The position numbers and the translations under genes are program-made. This document shows, piece after piece, positions 1 to 64,000 of a DNA stretch of 64,000 nucleotides. Location of the stretch: positions 36,765-100,764 of IMG/VR virus record IMGVR_UViG_3300028833_000104. One strand, written 5' to 3'. Position 1 is the first letter of the stretch, and every line of letters begins with the position of its first letter. Origin of the DNA: a virus (taxonomy: Duplodnaviria > Caudoviricetes). A model generated the notes under the pieces. It ran no database searches, was not told the origin of the DNA, and saw only the letters and a list, made by a program, of their open reading frames with translations.

Positions 1-276
1 AAAGTTGGACTTCAAGTTTATACCTATAATGCTTGTTGTTCCGAATGTTTATGTATAGATTTTGAACATGCTATTAATAGAAAGTATTCCTATGCAAGAA
101 TTTGTTTAATAAGTGAACAATTCAATGAAATATTCACTGAAGAGGAAAGAAGCTTTCTTAGAGGGGTAAATCATAATTTAATTATTAGACATAATACTGA
201 ATTATATAAAGTTTTCACTGATAGAATAATTAATTTCTATGAAAAGGAGATTGAAAAGTATGCTGCAAGTAAATAA
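1..276 (+). CDS. hypothetical protein, 5'-partial
   Basis: Frame 1 is open from base 1 to TAA at 274-276 and overlaps the start of the next gene. Confidence 0.6.
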   Translation, partial: KVGLQVYTYNACCSECLCIDFEHAINRKYSYARICLISEQFNEIFTEEERSFLRGVNHNLIIRHNTELYKVFTDRIINFYEKEIEKYAASK

Positions 277-1711
277 AGATGATATTGTATCTATCAGAGG
301 TAATTTATATCAATATATTAATGATAATGAATTATGTGACCTTGTTTGTCCTACTTGTCATTCTAACTATGATTCAAGTTATTATCAAAAATATTCATTA
401 ATTCAAATAAAAAATGAACTTATACGTTCACATAAATTAGATAAGCATATAAAATTTTATATAAAAGTATGTCCTAAAATGTCATCTATATTTGTAAATA
501 AAGCAATAGCAGCTGGATTTGATTGTGGATTTGCCGAAATTATTGGTAAAACAACTCCTATTTATATAATGGAAAGAAATGAGCATAATGGTCGTTATAT
601 TTGTAGTTCAGTTACAGGTATGGATTTAATGCATTTACCTAAATTTTATTTATATGAACTAACTGAAGATAATTTATTGGATTTAGATGTTAATTATATT
701 ACTTTTAATCATTTCCTAGATAATAGATATGCATTTGAAATTACCAATATTAATATTCAATGTTTACCACAATCAAATTTAGGTCCTGCTTGTTTTGTTA
801 AACAACCTGAAAATAAAAGTGCAAATATAACCATTAGATTAAGTGGCAATACAGATTTAGATGAAAAATTAAAGGAATATTTATACAGTGATGGTAGATA
901 TAGTGCAGACGCTGAAATACATTTATCCGGAGATCCAGATTTATTAACACATTATAGATTAAATTTTTTATCTAACATTGAACATGGATTTGGATTAGAT
1001 GATGAATGTTTAATATTAGAATATTTATCTGTTGAATCTGTGGCTGATATGACTATCAATTCTAGAAGGGATTTAATTTATGGTGATTTTTGTTTACCTC
1101 ATAGAGATGAAATATGTTCTATTCCACCACTTTCAACAGCACACTTTGAAAGTGAAATTCAAAAATTAGAAATGGAACAAAAGTTAAAGGAATATGGTTT
1201 GGATAAAATTGATTTAGATAAAATAATGCAAGGTATTGATATTAGTTATGAACCTGATCAGCAAGATTTTGTTACATTTAATAAAGCTGATATAGAATTC
1301 CAATATGAAATGTATAATAAAGAAAAAGAAGAGGAGAAAGAAGAAAAAATGATTAAGTTAACAAAAGATGGAAAGTCAAGAGAAATTACTCAAATTGTTA
1401 TTAATGAGGAAGAAGGTATTGTTACCACAGTAGGTAATAAGTTAGGTTTACCTCCAGTTATCGTTAAGAAGGATAAGGATGGTAAGGAATATAAGGAAAA
1501 TGATCCAAAGGTAGTTACAATGGCTAAGACTGCTGAGGGTGATGAATTTGATAAGTATACAGGTGTGGCATTAGCATTAGCATATCAATTATTTGGTTCT
1601 AAGACTCAATTTAGAAAGTATGTTGATAATGAGGCTAAGTATATTAAGCAAATTAAGGAAAAGAAAGAAAAAGCAAAAGCAAAGAAAAAGCAAGTAAAAA
1701 AGGATAAGTAA
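260..1711 (+). CDS. hypothetical protein, possibly with an internal in-frame start at 1349
   Basis: Long ORF; AAGGAG precedes ATG 260; a second GAGGAG and ATG lie at 1331-1351. Confidence 0.7.
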   Translation: MLQVNKDDIVSIRGNLYQYINDNELCDLVCPTCHSNYDSSYYQKYSLIQIKNELIRSHKLDKHIKFYIKVCPKMSSIFVNKAIAAGFDCGFAEIIGKTTPIYIMERNEHNGRYICSSVTGMDLMHLPKFYLYELTEDNLLDLDVNYITFNHFLDNRYAFEITNINIQCLPQSNLGPACFVKQPENKSANITIRLSGNTDLDEKLKEYLYSDGRYSADAEIHLSGDPDLLTHYRLNFLSNIEHGFGLDDECLILEYLSVESVADMTINSRRDLIYGDFCLPHRDEICSIPPLSTAHFESEIQKLEMEQKLKEYGLDKIDLDKIMQGIDISYEPDQQDFVTFNKADIEFQYEMYNKEKEEEKEEKMIKLTKDGKSREITQIVINEEEGIVTTVGNKLGLPPVIVKKDKDGKEYKENDPKVVTMAKTAEGDEFDKYTGVALALAYQLFGSKTQFRKYVDNEAKYIKQIKEKKEKAKAKKKQVKKDK

Positions 1712-1712
1712 T

Positions 1713-2426
1713 ATGAGTAAAACATATTTTATCTCAGACTTACATTTCGGGCATAAAAATATTTTACAGTATGAACCATCAAGAATTGATGCTACTTTAG
1801 ACTATATTAAAAATGTTTTACATAAAGAATGTGAATATACTAAGGAAGACGTTTTAAAAGATTTTGAAACAGAAACTAAATCCTTAGTATATTACATACT
1901 AGATTATCATGACGAAATGTTAATTTATAAGTGGAATAAAAAAGTTAAGAATTCCGACACTGTTTGGTTTTTAGGTGATTTAGGACTTGGTAATAAGGAT
2001 TACATTAAATGTTGTACCTTAAAGTTAAATGGTATTAAAAGAATCGTTAGAGGTAATCATGATACTTTACCTGAAGATTTCTATAAAGATTGTGGGTTTG
2101 TTGAAATAGTTCCTAGAAAAAGAGGTACAGTATTAAAAGATTTCTTTGAATTAAGACATGAACCAAGTGCTTGGATGGCTCCTAATACTATGAGATTCTT
2201 TATATTTGGACATGTTCATTCTCAACCACAATATCTAACTAAAACTGAAAATAGTAGATGCGTTTGTGTTGAAAGACAAAATTTTGAACCTATTGAAATT
2301 GAGGAATTCAATAATTATCAAGAGGAAGAAATAGAATTAGATCCACATAAAGATATAAAAAATAATATAGCTGAAAAAGCATATATTGATTTTCTAGTAA
2401 AAGAGACAATAAAAGGAGATAATTAA
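1713..2426 (+). CDS. calcineurin-like metallophosphoesterase
   Basis: Motifs SDLHFGH, LGDL, RGNHD, HEP, FGHVH. Confidence 0.85.
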   Translation: MSKTYFISDLHFGHKNILQYEPSRIDATLDYIKNVLHKECEYTKEDVLKDFETETKSLVYYILDYHDEMLIYKWNKKVKNSDTVWFLGDLGLGNKDYIKCCTLKLNGIKRIVRGNHDTLPEDFYKDCGFVEIVPRKRGTVLKDFFELRHEPSAWMAPNTMRFFIFGHVHSQPQYLTKTENSRCVCVERQNFEPIEIEEFNNYQEEEIELDPHKDIKNNIAEKAYIDFLVKETIKGDN

Positions 2427-2427
2427 T

Positions 2428-2682
2428 ATGAATTATACTGAAAGAGAAATAAAGGAAATTAATACTGAATATTCTTTTAACAATATTGATTTTACAAAGT
2501 TAAGTATTGAGGATATCTATTTAATTAAGGTTGAAGTTGGTAATATGAAAAAAGATGATATGATGCAACTTTGCATAAATTTAAAAGAAAAATTAACTGA
2601 ATATGGAATTGAAAAAGTTCTAATTTGTCCTTGTCATAACGGTGTTCCATCATTACAAATTTATAAATTAGAAAAGGAATAA
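2428..2682 (+). CDS. hypothetical protein
   Basis: ORF with AAGGAG RBS, tightly packed in the operon. Confidence 0.6.
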   Translation: MNYTEREIKEINTEYSFNNIDFTKLSIEDIYLIKVEVGNMKKDDMMQLCINLKEKLTEYGIEKVLICPCHNGVPSLQIYKLEKE

Positions 2683-2686
2683 TTAT

Positions 2687-3130
2687 ATGGAAGGTGTTTT
2701 AAAAACTCTAAAAGGGCAAATTGTAGAGGTATTGGATAAACCAAATAGAAATGGTAGAATATATACTACAGAATGTATTGAAAATAATGTTTTAAATAAT
2801 CCAATAATACAGGAAAGACTAAAATTACACAACTTATTTGGAACTTTTACCTTACTTGGAAATGAAGATGTAACACTAACTAATACCTCTCATTGTATTA
2901 CAAATTTATATATTGAGGATAATTGTTTAAAAGCAGATATAGATATACTAGATACTCCAAATGGAAGAATGTTAAAGGAACATTTAGATAAAGGTGAAGG
3001 AATTTATCCTTATTTATCAGGAAACGGTGAATTAGAATTAGTTGGTTATTGTATGGTTTCCAATTATATATTAGATAACATTTCAATATCAGCTCTAAGT
3101 GTTAAAGGTATAGAAGAAAAGGAGAAATAA
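2687..3130 (+). CDS. T4 gp21-like prohead protease homologue, catalytic residues apparently lost
   Basis: PNRNGRIY, SHCIT and ILDTPNGR match the family; the expected GELxHP and SSRG motifs are replaced. Confidence 0.65.
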   Translation: MEGVLKTLKGQIVEVLDKPNRNGRIYTTECIENNVLNNPIIQERLKLHNLFGTFTLLGNEDVTLTNTSHCITNLYIEDNCLKADIDILDTPNGRMLKEHLDKGEGIYPYLSGNGELELVGYCMVSNYILDNISISALSVKGIEEKEK

Positions 3131-3131
3131 T

Positions 3132-3566
3132 ATGAGTACAAGATGTTTAGTTGGTTATAGAGATAAGGATACAGTTCATTATATTTACTGTCATCACGAT
3201 GGCTATGTGGAGGAACCAGGTGTTGGTTATACCTTATTTAATTATTATAAGGATTTAAATAAAATTAAGGATTTAATTTCAAGAGGCAGCACTTCTGATA
3301 TTGCACCTAACGTTGAAGATTGTAACTTTTACAAGGAAAAAGGTTGGGGTGAAAAAACCGTTGATGTAGCTAATTATGGCTTTAATTGTCAAGATGATGC
3401 GGAATATATTTATCTATTCCAAAACAATGAATGGTATGTTTTATATGCAGATTATGAAACTGATAGAAATAACATTGAAAAGGTTGAATATTTACTAAAT
3501 AAACCTGAGGATGACGAGGAAGATATACCTACTTGGGATTCAATTTTAAATAAGGTATATAATTAA
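3132..3566 (+). CDS. conserved phage hypothetical protein
   Basis: MSTRxxVG...IYCHHDGY...EYIYLF pattern common in phage proteins. Confidence 0.7.
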   Translation: MSTRCLVGYRDKDTVHYIYCHHDGYVEEPGVGYTLFNYYKDLNKIKDLISRGSTSDIAPNVEDCNFYKEKGWGEKTVDVANYGFNCQDDAEYIYLFQNNEWYVLYADYETDRNNIEKVEYLLNKPEDDEEDIPTWDSILNKVYN

Positions 3567-3581
3567 AATATACCTTTTTTT
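3552..3581 (+). terminator. intrinsic terminator
   Basis: AAGGTATAT/ATATACCTT hairpin followed by a T-run. Confidence 0.7.
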
Positions 3582-3617
3582 ATTGTATAATTATTATATA
3601 TTGAAAGGATTGATTAT

Positions 3618-4280
3618 ATGTTAAATGTAAAACCATTAACTCCTCAACAAATTGAGGAAAATAAAAATTTATTTATAAGTTTAGTAAATCAAATTAACAT
3701 TGATGGGGTAGATAAAGATGGATTGATTAATTATCTATTAAATTCAGATTTCTTCTTTGCACCTGCATCTACTAAATATCATTCAAACTTTGATGGTGGA
3801 TTATGCCAACATAGTTTAAATGTTTATTTTGCACTAAAGAATTTATATGAAATGTATAGACCTACTATTGGTGATATTGATGAGAATAGTTTAATTATTT
3901 GTGGTTTATTCCATGATATTTCAAAAGTTAATTTTTATGAAAAATATACTTCAAATAAAAAAATTTATAGTGAACAAGGTTCAAAACATGATAATGGTGG
4001 AAAGTTTGATTGGGTAGCAGTAGATGCTTGGAAGGTTAGAGAGGCAAAAGATAGATTTATTGCTGGAACTCATGAGGAAAATTCAGTACTATTATTAAGT
4101 AGATTTATTCCTTTAAATAATGATGAAACTGTTGCCATTATGAACCATCATATGCACACTGGCGATGGTGTTCAATTTATGGACCAAACCTTTATTTGTA
4201 ACCAATATCCATTAGCAGTTTTATTACATACAGCTGACTTCTTATCAACATATTGTGTAGAAGGAATTGTAAGTGAATAA
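3618..4280 (+). CDS. HD-domain phosphohydrolase
   Basis: APASTKYH, GGLCQHS, LFHDISK, AIMNHH, LHTAD. Confidence 0.85.
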   Translation: MLNVKPLTPQQIEENKNLFISLVNQINIDGVDKDGLINYLLNSDFFFAPASTKYHSNFDGGLCQHSLNVYFALKNLYEMYRPTIGDIDENSLIICGLFHDISKVNFYEKYTSNKKIYSEQGSKHDNGGKFDWVAVDAWKVREAKDRFIAGTHEENSVLLLSRFIPLNNDETVAIMNHHMHTGDGVQFMDQTFICNQYPLAVLLHTADFLSTYCVEGIVSE

Positions 4281-4629
4281 CTTAATTAAAAAACAATTGG
4301 AATCAGTACAAATTGCCGATTTAACTCATTTTAATGAAGAGGATAATACTTATTTTATACCTCAAAAGAAAACCATTAAAATCGAGAGAAATAAAGCATA
4401 TCTAATATTTGTAAATGATTCCTTCTTTTATAACAAAGTATTACAGGATAATTGAAATAAAGGATTAGTTTTAAAAGATAGATATATAAAAGCAGAAGTA
4501 GATGATGTTATGGGTAAAATGATTAAAGTTACCTGTATTGGATACGATGTTTTAAATAGAAAAGATACAAATAATTTCTGAAATGGTTGATTACCATTAG
4601 ATAGTATTCAAGTATTACAAAAATTATAA
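4273..4629 (+). CDS. hypothetical protein (3 TGA read as Trp)
   Basis: Frame continues through three TGA codons to TAA 4627-4629 and fills the gap to dnaX. Confidence 0.7.
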
Positions 4630-4656
4630 TGTATATTCATATAAGGAGATGATTTA

Positions 4657-5676
4657 ATGGAAGCGTTGGCAGTTCGTTATAGACCCCAAAAGTTTGAGGA
4701 TGTCTGCTCTCAGGGCTCTATAATAACAATATTAAAGCAACAATTACAAAAGAAAGAATATACCAACTGTTATGGATTTTGTGGGCCATCAGGTTGTGGT
4801 AAAACAACTATTGCAAGAATTTTTGGTAACGCCATAAATCAAGGAAAAGGTGAAATAATTGAAATAGATGGTGCTTCTAATAACGGTGTAGATAATATTA
4901 GAAAGATTATTGAAGAAGCAAGTACTAGATGTATTGACGGTGCTGAATATAAGATATTTATCATTGACGAATGTCATATGATTACAACAGCAGGATGAAA
5001 TGCATTCTTAAAAACAATTGAGGAACCACCTAAGTATAGTATTTTTATGTTCTGTACTACAAATCCTGAAAAGATGCCTGCAACTATTAATAATAGAATT
5101 ATGAAATTTAATCTTTCTAAAATTGATACAAATTTAATCAGAAGTAGATTAGAATATATTTGTCAACAAGAAGGTTTTACAAATTATAATGATGCTTGTG
5201 ATTACATTTCAAAATTGTGTCAAGGTGGAATGAGAGATGGTATTTCATTATTAGAAAAAGCAGCAAATTATAATACCGATTTAAGTATTGATAATGTATT
5301 AGAAGCATTAGGTGATTTTAGTTATGATTCATTCTTCAATCTAACAGGTGATTTGTTAAATCAAGATGAAGGTAATGTTTTATTAACTATTAATAATTAT
5401 TTTAATCAAGGAAGAGATTTAAAATTATTTGTTGACCAGTATTTAGATTTCACATTAGATTTAGCAAAATATTGCTTATATAATGATATTAATTATGTTA
5501 AGATACCTGCAAATCTAGCTCCTAGATGTCAAGGTTATTCAGGTATTCCTAATATTTTAGATTGGACTAATAGATTAATTGGCAAGGTATTAGATGTTAA
5601 AAATGCTATTAGATATGATATTAATTCCAAGACAACAATTGAAGCTATGTTTATAGCAATAAGTAGAGGTATTTAA
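4657..5676 (+). CDS. dnaX: DNA polymerase III clamp loader gamma/tau subunit
   Basis: LAVRYRPQKFEDV, GPSGCGKTT, IIDECHM, TTAG[TGA]NAFLKTIEEPP, GGMRD; two track ORFs join through TGA 4996-4998. Confidence 0.93.
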
Positions 5677-5678
5677 AT

Positions 5679-6533
5679 ATGAGAATGTTTGATCATGATG
5701 AAGATAATAGCTATTATTGGCTGGAAAAAGATAATGAGGAATTAAAAGCACAAATTAAAACCTGGAAATGAAGATATGAAACTCTTGAAAAAATGTTGTT
5801 AAATGTTTGTAGACATACTTATATGTTAAAGGCAAATCAAATCAATGTTAATCAATTATTTGCTGTAGTAAATGGTTGTTTAACTAACGAAATAATTGAT
5901 AGATTTACTTGGGATTATTTAATGGATGAAGAATCAAAGAAATTACAAACACATAAAAAAATTCAAGATGTTATGAAGAAGTATATTCATGATTATGATG
6001 ATGTAGAAATAAAAACTGATGAAATTGATGAAAGTGGTTCCCCAGTTATTATAACAAGTCAAAAAAATATTTATGAAGGCAACTTAACTCAACAAGATAT
6101 TGAAGATGCTTTTAAAGAAGAAAACTATTTAAATGATACTGAAGTAAATAATTTAGAATTAGATGAGATTGACAAAGCGGCATCACCTGTTATAGAGAGA
6201 CAAGATGATGGTAGATATAGAATTAGATATGATTTAGCATATGATAGTTTATCTCCTTTATGGCCTAATGATTCTTTATATAAAGGTAATTTACCTGATG
6301 AAGTTTTATTAAAAGGTTTAAATGAAGATTCTGAAGGTTGTTTATCATCAAGTCAAATTGAAGATGCAATTGAAAGTGGAGAGATTAATATTAATTTAAA
6401 TAATTTTAATATGTCGGATTTTGGAATAAAACAAGAATTCGGATTAAGTAAAGAAGATATTGAAAAGATAATTTATAATCAAGATGTAATGAAAATATTA
6501 AAAGATATTATAGATTTAGTTAATAATAAGTAA
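5679..6533 (+). CDS. acidic hypothetical protein
   Basis: Extends upstream through one TGA to ATG 5679, immediately after dnaX. Confidence 0.65.
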
Positions 6534-6544
6534 GAGGTGTTTTA

Positions 6545-7339
6545 ATGGTAGGTCAAACAAAATTATTAGAAAAATTAAATAAATATAACATAGATAATTT
6601 TCCAAGATCTACTATGTTAATTGGTGAACAAGGTATGGGTAAACATACCTTAGTTAACTATATTAAGGATAATATTTTACATTTACCTATAGTAGATATA
6701 ACAGACAATTTAAATAAGGAATATATTGATTTAATTTATTTAAATCCAAATCCATTAATTTATATTATTGATTTTAATAAGATTACTGAAAAAGAATCTA
6801 ATGCAATGTTAAAATTAATAGAGGAACCTATTTCTACCTCATTTCTAATTCTATTGGTAGATAATAGAAATAATGTTTTAAATACCATTTTAAATAGATG
6901 TATTATATTTGAATTAGAGCAATATAGCATTAATGAATTAAAAGAATTTACAAAAGGTTGTAAGAATGAAGATTTAATATTAAATATTGTAAAATCTCCA
7001 GGAAAAATTTTAAATAGTAATTTAGATAGTTATATTGACGAATTATATAACCTATGTAATACTATTGTTACAAAAATAAATAAAGCAAGTTATTTAAATA
7101 CCTTATCCATTACTGATAAAATTAATTATAAAGATGAGTATAATAAATTTGACTTAACAGTATTCTTTGATTGTTTAAGTTATTGTTATTATAAAGATTT
7201 TTTAGATAATAAAAATAATAAAAGTTTACAACTTTATTTATTAGTTTCTGAGAATAGAAAGAAATTAGTAGATAAAAGATTAAATAAGGAATTGTTTGTA
7301 AGCAACTTCCTATCTAAGTTATGGAAGGTGGCGAAATAA
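6545..7339 (+). CDS. clamp loader delta-prime (HolB)-like subunit
   Basis: MVGQ, GEQGMGK, NAMLKLIEEP, LNTILNRC (SRC-like motif). Confidence 0.8.
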   Translation: MVGQTKLLEKLNKYNIDNFPRSTMLIGEQGMGKHTLVNYIKDNILHLPIVDITDNLNKEYIDLIYLNPNPLIYIIDFNKITEKESNAMLKLIEEPISTSFLILLVDNRNNVLNTILNRCIIFELEQYSINELKEFTKGCKNEDLILNIVKSPGKILNSNLDSYIDELYNLCNTIVTKINKASYLNTLSITDKINYKDEYNKFDLTVFFDCLSYCYYKDFLDNKNNKSLQLYLLVSENRKKLVDKRLNKELFVSNFLSKLWKVAK

Positions 7340-8217
7340 TGGAATTACAGACATTAAAAACTAAAATAGAAAATAATACATTAAATGATGAAATAATTAT
7401 TTTTAAATATGTAGATAATAAATTTTTATGTAATCAATATATAGATAATATTTCAAAACTAAGAAATATGGAAAAAGTTTATATTAATTCCATTTATGAA
7501 GCAGAGGAAGATGCTTTTGGTGTTAATGATAGTTTATATATTATTGATGTTGATGAACTAAAAGAATATCCCGATTCATCATTTAAGAATTTAATTATTA
7601 TGTGTAAGAAATTACCTGATAACTTAGAGGTTGACTTTATTGATGTTGCTAAACCTGTTAATTGGCAAATTGAAGATTATGTTAAATATAGATTACAAGG
7701 CTTAGATGAAAATAGTATATTATGGTTATGTCAAATTTGTGGATATGATATTTATAGATTAGATTCAGAATGTAAAAAGTTAGAAATATTTCCTGTAGCT
7801 TCACAGCAACAAATGTTTAAAAGATTGAAAGAGGAAAATGGATATTCAGATTTAACAGATTTAAATATATTTAATTTCACGGATTCATTAATATTACATG
7901 ATATGAAAAATGTAATTAGTATGATGAAAGAAATGGAATTAATTGATATTGAACCATTAGCTGTTGTAACAATATTATTAAAGAAATTCAAACAATTATT
8001 AGCAGTTAAAACAAATAATCAAACCTATATTAAAGAATTAAAAATGTCAGATAAGCAAGTTTGGTATTTAAAGAATAATCAGGCATCAAAATTCAGTGAA
8101 GGTAAATTAATTAACAACATTGAATTCCTAACTGGAATTGATTATCAGATTAAAAGTGGAAATTTAGATTTAAGTAGAGATAATTTATTATCATATATAA
8201 CTTGTAATGTAATATAA
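7339..8217 (+). CDS. clamp loader delta (HolA)-like subunit
   Basis: ECKKLEIF, NIFNFTDSL, IDYQIKSG; adjacent to the holB-like and dnaX genes. Confidence 0.7.
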   Translation: MELQTLKTKIENNTLNDEIIIFKYVDNKFLCNQYIDNISKLRNMEKVYINSIYEAEEDAFGVNDSLYIIDVDELKEYPDSSFKNLIIMCKKLPDNLEVDFIDVAKPVNWQIEDYVKYRLQGLDENSILWLCQICGYDIYRLDSECKKLEIFPVASQQQMFKRLKEENGYSDLTDLNIFNFTDSLILHDMKNVISMMKEMELIDIEPLAVVTILLKKFKQLLAVKTNNQTYIKELKMSDKQVWYLKNNQASKFSEGKLINNIEFLTGIDYQIKSGNLDLSRDNLLSYITCNVI

Positions 8218-8246
8218 AAAAAGAGGTTTAAAACCTCTTTTATTTT
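8216..8246. terminator. bidirectional terminator at the strand switch
   Basis: A-run, AAGAGGTTT/AAACCTCTT inverted repeat, then T-rich tail, between convergent genes. Confidence 0.8.
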
Positions 8247-8303
8247 TGTACCTATTACTTTATTATGAATTAATTAAAACCTTAAAATAGAAGGAATTTT
8301 CCA

Positions 8304-9593
8304 TTAATTATAACCTAATCTATATACTCTACCACGCATAATACAATAAATGCAATCATCTTCCTCGGATGCATATAAAGCATTAGTATCAAAAGTACCG
8401 AAAGTTTCTATTTGTGATGATGGAACAGTTAATAATAAATTAACCTCAAAGGTGTCCATATTAACTTCCTTTATTTCAAGATTATTATTTTTTATGTTAA
8501 ATGTATATAATTTGTTCTTAAACATAACGCCCGGATCCCAAGAGCTATCAATAATATCATCACTTAATTGAACATCTAATTTTGTTAATGTATCATTAAC
8601 TGGATTATATTCATATACATTTCTACCTATTGTATTGAAGTTAGGAGCATCTCCTATTGCTAATAAATAGATTTTATTATTATATACTGCTGTGATATAA
8701 TTTTTTGGATAGGTACTACTACCACTTCCTGGTAAAACTGCATTACATCTTGAATAGCTATTATCTGGCACATGAATTTTATAAATAGCGTTACTCATAC
8801 CACTATTCATATTATTTGCACCAAATACATATATATCATCACCTATAACGGCAGAACTTGGAATTCACCAATAAGAATTATTAGCATTATATCCTACAAA
8901 GCTATTACCATTAACATCTAAATAACTATAACCTAAAATAAGACCAAATCAGCTACCGCCACCTAAACCACCAATTCTATAAAGTTTGTCTCCAACTGTT
9001 TGTACGCTAGAACCTGATACTAATCTTACCCAACCATTAGTATATGTTATTGTAATATTAGTAGTGGTAACTTCACCGGTATGTAAATCGATATACTTTA
9101 CTTTATCATTAGTTGTATTACTTCCTACTTTATATAATCTATTTTTATATCAAGCAGGAGTTCAATTTGTTACAAAATCTTCTATATAATCAACCAAATC
9201 AAAAGATCAATATGGAGCTTTCTTTTCTTCCTTGTTTGGATTTGTTATAGTTAATTTAACTTTAATTTTAGCAATATTTTCTTGTCCTTCTCGAGCATAA
9301 GGAGCTAAATTAAAGGATTTATTTTTTGTTTCTAAAACGTGATTATTAAAAGTTATTATATAAGTAACTTGAGGATTATACTCAGTTAATTCCTCTAATC
9401 CCTCAACATCCCAACTAATAACGGCTCCATTTGCCTGTAAATTTACTACCTTAGGAACTTTTAAACCTTGTGGTAAGTCTAATACATTATTAGAAAAATT
9501 TCTAGGCAATAATTTTTCTGAAGTATTAAATTGATATCTAATTGCATCACCTAAATCCTCTAGGTAATCATGTAAATTATTTTGTTTACTCAT
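8304..9593 (-). CDS. Kelch/beta-propeller protein, putative virion fibre or receptor-binding protein
   Basis: Track ORFs 9207-9593 and 8304-8810 share a frame and join through TGA codons; repeats such as VGDKLYRIGG and IGDDIYVFG; N-terminal LHDYLEDLGDAIR. Confidence 0.65.
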
Positions 9594-9604
9594 TAACTAA
9601 TCAC

Positions 9605-10870
9605 CTACTTACCAAAAGTTCAAGTTTTATGCTGACTCATATTGAATAAATATACCTTACCCTCATATACATGACCATATTGTGGAGTAATGTTATATTC
9701 AATGTCTAATTTTTCTATTGTTAAATCTGTTGGATTAAATACAAATATGCCTCCATTTGATTCCTCAGTTTCCTTTGTGAATATATAGATACTATCTCTA
9801 AAATTAACACATATAGGATCTCTAAAAGAATAAGGCATTTCAATACTTAATTTTTCAAGTGTTTCAGTTGTGGAATCAAATTTTCAAATTTCATTACCGG
9901 CTCCTCCTCAACTGGTTGAATTTGCACAAATTAAATAAATATCAGTTGAATATGAACAGATACCATAATCAAACATAGATGCATAGCTTCCTGAACCATG
10001 AGGTAAAGTTGCAGCTAATCTAGTAAATGTATTAGTTTCTGTATTGTGTTTAGTTATCATATTGTAATAACCGTTATTTTGTCCACCAAATATATAAACA
10101 TTATTGCCAACAGCTGCAGCCTCAACTAATCTTGCGACTTGTAATGCTGAATTGTATTGACTTAATGATGGTATATAGTTATTTATTGATGTATCAAAAA
10201 CCCTTGACCAGTTGGTATAATATCTAAGATTTTGTTCCCAACCACAATAACATCATATCCTATCTCCTACTGTAACTTGAGCACTTAATCCACCTGTAGT
10301 GTTATCTAAAAATACAACACCTAAATCCTCAATTTCTCCATCTAGAATATTTTGTCTTTTAACTGTTTTGCTAGTTGAAGATGAGTTTGTAGTATCTGAA
10401 ACCGTATAAACATATTTATCAGCAAAACCATAACTATAACTTCCATATAATGTGGTATAAGGTAGTTCTATTATTGCATCTGTTGGAATATATTCAATTT
10501 TAATTTCGCTTTCCTCTTTTCCTATAATATCATCTAAAATAGAAATTACCGCAATATTAGGCATTCCTGATGATATATAAGGAGTTAAATCCACATAATT
10601 ATTTCTAGTTACAATAGTTTGGTTATTTATGTCAATTTGATAGAATGTCGTATGACTGTATCTTTCTAACATATAATTATCAGAAACAGTCCAGCTTAAA
10701 ATAAGATTACTATCAATATCCACAGAAAGAAATTCAGGTAATACAATTCCTAAATCTATATTTCTAATTTTGTTTGAAAATTCTTGAACCTTAATTAATT
10801 CTTCTGTACCAGTTTTTTGTCTTATAGAATTAGCAATATTGGTAAAATATTCTTTTAAAATATTATCCAT
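9605..10870 (-). CDS. Kelch/beta-propeller protein, paralogue of the downstream gene
   Basis: Joined through TGA codons; VGNNVYIFGG repeat; N-terminal LKEYFTNIANSIR; TAG at 9605-9607. Confidence 0.65.
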
Positions 10871-10874
10871 AATA

Positions 10875-11255
10875 CTAAACCTCTGAGTTCAACTCATCTA
10901 GAATTAAACTATCAATATATTCCTTATTCTCGGTTTTTATTTGTGCTATCTGTTCATCTGAATAACTGCTAATATCTAAATCTATAGGTCCAACATCCTC
11001 TAATTCATTACCATACATATCAAGTAATATTAAATGAATTTGAGGTTTGTTCTCATCATATTCAACTCTAATATTATGAATAAATCATTTATCCGCTTTT
11101 GTTTGTTGTATAGTAACATCATGTGGGTTATCAGTTCTTTTTAAATGTTGTTCTACCTTTTCATTGATTAAATCATCAACATGGTTATAAGGATAGAATC
11201 CATTATTTTCTAATTCACTATTTCCGAATCCATAATCTTTTTTATTTTTAGGCAT
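10875..11255 (-). CDS. putative virion protein (NPHxVT motif); missed by the ORF track
   Basis: AGGAGG RBS, ATG 11255, one TGA, HLKRTDNPHDVT. Confidence 0.6.
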
Positions 11256-11289
11256 TTTACATTACCTCCTATCTATTAATTTAGTTTTA

Positions 11290-12339
11290 TTAGAAATTAT
11301 CCTTTCAGTATTCCTCAGGTAAACCTGTGAATTCATAATTACTTTTTAATATTGTTTTTATGGTAACAACATGGGTTGAAGAATTTAGTAGTTTATTTTT
11401 ATGTTTTGACTTTGGCTTGTTTTTTAACTTAGGATTATATCCCTTTTCATACTTTGAACAATATGGAAAATTTTCATGAAACCATTTATTAAGTACCTTG
11501 TTTTTATATATATCTATACTTGAATCTGTATCGTTTATACATATCGTATCAAAGTTATTCAAAACTCTATTAATACTTATATCCCCACTATAACTACTTA
11601 AATAACCAACCAATAAATTAGAATTTTCTTGTAGATTTATTTTATAAAGATATAAAGAGTATAAGTAACAAGTCAAATTTTTACTTTCTCTGAATTGACT
11701 TAAACTATCTAATATATCTTTTTCATAATTATTATAACATTCGGCTCATTTAGATTTTAAATAAGGCCTAAATTCGTGACCTAATCTTAAATAAGGAATA
11801 GAATTTTTTTTATTAAAAATCAAATCGTTGTTATTCTGACACATTTGGAAAAAATTACTTTTAGTTGTCTTTGGGTCCTGATTGCTGGATTTAACATTAA
11901 ATTTAACCTTTGATTCCGTAAAAAAATCTGTTGGTTGTAAACATGATAGTGCATAAAAATCGTCATTTATATAAATAAAATGTTCCTCTAAATCCTTAAT
12001 ATTATGTAAAAATAACTCTATTGTACCACTGTTAAATGTTGGTAGAAATCTTCTTGGAATAAATTGTTCATGTAATATAACTTTTATTTTTGTTTGATCT
12101 AATCAATCAGGAACTTGGGAATAAGATTGTACTATAAAAAATAAATTATTAATTCAACTTAAATTTGTATCAATAGATCTAAACAGATATCTTAAAAAAT
12201 TATCCTGTCCTCGAAATCTATTTAAGGCATTACTATCTTCTTTTTTTAGTTTACTTGGATTATACTTATTATATAATTTTATCCAATTTTCATCAGAACT
12301 ATCAACATAGGGTATAACTAAATCTACTTTAAACTTCAT
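11290..12339 (-). CDS. Stealth-family hexose-1-phosphoryl transferase
   Basis: CR1 VDLVIPYVDSSDENW; CR2 LRYLFRSI, QVPD[TGA]L, LPTFNSGTIE, FIYINDDF; joined through 4 TGA. Confidence 0.85.
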
Positions 12340-13810
12340 AATTTATATCTCACCTTTCTTTTAGATATATTTTCTTTTCATCTGTAAATTTATTTATATT
12401 AAAGAAATAATCTAGATTAATTTCTTTTTTACTTCAAACGGCATCAGTTCTTTTGAATTTTTGATTCATAAATTCATCTAATGTTTTGGTCATATAATGA
12501 TTTATATATATATTTTCATTCTTATAATTTGATGCATCTATTACAATCTCATCTGAACAACTTTTACCGGAAGGATAACATGATTTTGCTACGTCCCTTA
12601 ATTTATCATAGGATGCATAATGAACAGAATTCATTTTTAATAAACGTTTACCTTTGATTATACATTTACCGGCATTACTGTATTTACCTTTATTTTTAAT
12701 TATCTTGGTAAAGAAATTAAAAACAGGTATATTTAAATCACGTTGAATTACATTATCATCACCAAATAAGTTTCATTTTATTCTTATTTGATCTACATCA
12801 ATTTTATTTATTTTTTCTAATAAATAATTTATATTGTCAATACCATAAATAAATTCATCCACATCTAAAAAGGCACATCAATCATATAGTCTATTATATT
12901 TTAATATAAAATCATTATAACATTTTTGTTGTAATTGTGGTTCATGTTTTCCTTTAACTGAAATAATGGTAACAGCATATCTTAAATGTTTTTTAATATA
13001 ATGTATTAAATCCTCTTTATCCAAATCATTGTTATCATAGATAAATATTTTATCAAAACCAAGTTTTAAATGGTATTCCACTCAATTATTTATGTAAAGT
13101 TCTTCATTTTTTGCAATACAAACAGCAACATTTCCTCATTTACTAGTTTTTATATTATTTAAAAGCCTATAAACTTTATTAATAAATTGTGTATGAGGAC
13201 AATCTGTATCTCAAATATTATTATCTATTATCTCAACATATTTTAAATTATACTTTTTAACATATATATTAAATTCATTGGAATTATAATTTCATGTTTT
13301 AGCCTTATTATTAATTACCTTTGTACCCACAAAAATTACCTTCTCTAAAACGTTGTATTTTTTTAAAACCTCTATAACTCCTTCTATAAAGTCTTTATAT
13401 AAGGTTCCGTCTTTTTTATTTACAGAAAATTCATTCAAATTAAAAGTAAAATAATAATTTTTATTTTTTAGTAATTCATAATAAAAGTTATTAAATGTTT
13501 CACATCTTTTTTTAAGTTCTTGTTGATATTTAATTGTTGAGGGATCATGATGAGCAATTCAAACGGTATCACTAGGATACTTTGAGAAAAATTCATAATC
13601 TTCTGGTCAGCTCTTCTTCCTTGGTACCTTATCATATGGTGTATTTATAATATAATCTAAGTATTTATTAGAAAATAATAAATCTAAGCACTTAGGTTTC
13701 CCAACAATAACGTTATCCACAGGTCCTTTTATTCGATTTTTACCTAAAAATCCAATGCAGGCACAATTTCCACCAATAGACATGAATTTCAAATCTTGTA
13801 AATTAACCAT
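12329..13810 (-). CDS. fusion of a DUF1796-like domain and a GT2/GT92-type glycosyltransferase
   Basis: Three track ORFs in one frame joined by about 10 TGA; N-terminal SIGGNC...GPVD; C-terminal CIAKNEELYINN[W]VEYH..GFDKIFIYDN and [W]CAFLDVDEF. Confidence 0.75.
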
Positions 13811-13846
13811 ACCTATCTTTCCTTTCAATAAATAGTATTTATATAA

Positions 13847-13855
13847 TAATTTAGT
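13847..13855 (-). promoter_or_regulatory. ACTAAATTA motif, putative late promoter (also 11277, 21295, 40510, 47304, 58527)
   Basis: Same 9-mer found at six intergenic or gene-end sites on the coding strand. Confidence 0.55.
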
Positions 13856-13883
13856 GATAAAAAGAAAAGAGGTATATTCTTAT

Positions 13884-14192
13884 TTATACCCCTTCATATG
13901 GTGCTATTTCTCTAATTTTAACACTACCGTCTGTAAATAGTATAGCTTCTATATAAGTAACTGCCTCTATTGGCATTAATCTTATTTCATATTCTACACT
14001 TTTACTTTCTCTTACAGCAGTCATATAATAGCTTTTAATTACATTATCTGTAACAAATCTATTTAATTCATCTCTAAAAATATATTTTAGATACATTCTC
14101 TTTTCATTATCTGAATTATGATAAATTCTAAAGTATTCTTTAACTTTACTAAGTAATGTACCAAAATTTTTAGGTTCTTTACTTATTACCAA
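13884..14192 (-). CDS. hypothetical protein
   Basis: ORF overlapping the end of the vWA gene and followed by a terminator-like hairpin. Confidence 0.55.
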   Translation of the reverse strand: MVISKEPKNFGTLLSKVKEYFRIYHNSDNEKRMYLKYIFRDELNRFVTDNVIKSYYMTAVRESKSVEYEIRLMPIEAVTYIEAILFTDGSVKIREIAPYEGV

Positions 14193-15067
14193 CTAACAAC
14201 ACCACCATTAAAAGGTGTAGCCTCTGTTAAAATTTGTGTTGTAGGTTCATTAGCGCTATTAGTAACAATTTCTGAAATAACAGCTGGTAAACTATTCATT
14301 GTTACTACCTTGTAATGATCCTCAGGTAATACCTCAGTAAATGTTTGCTTTGCTAATCTCTTATAATATTGATAGCAAGTTGACTCATCATCTACTGCTA
14401 AATGATAAATATCAAATTTTTGAGATGCTTCTTGATATAACTTCTTTGTATCAACATCTGCTTGTTCCTTACTACCCATATAAGCATTTAATGCACTTTT
14501 ACCTAAAACTGGATTTAGAGGTTCATCACCTAATGTAATGATAATACCTTTTCTACCTCTATTCCAACAATCTAATTTACAATTATGTAAACCAGCATAC
14601 CAAGCGATAGAGTAAGATTCAAATTGATTACCTCCTCCACCACCTTCAAAATATACCTTATCTAAATGTTCTGCAATTCTAATATCTGACTCAAATTGTG
14701 ACATTTGAATTGGTGCATTATCATATTCAATATCACCAATAGCCATAATACTGAATTCAACATCCTTAGTTTGTGATAAGATATCAGTCATAATCTTATT
14801 TAAAGTTTTTGCAACCTTAACAGCACCGTTACCCATTGAACCTGTAACATCTAAACCTAAAATTACAGGAATTGTATTTGGATGCTCTGCACTATCGCAA
14901 CATTCTCTAATCTTATTCTTAATATTTAAATCTTCATTTAAACGTCTAGAAGTAAATCTTTCTTGAGCTGTAAAGCTATCTGTTACAACTCCTGACTTAT
15001 CTAAAGTATAACCTCTACTAGTTGCATAGCTTGAATAAGAACTTGTAGTCCAAGATCCGCCACCCAT
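14186..15067 (-). CDS. von Willebrand factor A domain protein
   Basis: MIDAS DVTGSMG, GGGGNQFESY, LGDEP; MGGGSW N-terminus. Confidence 0.85.
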   Translation of the reverse strand: MGGGSWTTSSYSSYATSRGYTLDKSGVVTDSFTAQERFTSRRLNEDLNIKNKIRECCDSAEHPNTIPVILGLDVTGSMGNGAVKVAKTLNKIMTDILSQTKDVEFSIMAIGDIEYDNAPIQMSQFESDIRIAEHLDKVYFEGGGGGNQFESYSIAWYAGLHNCKLDCWNRGRKGIIITLGDEPLNPVLGKSALNAYMGSKEQADVDTKKLYQEASQKFDIYHLAVDDESTCYQYYKRLAKQTFTEVLPEDHYKVVTMNSLPAVISEIVTNSANEPTTQILTEATPFNGGVVSW

Positions 15068-15070
15068 AAA

Positions 15071-15679
15071 TTATTCCTCCTTTGTTTCTACTTCTTCGTC
15101 TTCATCACCAAATAGGTTATCAAACATTCCGCCTTCACCATCGAAGTTAAACATATCTCCAAATGGATTAGATCCACCTGACATCATCATTAACATCATT
15201 GGATTCATTCCGCCAGTATTTCCACCAAATAGGTTTCCACCATTACCAAACATTGTATTCATCATCATATACTTCATAATGGTATTCTTATCAAATGCCT
15301 TATTACCAAACATTGATACAATCTTTGAATACATATAAGTTCCACCTAAGAATGTATGTCTTTCAGGTAGAATATTTTTAATTGATGCATCATCATAATT
15401 TAAAATCTTAATTTCTCCATCAGTTTCAGGTGCTAGTACATATGCAGGTTTACCACTAACTAAAATAATATCTCCTGCTTTAACCTTATTTGTAGGTACT
15501 ACGAAGAAGAATTCTGAACCAATATCAAATACGAAATTATCACAATTAATTAATCTTTTCTTCTTTGCATCATAATACTTATAATCATTACCAATCTTTA
15601 CTGCCATTTGTCCATTTAAACCTAATCTAATAAGTCCTGGTTGAACTTTACCAAATGTAAAATTACTTAATACACTCAT
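15071..15679 (-). CDS. hypothetical protein with a Gly/Met-rich low-complexity C-terminus
   Basis: GGMNPMMLMMMSGG segment; lies between the PurA-like and vWA genes. Confidence 0.75.
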   Translation of the reverse strand: MSVLSNFTFGKVQPGLIRLGLNGQMAVKIGNDYKYYDAKKKRLINCDNFVFDIGSEFFFVVPTNKVKAGDIILVSGKPAYVLAPETDGEIKILNYDDASIKNILPERHTFLGGTYMYSKIVSMFGNKAFDKNTIMKYMMMNTMFGNGGNLFGGNTGGMNPMMLMMMSGGSNPFGDMFNFDGEGGMFDNLFGDEDEEVETKEE

Positions 15680-15704
15680 TTTTAATATCTCCTTTTCTTT
15701 TTTA

Positions 15705-16838
15705 CTAATTATTTATACAATTAACTTCATCATAAAATCTAAAAATCTGAGTAAAATTTTTATTTTTTATTTTTTCTGAAGGTAATTCCTCTTCATTACA
15801 ATGTGTAACTACTAGATAATTCTTTGCATATAGATTACTATCTATAATATCTGAATCAATTCTTTCCATCATATTTTGAATAGATTCATCATCAAACTTT
15901 GCAAATCTAATACAACCTTGATATAAATTTGGTTTATTAGTTTGATCTTCATAATCTAAATCAATATCTTCGTTTTCTAATACACCATCACCGTGTCTAC
16001 TTAGATAAGTTCTAGTTATATAATATCTATGAATTTCATGCTCAGTTTTTTGAGCGTCTGCCATATATAATAACCATTCAGGAATAATTGAACCTGTTCT
16101 AGTAGGAGTACCATTTACTTTATCATACTCCTTATCTAATCCTAAACCTTGACCTTGTTCAAAAGTAATGTTATCATATTCATTATATATTTCCTTCATA
16201 GATTTAATTGCAATATTATTAAAGAAGAAATCTAAATCTTTTAAGAAATTATTAATAATGAAATTATCTTCCTTAATTAATTTACTTTCTTCATAATCAC
16301 TATTCTTAATCCATTCTAATTCCTTATAATATTCCTTTATTTTTAATAGTTCTTCAACCCATATATCTTTATTACCGTATAGGTCTGAAACCCTTTTAAA
16401 ATGGAAGTTTTTATCATTGTATCTATCAATAGTCTCTTTAATACCACAACCTGTACTTCTATTACTAATACCTCTTCTAGTACCTTTACCTCTTAATTTC
16501 TCTCTTACAATATTTGCTAAACAATCAAATGGAGTTGTTAATCTACATTCATAACCAACATATAATAAAGGTTTATTTCCTAATTCTACAAATTCTTCTC
16601 TAAACTTAATAGGATTTACAATAAATTCTGAACTAGCATAAGTTGCAGCACCTTTTAGTGTTGCACTTCCAAAATGATGGAATACATGTCTTTTACCTTC
16701 ATATACCACGGTATGACCTCTTTGTGGACCACCATTAGTTAATACTACAACACCTTCTTTTGGAGTTATGTAGTTTGTAAATAAACCTTTTCCTTCATCA
16801 CCATAATTGGCTCCAATTACAATATTTATTTTTTTCAT
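15705..16838 (-). CDS. divergent adenylosuccinate synthetase (PurA)-like protein
   Basis: GANYGDEGKG, GGPQRGHTV, EQGQGLGLD, TRTYLSRHGDG; the TTGR substrate loop is absent. Confidence 0.8.
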   Translation of the reverse strand: MKKINIVIGANYGDEGKGLFTNYITPKEGVVVLTNGGPQRGHTVVYEGKRHVFHHFGSATLKGAATYASSEFIVNPIKFREEFVELGNKPLLYVGYECRLTTPFDCLANIVREKLRGKGTRRGISNRSTGCGIKETIDRYNDKNFHFKRVSDLYGNKDIWVEELLKIKEYYKELEWIKNSDYEESKLIKEDNFIINNFLKDLDFFFNNIAIKSMKEIYNEYDNITFEQGQGLGLDKEYDKVNGTPTRTGSIIPEWLLYMADAQKTEHEIHRYYITRTYLSRHGDGVLENEDIDLDYEDQTNKPNLYQGCIRFAKFDDESIQNMMERIDSDIIDSNLYAKNYLVVTHCNEEELPSEKIKNKNFTQIFRFYDEVNCINN

Positions 16839-16840
16839 TA

Positions 16841-17266
16841 CTACACACCCCATTTCTGTAAAACATTGTTGGCAAAATCCTCTGCCCATTTTTGATTATG
16901 AGGGTCCTCAGGCTCATAATCACATCCATAATCCTCTATATCATAAGCAGATATCCAACCATAATTAGGATCTTCATATCCACCACGTTGACGCATTTTA
17001 TCATATTCCTTGTAATACTCGTATGCTCCTCTAGATAAATATGTTTCTTTTAAAAATTTAAAAGCTTCGTCTCTATTACAAGGATAAGTATCTTTATATC
17101 TATATGGTTCTAATGTTGGTTGTACATTATCTTCAATAACTTTACCGATATAATTAGGTCCGGAAACTAAATCTCCAACCTTAATATTTTCATTTGCTTT
17201 ATAAACATATTTGGTTGATGAATAAGTATTACCCATATAATATTGTTCTAATCTAACTAATCTCAT
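16841..17266 (-). CDS. hypothetical protein
   Basis: ORF packed within the operon. Confidence 0.6.
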   Translation of the reverse strand: MRLVRLEQYYMGNTYSSTKYVYKANENIKVGDLVSGPNYIGKVIEDNVQPTLEPYRYKDTYPCNRDEAFKFLKETYLSRGAYEYYKEYDKMRQRGGYEDPNYGWISAYDIEDYGCDYEPEDPHNQKWAEDFANNVLQKWGV

Positions 17267-17267
17267 A

Positions 17268-17507
17268 TTATAACACCTTCTTAATTACACCGTATGCTGA
17301 ATTATCACCGCTATATTGCCAACGAACAATACCATCTTCATCTCTATACATGTCTTGTTTTTGGTGTTCAGGTTTTAAATAGGATTGAAATACATCCCAT
17401 CTATCCTCCCAATCACAAACTGCTTTAACATCAGCAATACAAATCTTTTCATCGGTAATTGAATCTAAATATTTTATATCTTCAAATACAATTATTACCG
17501 CTCTCAT
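17268..17507 (-). CDS. hypothetical protein
   Basis: ORF with GGAGG RBS. Confidence 0.6.
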   Translation of the reverse strand: MRAVIIVFEDIKYLDSITDEKICIADVKAVCDWEDRWDVFQSYLKPEHQKQDMYRDEDGIVRWQYSGDNSAYGVIKKVL

Positions 17508-17518
17508 ATTTAATCCTC

Positions 17519-18796
17519 CTACTTTTTATTTTCTAATTCTCTACAAACCTTAGCAATTTCCTTTAACCCCTTTTCAGCGTATTGTAGGTTCTTTACCTTA
17601 AATGAAAAACCAATTCCTCTTTCCTTATTATAATCAAAACTCTTAACAACAATACCTTCATGTTGTAAATAAGTTTTCCATAATTTATCATTTTCATTTG
17701 GATGATATTGTAAACCGGTATTGATTGTTTGAGGAGTCCAAGCAACACCTTCAGCATATTTTACTAACTTATCAATAGTATCAAATTGACCCATATCATT
17801 AATTACATCTACTAATGGAACTCTTTGTAAACCTAACTTATCAAGAATTGGTGCCATTTCATACCAGTTTCTTTCAATCCACTTACCATCAATTAATTCC
17901 TTTAATCTAAATACAAACCATTGTATTTCCTTAAAGTCATAAATATTTTCTTGAATACCTGGACCTACTTGTTCACCTTGAATCATTAATAAGTGACCAG
18001 TTTTCTTATAATATTCCTTTAACTTCTTTGCAATATCATATCTTTTTGCTGTGTTATAGAAAAGTATACCATTACTTTCACCTTCAACTAATCTATTATT
18101 TCTAGAACATACATAGAATTCATACTTCTTTTTAGGGTCTAATGAACAAGTAAATGATTGACCTTCCATCTTAGCTGTAATAAATGCGCTAGTTCCAGGA
18201 AACTCGCTAATAAGTGCTTTACGATTTTGAATTGTATCTTCATCAGACTTTGAAATAATATTTGTTGGAAATGAGCCTTTTGTATACTTTCTGCGTCTAG
18301 CATCCATATACATATTTCCAATCCATCTAGTTAATTTATGTTTTAAGAAGAACTTAATAATTCTAGGAACCTTTGGCATCTTTTTAGGGGACGCATCCTC
18401 TTCTGGTTCATACTTTCTAATATTTAATTTATCAGTTACATCAGTTTCAGGTTTTAAATTTTCAGGTAATCCTGCTTCTTTTAAAGTTACGCATAAACCC
18501 CAAGACTTAACTCTATCACCTTTTTCACCATTTAAATCCTTTGCACCCATTGTCATAGGCTTAATTAAAAATCCTTTTAAGTCTTCTCTATAACAACGCT
18601 TTCTTAAAAATTCCCATTTTTGCTCTACTGGTAAAATAGCACCTTCTTGAATAAATACCATTTTATCACCAACATTATTTTCTACTGGGACAATTGCTTC
18701 ATAACCATTTTCCTTGAATGTTACTACACAAATTCTATCCTTTTCAAACATCTTATTTTTTGTTTCAATACTTACAATACTTGCTAAATCTCTCAT
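17519..18796 (-). CDS. RNA ligase, DRB0094/Rnl2-like family
   Basis: MRxLAS N-terminus, TAKMEGQS (motif I), VCSRN, IQGEQVGPGIQEN, EGIVVK, SFKVKN. Confidence 0.85.
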   Translation of the reverse strand: MRDLASIVSIETKNKMFEKDRICVVTFKENGYEAIVPVENNVGDKMVFIQEGAILPVEQKWEFLRKRCYREDLKGFLIKPMTMGAKDLNGEKGDRVKSWGLCVTLKEAGLPENLKPETDVTDKLNIRKYEPEEDASPKKMPKVPRIIKFFLKHKLTRWIGNMYMDARRRKYTKGSFPTNIISKSDEDTIQNRKALISEFPGTSAFITAKMEGQSFTCSLDPKKKYEFYVCSRNNRLVEGESNGILFYNTAKRYDIAKKLKEYYKKTGHLLMIQGEQVGPGIQENIYDFKEIQWFVFRLKELIDGKWIERNWYEMAPILDKLGLQRVPLVDVINDMGQFDTIDKLVKYAEGVAWTPQTINTGLQYHPNENDKLWKTYLQHEGIVVKSFDYNKERGIGFSFKVKNLQYAEKGLKEIAKVCRELENKK

Positions 18797-18807
18797 ATTA
18801 CCATCTC

Positions 18808-19359
18808 CTAAACTATTCTCATAACTTGTTTTACTTTTAATTTTGAATATGGATTTAAACCATTTTCCATATAAACATCTACAATAATATATGTCTTATC
18901 TAAAACTTTAATATAGTCATATTTATCAGCTAACATACTATTAGTATAAATTATTGTATCGTCCTCTTCATCACCTATACAACAATTAATTTCATAAAGG
19001 TTAAAATTTTCTGTATCAAAAACTTTTGCTTTTAAATCAAATCTAATACGGTTTGCTACAGAATCTTCTAATTTATTAGAACTAAAATTAAGCCAAACTT
19101 GTCCGTGTTGAGGATCTTCTAATTCAGAATTAGATTTATCCTTTTCTTTCTTTTCAGGACCTGGACTTATAAATGTTATACTAGCTTCCATTAATAATAT
19201 TAAAGTTGTCATTCCCCAAAATATCCAACTAAATGGAGTTATAATTGAGGTAGAATCCTCTTTTACATTAATAATGATAAAGATATAAAATGGAATCATA
19301 AATCCTAATACAATTAATGTCATTATTAAAAATGTAATTAATTTCTTTTTCCTAGTCAT
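18808..19359 (-). CDS. membrane protein (2 N-terminal TM segments)
   Basis: Two hydrophobic stretches; RBS AAGGAAGGTG. Confidence 0.65.
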   Translation of the reverse strand: MTRKKKLITFLIMTLIVLGFMIPFYIFIIINVKEDSTSIITPFSWIFWGMTTLILLMEASITFISPGPEKKEKDKSNSELEDPQHGQVWLNFSSNKLEDSVANRIRFDLKAKVFDTENFNLYEINCCIGDEEDDTIIYTNSMLADKYDYIKVLDKTYIIVDVYMENGLNPYSKLKVKQVMRIV

Positions 19360-19391
19360 AATTTTACACCTTCCTTTTAATTTACATTTAT

Positions 19392-19420
19392 ATTATATAT
19401 TAAAATATAAATAAAATCAA
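19392..19420 (-). promoter_or_regulatory. sigma70/sigmaA-type promoter
   Basis: TTGATT-17 nt-TATAAT about 30 nt upstream of ATG 19359. Confidence 0.65.
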
Positions 19421-19423
19421 GAC

Positions 19424-19834
19424 CTAATTTATATATATCTTAGCTATATATGGATATTCAGTTAATAAATTAATATTAGCTATTCTACCGGATTCAAGAT
19501 TTTTATCTTTTATAATCTTCACTTTAATATTATTAGGTTTATTATATCCAATTACTTCATATATAGTATTAAATTTTCTAAATTCAATTGTTGAAGATTC
19601 GATATATTTTGGTGTAGGAGGATTATCAAAAGTTATATAATCACCAATAGCAAATTCTTGACTTCTATCCTTTTCAATTTGGATAGTTTCCTCCTCTTTT
19701 TGTGGGTTAATTTCATTTATCAAATCTGCCATGAATTCATTTATAATTGTTGCCTCATTTACCTTATCGGCTAATAAATAAGTTTTAACTTTATTATATC
19801 CTATTCTAAGAATTTGTTGAATAATATTTTCCAT
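19424..19834 (-). CDS. hypothetical protein
   Basis: Intact ORF. Confidence 0.6.
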   Translation of the reverse strand: MENIIQQILRIGYNKVKTYLLADKVNEATIINEFMADLINEINPQKEEETIQIEKDRSQEFAIGDYITFDNPPTPKYIESSTIEFRKFNTIYEVIGYNKPNNIKVKIIKDKNLESGRIANINLLTEYPYIAKIYIN

Positions 19835-19846
19835 ATAATTATTTTC

Positions 19847-20164
19847 CTACCTTTCATTTAATTGCCATTCTTTATAATCTTCCCATATATCATCATACAT
19901 CTTAATATATTTTTCGGCATCTTCTTTTAAACAAGGTACAGCCCAAGAACTACCAAAAGGTTCAACATAAATTCCTAGATTATAAGCAACCGAATTCATA
20001 CAAGCTACCATAATTTCGGATTCATCTAAATTTTCCCTACCTGGTAATTTTCTATATAATTTTTCAGTCCAATATTTATGTCTAAATAAAATACCTGTTG
20101 AATAAGCAATTTTCATTGCTAATCTATATTCTAATTTATATCCTTCATCATCAAAATCAGTCAT
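19847..20164 (-). CDS. hypothetical protein
   Basis: Intact ORF, GAGGTG RBS. Confidence 0.6.
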   Translation of the reverse strand: MTDFDDEGYKLEYRLAMKIAYSTGILFRHKYWTEKLYRKLPGRENLDESEIMVACMNSVAYNLGIYVEPFGSSWAVPCLKEDAEKYIKMYDDIWEDYKEWQLNER

Positions 20165-20206
20165 CTATTTCACCTCTAATTTTTAATTTTCATATTATTT
20201 ATACAA

Positions 20207-20229
20207 TAAAAAAAGAGCGATATTCGCTC
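20207..20229 (-). terminator. intrinsic terminator after nrdG
   Basis: GAGCGA/TCGCTC hairpin plus T-run on the minus strand. Confidence 0.75.
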
Positions 20230-20254
20230 AAATTTTAATATTTTTTAATATTTT

Positions 20255-20782
20255 TTAATTTTCATATAATGTTATTTCTTGATTTTGTAATGTTTTCTTT
20301 ACATCAATTACTCTTTGATTTGCTGAACCTTTATATTTTAAATTAGGATTTGCCTTATCAATTTCAAATTGACCATCAACTACAACATCAAGATTTTTAA
20401 TTAATTCTAAATAATTTCTAACATCCTCATATTTTAAAATTAAATCATCAAATAAAGCATCTACTTCAAATCCTGTCCATAACCAAATATCTTTACCAGG
20501 ACATTCTTTTCTAAATCTTTTTACAATTTCTAAAACTGTATCTACATTATTTTCATGTAAAGGTTCCCCTCCTAAAATACTTAATCCTTGAATATGTTCA
20601 CCTTTACATAAGTCTATTAACTTATCAAATATTTCATCTGTAAATTCTTTTCCACCATTAAAGTCCCAAGTATCTTGATTAAAACATCCTTTACAATGAA
20701 ATGAACATCCTTGAACAAATATACTTACTCTAATTCCTGGACCATTTGAAATATCTGTTTTTCTTATTTTTGCATATCTCAT
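20255..20782 (-). CDS. nrdG: anaerobic ribonucleotide reductase activase
   Basis: NGPGIRVSIFVQGCSFHCKGCFN, GGEP, GSANQRVID. Confidence 0.95.
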   Translation of the reverse strand: MRYAKIRKTDISNGPGIRVSIFVQGCSFHCKGCFNQDTWDFNGGKEFTDEIFDKLIDLCKGEHIQGLSILGGEPLHENNVDTVLEIVKRFRKECPGKDIWLWTGFEVDALFDDLILKYEDVRNYLELIKNLDVVVDGQFEIDKANPNLKYKGSANQRVIDVKKTLQNQEITLYEN

Positions 20783-20871
20783 AATTAGTACCTCCACCTT
20801 ATAAATAATTATACAATAAACAGGAAAAATAAAAAGGTCTTTTGACCTTAATTATTTATTTTTAAATACTT

Positions 20872-21276
20872 TTAACAGTACATATCGGCTATTTCACCAG
20901 GATTAACATAAATGAATAAATAGTCGTTATCTATTATTGAGTGTAAAAGTTGGCTATGCATTCTTACCATAAAGTTACCTGCAGGTTGTTTAATAGCATC
21001 CTTGATTTTGTTATACACACTTTCACGGTTATCCTCAGTTATTTTTATACTCTTATACTCAGCATTATTGGGGTCAGTATAACCAATATATAAATATACA
21101 GGAGGTTTATCCTCTGCAGACCACTCTATAAGCATATCTCGTAATCAATTTAAATCAATACTTTCAAATTTGTCAGTTTTAACTTTATTTAAAATAGCAG
21201 GTTCAAAAAGACCTTCATTAATTTTTTTACTTTTACCATTTAATTCTTTCAAGGCTTCTTTTATTGAATATGACAT
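20872..21276 (-). CDS. hypothetical protein (possible virion protein) inserted between nrdD and nrdG
   Basis: Extends through a TGA to ATG 21276 with AAGGAG RBS; has its own ACTAAATTA motif and terminator. Confidence 0.65.
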
Positions 21277-21310
21277 AATATCTCTCCTTATAAATAATTT
21301 AGTTGTATTA

Positions 21311-23521
21311 TTATAGGTCTTTATTATCTAAATGAATAACTCTTTCTTTTATTTCATTCATTCTTCCTTGATTCATTGCATTTGTAGAAATATAACCACA
21401 AACTCTTCTAGCAATATTCATAAAATTCATATCTGTATTTCCACAAACTGGACATTTCCAAATTAATTTACCTTTTCCATCTTCAACCATTTGGATTTCG
21501 CCAGTTGAACCACATTTTTGACAATAATCTGATTTAGTATTTAATTCGGCATACATAATATTATCATAAATGAATTTAATTACTTCAATTACTGCCTCAG
21601 GATTATTTTGAAGATTTGGAGTTTCAATATAACTAATAGCTCCACCAGGACTTAATCTTTGGAATTCAGATTCTAATTTTAATTTATCAAAAGCATCAAT
21701 TTCTTCAAATACTGGAACATGATATGAATTAGTTACATAATTTCTATCTCTACCATCTATTTTAACAAATACATCTTCACCAAATCTCTTTTTCAAGCAT
21801 TTAGCTAATTTATATGTTGTTGATTCAATAGGTGTTCCATATACTGAATAATCAATATTTTCTTTTGCTTTCCATTTATTACAAGCATCATTTAAATGTT
21901 GCATTACTTGTAAACCAAATTCTTTTCCTTCACCAGTATGAGAATTACCTGTCATATATTTAACACATTCATATAATCCTGCATAACCTAATGAAATAGT
22001 GGAATAACCATTAAATAATAATTTATTAATTTTTTCACCTTTTTGTAATCTAGCTAATGCACCATCTTGCCATAAAATAGGAGCCATATCTGAATATCTA
22101 TCTAATAATCTTTCATGTCTACATCTTAAAGCAGTATGACATAAATCTAATCTCTGGTCAAATATTTTCCAGAACTTTTTCATATCACCCTTACTTGATA
22201 AAGCAATATCAGGTAATGAGATAGTTACAACTCCTTGATTAAATCTACCATAGAATTTTGGTTTTCCTTCAACATAATTCTTGGCATTTGCGATATTACC
22301 AATATTCATTGTTCTATCAGGTGTTAAGAATGAACGACATCCCATACAAGGATAACAACTTGAAGAACCATCAATATTATGTTTTAATTCCTTCATTACT
22401 TTTTCTGAAATATAATCCGGTACTAATCTTTTAGCTGTACATTCAGCCGCTAATCGTGTTAAATAAAAATATTTAGAATCATTATGAATATTATCTTCTT
22501 CTAAAACATATAATAATTTAGGGAATGCAGGAGTTACATAAACACCTTTATTATTTTTCATACCTAAAATTCTTTGTTTTAAAAATTCTTCAATTAATAA
22601 TGCTAATTCCTCTTTATATTCTTCTGTTTCACCTAAATACATACAAACACTTAAGAAAGGTGCTTGTCCATTAGTAGTTGACATTGAATTAATTTGATAA
22701 TTAAATGTTTGAACTGAAGATTCAACTTCTTGTTGTAAATCCTCTCTAGCATATTTTTCACAATCTTCCTTATTAAATCCACGTTTAGCATATTTATTTA
22801 AGTACTTGTTATAACTCTCTCTAACAAAAGGTGCTAAATGAGTTAAACTAATTGTACAACCACCATATTGAGAACTTGCAACAGCTGTAATAATTTGAGT
22901 TGCAATTGTAACTGCCTTACTTAACCAATGTGGTTTTTCAATCATTACTCCATTAATCATTGTTCCATTTTGTAACATATCTTCAAGATTAATTAAATCA
23001 CAATTATGTAAGGCATTTTGTCCAAAATAATCCATATCATGGAAATGAATTATACCTTCATCATGAGCCTTTACAACTTCTTTAGGGAGTAAAAAACGCT
23101 TTGATATATCAGTAGAGGTTATACCTGCAATATAATCTCTTTGGGTTGTAACTATTCTATCATTTTTATTTGAATTTTCTGTTTTTCAATATTCATTAGT
23201 TCCATCGAGTAATTCCCTAATAGTTTGGTCTGTAGTATTACTTTTTCTTACTAAATCTCTCTGGAATCTATATGTAATATAATTTTTTGCTAATTGATAC
23301 TTATTTAAAGTTATTAATTGTTCCTCAATTATATTTTGTATATCTTCTACTCCCATTCTTGTTCTAGGCAAGGATTCAATATAGTTTAAGATAAAATTAA
23401 CATCCTCTTCGGATGCTCTATCTTTCTTTGCAACATCAGCATTAGCATTCTTCAAAACCTGTCTAATTTTATTAGAATCATAAGGTACTAATGTGCCATC
23501 TCTTTTAATAACTTTTTGCAT
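21311..23521 (-). CDS. nrdD: anaerobic (class III) ribonucleoside-triphosphate reductase with ATP-cone
   Basis: VIKRDG ATP-cone joined by TGA 23186-23188; HFHDMDY, PCMGCRS, GRFNQGV, RRVCGYI. Confidence 0.95.
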
Positions 23522-23620
23522 AAATTTCGTCTTCCTTTCACTTGAATTCTTTTTAGATCCAAATTGAGGATCAAATATTTTAGTGTGACTTTTTCTAAAG
23601 AAATTCAAGTCCAAATTTGA

Positions 23621-25300
23621 TTACATGTTTAAAATATAATCTTTTAAAATATTTATTGTCTTGTCATCAGCCTTATCATCAATAATGAAATCTGCCAATG
23701 CTTCTTTTCTTTCAATAGCTTTTTGAACTACTTCATCTACAGTATTATTACAGATTAATCTATAAATAAATACATTGTTTTTTGTACCAATTCTATGAAT
23801 TCTATCCTCAACTTGTTTTGTAACCGCTGCCGTTCATGGACAATCTAATAGAATCATATATGAGGCTTTATTTAATGTAATACCAGTTCCGGATTTAGAA
23901 TGAGTTCCTAACCAAACCATATATTTATTATCCTCTTGAAATAATTTTTTATTTCTTTCAAATTGATCTGCGGATAAATCACCATCACCTCTTAATGGAT
24001 GATAATCTTTTAACAATTTTTCTAATTGATAAATAGGTTCCTTAAATCTAGACATTATTACAACTTTTTCATTATGACCACAAATTTCTTCAACTAATTC
24101 TAAAGTTCTTTCAATTTTTGTTGACATAATTTCATTAGTTGTTAGTATTGAAGGACAAGAGGTAGCTTGTAATAATCTAATAGTTAATGCCAAAGTATTA
24201 TTTGCATCCAAATTAATTTTATTTGCCTCTTCCTTAACCCCATTTTTAATGGCATCATAAAATTCTTTATGTTGGTCATTCATATCTAATTTTTCAAGAA
24301 TTACTGTTTTTGGAGGTAAATCCTCTAAAATATCCTTTGTTCTTCTTAATGAACAAGAATCAATTTCATTTTTAAGAATATCTATATTTTTATAACCAAC
24401 AATTTGATGACCACCAAATCCACCATATTCACAATATAAACCTTTAAAGTTAGTTAATGTAGACTTTTCAACATCAATTCATTTTAATGGAGTAAAAGCA
24501 TTTAATGGACTGTTTGTTAATAAGGTACCAGTTAATCCAATTTTTAATCTAGCTTCCTTTAATTTCATTAATCCTTGACTTTGCTGTGATTGTGAATTAG
24601 CACATTTATGACATTCATCAAATACTATTAAATCAATCTTATTTTTTGATTTTTTAATAGCCTCTACCACTTCTTTATATCTTAAAGATTCAATGTTTAA
24701 AATATAAAAAAAAGCATCTAAAGGTTCTTTTAATTCCTTTGCTCTTTCTGCAATAGATGCAGAACTTATTTTACCTTTTTTGGAAATTTTTTCTCCAATA
24801 ATTCTACAAGTTAAATTGGAATGCTTTTCAATTTCTTGCTTTCAGTTTCCTTTTAAGGTATTAATACCACAAATAATTAAACAATGTTCTAATCCTTTTT
24901 GTTCTTTTAATTCTTCTGCCAAATAAATCATTTGTAACGACTTACCTAAACCTGGGTCGTCTAGGAGTAAGCCTCCATTGTCAAGATTTAATCCTCATTG
25001 AATACCTTCTATTTGGTGTTTAAATGGCTTTGTTTTATATTTATCTATTAGTTTTGGATAAAATATTTCCTTATCCTTTTCATCTACTAATTTAAGAGTT
25101 ATATCATCATAATAAGTTAATTCATCTAATAAATAAGCCAGAGATGTTACCGGAACCTCTCAGGTTTTAGATGGACCGTCATAAATATACTTATCACACG
25201 TTTTAATAACGTTTATTACCTCTATATTAAAGTTGAAGGTTAGGAATAATGAACTAATACCTGATAACTTTTTTGGAGTATTTTCAGTTATATTTATCAC
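23621..25300 (-). CDS. SNF2-family helicase
   Basis: DDPGLGKS, FDECHK, LTGTLL, LRRTK, GTGITL, DCP[W]T, QVEDRIHRIG; joined through several TGA. Confidence 0.9.
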
Positions 25301-25305
25301 AGGTA

Positions 25306-25581
25306 TTACTCTCCTTTACTTACGTACTCATCCTCATCAAATACTTCTTTAATTTCACCAGTTCTAAATGTTACTGATGCAGATACTTTAAATTTGCAAT
25401 CACAATAATCACATTGATATTGTTCCTCTACATCCATATCGCTACCATTATAGGATAGAATATTATGGTCATATCCTTTTATAATATTATTTGGTTGACC
25501 AATAAAGTATTCTGGTAGGTAAATTTCCCCTGCCATATATTCAGCTCCACATTTAGGACACTTAATTACTTGTCTTTTCAT
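25306..25581 (-). CDS. zinc-ribbon protein
   Basis: CPKC and CDYC. Confidence 0.7.
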   Translation of the reverse strand: MKRQVIKCPKCGAEYMAGEIYLPEYFIGQPNNIIKGYDHNILSYNGSDMDVEEQYQCDYCDCKFKVSASVTFRTGEIKEVFDEDEYVSKGE

Positions 25582-25595
25582 ATTTTATATCTCCT

Positions 25596-26201
25596 TTACC
25601 ACAATTCTATTAATCCGGATTTCTTATCTTGTATCTTTCTTTGCTTTCTAATAAATTTATTATCCTTAATTTCTTTTCTTTTATGAATAATAATTTTATA
25701 GCCATCATTGAATAAGAAATCAATTATATTACCAATTTTAAATTCCTCTGTAAATACATTTAATTTACTCTTTTCTAAATAAGAATTATCATCTTCATAA
25801 GGTTGTCTTATTGGATTTGGAAAACAGTCGAGATTATGAATTCCAAAGGTAACTGTTTCCGCTTTTTTACTATAATTATCTAATAATAATAATCCTTTAT
25901 ATTCATAATTATTATACTTTTCAATTCCTCTTTTTAAATACTCATTTAATAACCAAATATCATTAGATTTAAGGAATTCCTCTTTTGAAGAATACCCTCC
26001 TTCATAGAAAATAAATGAAATTAAATAAGCTAATTTAGCTTCAAAACCTTCAATTAATTGAGGTTTATCGAAATCTCTAAATCTAATATGAATTTTACCA
26101 TCTGCACAAACATATTTTGCATTATAATAATTAGTTTTAGTTTCGGGATTATATAGTATGCTACAAGTATATTTATCTTTTTTAACTATATATTTATCCA
26201 T
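25596..26201 (-). CDS. hypothetical protein
   Basis: Intact ORF, translationally coupled. Confidence 0.65.
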   Translation of the reverse strand: MDKYIVKKDKYTCSILYNPETKTNYYNAKYVCADGKIHIRFRDFDKPQLIEGFEAKLAYLISFIFYEGGYSSKEEFLKSNDIWLLNEYLKRGIEKYNNYEYKGLLLLDNYSKKAETVTFGIHNLDCFPNPIRQPYEDDNSYLEKSKLNVFTEEFKIGNIIDFLFNDGYKIIIHKRKEIKDNKFIRKQRKIQDKKSGLIELW

Positions 26202-26953
26202 TAGAATACCTCATCTCCTACTTCTGTAGTTTTTCTTTGAGTTGTAGTATTATTAAATGAATATCTTGTAACTGTACTATTATTTACTGCAGTTATTTTA
26301 TTTTGCTTTTCGTAACTATTAATTGCCCATTGACAATCTATATATGAATTTGCTATTGCAATATCAATTATAGCTAATGCCTTAGGTAGGTCACCATTGC
26401 AGTAATCATCTAATTTATCCTTAAACATCTTAACTTGAATCTTTGACATTCCTTTTCCAGATTCAAATACAGATTCAACCCATTCTCTTAATTTAAATAG
26501 CACCTGAGGATTTCTACATTCAATACTTTCTTTTAATTTTTGAATAGTATATTCTTTATTGGCTTGTTTTGTTCCCTTTGGTGTTTCTACTTTTACTTTT
26601 TTAGCAACATTATCTAATAGTTTAATATCTTCTGATGCTAATACTGAACCAAAAATTTCAATATCGAAGAATATAACATTAGGATTAGTTTCATCAATTT
26701 TAATAATATTTACTTTTGCAAGATTAATATCACATTTTAATTGATCTTCAACTGTTAAAGAAGTTTGTTTTTGAATATAATCTCTATCTACATTAAAATA
26801 ATTTTCATCATTAACAAACTTCTTTTTAGTTACAACTTTCTTATATATTGTTAATAATTCTGAGCAATATACAGCAGTATTTAATCCTAATATTTTGATA
26901 GCATCTCTATTTACCATTATATAATTCGCTGGACTTAATAAATCTGCTAACAT
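26201..26953 (-). CDS. putative replication initiator / replisome organiser (wHTH)
   Basis: YIMVNRDAIKILGLNTAVYCSELL N-terminus resembles phage initiators; next to the beta clamp. Confidence 0.5.
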   Translation of the reverse strand: MLADLLSPANYIMVNRDAIKILGLNTAVYCSELLTIYKKVVTKKKFVNDENYFNVDRDYIQKQTSLTVEDQLKCDINLAKVNIIKIDETNPNVIFFDIEIFGSVLASEDIKLLDNVAKKVKVETPKGTKQANKEYTIQKLKESIECRNPQVLFKLREWVESVFESGKGMSKIQVKMFKDKLDDYCNGDLPKALAIIDIAIANSYIDCQWAINSYEKQNKITAVNNSTVTRYSFNNTTTQRKTTEVGDEVF

Positions 26954-26965
26954 ATATTATCCTCC

Positions 26966-28123
26966 TTAATTTTGAGCTTCTTCTGTAGGTCTAGCTTCTT
27001 TTTTAACCTCTGCAAAAATATACTTAACTCTTAAACCTGAAATAACACCAGATTTACCATCACCACAACTTAAAGTTACTAAAGCTTCATCAGAATACTC
27101 TAATATATTCTTTAATTCTAATAAATCTGTTTTTAATGTATATTCTCCAGATAATTCTGTTCCTGGTTGATAATGAATTAATTCAAAATTTGCATTATTT
27201 GTATCATAAATAGTTAAATTACCAGTAACATCAAATTTAAGGGTACTAAATGGCTTAGCATTTAACTTACTATCATTAAATAATAATAGTCTAGTAATAG
27301 CATCTAGGAATTCCTTTCTATTTAATACTACCTTATTTGGATATTCTTTATTTGCTCTACCTCTAATTGCCTCTGCAGGTACCTTAGATAATAATGAATC
27401 ATCACTTCTAATAATTGCAGTTAAATTAATTTTATCCGAAGTAAATGCAACCTTAGTTTGAATAATAGTTTCAGAAATAGGATCATAACCTAACTTAAAA
27501 TTAACTGATTGATTATTCTTAAATAATTTAAATAATTTAACTAATCTAGTATTTAATAAGAACTTAACTGGTTGTGCTAAATTGAAATTATTAACACAGG
27601 CAGCTGACTTACTATGAGTAATACATCCTTGATTATCAATGTAATATAATGTATGAACTTCTTTTGCTAAACTAGATGTTGAAATATTATTTGTATTGTA
27701 ATCTGAAATAGATGCTAATGTTGCATAATCAACACTAAAATCTACACTCACATTATTAATTGTAATTTGTGGTAAGCTTAATAATTGTCCAGTTGCTTCA
27801 TTAACTACAAATGGAATTTTATAATTACCATTAGCTTTAATTAATAAGTTATTATTTTCTAACTTTAATTCAATATTTTCTGTAGTAATTTTATCAATTA
27901 ACTTTAAGAATAATGTTGCATTAACAGTTGCATGAAAATTTTCTTCATTTTCTAATTCAAATTTATAAGATACAAAATATTCTTGATTAGTTACATTTAA
28001 ATATAATCACTTACCTTCAGATACTAATTCAAGAGTATCTGTAATAGTTGCAAGAGTACTTGAATCAATTGCTAATAAAATAGCACTACATACTTCTTTA
28101 AATTCTTTTGTTTTTAAAATCAT
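26966..28123 (-). CDS. dnaN: DNA polymerase III beta sliding clamp
   Basis: 385 aa after one TGA readthrough; LNVTNQEY, FHATVNA, VVLNRKEFLDAITRL; matching clamp loader present in the window. Confidence 0.7.
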
Positions 28124-28138
28124 ATTATTTCCTTTCTA

Positions 28139-29101
28139 TTAATCCCATAAGCTTTCTTCAAATTCATCTGTGCCTTTATATTCATAATTGGTAGCCCAAT
28201 CATGTAAACTTCTTAAATTAAAGATTGCTCTTGGATATGGCTTATCATCAGCAATCATTTCATCTAAATTTAATCCATATTTAGTACACATATCTGCAAC
28301 AGTTTTCTTAACTGCTGGCGATAAATTATTTATATGTTGTGGATCATTTAAATTTCTATTACTTACGTAAACTGTAGTATAACCTACTTGTAAATTTCCA
28401 AATGATGCAGTTCTTACCCAAGAGGTTGAATCTGCTGAGGTAAAAGGAAATTGTTCTAATATTCTTAAAGAGGTCATACCAAATGCGTGCGTTTTAACAT
28501 TTGGATTAGGACTTTCCTTTATCATTTTAAATACGATATTGAACCAATCAACCCAATCAGAACTACTAACTTCCTTATTACAAGAAATTCCAATATAATC
28601 AATATGTTGACCAACACAAGATTTATCTAAAACATCTTCTGGATAAACATAATCTAACATTTGTTTTAAATACTTAAAATCTTCACCTTGGTGGAAGATC
28701 GGTAATAACTTTTTAGGTGATTTTACCTTTTTTACCATATATAAATAGTTATTCCAACTATCTATTGGAGCTTGTGCTAATTGTTCTGGTGTTTTAGGCT
28801 TTCCTCATTCACCAGGAATTTTATCCACTTGAGCAAATACGGTAACTTGGTCATCTACTGAATTCATAAATTCAATATATTCATCTACATCAACTTCTTT
28901 ACCTTTTGTATGAGCGGTATATGCACCTGAGTCAATAAATAATTTACTCTTACATTCAGGATGAGCTCTTTTATATTCAACTCATTCAATACATGCTTTA
29001 CGCTCATTTAATTGAGATAACAATTGATCATAGCCAAGTTCTCTTTTTAAATCTGTTGATTCTTTATTAAAAGAACCAGCTGCATATAAATTAAACTTCA
29101 T
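28139..29101 (-). CDS. dpdA: DpdA-type 7-deazaguanine DNA transglycosylase (TGT fold)
   Basis: LFIDSGAY, QVDKIPG, LPIFHQGE, HAFG, SADSTSW; joined through 2 TGA; clustered with que genes. Confidence 0.8.
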
Positions 29102-29163
29102 TTATTATTATTCTCCTTTCCGAACCATATATATAAATATACAATTAACAATAAAAAAATCCC

Positions 29164-29565
29164 TTATTTTTTAAAGGATTTTTTATATTTTTTTATAAGA
29201 TATTTATAAGTTTTTCTCCAGTTAACCTTACCATATGATGATAATTCATCTATATAATAACTTGCAATTATTTTTCCAGTTTTGCCGTGAATATATTCTG
29301 AAGAATCCTTTAACATATATGGCATATTAAATTCTGTAATGCATCTATTATAGGCTTCATCATACTCTTCATCAATTCTAGATGACCATAAAATTAATTT
29401 AAATCCTTTTTGATGCAATTTATCCAAATATTTTTTAGCTTTTCTATCTAAAGGAGCTAACTCTGGATAAGGTTTATATTGAGTTATAGTATTATCATAA
29501 TCAACTGCTATTAACCTACTATGGGCTTGAGCCCAATAATTTTTCTTATCCTCTTCGGTAATCAT
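29164..29565 (-). CDS. cap-less HAD-superfamily phosphatase
   Basis: IAVDYDNTI, LILWSSR, KII..YYIDE. Confidence 0.8.
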   Translation of the reverse strand: MITEEDKKNYWAQAHSRLIAVDYDNTITQYKPYPELAPLDRKAKKYLDKLHQKGFKLILWSSRIDEEYDEAYNRCITEFNMPYMLKDSSEYIHGKTGKIIASYYIDELSSYGKVNWRKTYKYLIKKYKKSFKK

Positions 29566-30465
29566 TTATTGCTCCTTTTTATTATGATATTTATAAATTT
29601 CTTTCATCACCTTTTTATATTCCCTTTTAGAGCCATTATATGTAAACATTTGAATATGTTCTCTATGAGCCCAATAACCATATAAATCATATTTCTTACA
29701 TATTTCTTCAGGAATATAATTTTGTTTGAATGTAATACAAGGACCAATTTTATTACCTATTAAAGCATTTTCATCAACATATTTTAAAATTATCTTGCTA
29801 TTATCTTCAATCTTTTTTCTTAACTTATCTATATTAAAATTATTTAATACCTTTAATAAGTGCTCTAATATAAATGTTGGAAATGTTGCAGGTCCTTGAT
29901 TTTTATCTGCATATGTTTTATATCTAGCAAGATTTAAATATGACATCTCTGAATCATTTTTAAATAAATCCCAAGAATCTTTTCTAATTCCGACAACAGC
30001 TAAACCAATATAGGAACCAATTTGTTTATTTAAACTAGTAATAAATCCACGACAATTTTTTGGAAAATCTAAATATGGAAAACCACTAGTAGCATCAATA
30101 AAACAATCCTCATCGCTATAGAATGATTCAGATACTGATGTTTCATAATTACAATATAAATTTATTGCATCCTTACTTTTTTGATTAGTAGTTAATTTTC
30201 TATAATAATTACGATACATATCAGTCCATCTAGATTTAAATGTACCTTCCACTCCAATAATATTTAATGGAACCTGTAATGAATACATTAAGGATTCAAT
30301 TCCAACAGTTGCTGACCCTGGAATAAACATTATATCATAATTTTCTAAATTAAATACTTCTTTAAATTTCTTTTGTACCTTTTCATAATATTCAAAAAAT
30401 TGAATATCTCTATGTGAATAATTAATATTTACCTTATCCTTAAAATAGGTATTTGGTCCAAACAT
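29566..30465 (-). CDS. PLP-dependent class V aminotransferase (AGT/SerC/PhnW-like)
   Basis: FGPN, SHRD, PGSAT, NYETS, IDATS, SLNK (PLP lysine), PATFP. Confidence 0.8.
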   Translation of the reverse strand: MFGPNTYFKDKVNINYSHRDIQFFEYYEKVQKKFKEVFNLENYDIMFIPGSATVGIESLMYSLQVPLNIIGVEGTFKSRWTDMYRNYYRKLTTNQKSKDAINLYCNYETSVSESFYSDEDCFIDATSGFPYLDFPKNCRGFITSLNKQIGSYIGLAVVGIRKDSWDLFKNDSEMSYLNLARYKTYADKNQGPATFPTFILEHLLKVLNNFNIDKLRKKIEDNSKIILKYVDENALIGNKIGPCITFKQNYIPEEICKKYDLYGYWAHREHIQMFTYNGSKREYKKVMKEIYKYHNKKEQ

Positions 30466-30466
30466 A

Positions 30467-31207
30467 CTACTCCTCCAATCTTTTTTTAGAATTAGTAATA
30501 ACGGTTCTTATTTCCTCATCTTCTTTAGGAGTTCTATAAATTTCTTTACTATCCATTTCTTCTTTTATATGTTCATTAAAATACTTTAAATTCTTTGCTA
30601 ATACATCTTTATCAAATTCATACCCATTATATGCAAATGCAATGAATTTTCTAAAACATGACTTACAATTCCAACATTCTTCTAAATCTTCAGATGGATT
30701 ATAACAACTTAAGGATTCCTTAAATGCTTTATCTATACTTCCACCTTCATCCATATACATTCTTAATAATTCTGCTTTTGTTTTATTTCTATAATCAGTA
30801 ATTACTTTAATGTGCTTCCCATTTGGTACCCAATGTTGTGGACTATATAAATAATTTAATATATCCATTGCTTTATTAAAGAATGTTTCTGACTGATCTA
30901 AAGATCTATCTCCTGCTGTTGCCCCAACACAAATTTCTACATTATCGCTTAATGTTTCATTACAAGCAACCATAATTAAATATAAATTTCTTAAAGGAAT
31001 GATTGCATCTTCTCTTTCATATTGACCAAGAGGAAAATCTACAATCTTAACATCATCCTTTAATAATTTAATTTTCTTAATTTCTTCCTCAGAATATTTA
31101 GTATGCATATCTACATAAATTCGTAAATCAGGCTTCCATAACTTATCAATAAGCCAACTATCCATTCCGCCACTATACAACATAACTTTAACTGTTTTAT
31201 TCGCCAT
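30467..31207 (-). CDS. queC: QueC-like PP-loop ATPase (divergent 7-cyano-7-deazaguanine synthase)
   Basis: SGGMDS, IPLRN, SCY...CWNCKSCFRK zinc site; lacks YPDC. Confidence 0.8.
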   Translation of the reverse strand: MANKTVKVMLYSGGMDSWLIDKLWKPDLRIYVDMHTKYSEEEIKKIKLLKDDVKIVDFPLGQYEREDAIIPLRNLYLIMVACNETLSDNVEICVGATAGDRSLDQSETFFNKAMDILNYLYSPQHWVPNGKHIKVITDYRNKTKAELLRMYMDEGGSIDKAFKESLSCYNPSEDLEECWNCKSCFRKFIAFAYNGYEFDKDVLAKNLKYFNEHIKEEMDSKEIYRTPKEDEEIRTVITNSKKRLEE

Positions 31208-31287
31208 ATTTTTATTCCTTTCAATATATTTAAATATACAATAGTTATAATTAAAAATCCTCCTTAATAGAAGGATTTTTAACCTTA

Positions 31288-32130
31288 TTAACCAATAATT
31301 ACTTTATTTTTCTTTTCCTTAAATACTCCAGATTTATATACAGTTGTTAAATTACCATTCTTTGTATTAGCACCACGGAATTTTTCACAACCATGAACTA
31401 ATCCAATCATTTCAACCATAACATCTTCTGAACCACTAATTCTCTTAATAGTTGTTCCAATATAAGAACATAAATCTTCTTGTAACCAACCTCTACTAGC
31501 GCACCAATCTGCAAATCTTTGTAGTTTACTAATTCCAATTAAATTATCTTTTGGAATATATGTAATAGTTACTCTTGCATTTGGCTCTAATGAACTAAAA
31601 GGTAAGAAATGATGTGAACATACTGCAACAATATCAACCTGCTTACTAATTGGGTAATCAACAACTTCTCCTGTTTGACTACCATCATTAGGGAATACTG
31701 ATAATGCAGGTTCCTTATTCCATCTACCACTTAATAATTCTGTAGTATCTTCAGGGTCATTTCCACACCACATTTTAGCAATACGACCAGGTGTTCCTTT
31801 ACCTAATGCATTAATAGCAATATTAGGATCTTCTTGATCTACCTTCATTGCATCAAATGCTTGCATTAAATAATAATGAGTTAATTCTCTCATAATCCAA
31901 TGAATTTCAGGTTTAAGACTATTACCTTTAACAAATTCATTTTCCTGGTCAATTAAATCTTTCTTATCTACTTTATAATTGGTTAACTTTTCATGAATAT
32001 TTTCATTAGCTCTAAATACCGGTAAAACTAAATATGATTTTCAATTTTCTTCAAATGTATCTAAAGTTCCAAATTTCTTTTTATATGAATCCTTTAAGAA
32101 TCCTAAAGCTTCTTCTGTTACATTAATCAT
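31288..32130 (-). CDS. folE: GTP cyclohydrolase I
   Basis: TPGRIAKM, CSHHFLPF, GISKLQR, LQE, HGCEKFRG; N-terminal extension through one TGA. Confidence 0.9.
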
Positions 32131-32179
32131 TCTATATCTCCTTTTCTTATAATGAATTATACAATATAAATATAATTAA

Positions 32180-32605
32180 TTAACATTCACATTCGCTACA
32201 AAGTGCGTTTTCTTCTGCAACTGTTTCAGCTTCTTTTTGTGCTTGTAATTCTGCCTCAGTATAAATATATCTATTAGGGATTTTAACTATATGTTCATAT
32301 CCCTTATAATCTGAGAAAATACTCTTTTCAGCATAACATCCAGGAATTTCAACTAAATTTTCAGGACAAATTAAATAGTCTGCCTTAGATAATAATTGAA
32401 TAGATGCACCTAGATACCAAATCTTTTCATCAACTTCCTTTGGAGGATTATCCTTTACAATAGTATTAATAAAATCAATATTATCTGCTTCAATATCATT
32501 GTCTACTAAATATGCTCTGGCAATTCTCTTCATCTTACGAATTGAATATTCAATGTCCTCTTTCTTTCTACCTCTCATAGGTACACTAATAAATACTTTA
32601 ATCAT
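32180..32605 (-). CDS. DUF4406 / nucleoside deoxyribosyltransferase-like fold protein
   Basis: KVFISVPMRG...LLSKAD...GCYAE. Confidence 0.6.
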   Translation of the reverse strand: MIKVFISVPMRGRKKEDIEYSIRKMKRIARAYLVDNDIEADNIDFINTIVKDNPPKEVDEKIWYLGASIQLLSKADYLICPENLVEIPGCYAEKSIFSDYKGYEHIVKIPNRYIYTEAELQAQKEAETVAEENALCSECEC

Positions 32606-32629
32606 AACTTATTTCCTTTCTATTTATTA

Positions 32630-33415
32630 TTAGACATCTTTTTTTGTAGGCTCCCAGAAGAATTTATGAATTTGTAATTGAGCCTTAATATTTTTATCTG
32701 GATGAGCTAGAATATAATCAGGAATTCTATGCATTGTTACTTCACCAAAACAAGGACTTAAATAAATATTTGCTTTAGTTCCTGATTCATTAACAATCCA
32801 ATCTAATTCTTTCCAATCATCTTCATCATCTGAAATTACCATTTTAACTAAATCATATTCAGAATATAAATTAAAGTTAGATTTAATCATCTGCTTAGTC
32901 ATTTTAGAATGAGGTAACTTATAATCAGCAATGATGGTTACACCTTTTCTATCTCCAGTTGCTGGATTTACAGTTGGATTACCAAATTTATTTTTATAAT
33001 CTGTATAATCAATTCCGCCATCAGTTTCAATACTTACATCATAGCCAGCATTTACAAATAATGGAATTAATTCATTCATCATAAAATCCTTATTTTCTTC
33101 CATTAAAGGTTCACCACCAGTTAAACAAATTGACTTTGCTCTATAATCTGTTTCAATTAATTCAACAGTTGCAAAAATTTGTCTTGCAGTCATCCATCTA
33201 AAAGGATCTTCCCAATCCTTTCTCTCAGGATAAACCTTTAACATATTTTCTTTTGACCAACACTCTTTAGTGTCACAAAATACACATCTTAAATTACATC
33301 CGAAAGTTCTAATAAATACGGTTGGTTTTCCAGCTAAACTCCCTTCACCATTAATACTTTCAAATATATTTATAAGTGCAATTTCATTAGCACCATTTTC
33401 ATTTACTCTTATCAT
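32630..33415 (-). CDS. queE: 7-carboxy-7-deazaguanine synthase (radical SAM)
   Basis: IFESINGEG, FIRTFGCNLRCVFCDT, TGGEP, IETDG, QLQIHK. Confidence 0.92.
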   Translation of the reverse strand: MIRVNENGANEIALINIFESINGEGSLAGKPTVFIRTFGCNLRCVFCDTKECWSKENMLKVYPERKDWEDPFRWMTARQIFATVELIETDYRAKSICLTGGEPLMEENKDFMMNELIPLFVNAGYDVSIETDGGIDYTDYKNKFGNPTVNPATGDRKGVTIIADYKLPHSKMTKQMIKSNFNLYSEYDLVKMVISDDEDDWKELDWIVNESGTKANIYLSPCFGEVTMHRIPDYILAHPDKNIKAQLQIHKFFWEPTKKDV

Positions 33416-33451
33416 AGTTCAGTTTCCTTTCAATTATATGATAATATACAA

Positions 33452-33751
33452 TTACTTATTTCCTCTTAACCATTTTCTATAAGCATTAATTTTAACGTTC
33501 TTGCCACCAAAACGTGTTTCATTTAACATTTTATGAATAGTTGTTTTACCATTTTCAATTAATCTTAATTGATTTCCACTTAATGTTAAATGCTGATTAG
33601 TAGTTTCATTATATAATTCATAATTATAAGCATTATGAACTCTTAATTTAATTTCTCTTCCATAAATCTTCTTATAGTCATTTTTTCTATAATAATGAAC
33701 TACTTTAAATCCGTCATAAACTTTTCCTAAAAATTTACTTTTTAATTCCAT
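33452..33751 (-). CDS. basic hypothetical protein
   Basis: Intact ORF with GAAAGGA RBS. Confidence 0.6.
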   Translation of the reverse strand: MELKSKFLGKVYDGFKVVHYYRKNDYKKIYGREIKLRVHNAYNYELYNETTNQHLTLSGNQLRLIENGKTTIHKMLNETRFGGKNVKINAYRKWLRGNK

Positions 33752-33790
33752 ATTAAATTTCCTTTCAATTATTTGATATATTATTATACA

Positions 33791-34501
33791 TTATTTTCTA
33801 AACCAAGTAATTCGAGGGTCTCATATTTCTACATATAAACCATCTTTATATTCGTCCCAATACATTCAATCTTCACCTTTTCAAGATTCAGGTTCTTTAA
33901 AATCTTTTATAAATTCCTTATCAGGAACTAGATACATTTCACCTCGATAAACACTTTCAACAATAGCTGGTTGATCACAATACCAAACTTTTGTTCCTAT
34001 TAAATTTTTATTCCAATCTATAGTATCAATATCTGCTGGTGAAGCTTTTGCTTCATATATAATTTTCATTGCATTTACGTATGCACCTTCTAAAGAGCTA
34101 TTACAACCTTCATAAAATAATTCATCATTTCTTGTTATGTTATATTTTACACTAGTTCTAAAGCTATATTCATCTCATTTATATTTTAAATAAGAATCTT
34201 CCTTAATACTAAATCCTCATCTAACCTGCATGTTGTCTCTGTTACATGAAATTAAATTATCAATTATCTTATCTTCAGGACAATCTCTTTCACATATAAA
34301 TCAGGTATCTTCTCTATATAAATATTTTTCTTTATCACTTTCCTTATAATTATCAAAATCAGGACCTAAATGATAACCAAAATACTCCTCGCCTTTAATA
34401 ACAATATCTCAATTTAGTCTACTTAATTCTCCATTTTGTCATTTTAATCTTAATGGAGTATAACCGATATGTTTGTTTTCTTTTGTTTTTAAGTCTTCCA
34501 T
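33791..34501 (-). CDS. hypothetical protein (about 8 TGA read as Trp)
   Basis: Continuous frame from ATG 34501 to TAA 33791 under code 4. Confidence 0.7.
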
Positions 34502-34509
34502 ACTATTAC

Positions 34510-34887
34510 CTATTCTTTATCAAATTCTCAAGGAAATACAATCCATCTATCTTCTTTATAAGCATAATAATAATCAGGTTTAACGATTGATCTTTCATGA
34601 TAATACATTGTAGTAATATAATATTTATTAAATTGTGTATCATTATCAGTATAATGACATAATGTTCTACCACTATCTGCAATATCATCAATTATAATAC
34701 AACCTTCTGTAGGTGCTAATAGAAGAGGAATATTCATTCTATAACTTAATAATGTTGCTAAAATTAATCCACCCCTTGGAATACCATAAACACCAGTAGG
34801 TTTAATTTTATTTGAATTAGCCCAGTTAACTACATTTTCGATATATAGTTCCATATCTTTCCAACTTACTAATACCTTTTCTACCAT
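34510..34887 (-). CDS. Gpt-like type I phosphoribosyltransferase
   Basis: GIPRGG, IIDDIADSGRTL, C-terminal WIVFP[TGA]E matching the conserved FPWE. Confidence 0.88.
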
Positions 34888-34979
34888 AATAATTCCTTTC
34901 AAATTTCCTTTATTTTTAATTTTTATATATTCTATATATAAATTATAATGTGTTAAATAAAAACCGAAATAACAAGAAG

Positions 34980-35501
34980 TTATTCGGTATATGTAACCTT
35001 ATTATGTGATGTTTCTTCAACTGTTATAGCTAAAGACTCTACATCTAATCCTTCGGCATCAAATTTATCATACATAACATGATACCATAATTTTGCCATA
35101 TATTCAGCAGTTGGATTTTCATCCCAAATAAATAATCTACTTCTATTTAAATCAATACCATTTTGTTTGAAATTCTCAATATATGCCTGAGTTAATGGAT
35201 TATCAGGTGTTAAAATCATACTATGGTCATATTGATCAAAATATTCATGAATAATTTTCTTCATTTTCTTAAAATCTATAACCATTCCATTCTCATCTAC
35301 TGCTCTTGTATTTAATGAAACAGTTACAAAATAATTGTGACCATGAATTATTGGAAATATACAATCTCCTAAATCATATCTTTCCTTTTCACCATCATTT
35401 TTTAAATCCCTGTAAACATTACCACAGCATAAACCGCTATATGCACCTCTGTATAAACAGTGAGCAATAGGTAATTCTATATTAGTTTCAATAGTATACA
35501 T
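34980..35501 (-). CDS. queD: 6-carboxytetrahydropterin synthase
   Basis: AHCL, IHGHNY, GMVIDF, DH, NPTAE, VEET. Confidence 0.88.
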   Translation of the reverse strand: MYTIETNIELPIAHCLYRGAYSGLCCGNVYRDLKNDGEKERYDLGDCIFPIIHGHNYFVTVSLNTRAVDENGMVIDFKKMKKIIHEYFDQYDHSMILTPDNPLTQAYIENFKQNGIDLNRSRLFIWDENPTAEYMAKLWYHVMYDKFDAEGLDVESLAITVEETSHNKVTYTE

Positions 35502-35532
35502 AATTTTACCTCTTTTCTTACTTATTATACAA

Positions 35533-36069
35533 TTAATTATTTCCGGTACTTCCGAATCCACCATTTCTAGTTTCATTAGCTTCATCATCATCTGTAATGT
35601 AATATTTAGTAAAAATACCTTGAACTATTCTATCTCCTGCTGCAACTGTTAATGAATCGAATCCAGGAACAAGCTTAACCATTATGTGTCCCTCATTCTT
35701 TTCATTATTATAATAATCGCTGTCAATAATACCGATAGTATTTGCTAAATATGTACCTGATTTGAATCCAACACCACTTCTAGGTACAACTGTTAAAAAC
35801 ATATCACCAGGCATTTGAGCCTTAATACCGAGAGGAATTACAATAGGTTTCTGTGACCAACTAAACATACTGGGTAGTACATTATTAGAGGCAGATAACA
35901 TAAACGACATAGGTGAATAAATATCATAACCAGCGGAATATTTAGAACCTCTTTTTGGTAATTTTATATTATCATATAATTTCTCAATATCGTCTTCTTT
36001 TACTAAAGGAAAGTATTCCTTCATATCTTTAATATATTGTTCTAAACTAACTTTTTCAAATTTAATCAT
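35533..36069 (-). CDS. dut: trimeric dUTPase
   Basis: SAGYD, PRSG, GIIDSDY, GDRIVQ, RNGGFGSTG. Confidence 0.95.
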   Translation of the reverse strand: MIKFEKVSLEQYIKDMKEYFPLVKEDDIEKLYDNIKLPKRGSKYSAGYDIYSPMSFMLSASNNVLPSMFSWSQKPIVIPLGIKAQMPGDMFLTVVPRSGVGFKSGTYLANTIGIIDSDYYNNEKNEGHIMVKLVPGFDSLTVAAGDRIVQGIFTKYYITDDDEANETRNGGFGSTGNN

Positions 36070-36070
36070 C

Positions 36071-36541
36071 TTAGCACTCCTTAATAAAATATATTGCCTT
36101 AAAATAATCTCTGGCTTCCATTAGAACTTTTCCTAATAAATTTTGACCACTGCCATCTCTACCTGTTCCTCAAACATAGTCAAAAGGAGAATCTTCAACA
36201 ATAGTTTGATTACCAGTAGAAAGTAAAATATTTCTTAAATCTTCATTTTGTGAATATTTTTGTATATTTATGGTTAACATAAAATTATATCTAACTGATG
36301 ACCATTTTTCATCATTAAAATCCTTAACCTGTCTACCTAATTTTTTAATCTTCTTAGGTTCAGTTTCAGCCATAATCTTTTCCGCTGTTTCAACATCTTT
36401 AAAATATATTGCTTTTGCATACATAAATGCTTGTTCAGAGCAATTAAATTCTATTCCTTGCCACGTAAATTTACAAGGATGAAAATTACTGAAACAACCA
36501 TATTTTTCTCTTTCTTTCCAAAATCCAATTACATTTTCCAT
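36071..36541 (-). CDS. NADAR (YbiA/DUF1768) family protein
   Basis: FSNF, SEQAFM..KA, LGRQV, LLSTG, SPFDYV[TGA]GTG, GQNLLGKVLMEAR. Confidence 0.9.
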
Positions 36542-37062
36542 TAAAATATTTCACCATTCTCTTCCTTAAATGTATCCTCTGACCATTCTTTTAAATCATA
36601 ACCATTATCTTTAAACCATTTAATTATACAAGGTCTTTCAGCGCACTTACATTTTGAAGATTCATATACTATTAAACAAATAATAGGTTCACCTTCATAA
36701 TTATTTATCTTTTTAACCTCGTTGGAAACTCTTTCAAATTCAACCATTAATTTATTAAAATCTTGTTTACATAAATATTCATAATATTTATCCATAAATT
36801 GACAATGTGGAACTTTATCTAAATAAGGACAAGGTTTAGCCTCGCCACATTTTTCAGTTAATGATTCAAAAACCTCATTAAAACAAGAAAAGGTCTCTTC
36901 CTTAATTCCATTAATAACATTATTATTATCTAAAAATATAGAACCTTTACTAACGTTATTATAAGAAAATATCCAATAAGGTCAAGAACCTGTTGTTGCA
37001 ACAGGTATCATATTAGGCTTAAATAACCTAATATGATAAAAGTCTGTTATAAAAATTCTCAT
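36541..37062 (-). CDS. DUF488-like protein
   Basis: Extends through a TGA to ATG 37062; ICLIVYE...CAER..I.KWF. Confidence 0.55.
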
Positions 37063-37064
37063 AA

Positions 37065-37256
37065 TTAATCTTTATTATGTTCAGGATGATTATGTTGATT
37101 ATATTTCTCCTTAAAGCCTCTTAATGCTAAATCAGTAACAAACTCATCAAATTCATCTACTGTAACACCCCAAGAATTACATAAATTTTGTAAACTATCT
37201 CTTCGACACTCTTTATAAATCATATAAGAGATATTATTAAAAGTTTTTTTATCCAT
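37065..37256 (-). CDS. hypothetical protein
   Basis: Short coupled ORF. Confidence 0.5.
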   Translation of the reverse strand: MDKKTFNNISYMIYKECRRDSLQNLCNSWGVTVDEFDEFVTDLALRGFKEKYNQHNHPEHNKD

Positions 37257-37259
37257 ACT

Positions 37260-38039
37260 TTATTCCTCCACTTTCTTTGATTTCTTTGTAGACTTTTTCC
37301 TAGGTTTTTCCTCTACCTCTTCTTCTTTTTCAACCTCAACATCTTCCTCTAGATCATCTCCGGATTCAGCTTCTGTTTTCTTTTCCTCTAACTTATCTAA
37401 AATATCTTCAGCCTTTTTAATTTCAATACCAAATGCTTTTGATACATTTTTCATATCGGTATTTCTTTCCTCAGTTACTAATAAGTCAATTCCATCATCA
37501 ACACCAATAGTTGCTTCTGATGCAGCATCAATTGCTGTTACAATTCTTTCAAATGGATTCTTTCCTTGTGTTGCAAATAATGCGCCTTTTGCTACATCAC
37601 TACCACTACCAATAGCTAAATATTCTTGAATTTCAGTTACTGATAAATCACACCAAATCATCCAAGCCTTATCCTTATATGCAAATAGGAAAGCATTTGG
37701 CATCATTACACAACCACCCTTAGCACCAGTTTCAGGATCTGTTGGAACGTCGCAAGGAACACCATTAGCATTTAATGTTGCACAAATTGTAGGTGCTAAA
37801 CTTCTAATAACAAATTCAATTGAAGGTTCGGTAACTAAGGCATTTTTATCTATAATATCTGCATATTGGATAATTTGACTTGCTCTTGCTGAACCAACAC
37901 CTCCCATTACTGCACCAGGTAATCCAGGAACCTCCCAAATTTTTGTACTTGAATGATCTTTATTATTACCATAAGATACTTGTTTGTCTGCTCCAAGAAC
38001 AACTCTGTCCTTATCTTTAATTGCAATTACTAAACTCAT
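37260..38039 (-). CDS. proteasome-beta/HslV-like Ntn hydrolase with charged tail
   Basis: MSLVIAI..GADKQ, KIW, YLAIGSG. Confidence 0.75.
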   Translation of the reverse strand: MSLVIAIKDKDRVVLGADKQVSYGNNKDHSSTKIWEVPGLPGAVMGGVGSARASQIIQYADIIDKNALVTEPSIEFVIRSLAPTICATLNANGVPCDVPTDPETGAKGGCVMMPNAFLFAYKDKAWMIWCDLSVTEIQEYLAIGSGSDVAKGALFATQGKNPFERIVTAIDAASEATIGVDDGIDLLVTEERNTDMKNVSKAFGIEIKKAEDILDKLEEKKTEAESGDDLEEDVEVEKEEEVEEKPRKKSTKKSKKVEE

Positions 38040-38106
38040 ATTATATAAAATCTCCTTTTCTGTTCATATATTAATTATACAATTTATACAAAAATAAAAG
38101 GACTTT

Positions 38107-38906
38107 TTAGTCCTTATTTTTATATCTTCTTTTCATTTTTTCGTTATAGTAATAAGTATTTTTTAAATATTCATTATCCGTTTGATTTGCATAAGCTATT
38201 TCATCTTTATTAAAGCAATGACTATCCCAATATGGGTGACTAGGATATACCGCTGAATGCTCTCTAGGAATTCTTGGGTCTAATAAAACACATTCTCTTA
38301 CATTTTCAAAACAAATTCCTTGTTTAGTTAATCCTTCCCAAATACTTGTCCAGAAGCTAACATTATTTGCTAAATATGCATTTTCGGTTAACTTTGCAGC
38401 TTCTGCTTCTCTTCTTGTTACATATCTAAAAACATGTCTTGCATCAAATATTTCTTGATATATTTCTTGAACTTTTTGACAATCTTCTACATCTCCACCT
38501 AAAATAGTGAAATTATATGTAAAGTTATTACAATGTTGAGTAGCTCCGGCATGTTCGGGACTATGAATAATATGCTTTCCTGTTTGTAACTGTAAATAAT
38601 CACAATATCCAATATTAGTTGTTGATTTAATTAGATATATGTCTGCATTAACTTCTTGAATAGCATCATAAACTAAATGGCAGTCTAATTCTCCAACTTT
38701 TTCATCATAAGGTGTTGGAACAGCTACTATTGCTAAATCATAATTAATATTTTTAACTTCCTCTAATGCTAATTCAAAGGTCATTGGAGTTTTATTAACA
38801 AAGGATTGATTTAAATCAATATTTCAGGAAAATATTTCTCTCTTAAAACATTATATTCTAATTGTCCTACAACTCCATAACCAACTATTATTATTCTTTT
38901 ATTCAT
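38107..38906 (-). pseudogene. UDP-glucose/GDP-mannose dehydrogenase-like gene with a frameshift near 38820
   Basis: IVGYGVVG Rossmann N-terminus (ATG 38906, stop 38811) is in a different frame from AVPTP, KST, SPE, AKLTENAYLA, HCFNKD (38107-38784). Confidence 0.7.
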
Positions 38907-38967
38907 TATTTTACCACCTACTATTTATTATAAATATACAATAATTATACAAAATAAAAAGAGGTAA

Positions 38968-39606
38968 TTAAACCTCTTTATTTTTCTTTGTATCTTTTAA
39001 GAATGGGATAGCATCTGATTTTACAATCCAACTTACTCCAAAGAAGAATAAGGCTATTGCTTCAACTATCCAAGTTAAATTATAAGGTGCTCAATCAAAG
39101 AAATTTAATAACATTAATAAGAATGCACCTATCATTCCAATACCACATATTCTATAAATAATATTTTTAATTTTCTTTTGCTTAGTCATTTCACCGTTTG
39201 ATTTAGTAAATAGGAAGAATGACATAAATGCTAAAGTTCCAAAGAATCCAAAAGCACTTACACAATGGAAAATATTACTTATATTTGAAGGTAAATGTAA
39301 TATACCTGTTTGTAAATCAGGATTTGGTAAATATGTCATTGGAAATAAACATATTAATATACCAAATATACCAGCAATAGTTGCTGTAATATCATCTATT
39401 TTTTCATATCCTTTGTAATTAATAAGTAATATTCCTGCACTACCTAAAACTACCATAAAGGTACCAACTGAAAATAAACTATAATAGGTAATAGATATTG
39501 ATTGTGGTCATGATAAAGTTATCAATGCCACTAATCAAGGAAGTAACATTCCTAAAATACCTATCATAATTCTCATACGTTTAGTATCAACTGTTACATT
39601 AGTCAT
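38968..39606 (-). CDS. multi-pass membrane protein (DUF998-like)
   Basis: Hydrophobic helices, SISxTYY and FHCVSA; joined through 3 TGA. Confidence 0.65.
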
Positions 39607-39617
39607 TGTAAATTCTC

Positions 39618-40463
39618 CTAATCATTTAATAAATCTGCTAATCTTGCCGTAGCAGAACGTTCTGTTTTAACTAAATGAACATAACCAAATAAAGCATTAC
39701 CTTTTAATCTTTCAATCATTGTTTCAATACCTTTTGATTTTTCAAAAGCTACTTTATCTCTTTGTCTCAGATCGCAATCCATTCAAACAGCACTACCTTC
39801 TGCGGCTCTTGCAATAATTAATTGAATATGTTCTTTAGTTAAATTTTCAGCCTCAGAACACATAATTAAAGTATCTTCAAAGTTTCTTCCTCTTAAAGAT
39901 TGTAATGGTTCAACTGTTAGTAAACCATCTTCAATCATTCTTTCAACTTCTTTTTCACCACAATGGTCAATAAAAGGTCCTAAAAATGGTTTTAATTTAT
40001 CATTTATTTCACCTGGTAAAGCACCTAAATCTTTAGTATCCTTTACATCAACATTATTTCTAATCCACACAATTCTTTTAAATTTATGTGCTTTTAAGGC
40101 TTCTAATGCCGCCGATACTAAGATAAAAGTTTTACCTGAACCTCAAGTTCCTGTTAATAATTTAACTGTTACATTATCATTTTTCATTAAATCAAATGCA
40201 CATTTTTGTTCATCATTTTTAGGAACTATGGTTTCTTTATCTTTGATTTTAATTGTGTTGTGTTTAAATCGTCTTAAATGATCTCCTTCCTTGCAATATG
40301 AGTCTATCAATTTACCATCAACGTAAACTAATAGGTATTCATTCTCTAATAAAGGGAATGGTTCCTTAGGTTCTTTTTCTACATATAATTCTGCTAATTC
40401 AGCATCTGTAGGGTTTCACACCTTCCAACCTAAATAATTGCTTAATTCTTTTTCATTATTCAC
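39618..40463 (-). CDS. phoH: PhoH-like ATPase
   Basis: GT[W]GSGKT, LGALPG, LRGRNF, EAENL, ERS. Confidence 0.88.
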
Positions 40464-40525
40464 TATTTAAACCCTCTTTACTACTATATTTTTATTATTA
40501 AATTTTACTTAATTTAGTGAAAATT

Positions 40526-43213
40526 TTAGTATGTTATATGTAACTCTCCTGTATGTATCGCTTCTTTAACTTGCTCAGGTAATAATTCACAATATTTACT
40601 AATTATTTGATTTTCTGCATCATTTTCTGCAACTTCTTTTTCTAATAGCTTCTTATAATCATTCTGAATAGAAACTGCATATTCATCCATATACCAAGCA
40701 TCAACATTATAAGCATCTACACTCATTGGAACTACTGGTACATATTTTTTAGCAGATTCAATCATATCTTCACATAGATATTGAGCTGCTAATTCTGAAT
40801 TTTCAACTGGTGCTTCAATTAAAATTTCATCGTGGACACAATTAATTAATTTTGCACCTAAATTCTTTAATCTTTGGTCATTATAAATCATTATTAGCGC
40901 TGATTTAGTTAATGTTGCTGCACCACCTTGTACTCTTGCATTTACACATTGTCTTTCAGCTTGTGAAATAAATCCACCATTATTTATAATTTCAATACCA
41001 TTTTGTAATGCTTCTTGCTTAATTGCTTCATATTGTTTTCTAGACTTAATTTTAGATAATTTATCCTCATAAGTTCTAATTAATTTATCTGAAGTTGTTC
41101 TATTTTCACAACCAATAAATGGATTAAAATCTCCGTTTGCCATATTTTTATCTATATAGCTAATAGTATATTGTGGTAATTGAATATCAGGTAATCTTCT
41201 ACGTCTACCGCCTACGTCTTCAACATATCCAGTTTTTCTACAATGCTCAATTGAAGCATCAATCCATTCCTTTACTTTAGGGAATGCTTTAAAGAACTTA
41301 TCAATAATTTCTTGGGCTTCTTCCCTTGTTTTACCAATTTGCTCACCAACTGATGCGGCACCTCTACCATAAAGAAGCCCTAACAATATTGATTTCGCGG
41401 CTGTTCTTCTTTCCTTGCCGGCTTTATTTAAATGTGTTTTATAACCACATGTTACTTCTTGACCTTCAAATACAATCTTTGTTCCTTCAGGATAGAATTC
41501 CAAACAATCTTCATAAGGAACATTAAATGATTGAGAAGCAATAACTGAATATAGGTCTTGTTTATTTAAATATGCATTTAACATATTTTCATCTTGACTA
41601 TAGTGAGCTACCAATCTTGGTTCTTGTGCACTGAAATCCGCTCCCACTATACGATATCCTGGTGTTCCTCTAAATAATAATCTAATACTTTTTTCATGGG
41701 ATGGAATATTCTGGAAATTAACTGGGTCGGATGAACTTAATCTACCAGTTTGAGCACCATATTGATTAAAATGTGTTCTTACTCTTCCATCAGGCCATCT
41801 CTTTGCTAATTCAGGAATATTATCAATATATGTACTTAATAATTTGACACACTCACGTCTATCCAATATCAATTCACATAAATTTCTAAGAACTGAATTA
41901 TCTGATTTCTTTGCTGCATCTACAATTGCTTTTAATTCTTCTTCACCTGTTGCCGTAGGTTTTTCTTCATTAACAATAGGTGCTTTTAGTATATCATATA
42001 ATAATATTCCAAATTGTGTTGGAGATGCTAAACTTTCAGGTGTTAATTCCTCATCTAATTGTTCAATTTTAGATTTACTTAATTTATATCAAACACCATT
42101 TTCGTATTTCCATAAACTATCATCATAATTAGCACTTTTAACTGCATTAGCCCTCTGCTTCTCAGACTGCTTTTTCATCTGTTTATTTAAGGCATTTGGA
42201 GTTAATTTCCATTCATTAATAATATCCTTTACTGAATATAATAACTCTGTTATACTAGAGTCAATTTTAGTTAATCTATCATGGAATTTCTTACTTAATC
42301 TTTGTGCATATTCTTGATCTACATACATACCATTTAATTCCATTTCTGCTAAAACTGGAATTAAAGGGGTTTCAGTTTGTTCTGATAAATTTTCAATTGC
42401 CTCAAAATCTTTTGAAATTAAAATAGGTAATTGATACTCATTATATAATCTATAAGTCATTAATGAGTCTGTTGCGGCATATAGTGCAAATATTTCAGGA
42501 TCTACATCTGCATATTCAACACCCTCAAATAAGTGATCAATAGAATATTTTTCTTGATCTGGATCTATTTTAGAGATATATTGTTGCTTTAATCCGGCAC
42601 TAAATTCATTTTCATCAATTAGCTTTGCGGCAATCATAGTATCATAACTAATTGGAACATATATTCCACAAGTACAATCTATAACTTCACGGTCGAATTT
42701 ACCATTATGAAATATATTATAAGTTTTAGCATTATTTAATAATTGTAAACCTTCTGCAATATCTCCTTCATTTAATTGTCAATCTAATCTTTCACCTGTT
42801 TGTCAATTTCTATGATTAACAGGAATATATGCTTGTTTAGCACCTGGATAATATAAACATAAGCCCATTAGTTTACAAGTAATAGGATCTAATGAATTAT
42901 TGGTTTCCGTATCTATTGCAATTTTACCAATATTAATTGCACCTTGAATGTAATTGAAATATGATTGCTTGTCCTTAATTACAATAACATTTTGTTTTTG
43001 CTTACCTAAAACTCTTCCTACTTCTTCATTTATAAGATTTAATTTATCTCCTAAGGAAACAGTTTTACTTTTAATTGTTTTTTGAACAGTTTCTTTTGCC
43101 TCTTTAACTTTCTTAGGCTTAGCAATTTTTTCTAATGTTTTCTTAGTTTTTTCCTTTTTCTTTACGACAATTTCTTCCTCATCATCACCTCAAAGATTTT
43201 CTAAATCTGACAT
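40526..43213 (-). CDS. polA: family A DNA polymerase with 3'-5' exonuclease
   Basis: IAIDTET, TGRLSSSDPVNFQNIP, DFSAQEPR, KSILLGLLYG, VHDEI; 895 aa after TGA readthrough. Confidence 0.95.
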
Positions 43214-43309
43214 TTGAACGCTCCTTTCATATATTAATTTATACAATTATTGTAAAATAAAAACAGAGATGGTGTCTCCGTTTTAAACATCTTAACTAAT
43301 ATTTTATTA

Positions 43310-44182
43310 TTAGAACTTATATCTTGTTACGCCACTATTTGTAGTTGTTTGAGTAGGTTGACTTTGTGGTGTAGTATTTACTGTTGGTTGAACTGTTGGT
43401 TGAGGTTGAACATTAGTTGTTTGTCCATATTGTGGATTATAATATTGATTTACAACTTGCTCAGCTGTTTTAACTTCCTGATTTTGTAGACCTAATGCTG
43501 CGTCAACCTTTGGATCTTCTTCAACCTTAAACTCTTGATGCTTTTCTGCCTCAGGTTGTGGATTAACAATTGCATTATATTGATCAATGCTCTTAGATAA
43601 AATTCTAGTTGCATCGATACCTTCTAAACAACTGAAATCCTTTTGTGAATAAATAGGTTTAGAATATACTGGACTTTGCATATTTACAGGCATAATATTA
43701 TATCTTGTTTCTGTACCCTTACCAGTCTTAATAATCTTAAATAAGTAATTACTTAAATCACCATACTCATTCATTAAATTAGTTAAGTCAATATCTGCAA
43801 AACCGGAAGGTCTTTCCCAAATAGTTGCACATAATTCAGCACCATCTGCTGTTGGATTATAAACTACGAACTTTGCATAAAACTTTAACTTTCTCTTCTT
43901 TACTGCCTCATCTGTTGAATTACATAATGGACATTTGTCATCTCCAGTACATCTTACTGACTTACCAAATTTATCGCCAGGGAATACACCAATTACATTG
44001 TGAACTGTTTCAAATGTAATATCTGACTTAGATGTGTATGGGAATCTTACTACTACTTGATCTCCATCCTTTGCTAATCACTCATTCATGAAATGAACGG
44101 GTTTTCTTTCTCCTTGATTGTTGCCAGATGCTTGTCTAGCTGCTTGTTGCTTCTTGTAATCTTCATAACTTACATTAGCCAT
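43310..44182 (-). CDS. gp32-like single-stranded DNA-binding protein
   Basis: LAKDGDQVVVRF, CTGDDKCPLC, KTGKGTETRY, disordered C-tail; between primase and polA. Confidence 0.7.
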
Positions 44183-44259
44183 TTTTTTAATCTCCTTTTT
44201 CTTTCTCTTTTTATTTTAAGCCTACTATGAGGTCTTATTATATTATACAATCTTTTTAT

Positions 44260-45243
44260 TTAAAATTTTGTTCGAAGTGATTCAGTTATTAAGGTTTCCA
44301 CTTGGTCATAACTTAAATCATTAATATCTTTTCCTCTAGGAATTTTTATAATATTTACCATAACATCTTTACGTATATTTGATAAGAATTCTCTTATACC
44401 TTTATCTCCTGCGGCATCTCCATCAAAACATAAATTATAAACTCTTATATTAGATTTATTAAGTATCTCATATTGATAATCACTACCAGTTCCAAATAAT
44501 GCAACAGCTGGTAATTGATGAGTTCATAAAGTTAATGCATTTATTTGACTTTCACATATATAACATTCTTGAATATTATGTTTTAATAAATAATATAATA
44601 AATATACAGGTTTTTGTTTCTCTTTATCAATTATAAATGTTTTATCTTTAACACTTCTTCTAGTTAACATCCATAATTTACCTTTTTCATCTCTTACTGG
44701 AAATACTAAGCATTCTGTTTTTGGATCATATTTAATTTCAAATTCCTTAATAACTTCTTTTGTTAATTTTCTTTGAAGCATATAAGGATGGAAATCTTCA
44801 AAATTATTTAATATGGATTCATTTAAATACTTCTTCTTTTCCTTATTTAATATTATTGGTTCTAATTCAATAATTTCACCAGATTCAACTGTGGCATAGT
44901 TTTCTAATAACCATTCCTCAGCTCATTCATAACTTTTATCAAAACATTCGGATACAAATTTAATAAAATCGCCCTTAAATCCACATGCAAAACAGTTAAC
45001 TGTTCCATAAGCAACTATTAATTCTCCACGAGAATCTTTTAATGTTGGTCCAATATATACAGTACAGTCTGCATCCTTTTCCAAACCATTTTTATGATGT
45101 GGGCAAGTTAATCTTATATTATTATCCTTTGGTTTATTTATTTCTCTTAGCTTACCATTATGAAGTTGTCTTTTAATATCGTGAATTATATCCAATAAAG
45201 GGGTATAAATACGCTTTCTTCGAACTTCAATATATTCATTCAT
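44260..45243 (-). CDS. DnaG-type DNA primase (Zn finger plus TOPRIM)
   Basis: CPHH...CFAC, FPVRD, ICESQINAL, FDGDAAG, KDIND; joined through 2 TGA. Confidence 0.9.
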
Positions 45244-46511
45244 TAGAATACCTCATCATCGGAATATCCGGTATTTTCTACCTCTGCAGTGGTATTAGAA
45301 TCATTGCCTTCCGCCTCAGGAATGTATTGAAAATTACCTGTATTAAGATCTACCTTATAAGATATAACCTTACCATTTTCAGTATCTCTTGATTTTACTA
45401 AATGTAATTTAAATAAATCTGCTTTTCTTTCAATAAATATAATTACAGTAGCATCTTGTGCAATTTTATCAGATTGTGCTAATTGAGTTGTATCAAAATC
45501 TTTACCTTCTACTGTACTTCTATTTTGCTGACATACACTTATAATTGGAATTTGCTTTATTGTTTGTAACAATTTTAAATCTGTTGAAATATTTGAGGCT
45601 CTTTCAACTGGATTTTTAGCTTTTCTATCATCTGCTAATAATGAATGTTGGTCAATATATAATACATCTAAATTATACTTTTCAACAAATGCTCTTAATG
45701 CCGACACACCTGCCGCACCGTTTATATCCTTTGGTGTTAATACATATAATGTTAAATTCTTTTCCTTCATTTCATCTAGGAATCTTTTATATTCATTCTT
45801 AACACTTGCACCACCGTGAATTAATGCACCATTAGATAAATGACCTATTAAAGTATCTGCTCTATAACCAACTTTATTTGCAGACATTTCACCAGAATAA
45901 ATACCAACTCGTTTACCCTGTAATGCAGCTGCTGTTGCTGATTTAATTAAGAACCAAGATTTACCTATACCTGTTCTAGCTACAATAGTTGCTAATTCTT
46001 CTTTAACATCTCATCCACCAATAACATTATCTATTTCTTTAAAGCCTGTTGTTATGAAATACTTATCATAATTTTCCATTCTTTCTAGATAAGCATCATA
46101 TCTACTAGTATCCTCAAATAAGTTGACACAATTTAAACTAATTGCTTGTGATGACTTTTCAGCTGTTTCTTTAACTAACATTAATGCCTTTTCAATAGCA
46201 TCTTTATCACCACTCATTAATAATGGTCTTAATTGATTATAATTATTAGTTAAATCTCTTCTAATCTTATCATTATATAATTCTTCTAATAAATAAGTTG
46301 TTGGTTCATTTACCTCAATAACGTCAAAATCTTCAAATTTAGAAGTAAATGTTTCAATATCAGGCAAACAACCATATTTATCTAAATGTTCCTTTATAAA
46401 ATAGAATTCAGGAATATACTCAGGGAAATAATCTGCATTTAAATTATTTAATGTAATTATTGATGAATCTTTATCCTGTAATATCTTATTTAATGTTTGT
46501 AACTGTACCAT
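45243..46511 (-). CDS. DnaB-like replicative helicase
   Basis: TGFKEID.VIGG[W], ARTGIGKS, SGEM, YIDQ, QQNR, IAQDA, KSRD. Confidence 0.92.
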
Positions 46512-46522
46512 TTAATCACTCC

Positions 46523-47206
46523 TTATTCTACATTTAGATAGCGTTTATCTCCACCTCTAAATTGAATACATTCTGAGGCATTTGCAATTCTACTACCTAA
46601 TCTAATATCTAATAAATTTCCTAATTGTTCAGGTAATATATTTGATGTATAAATATTTGACTTACCTTTATTTATTCTTGTATCTATGATACTTAATAAA
46701 TGTGATATTTCAAATTCTGTACCTACCTTATTACCTATATCATCCCATATAACTAAATCACAATCTAATACATTTTCATTTATATGTTTATAATATTCAT
46801 TAGGTTCATTTATATTTGCTTTTAATGCTAATAAGAAACTTGGTACATTAATAAATAAAGCTTTACATTCTAATTTAGATTTTAGCCAAATCTTTTTAAA
46901 ATAACTCTGAACTAATCTAATAGCTCAAGAAGTTTTACCATTACCTGCTTGCGTACTATAAATATACAAGTTGTCTCCATTATTTACAAACTCCAAAATA
47001 TTATTTTGAATATCTGCTAATTTTTGGAATTCAGGTCTATCTGTACCATCAGCATCAGTGACTAATGATTGTTTATTTCTTTTGTTTTCAGGAATACCTG
47101 CTTCATCAAATAAATAAGTTAATTTATATTGAATCAAACAACCATTTTCATCATTACAGTGAAGTTGTTTACATTCATCTTTTAATCAACATTTATTTTC
47201 ATTCAT
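46523..47206 (-). CDS. DnaC/IstB-like helicase loader
   Basis: Cys-rich N-terminus, AGNGKTS[W]A, IWDDIG, TSN, RI. Confidence 0.85.
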
Positions 47207-47251
47207 TTTCTCACCTCAATATTATATAATAATATACAAGTTGAACAAAAT

Positions 47252-47300
47252 AAAAAGATGAGTCTAGGTTATGAAAGGAAAAGTTTACCCAAACTCATCT
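47252..47300 (-). terminator. long-stem terminator hairpin, possibly a small RNA
   Basis: AGATGAGTTTGGGT/ACCTAGACTCATCT stem plus T-run; 17-nt loop. Confidence 0.7.
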
Positions 47301-47302
47301 AA

Positions 47303-48046
47303 TTAATTTAGTGGTTTCTTATGAACCGGATTTTCGATTTGTTTGTCAATAGCTTCTCTATGTATATTAGGTATATCCTTCAATATACCAGAAATAATAA
47401 TTTTCTTTAGATTTATTGGCTCATAATTAACCCATTCTGAGCAAAGATTTAAATAATAATTGTTATTATCTTTACAATATTTCAATTGTTCATCAAAATA
47501 ATTTTCAGGTTTAATTTCCTTTCCATTTATTAAATCTTTCATTAATTGACAGTTATGGTCATGTCCATGAATATTTAAACAATATTTAGAGTCATAAGGT
47601 TCGTGACTTAAAACTATATCTTCCCTAATAGAGCAAATACCAGGCCATACTTCATCAAATAATCTATTATCTACTAATTTTTCTTCAAGTTTATGTTTTT
47701 CAAAATTAAAAGAAGCCTTAATATATTCTCCTCTTTGATAATTAGATTTACCTTGATCATGGTTACCCATAATTAATACCTTATAACCTGCTTTTAATTT
47801 TTTAATAGGTTCAATATCACCAATATCACCTAATATAATTAATAAATCATTTTTATGACAAACTTTATTTATTTTTGCAACCTGTTCTTCAATACTAGGA
47901 GTTTTAATGCCAGTATTCTTTTCTCTATAATCATTTCCATTTATGGTATCAGTTACTACATCTCCAAAATGGGTATCGCTAATTATAAAGATATTATCAT
48001 ACTTTTCCCAGTGTTTAAAACAAGGATTTAGATTAAATTTTGGCAT
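47303..48046 (-). CDS. calcineurin-like metallophosphoesterase
   Basis: SDTHFG, LGDIG, MGNHD, SHEP, IHGHDH. Confidence 0.85.
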   Translation of the reverse strand: MPKFNLNPCFKHWEKYDNIFIISDTHFGDVVTDTINGNDYREKNTGIKTPSIEEQVAKINKVCHKNDLLIILGDIGDIEPIKKLKAGYKVLIMGNHDQGKSNYQRGEYIKASFNFEKHKLEEKLVDNRLFDEVWPGICSIREDIVLSHEPYDSKYCLNIHGHDHNCQLMKDLINGKEIKPENYFDEQLKYCKDNNNYYLNLCSEWVNYEPINLKKIIISGILKDIPNIHREAIDKQIENPVHKKPLN

Positions 48047-48060
48047 TTTATTACTCCTTT

Positions 48061-49038
48061 CTAAGAATTTGTTACATCATTTTTATGTTTTTCTCATTCC
48101 TCAGGACATAAAGTCACAGTTTCAATAAGTGGATAAGGTTTCTTATATTCTAATAAACCATTTTGGTCATAACACTTACCATCCTCATCTATAATAAATA
48201 CATTTATTTTATTAGATAAAGCTGTGGTTGCGTCAATTGCAATTAAATTTTTACCATAATATAAATCATGAAACTCTCTATTTAAATAACGTTTATTAAA
48301 TTCTGAACAACGATAATGTCCACAAACTAAAACTTTACCGTTTTCCACTTCATTATTAAATAAACCAGCATCAAAGAATTTATATGGACAACCCCAAGAA
48401 GCTGCTTCCCATTCTTCATTACTACTATTACGCCAATCTTCTTTAAATTCAAAGTATTGAACCCAACCATAGTATAAACAATAATCCTCACTTAATGAGC
48501 GTTCTCCAACATATGTCAATGGTATAAATGAGTGAACAAAGATATATTTATCTAATTCATAATAATTTACCCATTGTTTAGATTGTAACCATTTAGTAAT
48601 TTCTGATTCTCTAACTTTTTTCTTAATATCTCTCCATAAATCTAAATATTTAGGGTCCATATCATACTTATCTCCAAACATTGAAGATAAACCTTGACTA
48701 TCTGCAGTCCTTAAATCATAAACTACATCCAAATCATAACCTGCTATTTGTGCAAAGGTTATAACTGTTCCATTACTGAAATCATGTGGATCTGGATAGT
48801 ATTTAGTTAATAAATCAAAATATAAACTTTCATGATTACCTTTAATTAAAATACAACGCTTTTTAGGAATTGATTTTAGATAGTTATATACCTTGATAGT
48901 ATCTAATCCTCTATCAAAAACGTCACCACAAACAATTAAGGTATGATTTTTATTTCTTTTATTGAATCCACATTTCTTTAATGTTTTTTCTAATAGATTT
49001 CCAAATGAATGCAGATCTGATACTACGAAATACTTCAT
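48061..49038 (-). CDS. metallophosphoesterase (Ser/Thr phosphatase-like)
   Basis: SDLHS, GDVFDRG, KGNHE, FVH, CGH, IAID; true stop is TAG 48061 after one TGA. Confidence 0.85.
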
Positions 49039-49048
49039 TTTATCACTC

Positions 49049-49234
49049 CTATAACAAACTTAATTTATAATCTAAATATGCCTCTATATCACAATGCTCT
49101 GAATCAGTTAATTGTTTATTTTCCCACATATTCATAGCACACTCTTTTAATTCTAATAAGGCATCAACATTATTAAAATCTTCTTCTAATAATTTAATAA
49201 AGAATTTATTTAAATTCTTTTCTATTTCAGGCAT
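49049..49234 (-). CDS. hypothetical protein
   Basis: Short ORF in the gene run. Confidence 0.45.
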   Translation of the reverse strand: MPEIEKNLNKFFIKLLEEDFNNVDALLELKECAMNMWENKQLTDSEHCDIEAYLDYKLSLL

Positions 49235-49259
49235 TTGCTCATATACTCAATCAGGTTTT

Positions 49260-49625
49260 TTAATTGTGCTCATTCCATAATACCTCTTTTAGCAATTCAA
49301 ATTCTTCTTGAGTAAGAATACTTTCATCATCTACCCATCTATTATACTCAACTAAATTATTGGAAATTTTTAAATTAGATATTAATACATTTTTCTTCTT
49401 AATAATTTCAAATGCCTCTAATTTCTTTTCATCTTCCATTAAATAAGATTCTAGTTCCTTCAAATCCTTAATTTTTGCTTCATCCTTATCCATATAATCA
49501 TAATAAGGATTACGGTCTTCATCAAATTCATACATAGACCATTTAGCAGCGTCTACATGTAATTCCTCTATATCTTTTTCTAAATGTTTTATTCTTTCTC
49601 TAATTATTTCTAAAACTTTACTCAT
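49260..49625 (-). CDS. hypothetical coiled-coil protein
   Basis: Intact ORF. Confidence 0.6.
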   Translation of the reverse strand: MSKVLEIIRERIKHLEKDIEELHVDAAKWSMYEFDEDRNPYYDYMDKDEAKIKDLKELESYLMEDEKKLEAFEIIKKKNVLISNLKISNNLVEYNRWVDDESILTQEEFELLKEVLWNEHN

Positions 49626-49628
49626 TAT

Positions 49629-50114
49629 TTATTCCTCTATTTCGGTAAATGACTTTTCTGTATAATGATTATTTTCAATTAAATATTTTTTACAATCTTC
49701 ACAAACAAATTCAATATAACCTTTTGTTACATACTTTGCTGCTTTACCACAATTAATACATACATTTTCAGACATCATTTCATATTTATAAATTATTTCA
49801 GCAATTTTGGAACTAGCTGGATAACCATTATCATACCATCTTAAAGAACCATATTTTTCCTTAATATCGGTAATTCTATAATCATTTAAATAATCACATT
49901 TAATTAATTCTTCTTTAATTTCCTTACACATTTCTAAACCAAATGCTTTCCTTCAACCATAAGGCATAGCATCTAATTCGGTATAAGTGTAATCATAGTT
50001 AGGGTCAACTTGTCCACTTCATCTATTTCTAGGTAATAAAAAAGGAAATTCCTCAATTAACTTTTTATTTTCCTTTACCTGTCTTCTTTCTTTAATTAAT
50101 TCAGCTAATTTCAT
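49629..50114 (-). CDS. conserved phage protein (IKEKYGSLRWY...CxxCG family)
   Basis: Extends through 2 TGA to ATG 50114; MPYG[W] motif. Confidence 0.75.
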
Positions 50115-50825
50115 TTAATCACCCCAACTATCATAATATTTTGCAATTAAACCAAAATATTTTCTAATATCCTTTTGTCTAGCTTTAGCATCTGCTATTA
50201 GCATTTTATGAAATATATCTTGGTTTTCTTCTTCACTTAAACCATTAGTATATTCTGAGGTATAGGCGGTAAGTATATCTTTATCGTTTAAATTATTATC
50301 TCTTAACCAATCATTTATCTTTCTAGTATCTTTATCCTTAATATAATTAATTAATCTTTGATTTGCTTCATCACTTAATTTATAGTCATCAAAATTAAAT
50401 TTTTCTACAAGGTCATCAAATATATCACTATTATATAACTTAGCAACTAAATTCTTATCCTTTAAAGTACCTTTATAAATTAAGGTGATTGGAACAGTAT
50501 TTTCTCTTAACCATTTATGTGACTCATTACTATATTCGTCTGCTAATATCTTATAACCTAGATCAATAGCCTCAGTCATTTGCTTAACCTGTCTTTTTAT
50601 AGACCTTTTAGTTAAATAGGTATAGTTTTGTACCCAATCTCTCATTTCAATTATTTTTAATTGATTTAGTTCAATTAAACCATACCAAGGAACTTGTCTT
50701 TTCATAAAATATTCCCACGGACCTTTATTATAATACTGAGAACGCCTTTTATCATATCCAATTAATTTATCCGCTTCCTTTTGTAATAGGTTTACTGTAT
50801 TTTCATTTGGATAACTTTTAGACAT
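50115..50825 (-). CDS. hypothetical protein
   Basis: Intact ORF. Confidence 0.65.
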   Translation of the reverse strand: MSKSYPNENTVNLLQKEADKLIGYDKRRSQYYNKGPWEYFMKRQVPWYGLIELNQLKIIEMRDWVQNYTYLTKRSIKRQVKQMTEAIDLGYKILADEYSNESHKWLRENTVPITLIYKGTLKDKNLVAKLYNSDIFDDLVEKFNFDDYKLSDEANQRLINYIKDKDTRKINDWLRDNNLNDKDILTAYTSEYTNGLSEEENQDIFHKMLIADAKARQKDIRKYFGLIAKYYDSWGD

Positions 50826-50857
50826 ACTAATCACCACCTTATTTATAAAATATACAA

Positions 50858-51394
50858 TTACTTAAATGTTTTAGCCTTTTCACACGGAAACATTTCTGTG
50901 CATTTATTGTTTCTATATTCGCATAAAGGAACTAATAATCCTTCAAATTCAGGATATTTTTCAAGAACTAATCTGCACATTTCTCTTACAACTTTTCTAG
51001 TTTCTAAACTTGCTTGATTACATAAACGCTTATGCGATATTGTCATTAATTCCTCTGCATTCATATCCCATATCATATTAACAGGTGCATCTTGCGGTGC
51101 CTTATTTCTATCATAATCTTTTTGTCTATCATTTCTTTGTGACTTAACATATGGTTGTGCGTGTATATGTCTACATAAATGAGTAGCAACCCAAGAAGGG
51201 ATATTTTCTAAAAAGAAACTAAAATGTAATCTTCTAATAGGACTATGTTCTGCTTGTAAGATTTTCTTCTTCCATTCAAAATCAGGTGCATTTTTAACAT
51301 TTAATCCTACTGTAACTAATGCTCTTCTTTTAACTTCCAACCAATCTTGTTCAGTTGGACTTTCAATCATACTAATTTTTACTTCATTACTCAT
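50858..51394 (-). CDS. thyX: flavin-dependent thymidylate synthase (compact)
   Basis: HSP, RH-x7-SQR (RHIHAQPYVKSQR), RLC.QA..ETR. Confidence 0.8.
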   Translation of the reverse strand: MSNEVKISMIESPTEQDWLEVKRRALVTVGLNVKNAPDFEWKKKILQAEHSPIRRLHFSFFLENIPSWVATHLCRHIHAQPYVKSQRNDRQKDYDRNKAPQDAPVNMIWDMNAEELMTISHKRLCNQASLETRKVVREMCRLVLEKYPEFEGLLVPLCEYRNNKCTEMFPCEKAKTFK

Positions 51395-51686
51395 ATAAAT
51401 CTTCTAAATACTCCATTCTATACATAATAACTGGTTTATAAGGATCACTATTATAATCTAACGCTGGAATAGTATTATATTCAATCCACTCAATCGCTGT
51501 ATCCTCACTACAATTTTCATCTTCCATAAATTCTTTAACCATTCTAGCATAATCATATAAAAATTGTCCGGTATTAGTCATTCCCATTATGGATTTATCA
51601 TATGCGTGATCCTCAAATAATTGTGGTTTATGAGGTTCGTCCTTAAACATTCTTTCCAATCTTTCTCTAAACTCTTTATCAATCAT
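51387..51686 (-). CDS. conserved phage hypothetical protein
   Basis: YDY..MV...AIEWIEYN pattern. Confidence 0.65.
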   Translation of the reverse strand: MIDKEFRERLERMFKDEPHKPQLFEDHAYDKSIMGMTNTGQFLYDYARMVKEFMEDENCSEDTAIEWIEYNTIPALDYNSDPYKPVIMYRMEYLEDLYE

Positions 51687-51985
51687 TATAATAATTTCAC
51701 TCCTGAAGAAACCATATTAATTTTAGCTTTTTCTTGTTCTAATTCTTTAGCTTTATTAAGATACCAATCTGACTTTGCTAAATCCTGTTTGATATCATCC
51801 TTATTTCCAGCTCTATATCTATACTTCCAAGCATTACATTTACAAAAATCTATAACAGCGTCAATACCAAATACCACAACCATTTCATCAATACATTCCA
51901 TTGGATGTGTTTTATAATGGTCCGGATGGTTTACGTTCTTTTCCATTTCTTTGTTCTCTAATTTAATATCTTCCATATTATTCAC
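51686..51985 (-). CDS. DUF3310 (SaV-like) protein
   Basis: VNHPDHY, ECID, NAWKYRYRAGNK, DLAKSDWYL. Confidence 0.85.
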   Translation of the reverse strand: MNNMEDIKLENKEMEKNVNHPDHYKTHPMECIDEMVVVFGIDAVIDFCKCNAWKYRYRAGNKDDIKQDLAKSDWYLNKAKELEQEKAKINMVSSGVKLL

Positions 51986-52349
51986 TCTTATCTTTCTTTA
52001 ACCACCAAGTATGTTTGTAATCCTTTAAAACTTCAATTCGAGTAATTACTGTTTTAGTAACACTTGAATAATATTCAATATAAGGTAAGGTACTAGGTTC
52101 AATGCCAACTAATTTAATTTGCATTCTATTACCATCAGCATCATAAAAATAACCTTGTTTTCTTAACTTAATAATAACTTCAAAATCACAGCCAAACATA
52201 TCCTCAATCTCTTCATATCTGGCACATTTCTTATATAAACCAGCTACAAAATCGGAACTATAAGTGAAAGTTCCTTTTGGCATTATTTTACGTTTTTTAT
52301 TAATTCTTAAATTTATATTAGATTTTCCTAGTATTTGTCTTTTATCCAT
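51978..52349 (-). CDS. hypothetical protein
   Basis: Intact ORF. Confidence 0.6.
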   Translation of the reverse strand: MDKRQILGKSNINLRINKKRKIMPKGTFTYSSDFVAGLYKKCARYEEIEDMFGCDFEVIIKLRKQGYFYDADGNRMQIKLVGIEPSTLPYIEYYSSVTKTVITRIEVLKDYKHTWWLKKDKSE

Positions 52350-52350
52350 A

Positions 52351-52566
52351 CTAATCCAACCATCCTATAATTAAAACAATTAGAAAAACTATTAGTGATA
52401 AACCAATAGTTATTGCAGGACCAATCCATAAAGGAAACCAAACCCAAAACCAAGAAAATGATTCAGGTAATACCTCACATAACTTTAATACTAGGAATAC
52501 AATCCAAACAATAAAACCAATACCGCTTAGAGTCATTCCACCTTTACTGCTTTCGTTCATTTTCAT
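52351..52566 (-). CDS. small membrane protein
   Basis: FLVLKL...SWFWVWFPLWI; two TM segments. Confidence 0.7.
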   Translation of the reverse strand: MKMNESSKGGMTLSGIGFIVWIVFLVLKLCEVLPESFSWFWVWFPLWIGPAITIGLSLIVFLIVLIIGWLD

Positions 52567-53668
52567 ACTCCTCTCTTATGGGGTCTACATACTTAGCCCA
52601 GTTTAAACCATATTTTCTATAACTTGTCGATAAATGGCATTTTAAAAATCTTTCTACCCATTCAGGATCTTGTTCTGACATTTCATCACATTCATGAATA
52701 ATCTTCAAATACCAATACAATTCGGCACCTAGTAATTTACTATCTTCATTCTCAACCTTTTTAGAATCTTTCCAAGCTTCCAATGGTCTCATATGGTAAT
52801 TAATTAATACAATCATTTTATATTTATCTTGCTCTGTAAATTCATTAATAGGACCTAAAAAATTGTGGTCTCTAAATCCATCAAAATTAATACCCATTGC
52901 TAAATAGGCGCCGACATTTGCGTGTTGGTAGAAATGAGCTTCATCGGTCTTTTCACCTTTTCTATTAATAAAAGTTTTACAAATCTTCTTACCTAAATCA
53001 TGATATAAAATAGCATATTTTAAATAGATAGGAAAAGTCTGTGCTTCAAATTTAACTTCAAAATAATCCAACGCACAATACATATGGAGATCTACATCCA
53101 TATTATGCCAATGGTTATCGTGTGGTACTGGTCCTACAATGTCATTAACAGCTGTCAAATAAGGAATATTAGGTTGAGTAGTATATTTAATTTCAATAAC
53201 ATTCCAACCTTCATTATAAACAGGAATTTCAAAGTTCTTTAACATTCTATAAATTGCTTCCTCTGGAACTTTTCTATCTCTATTTGCATTTCGCTTTAAA
53301 CATTCTTTTAAATCAGTATAAACTACAAAACAATATTTATTAAAATCAACCTTAACTTTTTTATTTAATTCTTTTAATAAATTAATTCTTTTCTTTCTAT
53401 TAATGTTTGTAGCATCATAGATAACGTCAAAACCATCATTTAAATTTTGAATAGTTCTATCAAACATTATTTTAAATACTTGTTCAGGATTATCTTGGCA
53501 ATTTTCATCACCATATAACTCTCCTCTAATACTGTCGGAAGACAATATTACAGCGTCGGGTCTCTTTCTCTTATAACCACTTACTAAAAAATGTGTACTT
53601 TTTAATTTTTCTGCTAAAGTCGATTTACCACAACCAGGTAATCCAACTAACATTAAAAATGTTGGCAT
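52544..53668 (-). CDS. polynucleotide kinase (AAA_33) fused to an HD domain
   Basis: GLPGCGKST, SSDSIR, YDATN, RNANRDR; then H..H, YHDLGK, HANVG, YHM, HECD. Confidence 0.85.
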   Translation of the reverse strand: MPTFLMLVGLPGCGKSTLAEKLKSTHFLVSGYKRKRPDAVILSSDSIRGELYGDENCQDNPEQVFKIMFDRTIQNLNDGFDVIYDATNINRKKRINLLKELNKKVKVDFNKYCFVVYTDLKECLKRNANRDRKVPEEAIYRMLKNFEIPVYNEGWNVIEIKYTTQPNIPYLTAVNDIVGPVPHDNHWHNMDVDLHMYCALDYFEVKFEAQTFPIYLKYAILYHDLGKKICKTFINRKGEKTDEAHFYQHANVGAYLAMGINFDGFRDHNFLGPINEFTEQDKYKMIVLINYHMRPLEAWKDSKKVENEDSKLLGAELYWYLKIIHECDEMSEQDPEWVERFLKCHLSTSYRKYGLNWAKYVDPIREEYENERKQ

Positions 53669-53698
53669 AATATCATCTCCTATCTTTAATATATACAA

Positions 53699-54982
53699 TT
53701 AATGTAATTTTGCTACTAATTGTTTAGCATTTGCTAATAAAAATTCCTTTTTATTTTCAAGTTTACCCTCAACTACATCATTTAAATAACCTTCTAAAAT
53801 ATCTTTAATAACAGGTCCTGGTTCTAATCCTAATTCAATTAAATCATTACCATTAATTGCTAATTGTTTTAAGGAATAACAACCATAATTTAATACATCT
53901 TCAAATTCTTTATGAATTGTTTCTACTTGTTCATCATTAATAGTTCCAATAGCATACGCAAATTTTACTGCCTGAGACATAATATATCTGCAATATTGCT
54001 CATTATCGTTATGTTTTAATTCCTTTAATGACTTAGTAATTAAATATTTAATATTAGTATCATTAATAATTCGTAACTTCTCATTATGTGTAATACAAAT
54101 ATCTCTTATCTTATCTTTATCTTCGTTTGACAAAACTAGATAACAAAATAAAACGTTTCTACCACTTAATCTATTAAAAAGTAATGAATAGGATAAAACA
54201 TAATCTCTATCCTTTAAAATAGGATTATTAAAGATTCTATAAATAGAACCAGATGAATTAAGATAAACAGGTTTTTCAAAAGGTAAAACTTGTTCTAAAA
54301 TATTATAAACTAATACATTTAGCAATAATCTAGCAAATCCTTTACCACAAACTAATTTATTACATTCTATAGTTTTACGCTCTTTTGCAATGTGAATTAA
54401 TTCAAACGCTAATTCACTTGCGGTTATTAAGGTATCCATATCAATATCAAAATCTAATACTGATGCAAATCTAACCATTCTTAAAATTCTTAATGCGTCT
54501 TCTTCAAAACGTTTTCTAGGTTCACCTACAGCCTTAATTAATTTATGTTCTAAATCATTTATACCACCAAAATAATCTATAACATATTTACCATCATATA
54601 CTAAGGCATTAATAGTGAAGTCTCTTCTTGATAAATCTTGCTGAAGGTTACTTGTAAATACAACCTCATCTGGATGTCTGTGGTCAGTATATTCACCATC
54701 TAAACGATAAGTTGTAATTTCATAATTTTCATTATTATATCTAACTGTTATGGTTCCGTGCTTTTCACCATTATTGTTAATTAATGCATAACCCTTAAAT
54801 ACCTCCCTGATTTGTTCAGGGGTTGCATTTGTGGTAATGTCATAATCTTTAGGAGTTTTATTTAATAATAAATCTCTAACACATCCTCCTACAATATATG
54901 CCTCATATTTAGTATGTAATTTATTTAATAAATCCTTAACATTTTGTGGAATATTAAAATCATATTTATATTTTCCAATCAT
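53699..54982 (-). CDS. cca: CCA-adding tRNA nucleotidyltransferase (class II)
   Basis: VGGCVRD, DYDITT, EITTYR, DLSRRDFTINA, FEEDALRILR. Confidence 0.92.
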   Translation of the reverse strand: MIGKYKYDFNIPQNVKDLLNKLHTKYEAYIVGGCVRDLLLNKTPKDYDITTNATPEQIREVFKGYALINNNGEKHGTITVRYNNENYEITTYRLDGEYTDHRHPDEVVFTSNLQQDLSRRDFTINALVYDGKYVIDYFGGINDLEHKLIKAVGEPRKRFEEDALRILRMVRFASVLDFDIDMDTLITASELAFELIHIAKERKTIECNKLVCGKGFARLLLNVLVYNILEQVLPFEKPVYLNSSGSIYRIFNNPILKDRDYVLSYSLLFNRLSGRNVLFCYLVLSNEDKDKIRDICITHNEKLRIINDTNIKYLITKSLKELKHNDNEQYCRYIMSQAVKFAYAIGTINDEQVETIHKEFEDVLNYGCYSLKQLAINGNDLIELGLEPGPVIKDILEGYLNDVVEGKLENKKEFLLANAKQLVAKLH

Positions 54983-55059
54983 ATTATCACCTCTATATTA
55001 AAATATACAATAAAAAAGAAGGTATATTTACTACCATCTTTAATATTTTTTAATATTTT

Positions 55060-56214
55060 TTATAATAAATTAGATGCTTCTAAGATTTGTTTCCATTTAC
55101 TTGGCATTAATCTATTAAATGTATCATCTAATTTATCATATCTAAATAAGAATTGTTGGTAATGTTTTGGATATGTTTTTACTACTTCCGCATATTCTTT
55201 TCTGCTATTATAAGTTTCAGGTTTTAGTTCCTTGATTATAAATTTAATTTTTAATCTAAATAATAACATATTAGTTTTTATTTTATTAACTCTTTCAGTG
55301 CAACTTGGAACATAAGCTAAAAATTCATCTTCCTCGCCTTGTAATACTAAATCAATTAATTTTAAATCTGAAACAACTCCACCATTACCTAATCTATGAG
55401 CCTTAACATATACGAAGGATTTTACCTTAACTCTATTAAAATTATCATCACATACAACAAATCCTTCATTTAAAATATTATTATCTGGATTTAATTCATT
55501 TGCGGCTTTAACAACATCTTCATAGCTAGTTAATTTATATCTTTTTGGAGTAGGTATCATTTCCCATAGTTTTTCTAATACACCATCTACACCGTGCATA
55601 TTTATTCTATCTACAAAGAATTCTTCATTAGTTTCATTATCCCTAATACCTAATAAATAAATTTTAAATTCATTATAATCAATAACAACTCTGTTATAAG
55701 GAGAAACCATTTCAAAGATATAAGTTCCTAAGGTACATAAACTTCCAAAAAAGTCATGTTCATCAATACCCATTTTATGTAAACATTCAATAAATAATTT
55801 ACCATAAGAATCTAAATTCTTATCTTCACACTCTAATGGTGCTTTAAATGCGTCAATAACTCCGTTTGTAGATATATTCCAACCATTATCATACCAAACT
55901 TTCATTATAGAACCATCTACTTTTTCTTGGACAGATGCTGTATTCCAATCTATCTTATCTAAATCAGAATTTGGTTCCTCTGCATTCATAAATTTATCAA
56001 ATGCGTGACAAACGCATTTCCAATCTGATTCTCTAAATATAATACCTCTAGCTTCCCTAACTTCTGGAATTGAGAAGTCAGAACTTAATTGATTATATTT
56101 AAACATAATATAACCATTATCTCTTGAAATCTTTAAATTATAAGGGTCTTTTGTTAATAATTCTTCCCAATTATTATGTTCTTTAATAAATTTTAATAAT
56201 TTTAATTCTTTCAT
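55060..56214 (-). CDS. T4 Rnl1-like RNA ligase
   Basis: EARGIIF, FDKFMN, EKVDGS, FEMVSPYN, EGFVV, RVKVK. Confidence 0.88.
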   Translation of the reverse strand: MKELKLLKFIKEHNNWEELLTKDPYNLKISRDNGYIMFKYNQLSSDFSIPEVREARGIIFRESDWKCVCHAFDKFMNAEEPNSDLDKIDWNTASVQEKVDGSIMKVWYDNGWNISTNGVIDAFKAPLECEDKNLDSYGKLFIECLHKMGIDEHDFFGSLCTLGTYIFEMVSPYNRVVIDYNEFKIYLLGIRDNETNEEFFVDRINMHGVDGVLEKLWEMIPTPKRYKLTSYEDVVKAANELNPDNNILNEGFVVCDDNFNRVKVKSFVYVKAHRLGNGGVVSDLKLIDLVLQGEEDEFLAYVPSCTERVNKIKTNMLLFRLKIKFIIKELKPETYNSRKEYAEVVKTYPKHYQQFLFRYDKLDDTFNRLMPSKWKQILEASNLL

Positions 56215-56222
56215 ATTTCCTC

Positions 56223-56732
56223 CTATTTATAGGTAACGATTGGGTCATCGCTTAAATTTTCAAGAGCCTCAGCTACCCATTGTTGTGGATTATTTATTTC
56301 ATCTCTAAAAATATCTGCAGTCTTAAACCAATCTCTAATATTAATAATTTCCTCTCTACTTATTCTTTGTCCACTATATACAATATCAATATATTCAGGA
56401 TATTCATCTTCATTATCAAAAACTAGATATAAAGTTGTATAAGGACAAGCATCTCCAATAATATTTAAATCCATATAGTCTAAACAAGTATATTCTTTAC
56501 CTTTTATTTCAACTACATCTCTTACTTCCCAATCACAATCACCAAACATTAATGAGCCACCGTTATCGCCATAAATGAAATAATCATCTCCATATAAATC
56601 AACTATATCTAGTCCATCTTTATAATCATTAATTATATCAATACATTCTGCCTTATTATTCATCCAAAATTGAACACATAAGGTTCCAGTTTTAACGGTA
56701 TTTAAAAATTCCTTTGCACCTATTAGTCTCAT
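56223..56732 (-). CDS. hypothetical protein
   Basis: Intact ORF. Confidence 0.6.
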   Translation of the reverse strand: MRLIGAKEFLNTVKTGTLCVQFWMNNKAECIDIINDYKDGLDIVDLYGDDYFIYGDNGGSLMFGDCDWEVRDVVEIKGKEYTCLDYMDLNIIGDACPYTTLYLVFDNEDEYPEYIDIVYSGQRISREEIINIRDWFKTADIFRDEINNPQQWVAEALENLSDDPIVTYK

Positions 56733-56737
56733 ATTAA

Positions 56738-57226
56738 CTATTCCTCCTTTAATTTATAATTATTTAATAAATCTATATCTTCCTTATCTGCATATCTTAC
56801 AAAATTTAATTTTTCTAATGGCGTCCAAGCAAATGAATTACCATCTTCTAAACAGCATAAGGAACATTCATCGCCTAACATTGAAGTAATTGCAAATAAT
56901 CCTGACCTAGACTCATCTGCAAAATTAACTATTTTTATTTTATCTTCTACTTTAAATAAATGACAATGTTCGTAGTGAGGTAAGTGCTTTTTTAAGCTAA
57001 TACCTTCTACATAACCTAAAACCCACCACCAATCTGTATTAGTGGCTGATACCATTATAGTGTTACTATCTCCATAAGCGAATACTAAGTTAAAGTCTTT
57101 TTTATCAAGCCATTCTTTTAAATGGTCTAATAATTCTTCTAACTTATTACATTTAAATACTTCACCACCATCACCATCATTAATAAATGCCGGTACGTGT
57201 TGTTTATAAGTTATCATTCTACTCAC
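56738..57226 (-). CDS. hypothetical protein
   Basis: Intact ORF. Confidence 0.6.
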   Translation of the reverse strand: MSRMITYKQHVPAFINDGDGGEVFKCNKLEELLDHLKEWLDKKDFNLVFAYGDSNTIMVSATNTDWWWVLGYVEGISLKKHLPHYEHCHLFKVEDKIKIVNFADESRSGLFAITSMLGDECSLCCLEDGNSFAWTPLEKLNFVRYADKEDIDLLNNYKLKEE

Positions 57227-57376
57227 CTCTATTTTACATTAATTATACAATAAAAAAGGATTATTAACACCTAATAATCCTTAATTTTCAATATAAAATT
57301 GCTTCTATTTTTAATTTTTAAATACTTAATATATAAATTATTATATATTAAAAACAAACCGTTTTAAACGGAAATT

Positions 57377-57610
57377 TTACATACTTTCATGTATGGTACG
57401 TCTAATTACATCATCTTGTTGCTCTTTTGTAAGCTTAATAAAATTAACAGCATAACCACTAACTCTAATAGTTAATTGAGGATACTTTTCAGGATGAGCT
57501 TGAGCATCTAATAATAACTCTCTATCAAAAACGTTTACATTTAAATGATACCCTCCGTCATCGACATAGGTATCTAACATTTGTACTAAATTATCTACTC
57601 TTTCTGACAT
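57377..57610 (-). CDS. grcA: autonomous glycyl radical cofactor
   Basis: [23 protein letters not shown]; GGAGG RBS before ATG 57610. Confidence 0.9.
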
Positions 57611-57646
57611 TGTCCTTACCTCCAAGAATATAATTATTTTAGTAAA

Positions 57647-57672
57647 CAAAAAGCCGAACTAAATCGGCTTTT
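57647..57672. terminator. intrinsic terminator
   Basis: AAAAGCCGA/TCGGCTTTT inverted repeat. Confidence 0.75.
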
Positions 57673-57710
57673 ATCTTTTTACCTCAGAAATTCTAAATTC
57701 TATTTACTTA

Positions 57711-58142
57711 TTAAAACCAAAAACTATTCCAGAAGTTATTGAATCTTTGTCTAGCTTCTTCCATTTCCTTGAAATAGTCTTCAATGGTTTTTTGCTTTAC
57801 TTCCTCAATTTGGAATTCAACATTATCGCCATCATATTTATATGTTAGATGATAGCCATTATGCTTTTTTGAGAAATCATCTAACTCTTTTCTATATGCC
57901 TCATAAGCTTCTTGCTCTGCTTGTTTTAATTCGGCACGCTTTTCATTATTTTCCTTTACAAGTTTTAAATAATTATTTACTGCCCCATTAATGTTAGCTA
58001 ACTCTTGCTTCTTTTCCGCTAATGCTAATTCTTTCTTTTCTTTATTAGTATTAACCTCTTGTTCTGCTTTTTCAAGCTCCTTAACGTCGGTAAATTTCTT
58101 ACCTTCTAATTCCTTTAATTCTGATTCATAATATGTTTTCAT
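57711..58142 (-). CDS. coiled-coil hypothetical protein
   Basis: E/K-rich heptads; AAGGAG RBS. Confidence 0.7.
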   Translation of the reverse strand: MKTYYESELKELEGKKFTDVKELEKAEQEVNTNKEKKELALAEKKQELANINGAVNNYLKLVKENNEKRAELKQAEQEAYEAYRKELDDFSKKHNGYHLTYKYDGDNVEFQIEEVKQKTIEDYFKEMEEARQRFNNFWNSFWF

Positions 58143-58169
58143 TTTCTAACTCTCCTTTTAATTATAATA

Positions 58170-58485
58170 TCATATTTTGGAATCCTATTTCCAATAAATT
58201 TGATATCAATGATAACATAACTGAGGTGCTTATGCACGTTGATATTAAATTGTTTGACTGCTATCTACCATACCTTACTAACTAATGCTTTATTTTACTA
58301 GTCGCCTTCGCTACTAGCTTTCAACATATAGTCCTTCACAGTCCATTAAATTACAGTATTAAACGTATTTGTTGTTCTGTAACTTTCTTCTATCATGCTT
58401 TTAAAAAATTTTTCTTTATAGACATTAATAGATTTGCTGTACGCGACTTATGCAATTTTATTTAAAGAGGTTTGCCAACCACTTT
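58170..58485 (-). ncRNA. candidate structured ncRNA or long 5' leader
   Basis: About 400-nt intergenic gap containing several hairpins, downstream of two promoter motifs. Confidence 0.4.
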
Positions 58486-58551
58486 TTATTTCTTACATAT
58501 TATATATACAATATTTTTTTTACAAATAATTTAGTATTTTAAAATTTTCTA

Positions 58552-59088
58552 TTATTCACTTAAAATGATAACAATTTCATAATTTCCGTTAGAAGGTAAG
58601 GTACTTTCAGGTGTATTTTTATTTTCTATCATTCTTCTACAATCAGTAAGCATATCTAATAATGAGCCTGCTCTAGAATAATCTTCATTTTCTAATCACG
58701 TTTCTGCTTCTTCCATTGCATCAGTGAAGTTCTCAAATTCCAAATAAGTATTACAATTCCTTCTACAAATCCTTAAATCCTCTAATCTGTCCTTAACCTT
58801 ATTAATTACGGCATAATCCTTATCCTTATATTCCTTTAATCTATTACAAATATTAGATAATTCACGAAATTGTTCTTTATCACTTATATCAAATATTAAG
58901 GAATATCTATCGCTTAATTCAATTCCTTCTAATTTGTCCTCATCAACATCAGGTAAATTACATCTTCTATCATAAACTAAACTAGCAATATAATTTGTAG
59001 CATCATCTCTACCACAAACATAATCTTCATCCATAACTTGAAAGTTTCTACTTCTATCTCTTATTTGAACGATTAATTCTCTACCCAT
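58552..59088 (-). CDS. hypothetical protein
   Basis: Extends through a TGA to TAA 58552. Confidence 0.65.
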
Positions 59089-59513
59089 TATTCGTTACCT
59101 TCCTTATCTAACCCAAATTCTTTTATTAATCTATCATTCTCTTCCTTATTAATTCATCTACCATAACTAGTTTTAATCCAACCAGGATTTTCTTTTAACC
59201 ATTCTTCAACTCTTTCCTTACCTTCTTCCATCGATTCTACCCATTCAAAATGGTTGTCTGGAAATTCATATTCAAACATAACACGTTCATCCTCACCAAC
59301 TGCTCTAAAATGAGGTTCTGTATCATATCTATCATAATTACTTTGAAGTCATTCTATTTCAATAACATCATCATAACCAGCTGGTTTTACTACAATTTCA
59401 ATATAACTATTTTCACTATTTTTATTATATTCCATTAAATAGTTTAAGAGTTTAAGATGTAAACCTTTTTCTTGGTCTTTAACATCAAATCTCATATAAT
59501 TAGTTTCTATCAC
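59088..59513 (-). CDS. hypothetical protein; missed by the ORF track
   Basis: GTG 59513 to TAA 59088 with 2 TGA; fills the gap exactly. Confidence 0.65.
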
Positions 59514-59514
59514 A

Positions 59515-59703
59515 TTAATCACTTTCCCATCTTAATTTATGTAGTAAATCCTTATAATATCTTAATTGGTTTTCCAAATCCTGTTTAATAGATAATGGTT
59601 GTGGAATTGGATTCCAAGGCCATTTATATGTTTTATTTATCATTTTTAATGCCTTTTTTAGATATTTAATATACATTTTTAAATCTTTAACAGTATATCC
59701 CAT
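59515..59703 (-). CDS. hypothetical protein
   Basis: Short ORF with AAGGAG RBS. Confidence 0.55.
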   Translation of the reverse strand: MGYTVKDLKMYIKYLKKALKMINKTYKWPWNPIPQPLSIKQDLENQLRYYKDLLHKLRWESD

Positions 59704-59715
59704 AATTAATTCTCC

Positions 59716-60105
59716 TTATCTAGTTATATTCATTACATTAATTAATTTATAATAACCGTGACCTTTTTCATCCACGTCATGTTTACAAATTAATTTTGTT
59801 CCAACCTCGCCATTAAATCTAGACTTAGTAAATATCATTCCATATATTTCTACCTTATCAAATTCATATTTAATAGCATAGCTTTCAATAGCTAATAGGT
59901 CTTCGCTAGCAAATTTATATTTACCATCTACATATAAGACAAAACAATCAACTAAATCCTCAACATCATTATTGGTTTTAGCTATTACTTGTTCTTCTTT
60001 AACTACATCCATTTCACCAATATAATATCCGGTAACTTCTTTATCCTTTATAATAATATCTTCTTTACCTATTTCATAGATATTTGAATTAGTTCTTATA
60101 AACAT
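59716..60105 (-). CDS. hypothetical protein
   Basis: GGAGG RBS. Confidence 0.6.
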   Translation of the reverse strand: MFIRTNSNIYEIGKEDIIIKDKEVTGYYIGEMDVVKEEQVIAKTNNDVEDLVDCFVLYVDGKYKFASEDLLAIESYAIKYEFDKVEIYGMIFTKSRFNGEVGTKLICKHDVDEKGHGYYKLINVMNITR

Positions 60106-60115
60106 AAACTACCTC

Positions 60116-60448
60116 CTAAATATCTAGTACAACCAATTCCCAATTACCGTAATGGAAAGAATAATTATATTCATGCCATTCCATTCTTTCCCAAATAAAA
60201 GGCCAAGTTAATTCCTTATCTTCAAAATCCAATGGAATAAATGTACCTGTAATATCCTCAATTAATTCCTCTACATTTTTGACATAATAAGATTCTTCCA
60301 TTCATTCTTTTTTAGTGAATTTCTCAAATTCGCCTCTATCAATTTTATTTCCTTTATAAAATAAAACAGCAATATCATCGTCATATTGGTATTCTTTTCT
60401 GTTTTCTCTTTTATATATTGGTTTATAAATATCAGGTAATAAGCCCAT
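60116..60448 (-). CDS. hypothetical protein
   Basis: AAGGAGG RBS, ATG 60448, one TGA. Confidence 0.65.
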
Positions 60449-60460
60449 AATTTTACCTCC

Positions 60461-60967
60461 TTATGAATTATAAATATGCTCTTTTGCATCTTTTTCAGTT
60501 AAAAACCAAGAATGACCATATTCATGAATAGGATATTCAAATTCATCATATCCTCCACCATAATCGTCATCATATTCGCTAACAATAATAAATGATTTTT
60601 GCTTTTTATCTCAATGAGAATACTGCTCAACTGTTCTATGAAATAAATTTTTTGAAAAACTTAATTCAACTATTACATCATCTTCTTTTAAATTAACTAT
60701 CTTTTTAAGGGTATTAATATCAACATATTTTAATAGAGAATCTAAATATTCTTTAGCTGCTTTTTCAGCTTCACTTTTAGTTAAAAAGAATTTTATATTT
60801 AAGTCCTTCCAATTAAAACCCATATTTCTTCCAAAAACTTTAAAATTAATATAATGTGTATCTACTTTTACATCTGTATTATGACCTACTTCTCCTAATT
60901 TATTATAGTACCATATTCCTTCGGTCATAACTTGATATAATGTATCTTTGTCAAAATTATAATTCAT
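60461..60967 (-). CDS. hypothetical protein with duplicated FLTxxxA motif
   Basis: One TGA; FFLTKSEAE and WFLTEKDAK. Confidence 0.65.
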
Positions 60968-60977
60968 AATTTACCTC

Positions 60978-61229
60978 CTATCCGTATATTCCGTCTCAAC
61001 GTGTTTCAAATCTATTTACATAATATTTATCTTTACTTTCTATATAAAATACATCCTCTTTTTTAAAGTTAAATCTCAAATTATTTCTAGTATACTTACT
61101 ATAAATTCTATCTCCTTCAATTTTATAGATTATGGATTTATAATAACGATATTCTTCTTCATCATCCATTGGAGCGGTTTGTCTAACATATATACTATCT
61201 CCAATTTTTAACTCATCTATTTTTGACAT
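60978..61229 (-). CDS. hypothetical protein
   Basis: Extends past a TGA to TAG 60978. Confidence 0.6.
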
Positions 61230-61240
61230 AATATTACCTC

Positions 61241-62611
61241 TTAAAAATCTGCTACATTTTTATCAGTTCTAAAATCTAAAAATACTGGGAATCTCAAACT
61301 TAATCCACCATTTTGATTTGTTGTTTCTTCAAAATATTGAACAGAAATAATTTTACCAATATATGAATCAGGATTTTTTCAAATTTCTTGCCTTAATTCC
61401 TTACTTAATCCTGAACCTACTTTAACAGTATTTCCATCTTTATATCTAACTAATAAGGCACCTAACATATTAGCGAAATTTCCTGAACCTTCTTCATAAC
61501 CAATTACCTCTAAATCAAGGTCTTGCATTTTCTTTACTTTTAATAAAGAATTGGTTCTCTTAAATTCGTATCCAGCATCTAATATATTAATCATAATACC
61601 TTCTTCACCATTATCAACCATTTTATTTAGAATAGGCATTATTTGTTCTGTATCTTCACCTTCATATAAAATAGGTAGCATTTCAAAATAAGTATGGTTT
61701 AAATTTGCTAAATCAGTATCATAATTAACATCTTCCATAACAAAATTATTTCTAAAAATTTGAACTAGCATTTGTCTTCTACTTTTATATGGTCTATTAC
61801 AGAATTGGTTTTTAAATTCTGAGGCATTCATACAATCAAATACTAACATTTTTAAACCGTGTTTGATTCCATCTTTTCTAGAAATTTTCATACATGCTTT
61901 ATATTGCTCTTTTGAAGTTAATTTTATACCTACTGCTGGTCTTCCTTCTTCATCTAATTCAACAGTATAAGGATTTAATATAGTTAATTCACCATCTAAA
62001 CAAATATTATCAGGCATAGTTTCTAACATTTCTTTTTCTAAATCAACTAATCCTTCATATAATTGTCCTTGTCTAGTATAGAAAGTAACTTCACCATTTT
62101 CTTTAATAGCAATAATTCTAGAACCATCAATTTTTCTAGTTAAAGCAAAGGCCTTACCATTTACAATTTCAGGTTTATCAAAATATTTATTGGCAAGTTG
62201 AACGGAAAATTGCGGAATGAAGTTACCCATACATTTATTAATACTTAATACATCAACACCTAAGGTTAATGATTTTGTAATTATGGCATCAAATAATTCA
62301 TAATAATCCACTTCTAATAAATCTTTAAATTGTTGAACTTTACAAATATCCTCATCTCTACCAGTATTATGAGTTACTAAATAATTCATAAGCTCATACA
62401 TACTTGTAACTTCTTCACATTCCATTCAAATTTCTTTGTAAAGCTTCTTTTCTGATATACCCGTAATCTTATAAGGATTATAAATAAAATCTAAATATAC
62501 CTTAATATTTTGGTTATCATTATATTTTCGTAGAATATCCATTTTATAATTTCTTGAATTATTTTGTTGAATCTCATCAACAAATTCTTTAAATTTAATT
62601 AATGTTTCCAT
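61241..62611 (-). CDS. ATP-dependent DNA ligase
   Basis: RKIDGSR, LDGEL, EEGIM, LLKVK, GSG, SLRFPVF..FR.DK; joined through 2 TGA. Confidence 0.92.
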
Positions 62612-62631
62612 TCACACACCTCATATATAAA

Positions 62632-62640
62632 TTATACAAT
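62632..62640 (-). promoter_or_regulatory. ATTGTATAW motif, recurring phage promoter (about 20 copies in the window)
   Basis: Repeated just upstream of RBSs at most transcription-unit starts. Confidence 0.65.
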
Positions 62641-62692
62641 AAAAAAATAACTATCCATTACTGAATAGTTATTTTAGGAGGAATTTTTAAAT

Positions 62693-62785
62693 AACTTAGA
62701 GTAAGACCAAAACTTACATCTCCATCTCGAAATGATAGCATTCTATAAGGTAGCGCTAATTCCTTATTATTAAACCATCTAAGTC
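62693..62785 (-). ncRNA. tRNA-like RNA (non-canonical)
   Basis: 7-bp ACTTAGA/TCTAAGT acceptor-like stem next to a 5-bp GTAAG/CTTAC stem with 7-nt loop; no CCA. Confidence 0.45.
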
Positions 62786-62791
62786 TTTTTA

Positions 62792-62867
62792 TGGCAGGGG
62801 TACCAGGACTCGAACCCGGACACGAAGTTTTGAAGACTCCACGGCTACCATTACCTCTTATACCCCT
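62792..62867 (-). tRNA. tRNA-Trp(UCA), reads UGA
   Basis: AGGGGTA/TACCCCT acceptor, G73, encoded CCA; anticodon arm GGAGT-CTTCAAA-ACTTC; T arm CCGGG-TTCGAGT-CCTGG. Confidence 0.95.
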
Positions 62868-63028
62868 ATATGAATTGAATATCTACTCCTAGCCGCAGAT
62901 ATTCTAAGGTCTTTCTTTTTAGGTTATCTTCTAACCCCTGGATGTATGCAACCAAAAGTGTCTTCCAACTGTTACCTTTCACTAGGCGACCCTCTCCACT
63001 ATATTATTTTACATATAATATATACAAT

Positions 63029-63229
63029 TTATTTCCTCTTCTTATTGGTATTTCCATAATAATATGATTTATTGTTTAAATCATAACAATTATCAAAGTC
63101 TTTCTTCTTTCTCATTTGTTTAAAAGGAGCACATTTATTTCTTCCTTTAAATGCAATTATAGATAAACCAATTATGCCAATTATACCAATAATTATCATC
63201 ATTATTGTAAAAACAATTACTGAATCCAT
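63029..63229 (-). CDS. small membrane protein
   Basis: N-terminal hydrophobic helix; GAAGGTG RBS. Confidence 0.55.
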   Translation of the reverse strand: MDSVIVFTIMMIIIGIIGIIGLSIIAFKGRNKCAPFKQMRKKKDFDNCYDLNNKSYYYGNTNKKRK

Positions 63230-63264
63230 ATAATATCACCTTCCTTATAATATTATATACAATA

Positions 63265-63792
63265 TTAAATTATCTTAAACCAATTATCATTTAATAATAA
63301 ATTATATTTGTCTTCAATAGTATAATAGCATAATCTTTCATAATCCATTATTCTATCTAATTCATAATCCCAATCAACATCATTAGTTCGTATAGTTTTA
63401 ACTTTTCCATCAAATCCAACAAATTCAATGAATGTTTCCATTCCTGCATCATCTAAATATTCAGGAAATGTTTCATTTCTATATTCTAAAATTCTATTTA
63501 AAGGGAATTTTACTTTTTCTGTATTTTGAGAACAGTCATATTCTTTTTCTTCATCCTTAGTAGGTTTTCTAAAACATCTATCTTTACCTTGTTCATCCAA
63601 ATTTAAAGAAGATAGATTTGCCCTATAACTTCTAAATATTGAATAAATAACTCTTTTATAAATGTCTAGATAATTAGTTTCTCCATCCTTAAATTTTCTT
63701 AAACAAAAATTAGTTTCAGTAATTAACTGGTCAATATAATTTTCAAATAACTTTGATTTAATTTCATTTTCAGTAAAATTCATTTTATTCAC
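63265..63792 (-). CDS. hypothetical protein
   Basis: Intact ORF. Confidence 0.6.
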   Translation of the reverse strand: MNKMNFTENEIKSKLFENYIDQLITETNFCLRKFKDGETNYLDIYKRVIYSIFRSYRANLSSLNLDEQGKDRCFRKPTKDEEKEYDCSQNTEKVKFPLNRILEYRNETFPEYLDDAGMETFIEFVGFDGKVKTIRTNDVDWDYELDRIMDYERLCYYTIEDKYNLLLNDNWFKII

Positions 63793-63841
63793 CTCTATTT
63801 TTTAATTATATATACAATATACAATTGGAAAACAAAAAAAA

Positions 63842-63917
63842 TGGTGTGAGGTATGGGAATTGAACCCATATACCTGGTGCCACAAACCAGTGTCTTAACC
63901 TTTGGACTAACCTCACC
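63842..63917 (-). tRNA. tRNA-His(GUG)
   Basis: GTGAGGT/ACCTCAC acceptor with G-1; anticodon arm CTGGT-TTGTGGC-ACCAG; encoded CCA. Confidence 0.92.
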
Positions 63918-63932
63918 ATGTATAAAAATTTT

Positions 63933-64000
63933 TGGCAGGACCGGCAAGATTCGAACTTGCGATAGCCTTACGGTGTCTGGGTCAAAGCCAGATGTGTTCA
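63933..64000 (-). tRNA. tRNA with anticodon UUG (Gln), long variable region; 5' end lies outside the window
   Basis: TCTGG-CTTTGAC-CCAGA; GCAAG-TTCGAAT-CTTGC; CGGTCCT-G-CCA. Confidence 0.8.

Follow-up and report, generated by a model that had tools for sequence, protein, structure and literature searches.

Analysis of the window, a 64,000-nucleotide stretch from the genome of an uncultured sheep-gut phage, revealed a DNA cluster for 7-deazaguanine in place of guanine, which spans positions 28139-35591 on the minus strand and reads TGA as Trp. The cluster encodes QueD, a guanine-type phosphoribosyltransferase (PRTase), QueE, FolE, a divergent QueC (QueCx), a 299-aa class V PLP aminotransferase (AT), a 133-aa capless HAD phosphatase and DpdA. 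The ORFs for DpdA, FolE and QueE are intact only with TGA as a sense codon, and in an alignment the TGA codons of DpdA mostly fall where homologues have W at the same site, indicating Trp rather than Gly. A tRNA with anticodon UCA, predicted by ARAGORN at 62792..62867 (minus strand), would read TGA and supports the recoding on which the cluster depends.

The core genes, all on the minus strand like the rest of the cluster, include queD, encoding a PTPS-type CPH4 synthase (34980..35591; 203 aa; PF01242, 2.9e-21); queE, the radical-SAM CDG synthase (32630..33433; 267 aa with one TGA; PHROG 2076, 7.7e-39; PF04055, 1e-10); and folE, GTP cyclohydrolase I (31288..32130; 280 aa with one TGA; PF01227, 8.8e-25). 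The established role of these three families is the conversion of GTP to 7-carboxy-7-deazaguanine (CDG). The DpdA-type DNA guanine transglycosylase (28139..29101; 320 aa with two TGA; PHROG 887, 1.7e-49) showed 42-44% identity by tblastn with the DpdA proteins of Streptococcus phage Dp-1 (42%) and Bacillus phage Flasso; that of Dp-1, a phage with dPreQ1 DNA, is the closest from an isolate. The xanthine/guanine-type PRTase (34510..34902; 130 aa; PF00156, 4e-9; NCBIfam NF006613, 3.6e-10, below cut-off) probably salvages guanine freed by DpdA, and a PRT gene also follows QueCx and HAD in loci L029 and L036 and lies beside DpdA in L015. Three further genes encode a 236-aa protein with eight in-frame TGA (Trp) codons (33791..34501) and a 99-aa protein (33452..33751), both without a Pfam or PHROG match, and a 141-aa protein with weak similarity to nucleoside 2-deoxyribosyltransferases (32180..32605; PHROG 355 only, 1.9e-4). 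A truncated UDP-glucose dehydrogenase-like gene is also present in the window (38107-38784).

The genes folE, queD, queE, queC, AT, HAD and dpdA were all confirmed where an earlier note had placed them, and lie on the minus strand; ORF coordinates gave the same spacing, with queC and the AT 1 nt apart and the AT and the HAD 0 nt apart, the latter gap also kept in L001. The absence of QueF, ArcS and glutamine amidotransferase genes, noted for the window, extends to the entire 100,764-bp record, estimated to be 57% complete, in which searches for QueF (PF14489), the ArcS core (PF17884) and GATase_7 found none.

QueCx (30467..31207; 246 aa; PF06508, 7e-13) is a divergent QueC-family PP-loop/Zn ATP-dependent ligase, whose predicted structure (pLDDT 88) is nearest to Cap9 (9nto, the top structural neighbour), QueC (3bl5/2pg3) and QatC. 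It retains the PP-loop (S12-S17) and four Zn cysteines (C168, C178, C181 and C184), with GDRSLDQS (99-106) aligned opposite ..SGYPDCR of the E. coli enzyme. GDRSLDQ in place of YPDC, pointed out in the earlier note, is not a mark of the AT-linked QueC: YPDC is missing throughout the QueCx family of at least 821 clusters, as against 111 for the AT, and the majority lack an AT, as do 77 of the 80 viral QueCx loci. The AT thus does not account for how far QueCx as a whole has diverged from QueC.

One pocket residue behaved differently. Where the YPDC substrate motif of the E. coli enzyme has C134, the aligned residue is Gln (Gln105 in the window) in every AT-linked QueCx (the window protein, P0112-P0120, P0122, P0190 and the QueCx of L002 and L089) and Lys in each of the 77 viral loci that lack the AT and in over 150 database proteins. 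This Lys-to-Gln105 change tracks the presence of the AT with no exceptions, and when IMG/VR was scanned with a DNA pattern for the Gln form, only the three AT-bearing contigs matched. Counting against a phosphorylated amine as substrate, Lys to Gln is not the naive expectation for binding of such a compound. The Gln form occurs at two places of the QueCx tree and a single origin was not rejected by an AU test (p = 0.19), so the covariation may reflect no more than one or two events.

The AT (29566..30465, minus strand) had no Pfam match, and its AF2 model (pLDDT 95.5) identified it as a compact class V enzyme of the SerC/PhnW fold, with SerC (3ffr, 1.2e-15), AEP transaminase and AGXT as the top Foldseek matches; the family profile matched SerC 3m5u at 2e-11. 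Lys147, Asp124 and His18-Arg19 are invariant across the family. In an alignment, the invariant His-Arg pair falls on the SHR segment of SerC; in SerC this segment binds the substrate phosphate, which would fit a small phosphorylated substrate. In the AT tree, the window protein was nested (99/95 support) in a gut clade of ATs from bacterial polysaccharide loci, to which it is 48-53% identical and which contain no deazaguanine genes; this argues that a reaction on a small molecule has been conserved. Identity with the window AT is only 25-28% for the ATs of L012, L013 and L015, the last of which has a better score as a PhnW-like enzyme, and these three may use a different amine.

Comparison of 108 loci of viral, MAG and metagenome origin that contain an AT relative, a set with some redundancy, counted within 1.5 kb, indicated that the main home of the family is a triad of ATP-grasp ligase, AT and HAD. 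An ATP-grasp ligase was found near the AT in 71 loci, 65 of which also had a HAD gene, and a QueC-like gene took its place in seven, such that the AT adjoins an ATP-dependent carboxylate-activating ligase in 78 of the 108; a TagF-like glycerophosphotransferase and/or cytidylyltransferase was found in 15. Marine triads are flanked by UDP-glucose dehydrogenase-like and GT genes. These counts place the family nearly always beside enzymes consuming small amines or alcohols in phosphorylated form. In every deazaguanine locus with an AT, the usual ATP-grasp or TagF partner was absent, leaving the QueC-like enzyme as the only ATP-dependent ligase nearby. As for the queC-AT-HAD-dpdA synteny in other phages, the AT-QueC adjacency recurred in very divergent lineages, with class V ATs abutting QueC-like genes, in varying order, in the clade of the window and L001, in L012 and L013, and in L015; the HAD was not specific to the AT, the same HAD type following QueCx in AT-less loci as well.

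We propose that this phage locus modifies DNA with a 7-deazaguanine and includes an extra tailoring step: the AT produces an amine in phosphorylated form, likely serinol phosphate, and QueCx ligates it to CDG before or after insertion by DpdA; we give this scheme as a whole about an even chance. FolE, QueD and QueE would turn GTP into CDG, and the AT would use a common keto-phosphate of the host to produce the small phosphorylated amine, the likeliest reaction being dihydroxyacetone phosphate to serinol phosphate. QueCx, as the proposed CDG-amine amide synthetase, with Gln105 marking its AT-linked form, would adenylate the CDG carboxyl and couple the AT-made amine in place of ammonia. The phosphate would be taken off by a phosphatase, possibly the adjacent HAD, which is the weakest step, and DpdA would swap guanine in phage DNA for an N-substituted 7-carboxamido-7-deazaguanine, in whichever order the last three steps take place; the PRTase would recycle the guanine released in the exchange. 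This pathway is built on gene identities, folds, conserved catalytic residues, neighbourhood statistics and the Lys/Gln covariation, and its substrates and product are predictions. Because the AT family is found elsewhere beside ATP-driven amide-forming ligases and phosphatases, the phage probably attaches a small amino-alcohol to the base, and if so the resulting deazaguanine would be new among described DNA bases; our literature search found no publication describing an AT-QueC module. Thus, of the amine-supply interpretation offered earlier, the central part survives: the AT most likely works together with the QueC-like ligase, supplying the amine for CDG amide formation, as suggested by AT-QueC adjacency in divergent phages, the ATP-grasp/AT/HAD triad, Gln105 and the precedent of RoyL, Cap9 and QatC. 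YPDC loss as an AT-linked signature and the HAD as a specific, SerB-style partner of the AT were not borne out.

The HAD (29164..29565, minus strand) is a BT0820-type phosphatase (NF046079, 3.3e-12, NCBIfam, below cut-off; PDB 2obb, 4.6e-7; PHROG 1238, 1.5e-14) with the DxDxT motif at D22/D24/T26, and is a candidate either for dephosphorylating the amide product or for a nucleotide phosphatase, which may be unrelated to the AT. A reading with appreciable probability, if short of even, couples the AT to QueCx and sets the HAD apart as a (deoxy)nucleotide phosphatase that, for example, trims the canonical dGMP pool or handles deazapurine nucleotides with the PRTase. The same HAD type lies directly after Lys-type QueCx in 12 AT-less phage loci, followed by PRT in L029 and L036; its homologues (gp30.2) lie beside the dUMP hydroxymethylase gp29 in SPO1-like hmU Bacillus phages; and in L004, L012, L013 and L015 the AT is present without an adjacent HAD. 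Against a separate HAD, the 0-nt gap to the AT is conserved in L001, the proven order in C. jejuni is amide formation and then dephosphorylation, and HADs of three unrelated subfamilies adjoin the AT in different contexts, in at least 65 triads and in L016, where a NT5C-like HAD lies between DpdA and AT; such repeated recruitment of unrelated phosphatases suggests that the AT product is phosphorylated.

It is also conceivable, though unlikely, that the AT, with or without the HAD, is cargo, a glycan-decoration remnant or a general metabolic helper that was inserted between queC and the HAD, and that QueCx makes ADG or preQ0 as in its AT-less relatives. The main contexts of the AT are glycan-type loci, most viral QueCx-DpdA clusters do without it, the L004 AT sits 6.5 kb from QueCx within the replication module, and the window contains the truncated UDP-glucose dehydrogenase-like gene. 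Cargo does not account well for a QueC-like enzyme that is the sole ATP-dependent ligase near these ATs, for adjacency across very divergent phages, for 1-nt and 0-nt gaps that point to co-translation, or for a Lys-to-Gln change that follows the AT without exception. Far less probable is action of the AT on the deazaguanine skeleton itself, interconverting 7-formyl- and 7-aminomethyl-7-deazaguanine as a QueF-independent path to dPreQ1. This alternative, raised in the earlier note, would be in keeping with the lack of QueF in the record and the dPreQ1 DNA of Dp-1, but there is no evident reductase to yield the aldehyde from CDG or CDG adenylate, the invariant His-Arg fits a small phosphorylated substrate, and the closely related polysaccharide-locus ATs, with their conserved ATP-grasp, HAD or TagF-like partners, occur apart from deazaguanine genes.

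Like the phages known for DpdA-dependent modification by FolE/QueD/QueE/QueC and DpdA, including Escherichia phages CAjan and 9g and Streptococcus phage Dp-1 (PMC6884629, PMC10516641), the window clusters FolE, QueD, QueE, a QueC-family enzyme and DpdA in a replication module. Unlike them, its QueC lacks the residues defining a canonical preQ0 synthase, its queC and dpdA are separated by a class V AT and a HAD, and QueF, the ArcS core and GATase, the three searched for, are absent from the record. The tailoring enzymes published for phage deazaguanine pathways are QueF, ArcS, Gat-QueC, DpdL, DpdM and DpdN, and neither paper mentions an aminotransferase or PLP enzyme (PMC6884629, PMC10516641). 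The divergent QueC* of Campylobacter phages, a proposed ADG synthase that stops at the amide rather than the nitrile (PMC10516641), keeps a YG..H..E segment and an aromatic residue at the YPDC-equivalent position (YWDT), neither of which QueCx keeps, and has no associated AT; QueC* was not detected with QueCx as tblastn query at E<=1e-3.

The AT resembles SerC in fold, in being nearest to it by sequence and in its aligned PLP Lys, Asp and SHR, and, as in a SerC/SerB pair, a HAD phosphatase adjoins it. It is about 60 residues shorter, however, scores 34 bits against a SerC cut-off of 253 and belongs to a family never found in a serine-biosynthesis context, and the HAD is not SerB-type. A matching layout, by analogy, is that of the C. 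jejuni HS:2 capsule pathway, in which Cj1437 transaminates DHAP to serinol-P, the C-terminal domain of Cj1438 carries out ATP-dependent amidation of GlcA and the HAD Cj1435 takes the phosphate off after amidation (PMC11800397); the AT triad, with GT, ATP-grasp, AT and HAD genes and a UGDH-like gene nearby, mirrors this arrangement, whereas in the window a PP-loop enzyme of the QueC family would act as the ligase, on CDG rather than glucuronate.

Precedents for the ligation itself come from the QueC family. Cap9 of type IV CBASS and QatC of QatABCD, which ligate CDG to protein amines (PMC13329287; PDB 9nto, 9y01), resemble QueCx in having the QueC fold with its PP-loop and Zn site, and they join CDG through an amide bond to amines other than ammonia. 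In their case the amine is the N-terminus of a protein and the function is host defence, unlike the phage DNA modification setting of QueCx, which scores 21.8 bits against the NCBIfam QatC cut-off of 280. As summarised in a preprint, RoyL-type QueC homologues, the deazapurine amide-bond synthetases of roseomycin A, couple CDG to Lys, Orn or DAB (bioRxiv 10.64898/2026.04.15.718813). As described there, these enzymes belong to Streptomyces secondary metabolism, use amino-acid substrates and come with no DpdA, unlike the window cluster; they adenylate CDG and attach an organic amine in place of ammonia, which, with a likeness at the level of the QueC family, is the chemistry proposed here for QueCx.

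The deazaguanine genes of the window, which is AT-rich (GC about 27%) and forms the right-hand 64 kb of a 100,764-bp viral record with an estimated completeness of 57%, lie on the minus strand within a replication module comprising genes for a DNA polymerase (family A in relatives), SSB, primase, helicase and loader. In order of transcription, a NADAR-domain protein (36071–36541; PF08719, 3.4e-50), directly upstream of the dUTPase and deazaguanine genes, is followed by the dUTPase, QueD, a xanthine/guanine-type phosphoribosyltransferase (PRTase), two unknown proteins, QueE, a weakly NDT-like protein, FolE, a divergent QueC-like ligase that we call QueCx (30467–31207), a class V aminotransferase, AT (29566–30465), a HAD phosphatase (29164–29565), DpdA (28139–29101) and a sliding-clamp-like protein. 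The genes for synthesis of 7-carboxy-7-deazaguanine (CDG) are all present (FolE, PF01227, 8.8e-25; QueD, PF01242, 2.9e-21; QueE, PHROG 2076, 7.7e-39), and DpdA (PHROG 887, 1.7e-49), which adjoins pathway genes, shares 42–44% identity with DpdA of phages Dp-1 and Flasso. With DpdA accompanied by FolE, QueD and QueE, the cluster has the gene content of phage DpdA-type 7-deazaguanine DNA modification, the function that we predict for it. The coordinates in the earlier note, the gaps of 1 nt and 0 nt that it reported around AT and its description of the QueCx motifs were all correct. NADAR homologues were also seen about 8 kb from QueCx in two other collected loci (L032 and L033).

Several genes of the window are whole only when TGA is read as a sense codon. 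Because the TGA codons of DpdA mostly align opposite Trp of homologues from standard-code phages, and because a tRNA with anticodon UCA is encoded at 62792–62867 on the minus strand, we read TGA as Trp; code 25, in which TGA is Gly, was dropped since the TGA columns match Trp. One gene of the cluster (33791–34501) has eight in-frame TGA codons, and AT, HAD and QueCx have none. Sampled sequence words of the stretch were found at 91–93% in sheep-gut DNA runs and at 55% in a sheep-gut metatranscriptome run, the latter a measure of word content and no evidence of expression.

Analysis of QueCx revealed both conserved and remodeled elements relative to canonical QueC (PF06508 cluster 1, PMC13329287). 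The PP-loop (SGGMDS, S12 to S17), the zinc site (C168, C178, C181 and C184, with a first spacing of 9 rather than 8 residues) and the VPxRN motif, whose R99 is essential in canonical QueC (here I-P-L-R73-N74), are kept. In contrast, QueCx lacks YxQxHxxE, with D, H and K aligned at the Y35, Q37 and H39 positions and only E42 retained, and it lacks YPDC, having GDRS--LDQS with no aromatic residue, in which only D104 (equivalent to D133) is kept and Gln105 occupies the Cys position. Both Y35 and Y131 are essential in E. coli QueC (Libby et al., PMC13329287). The canonical QueC model TIGR00364 gave QueCx 26.6 bits (cut-off, 150), and a sequence search of the PDB gave no match, so that only the fold search placed it, a structural model (pLDDT 88) being closest to Cap9, B. 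subtilis QueC and QatC.

AT had no match in Pfam, including Aminotran_5, or in PHROG. Its AlphaFold (AF2) model (pLDDT 95.5) matched SerC, 2-aminoethylphosphonate transaminase and AGXT structures in Foldseek with E-values of 1e-15 to 1e-12, among them 3ffr (1.2e-15, TM 0.75), 3m5u, 1m32 and 3zrp. An alignment of 39 family members showed invariant MFGPN, H18-R19, E-T-S, D124 and N146-K147, and the family profile matched C. jejuni SerC (3m5u) at 2e-11, aligning its SHR, Asp ('ivDasS') and Lys ('vqKN') segments with H18-R19, D124 and K147, respectively. These alignments point to K147 as the Schiff-base Lys and D124 as the Asp at the pyridine nitrogen, as in class V enzymes of fold type I. SerC itself was ruled out as the identity of AT, which at 299 residues is about 60 shorter than SerC (about 360) and scores far below the SerC equivalog cut-offs (NF003764, 34.4 versus 253 bits; TIGR01364, 28.8 versus 443.6 bits). 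Its compact length, fold and invariant residues, together with these low scores, therefore identify AT as a compact class V aminotransferase of the SerC/PhnW/AGXT group. The family forms 111 clusters in a large protein database, yet tblastn with three AT variants found no member among 50,697 GenBank phage records, and within that set we thus found no cultured phage that carries it.

To define the genetic context of the family, we counted genes within 1.5 kb of AT in 108 loci (16 from IMG/VR, 12 from species-representative genomes or MAGs and 80 from metagenomes). The majority (65) had both an ATP-grasp ligase and a HAD, and six had the ligase alone; a TagF-like glycerophosphotransferase and/or a cytidylyltransferase was present in 15, a QueC-like gene with a HAD in three, a QueC-like gene alone in four, a HAD alone in six (short contigs) and none of these in nine. 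Marine loci are arranged as GT8-like, ATP-grasp, AT and HAD, the ligase gene overlapping the start of AT and its profile matching the L-amino-acid ligase 3vot at 1e-4, with UDP-glucose-dehydrogenase-like, PIG-L and sugar epimerase genes nearby. This block is kept in marine phage and MAG contigs (L005–L011, L113, L114 and 57 of L121–L200), and we found no description of it in the literature. An equally truncated relative (L005:12146–12895) of a truncated UDP-glucose/GDP-mannose dehydrogenase-like protein of the window (38107–38784, minus strand, 225 residues; PF00984, 4e-10; PHROG 9148) occurs with the marine clusters at 26% identity. Gut MAGs instead show ATP-grasp (PF13535, 1e-12), then HAD (PF12710), then AT. 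In rumen Spirochaetia MAGs and a Marinifilaceae MAG (L118), AT abuts the TagF-like gene, with a cytidylyltransferase also beside it in the latter; loci of this type were L110–L112, L115, L117, L118, L125–L133 and L191. Among fragmentary marine contigs, one QueC-like ORF, about 12 kb from AT, exceeded the cut-off and another contig had a sub-threshold match; we judged these unrelated.

The layout of ligase, AT and HAD matches the HS:2 capsule pathway of C. jejuni, in which Cj1437 transaminates DHAP to (S)-serinol phosphate, the C-terminal domain of Cj1438 joins this product to the carboxyl of glucuronate in an ATP-dependent reaction and the HAD Cj1435 removes the phosphate after amidation (PMC11800397). 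By analogy with these three proteins, the marine block is likely to join an amino-alcohol to a uronic acid through an amide bond, and the TagF-type context suggests addition of a CDP-activated amino-alcohol phosphate to a polymer. The AT family would make a small phosphorylated amine that serves ATP-dependent amide ligases or, once activated with CMP, phosphotransferases. The best fit to all contexts appears to be serinol phosphate, because its CDP-linked form would closely resemble the CDP-glycerol used by TagF-like enzymes.

At a subset of AT loci, a QueC-like gene holds the place usually taken by ATP-grasp. These were the window, its relative L121 (92–96% identical), L001/L002 (DpdA-QueCx-AT-HAD...QueD-QueE-FolE), L012 (AT-QueC-x-DpdA), L013 (AT-QueC-QueE-FolE..QueD) and L015 (FolE-PRT-DpdA-AT-QueC). 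In L016, DpdA and an NT5C-like HAD precede AT; in L004, AT and DpdA-QueCx are 6.5 kb apart, and the surroundings of AT hold no other ligase. Identity to the window AT is no more than 25–28% for the ATs of L012, L013 and L015, whose QueCs form another non-canonical clade, marked by an insertion and by retention of YGQ and an aromatic residue. The window clade is nested, with support of 99/95, within a gut clade of the AT tree that includes polysaccharide-locus ATs 48–53% identical to it, and the L004 AT branches elsewhere. This nesting and identity suggest that the phage AT was probably recruited from polysaccharide-type loci with its reaction intact. In L015 a clamp-loader-like AAA+ ATPase with an intein (3779–5134; PF14890, 2e-13) adjoins the AT-QueC pair, and in L001 a GIY-YIG homing-endonuclease gene splits DNA polymerase A into two ORFs directly upstream of DpdA (3167–6366).

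The QueCx family comprises at least 821 clusters, and AT was found within 10 kb in only 3 of 80 IMG/VR QueCx loci. Because AT is so rarely nearby, the loss of YPDC, which is family-wide, cannot be attributed to it, and GDRSLDQ in place of YPDC, pointed out in the earlier note, does not mark the AT-linked form. Gut-phage QueCx proteins lacking Y35 and Y131 were observed in standard DpdA/FolE/QueD/QueE clusters (L028–L106). What does track AT is the position that follows the invariant Asp and aligns with C134 of YPDC. All AT-linked proteins carry Gln here, namely that of the window, P0112–P0120, P0122, P0190 and the QueCx of L002 and L089, although for five database proteins we infer the pairing from equal lengths of the contigs (P0113/P0003, P0116/P0039, P0117/P0004, P0120/P0048 and P0122/P0055), and Lys stands there in 77 of 77 loci that lack AT and in over 150 proteins from the database. 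A DNA-pattern scan of IMG/VR found no Gln-type QueCx beyond three AT-bearing contigs. The Gln form appears at two places in the QueCx tree, and an AU test of two independent origins did not reject a single origin (p = 0.19). The cultured Bacteroides phage BS162P1 (L017, about 60181–60909 of its record) encodes a distant QueCx relative (31% identity) with DpdA-like and QueE-like neighbors, all annotated as hypothetical; this isolate could serve to learn the product of Lys-type QueCx.

The HAD has 133 residues, no cap and motif I as D22-Y-D24-N-T26. Its closest match is the capless BT0820 family (NF046079, 3e-12; PDB 2obb, 4.6e-7), scoring below the equivalog cut-off (46.9 versus 165 bits). The three AT settings have HADs of unrelated subfamilies; no relation emerged from hhalign of the window HAD with the profile of the marine HAD or from pairwise BLAST of the three types. 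The earlier note had treated AT and HAD as one unit, a view that stands in part. A HAD directly follows AT in the window and L001, and the triads likewise keep one; against its belonging with AT, in 12 loci that lack AT a Lys-type QueCx is directly followed by a HAD of the same BT0820 type, sometimes with a PRTase next, and homologues (gp30.2) adjoin the dUMP hydroxymethylase gp29 in SPO1-like hmU phages, as in Bacillus phage Goe9 (L120, 105648–106049, right after gp29). The placement of gp30.2 would fit a nucleotide phosphatase of modified-base phages, and the order of genes points to insertion of AT between the members of a pre-existing QueCx-HAD pair. We regard removal of phosphate from the amide product and an action on nucleotides as about equally likely roles of this HAD.

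We propose that AT supplies a phosphorylated amine, that QueCx would couple it to CDG and that DpdA would install the resulting N-substituted 7-carboxamido-7-deazaguanine in DNA, a scheme to which we give about an even chance. That AT is cargo unrelated to the base seems rather unlikely to us; its scarcity near QueCx is consistent with such cargo, and the Gln in every AT-linked QueCx argues for a functional tie. The earlier note had also raised transamination of the base itself, between 7-formyl and 7-aminomethyl forms without QueF. Neither QueF, the ArcS core nor GATase_7 was found anywhere in the 100,764-bp record, as that route would have it, and the family's usual place beside ATP-grasp ligases points to a small amine; we consider this route very improbable. 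The remaining weight belongs to schemes that we have not thought of. Carried to its product, the phospho-amine scheme leads to a more tentative claim, for which we would offer somewhat less than even chances: that the phage DNA contains an undescribed purine, an N-substituted 7-carboxamide of 7-deazaguanine, likeliest the serinol amide (calculated [M+H]+ of the nucleoside, 384.151), made through a transaminase-fed QueC-family amide synthetase.

Such an enzyme would add N-alkylated carboxamides, a new chemical class, to DNA hypermodifications, and AT with Gln105-type QueCx would provide a sequence marker for finding such phages. If the scheme is true, one pocket residue, Lys or Gln105, may help to determine which amine phage QueC-like enzymes accept. 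Bases of this kind are important in the evasion of restriction and CRISPR, in host defences whose glycosylases detect modified bases, and as enzymatic tools for labelling DNA. We found no mention of an AT-QueC module in the literature on phage deazaguanines and the QueC family; new here are the triad context of AT, the capsule-pathway analogy, the Lys/Gln marker and the independent distribution of HAD.

Phage DNA is known to contain eight derivatives of 7-deazaguanine, and each of them is linked to a tailoring enzyme (PMC10516641). Within the QueC family, RoyL ligates amino acids to CDG (bioRxiv 10.64898/2026.04.15.718813), and Cap9 and QatC ligate CDG to protein amines (PMC13329287); the chemistry proposed for QueCx therefore has direct precedent. 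RoyL-type enzymes are marked by a remodeled amine-side motif (the Tyr41/His45/Glu48 region in RoyL); in QueCx the YxQxHxxE region is remodeled, and it is so in the AT-less relatives as well. Modelling cited in the same preprint places the Asp/Cys region of RoyL, next to the Lys/Gln position of QueCx, in contact with AMP-CDG. Like the C. jejuni amidation module, the window encodes a ligase, a transaminase and a HAD together, here as contiguous genes; the likeness is one of gene layout, and the ligase of the window is a PP-loop enzyme and not ATP-grasp. If true, the scheme would link phage DNA chemistry to the decoration logic of bacterial capsules, as the first use at the level of DNA of their combination of amine-phosphate, ATP-ligase and HAD.
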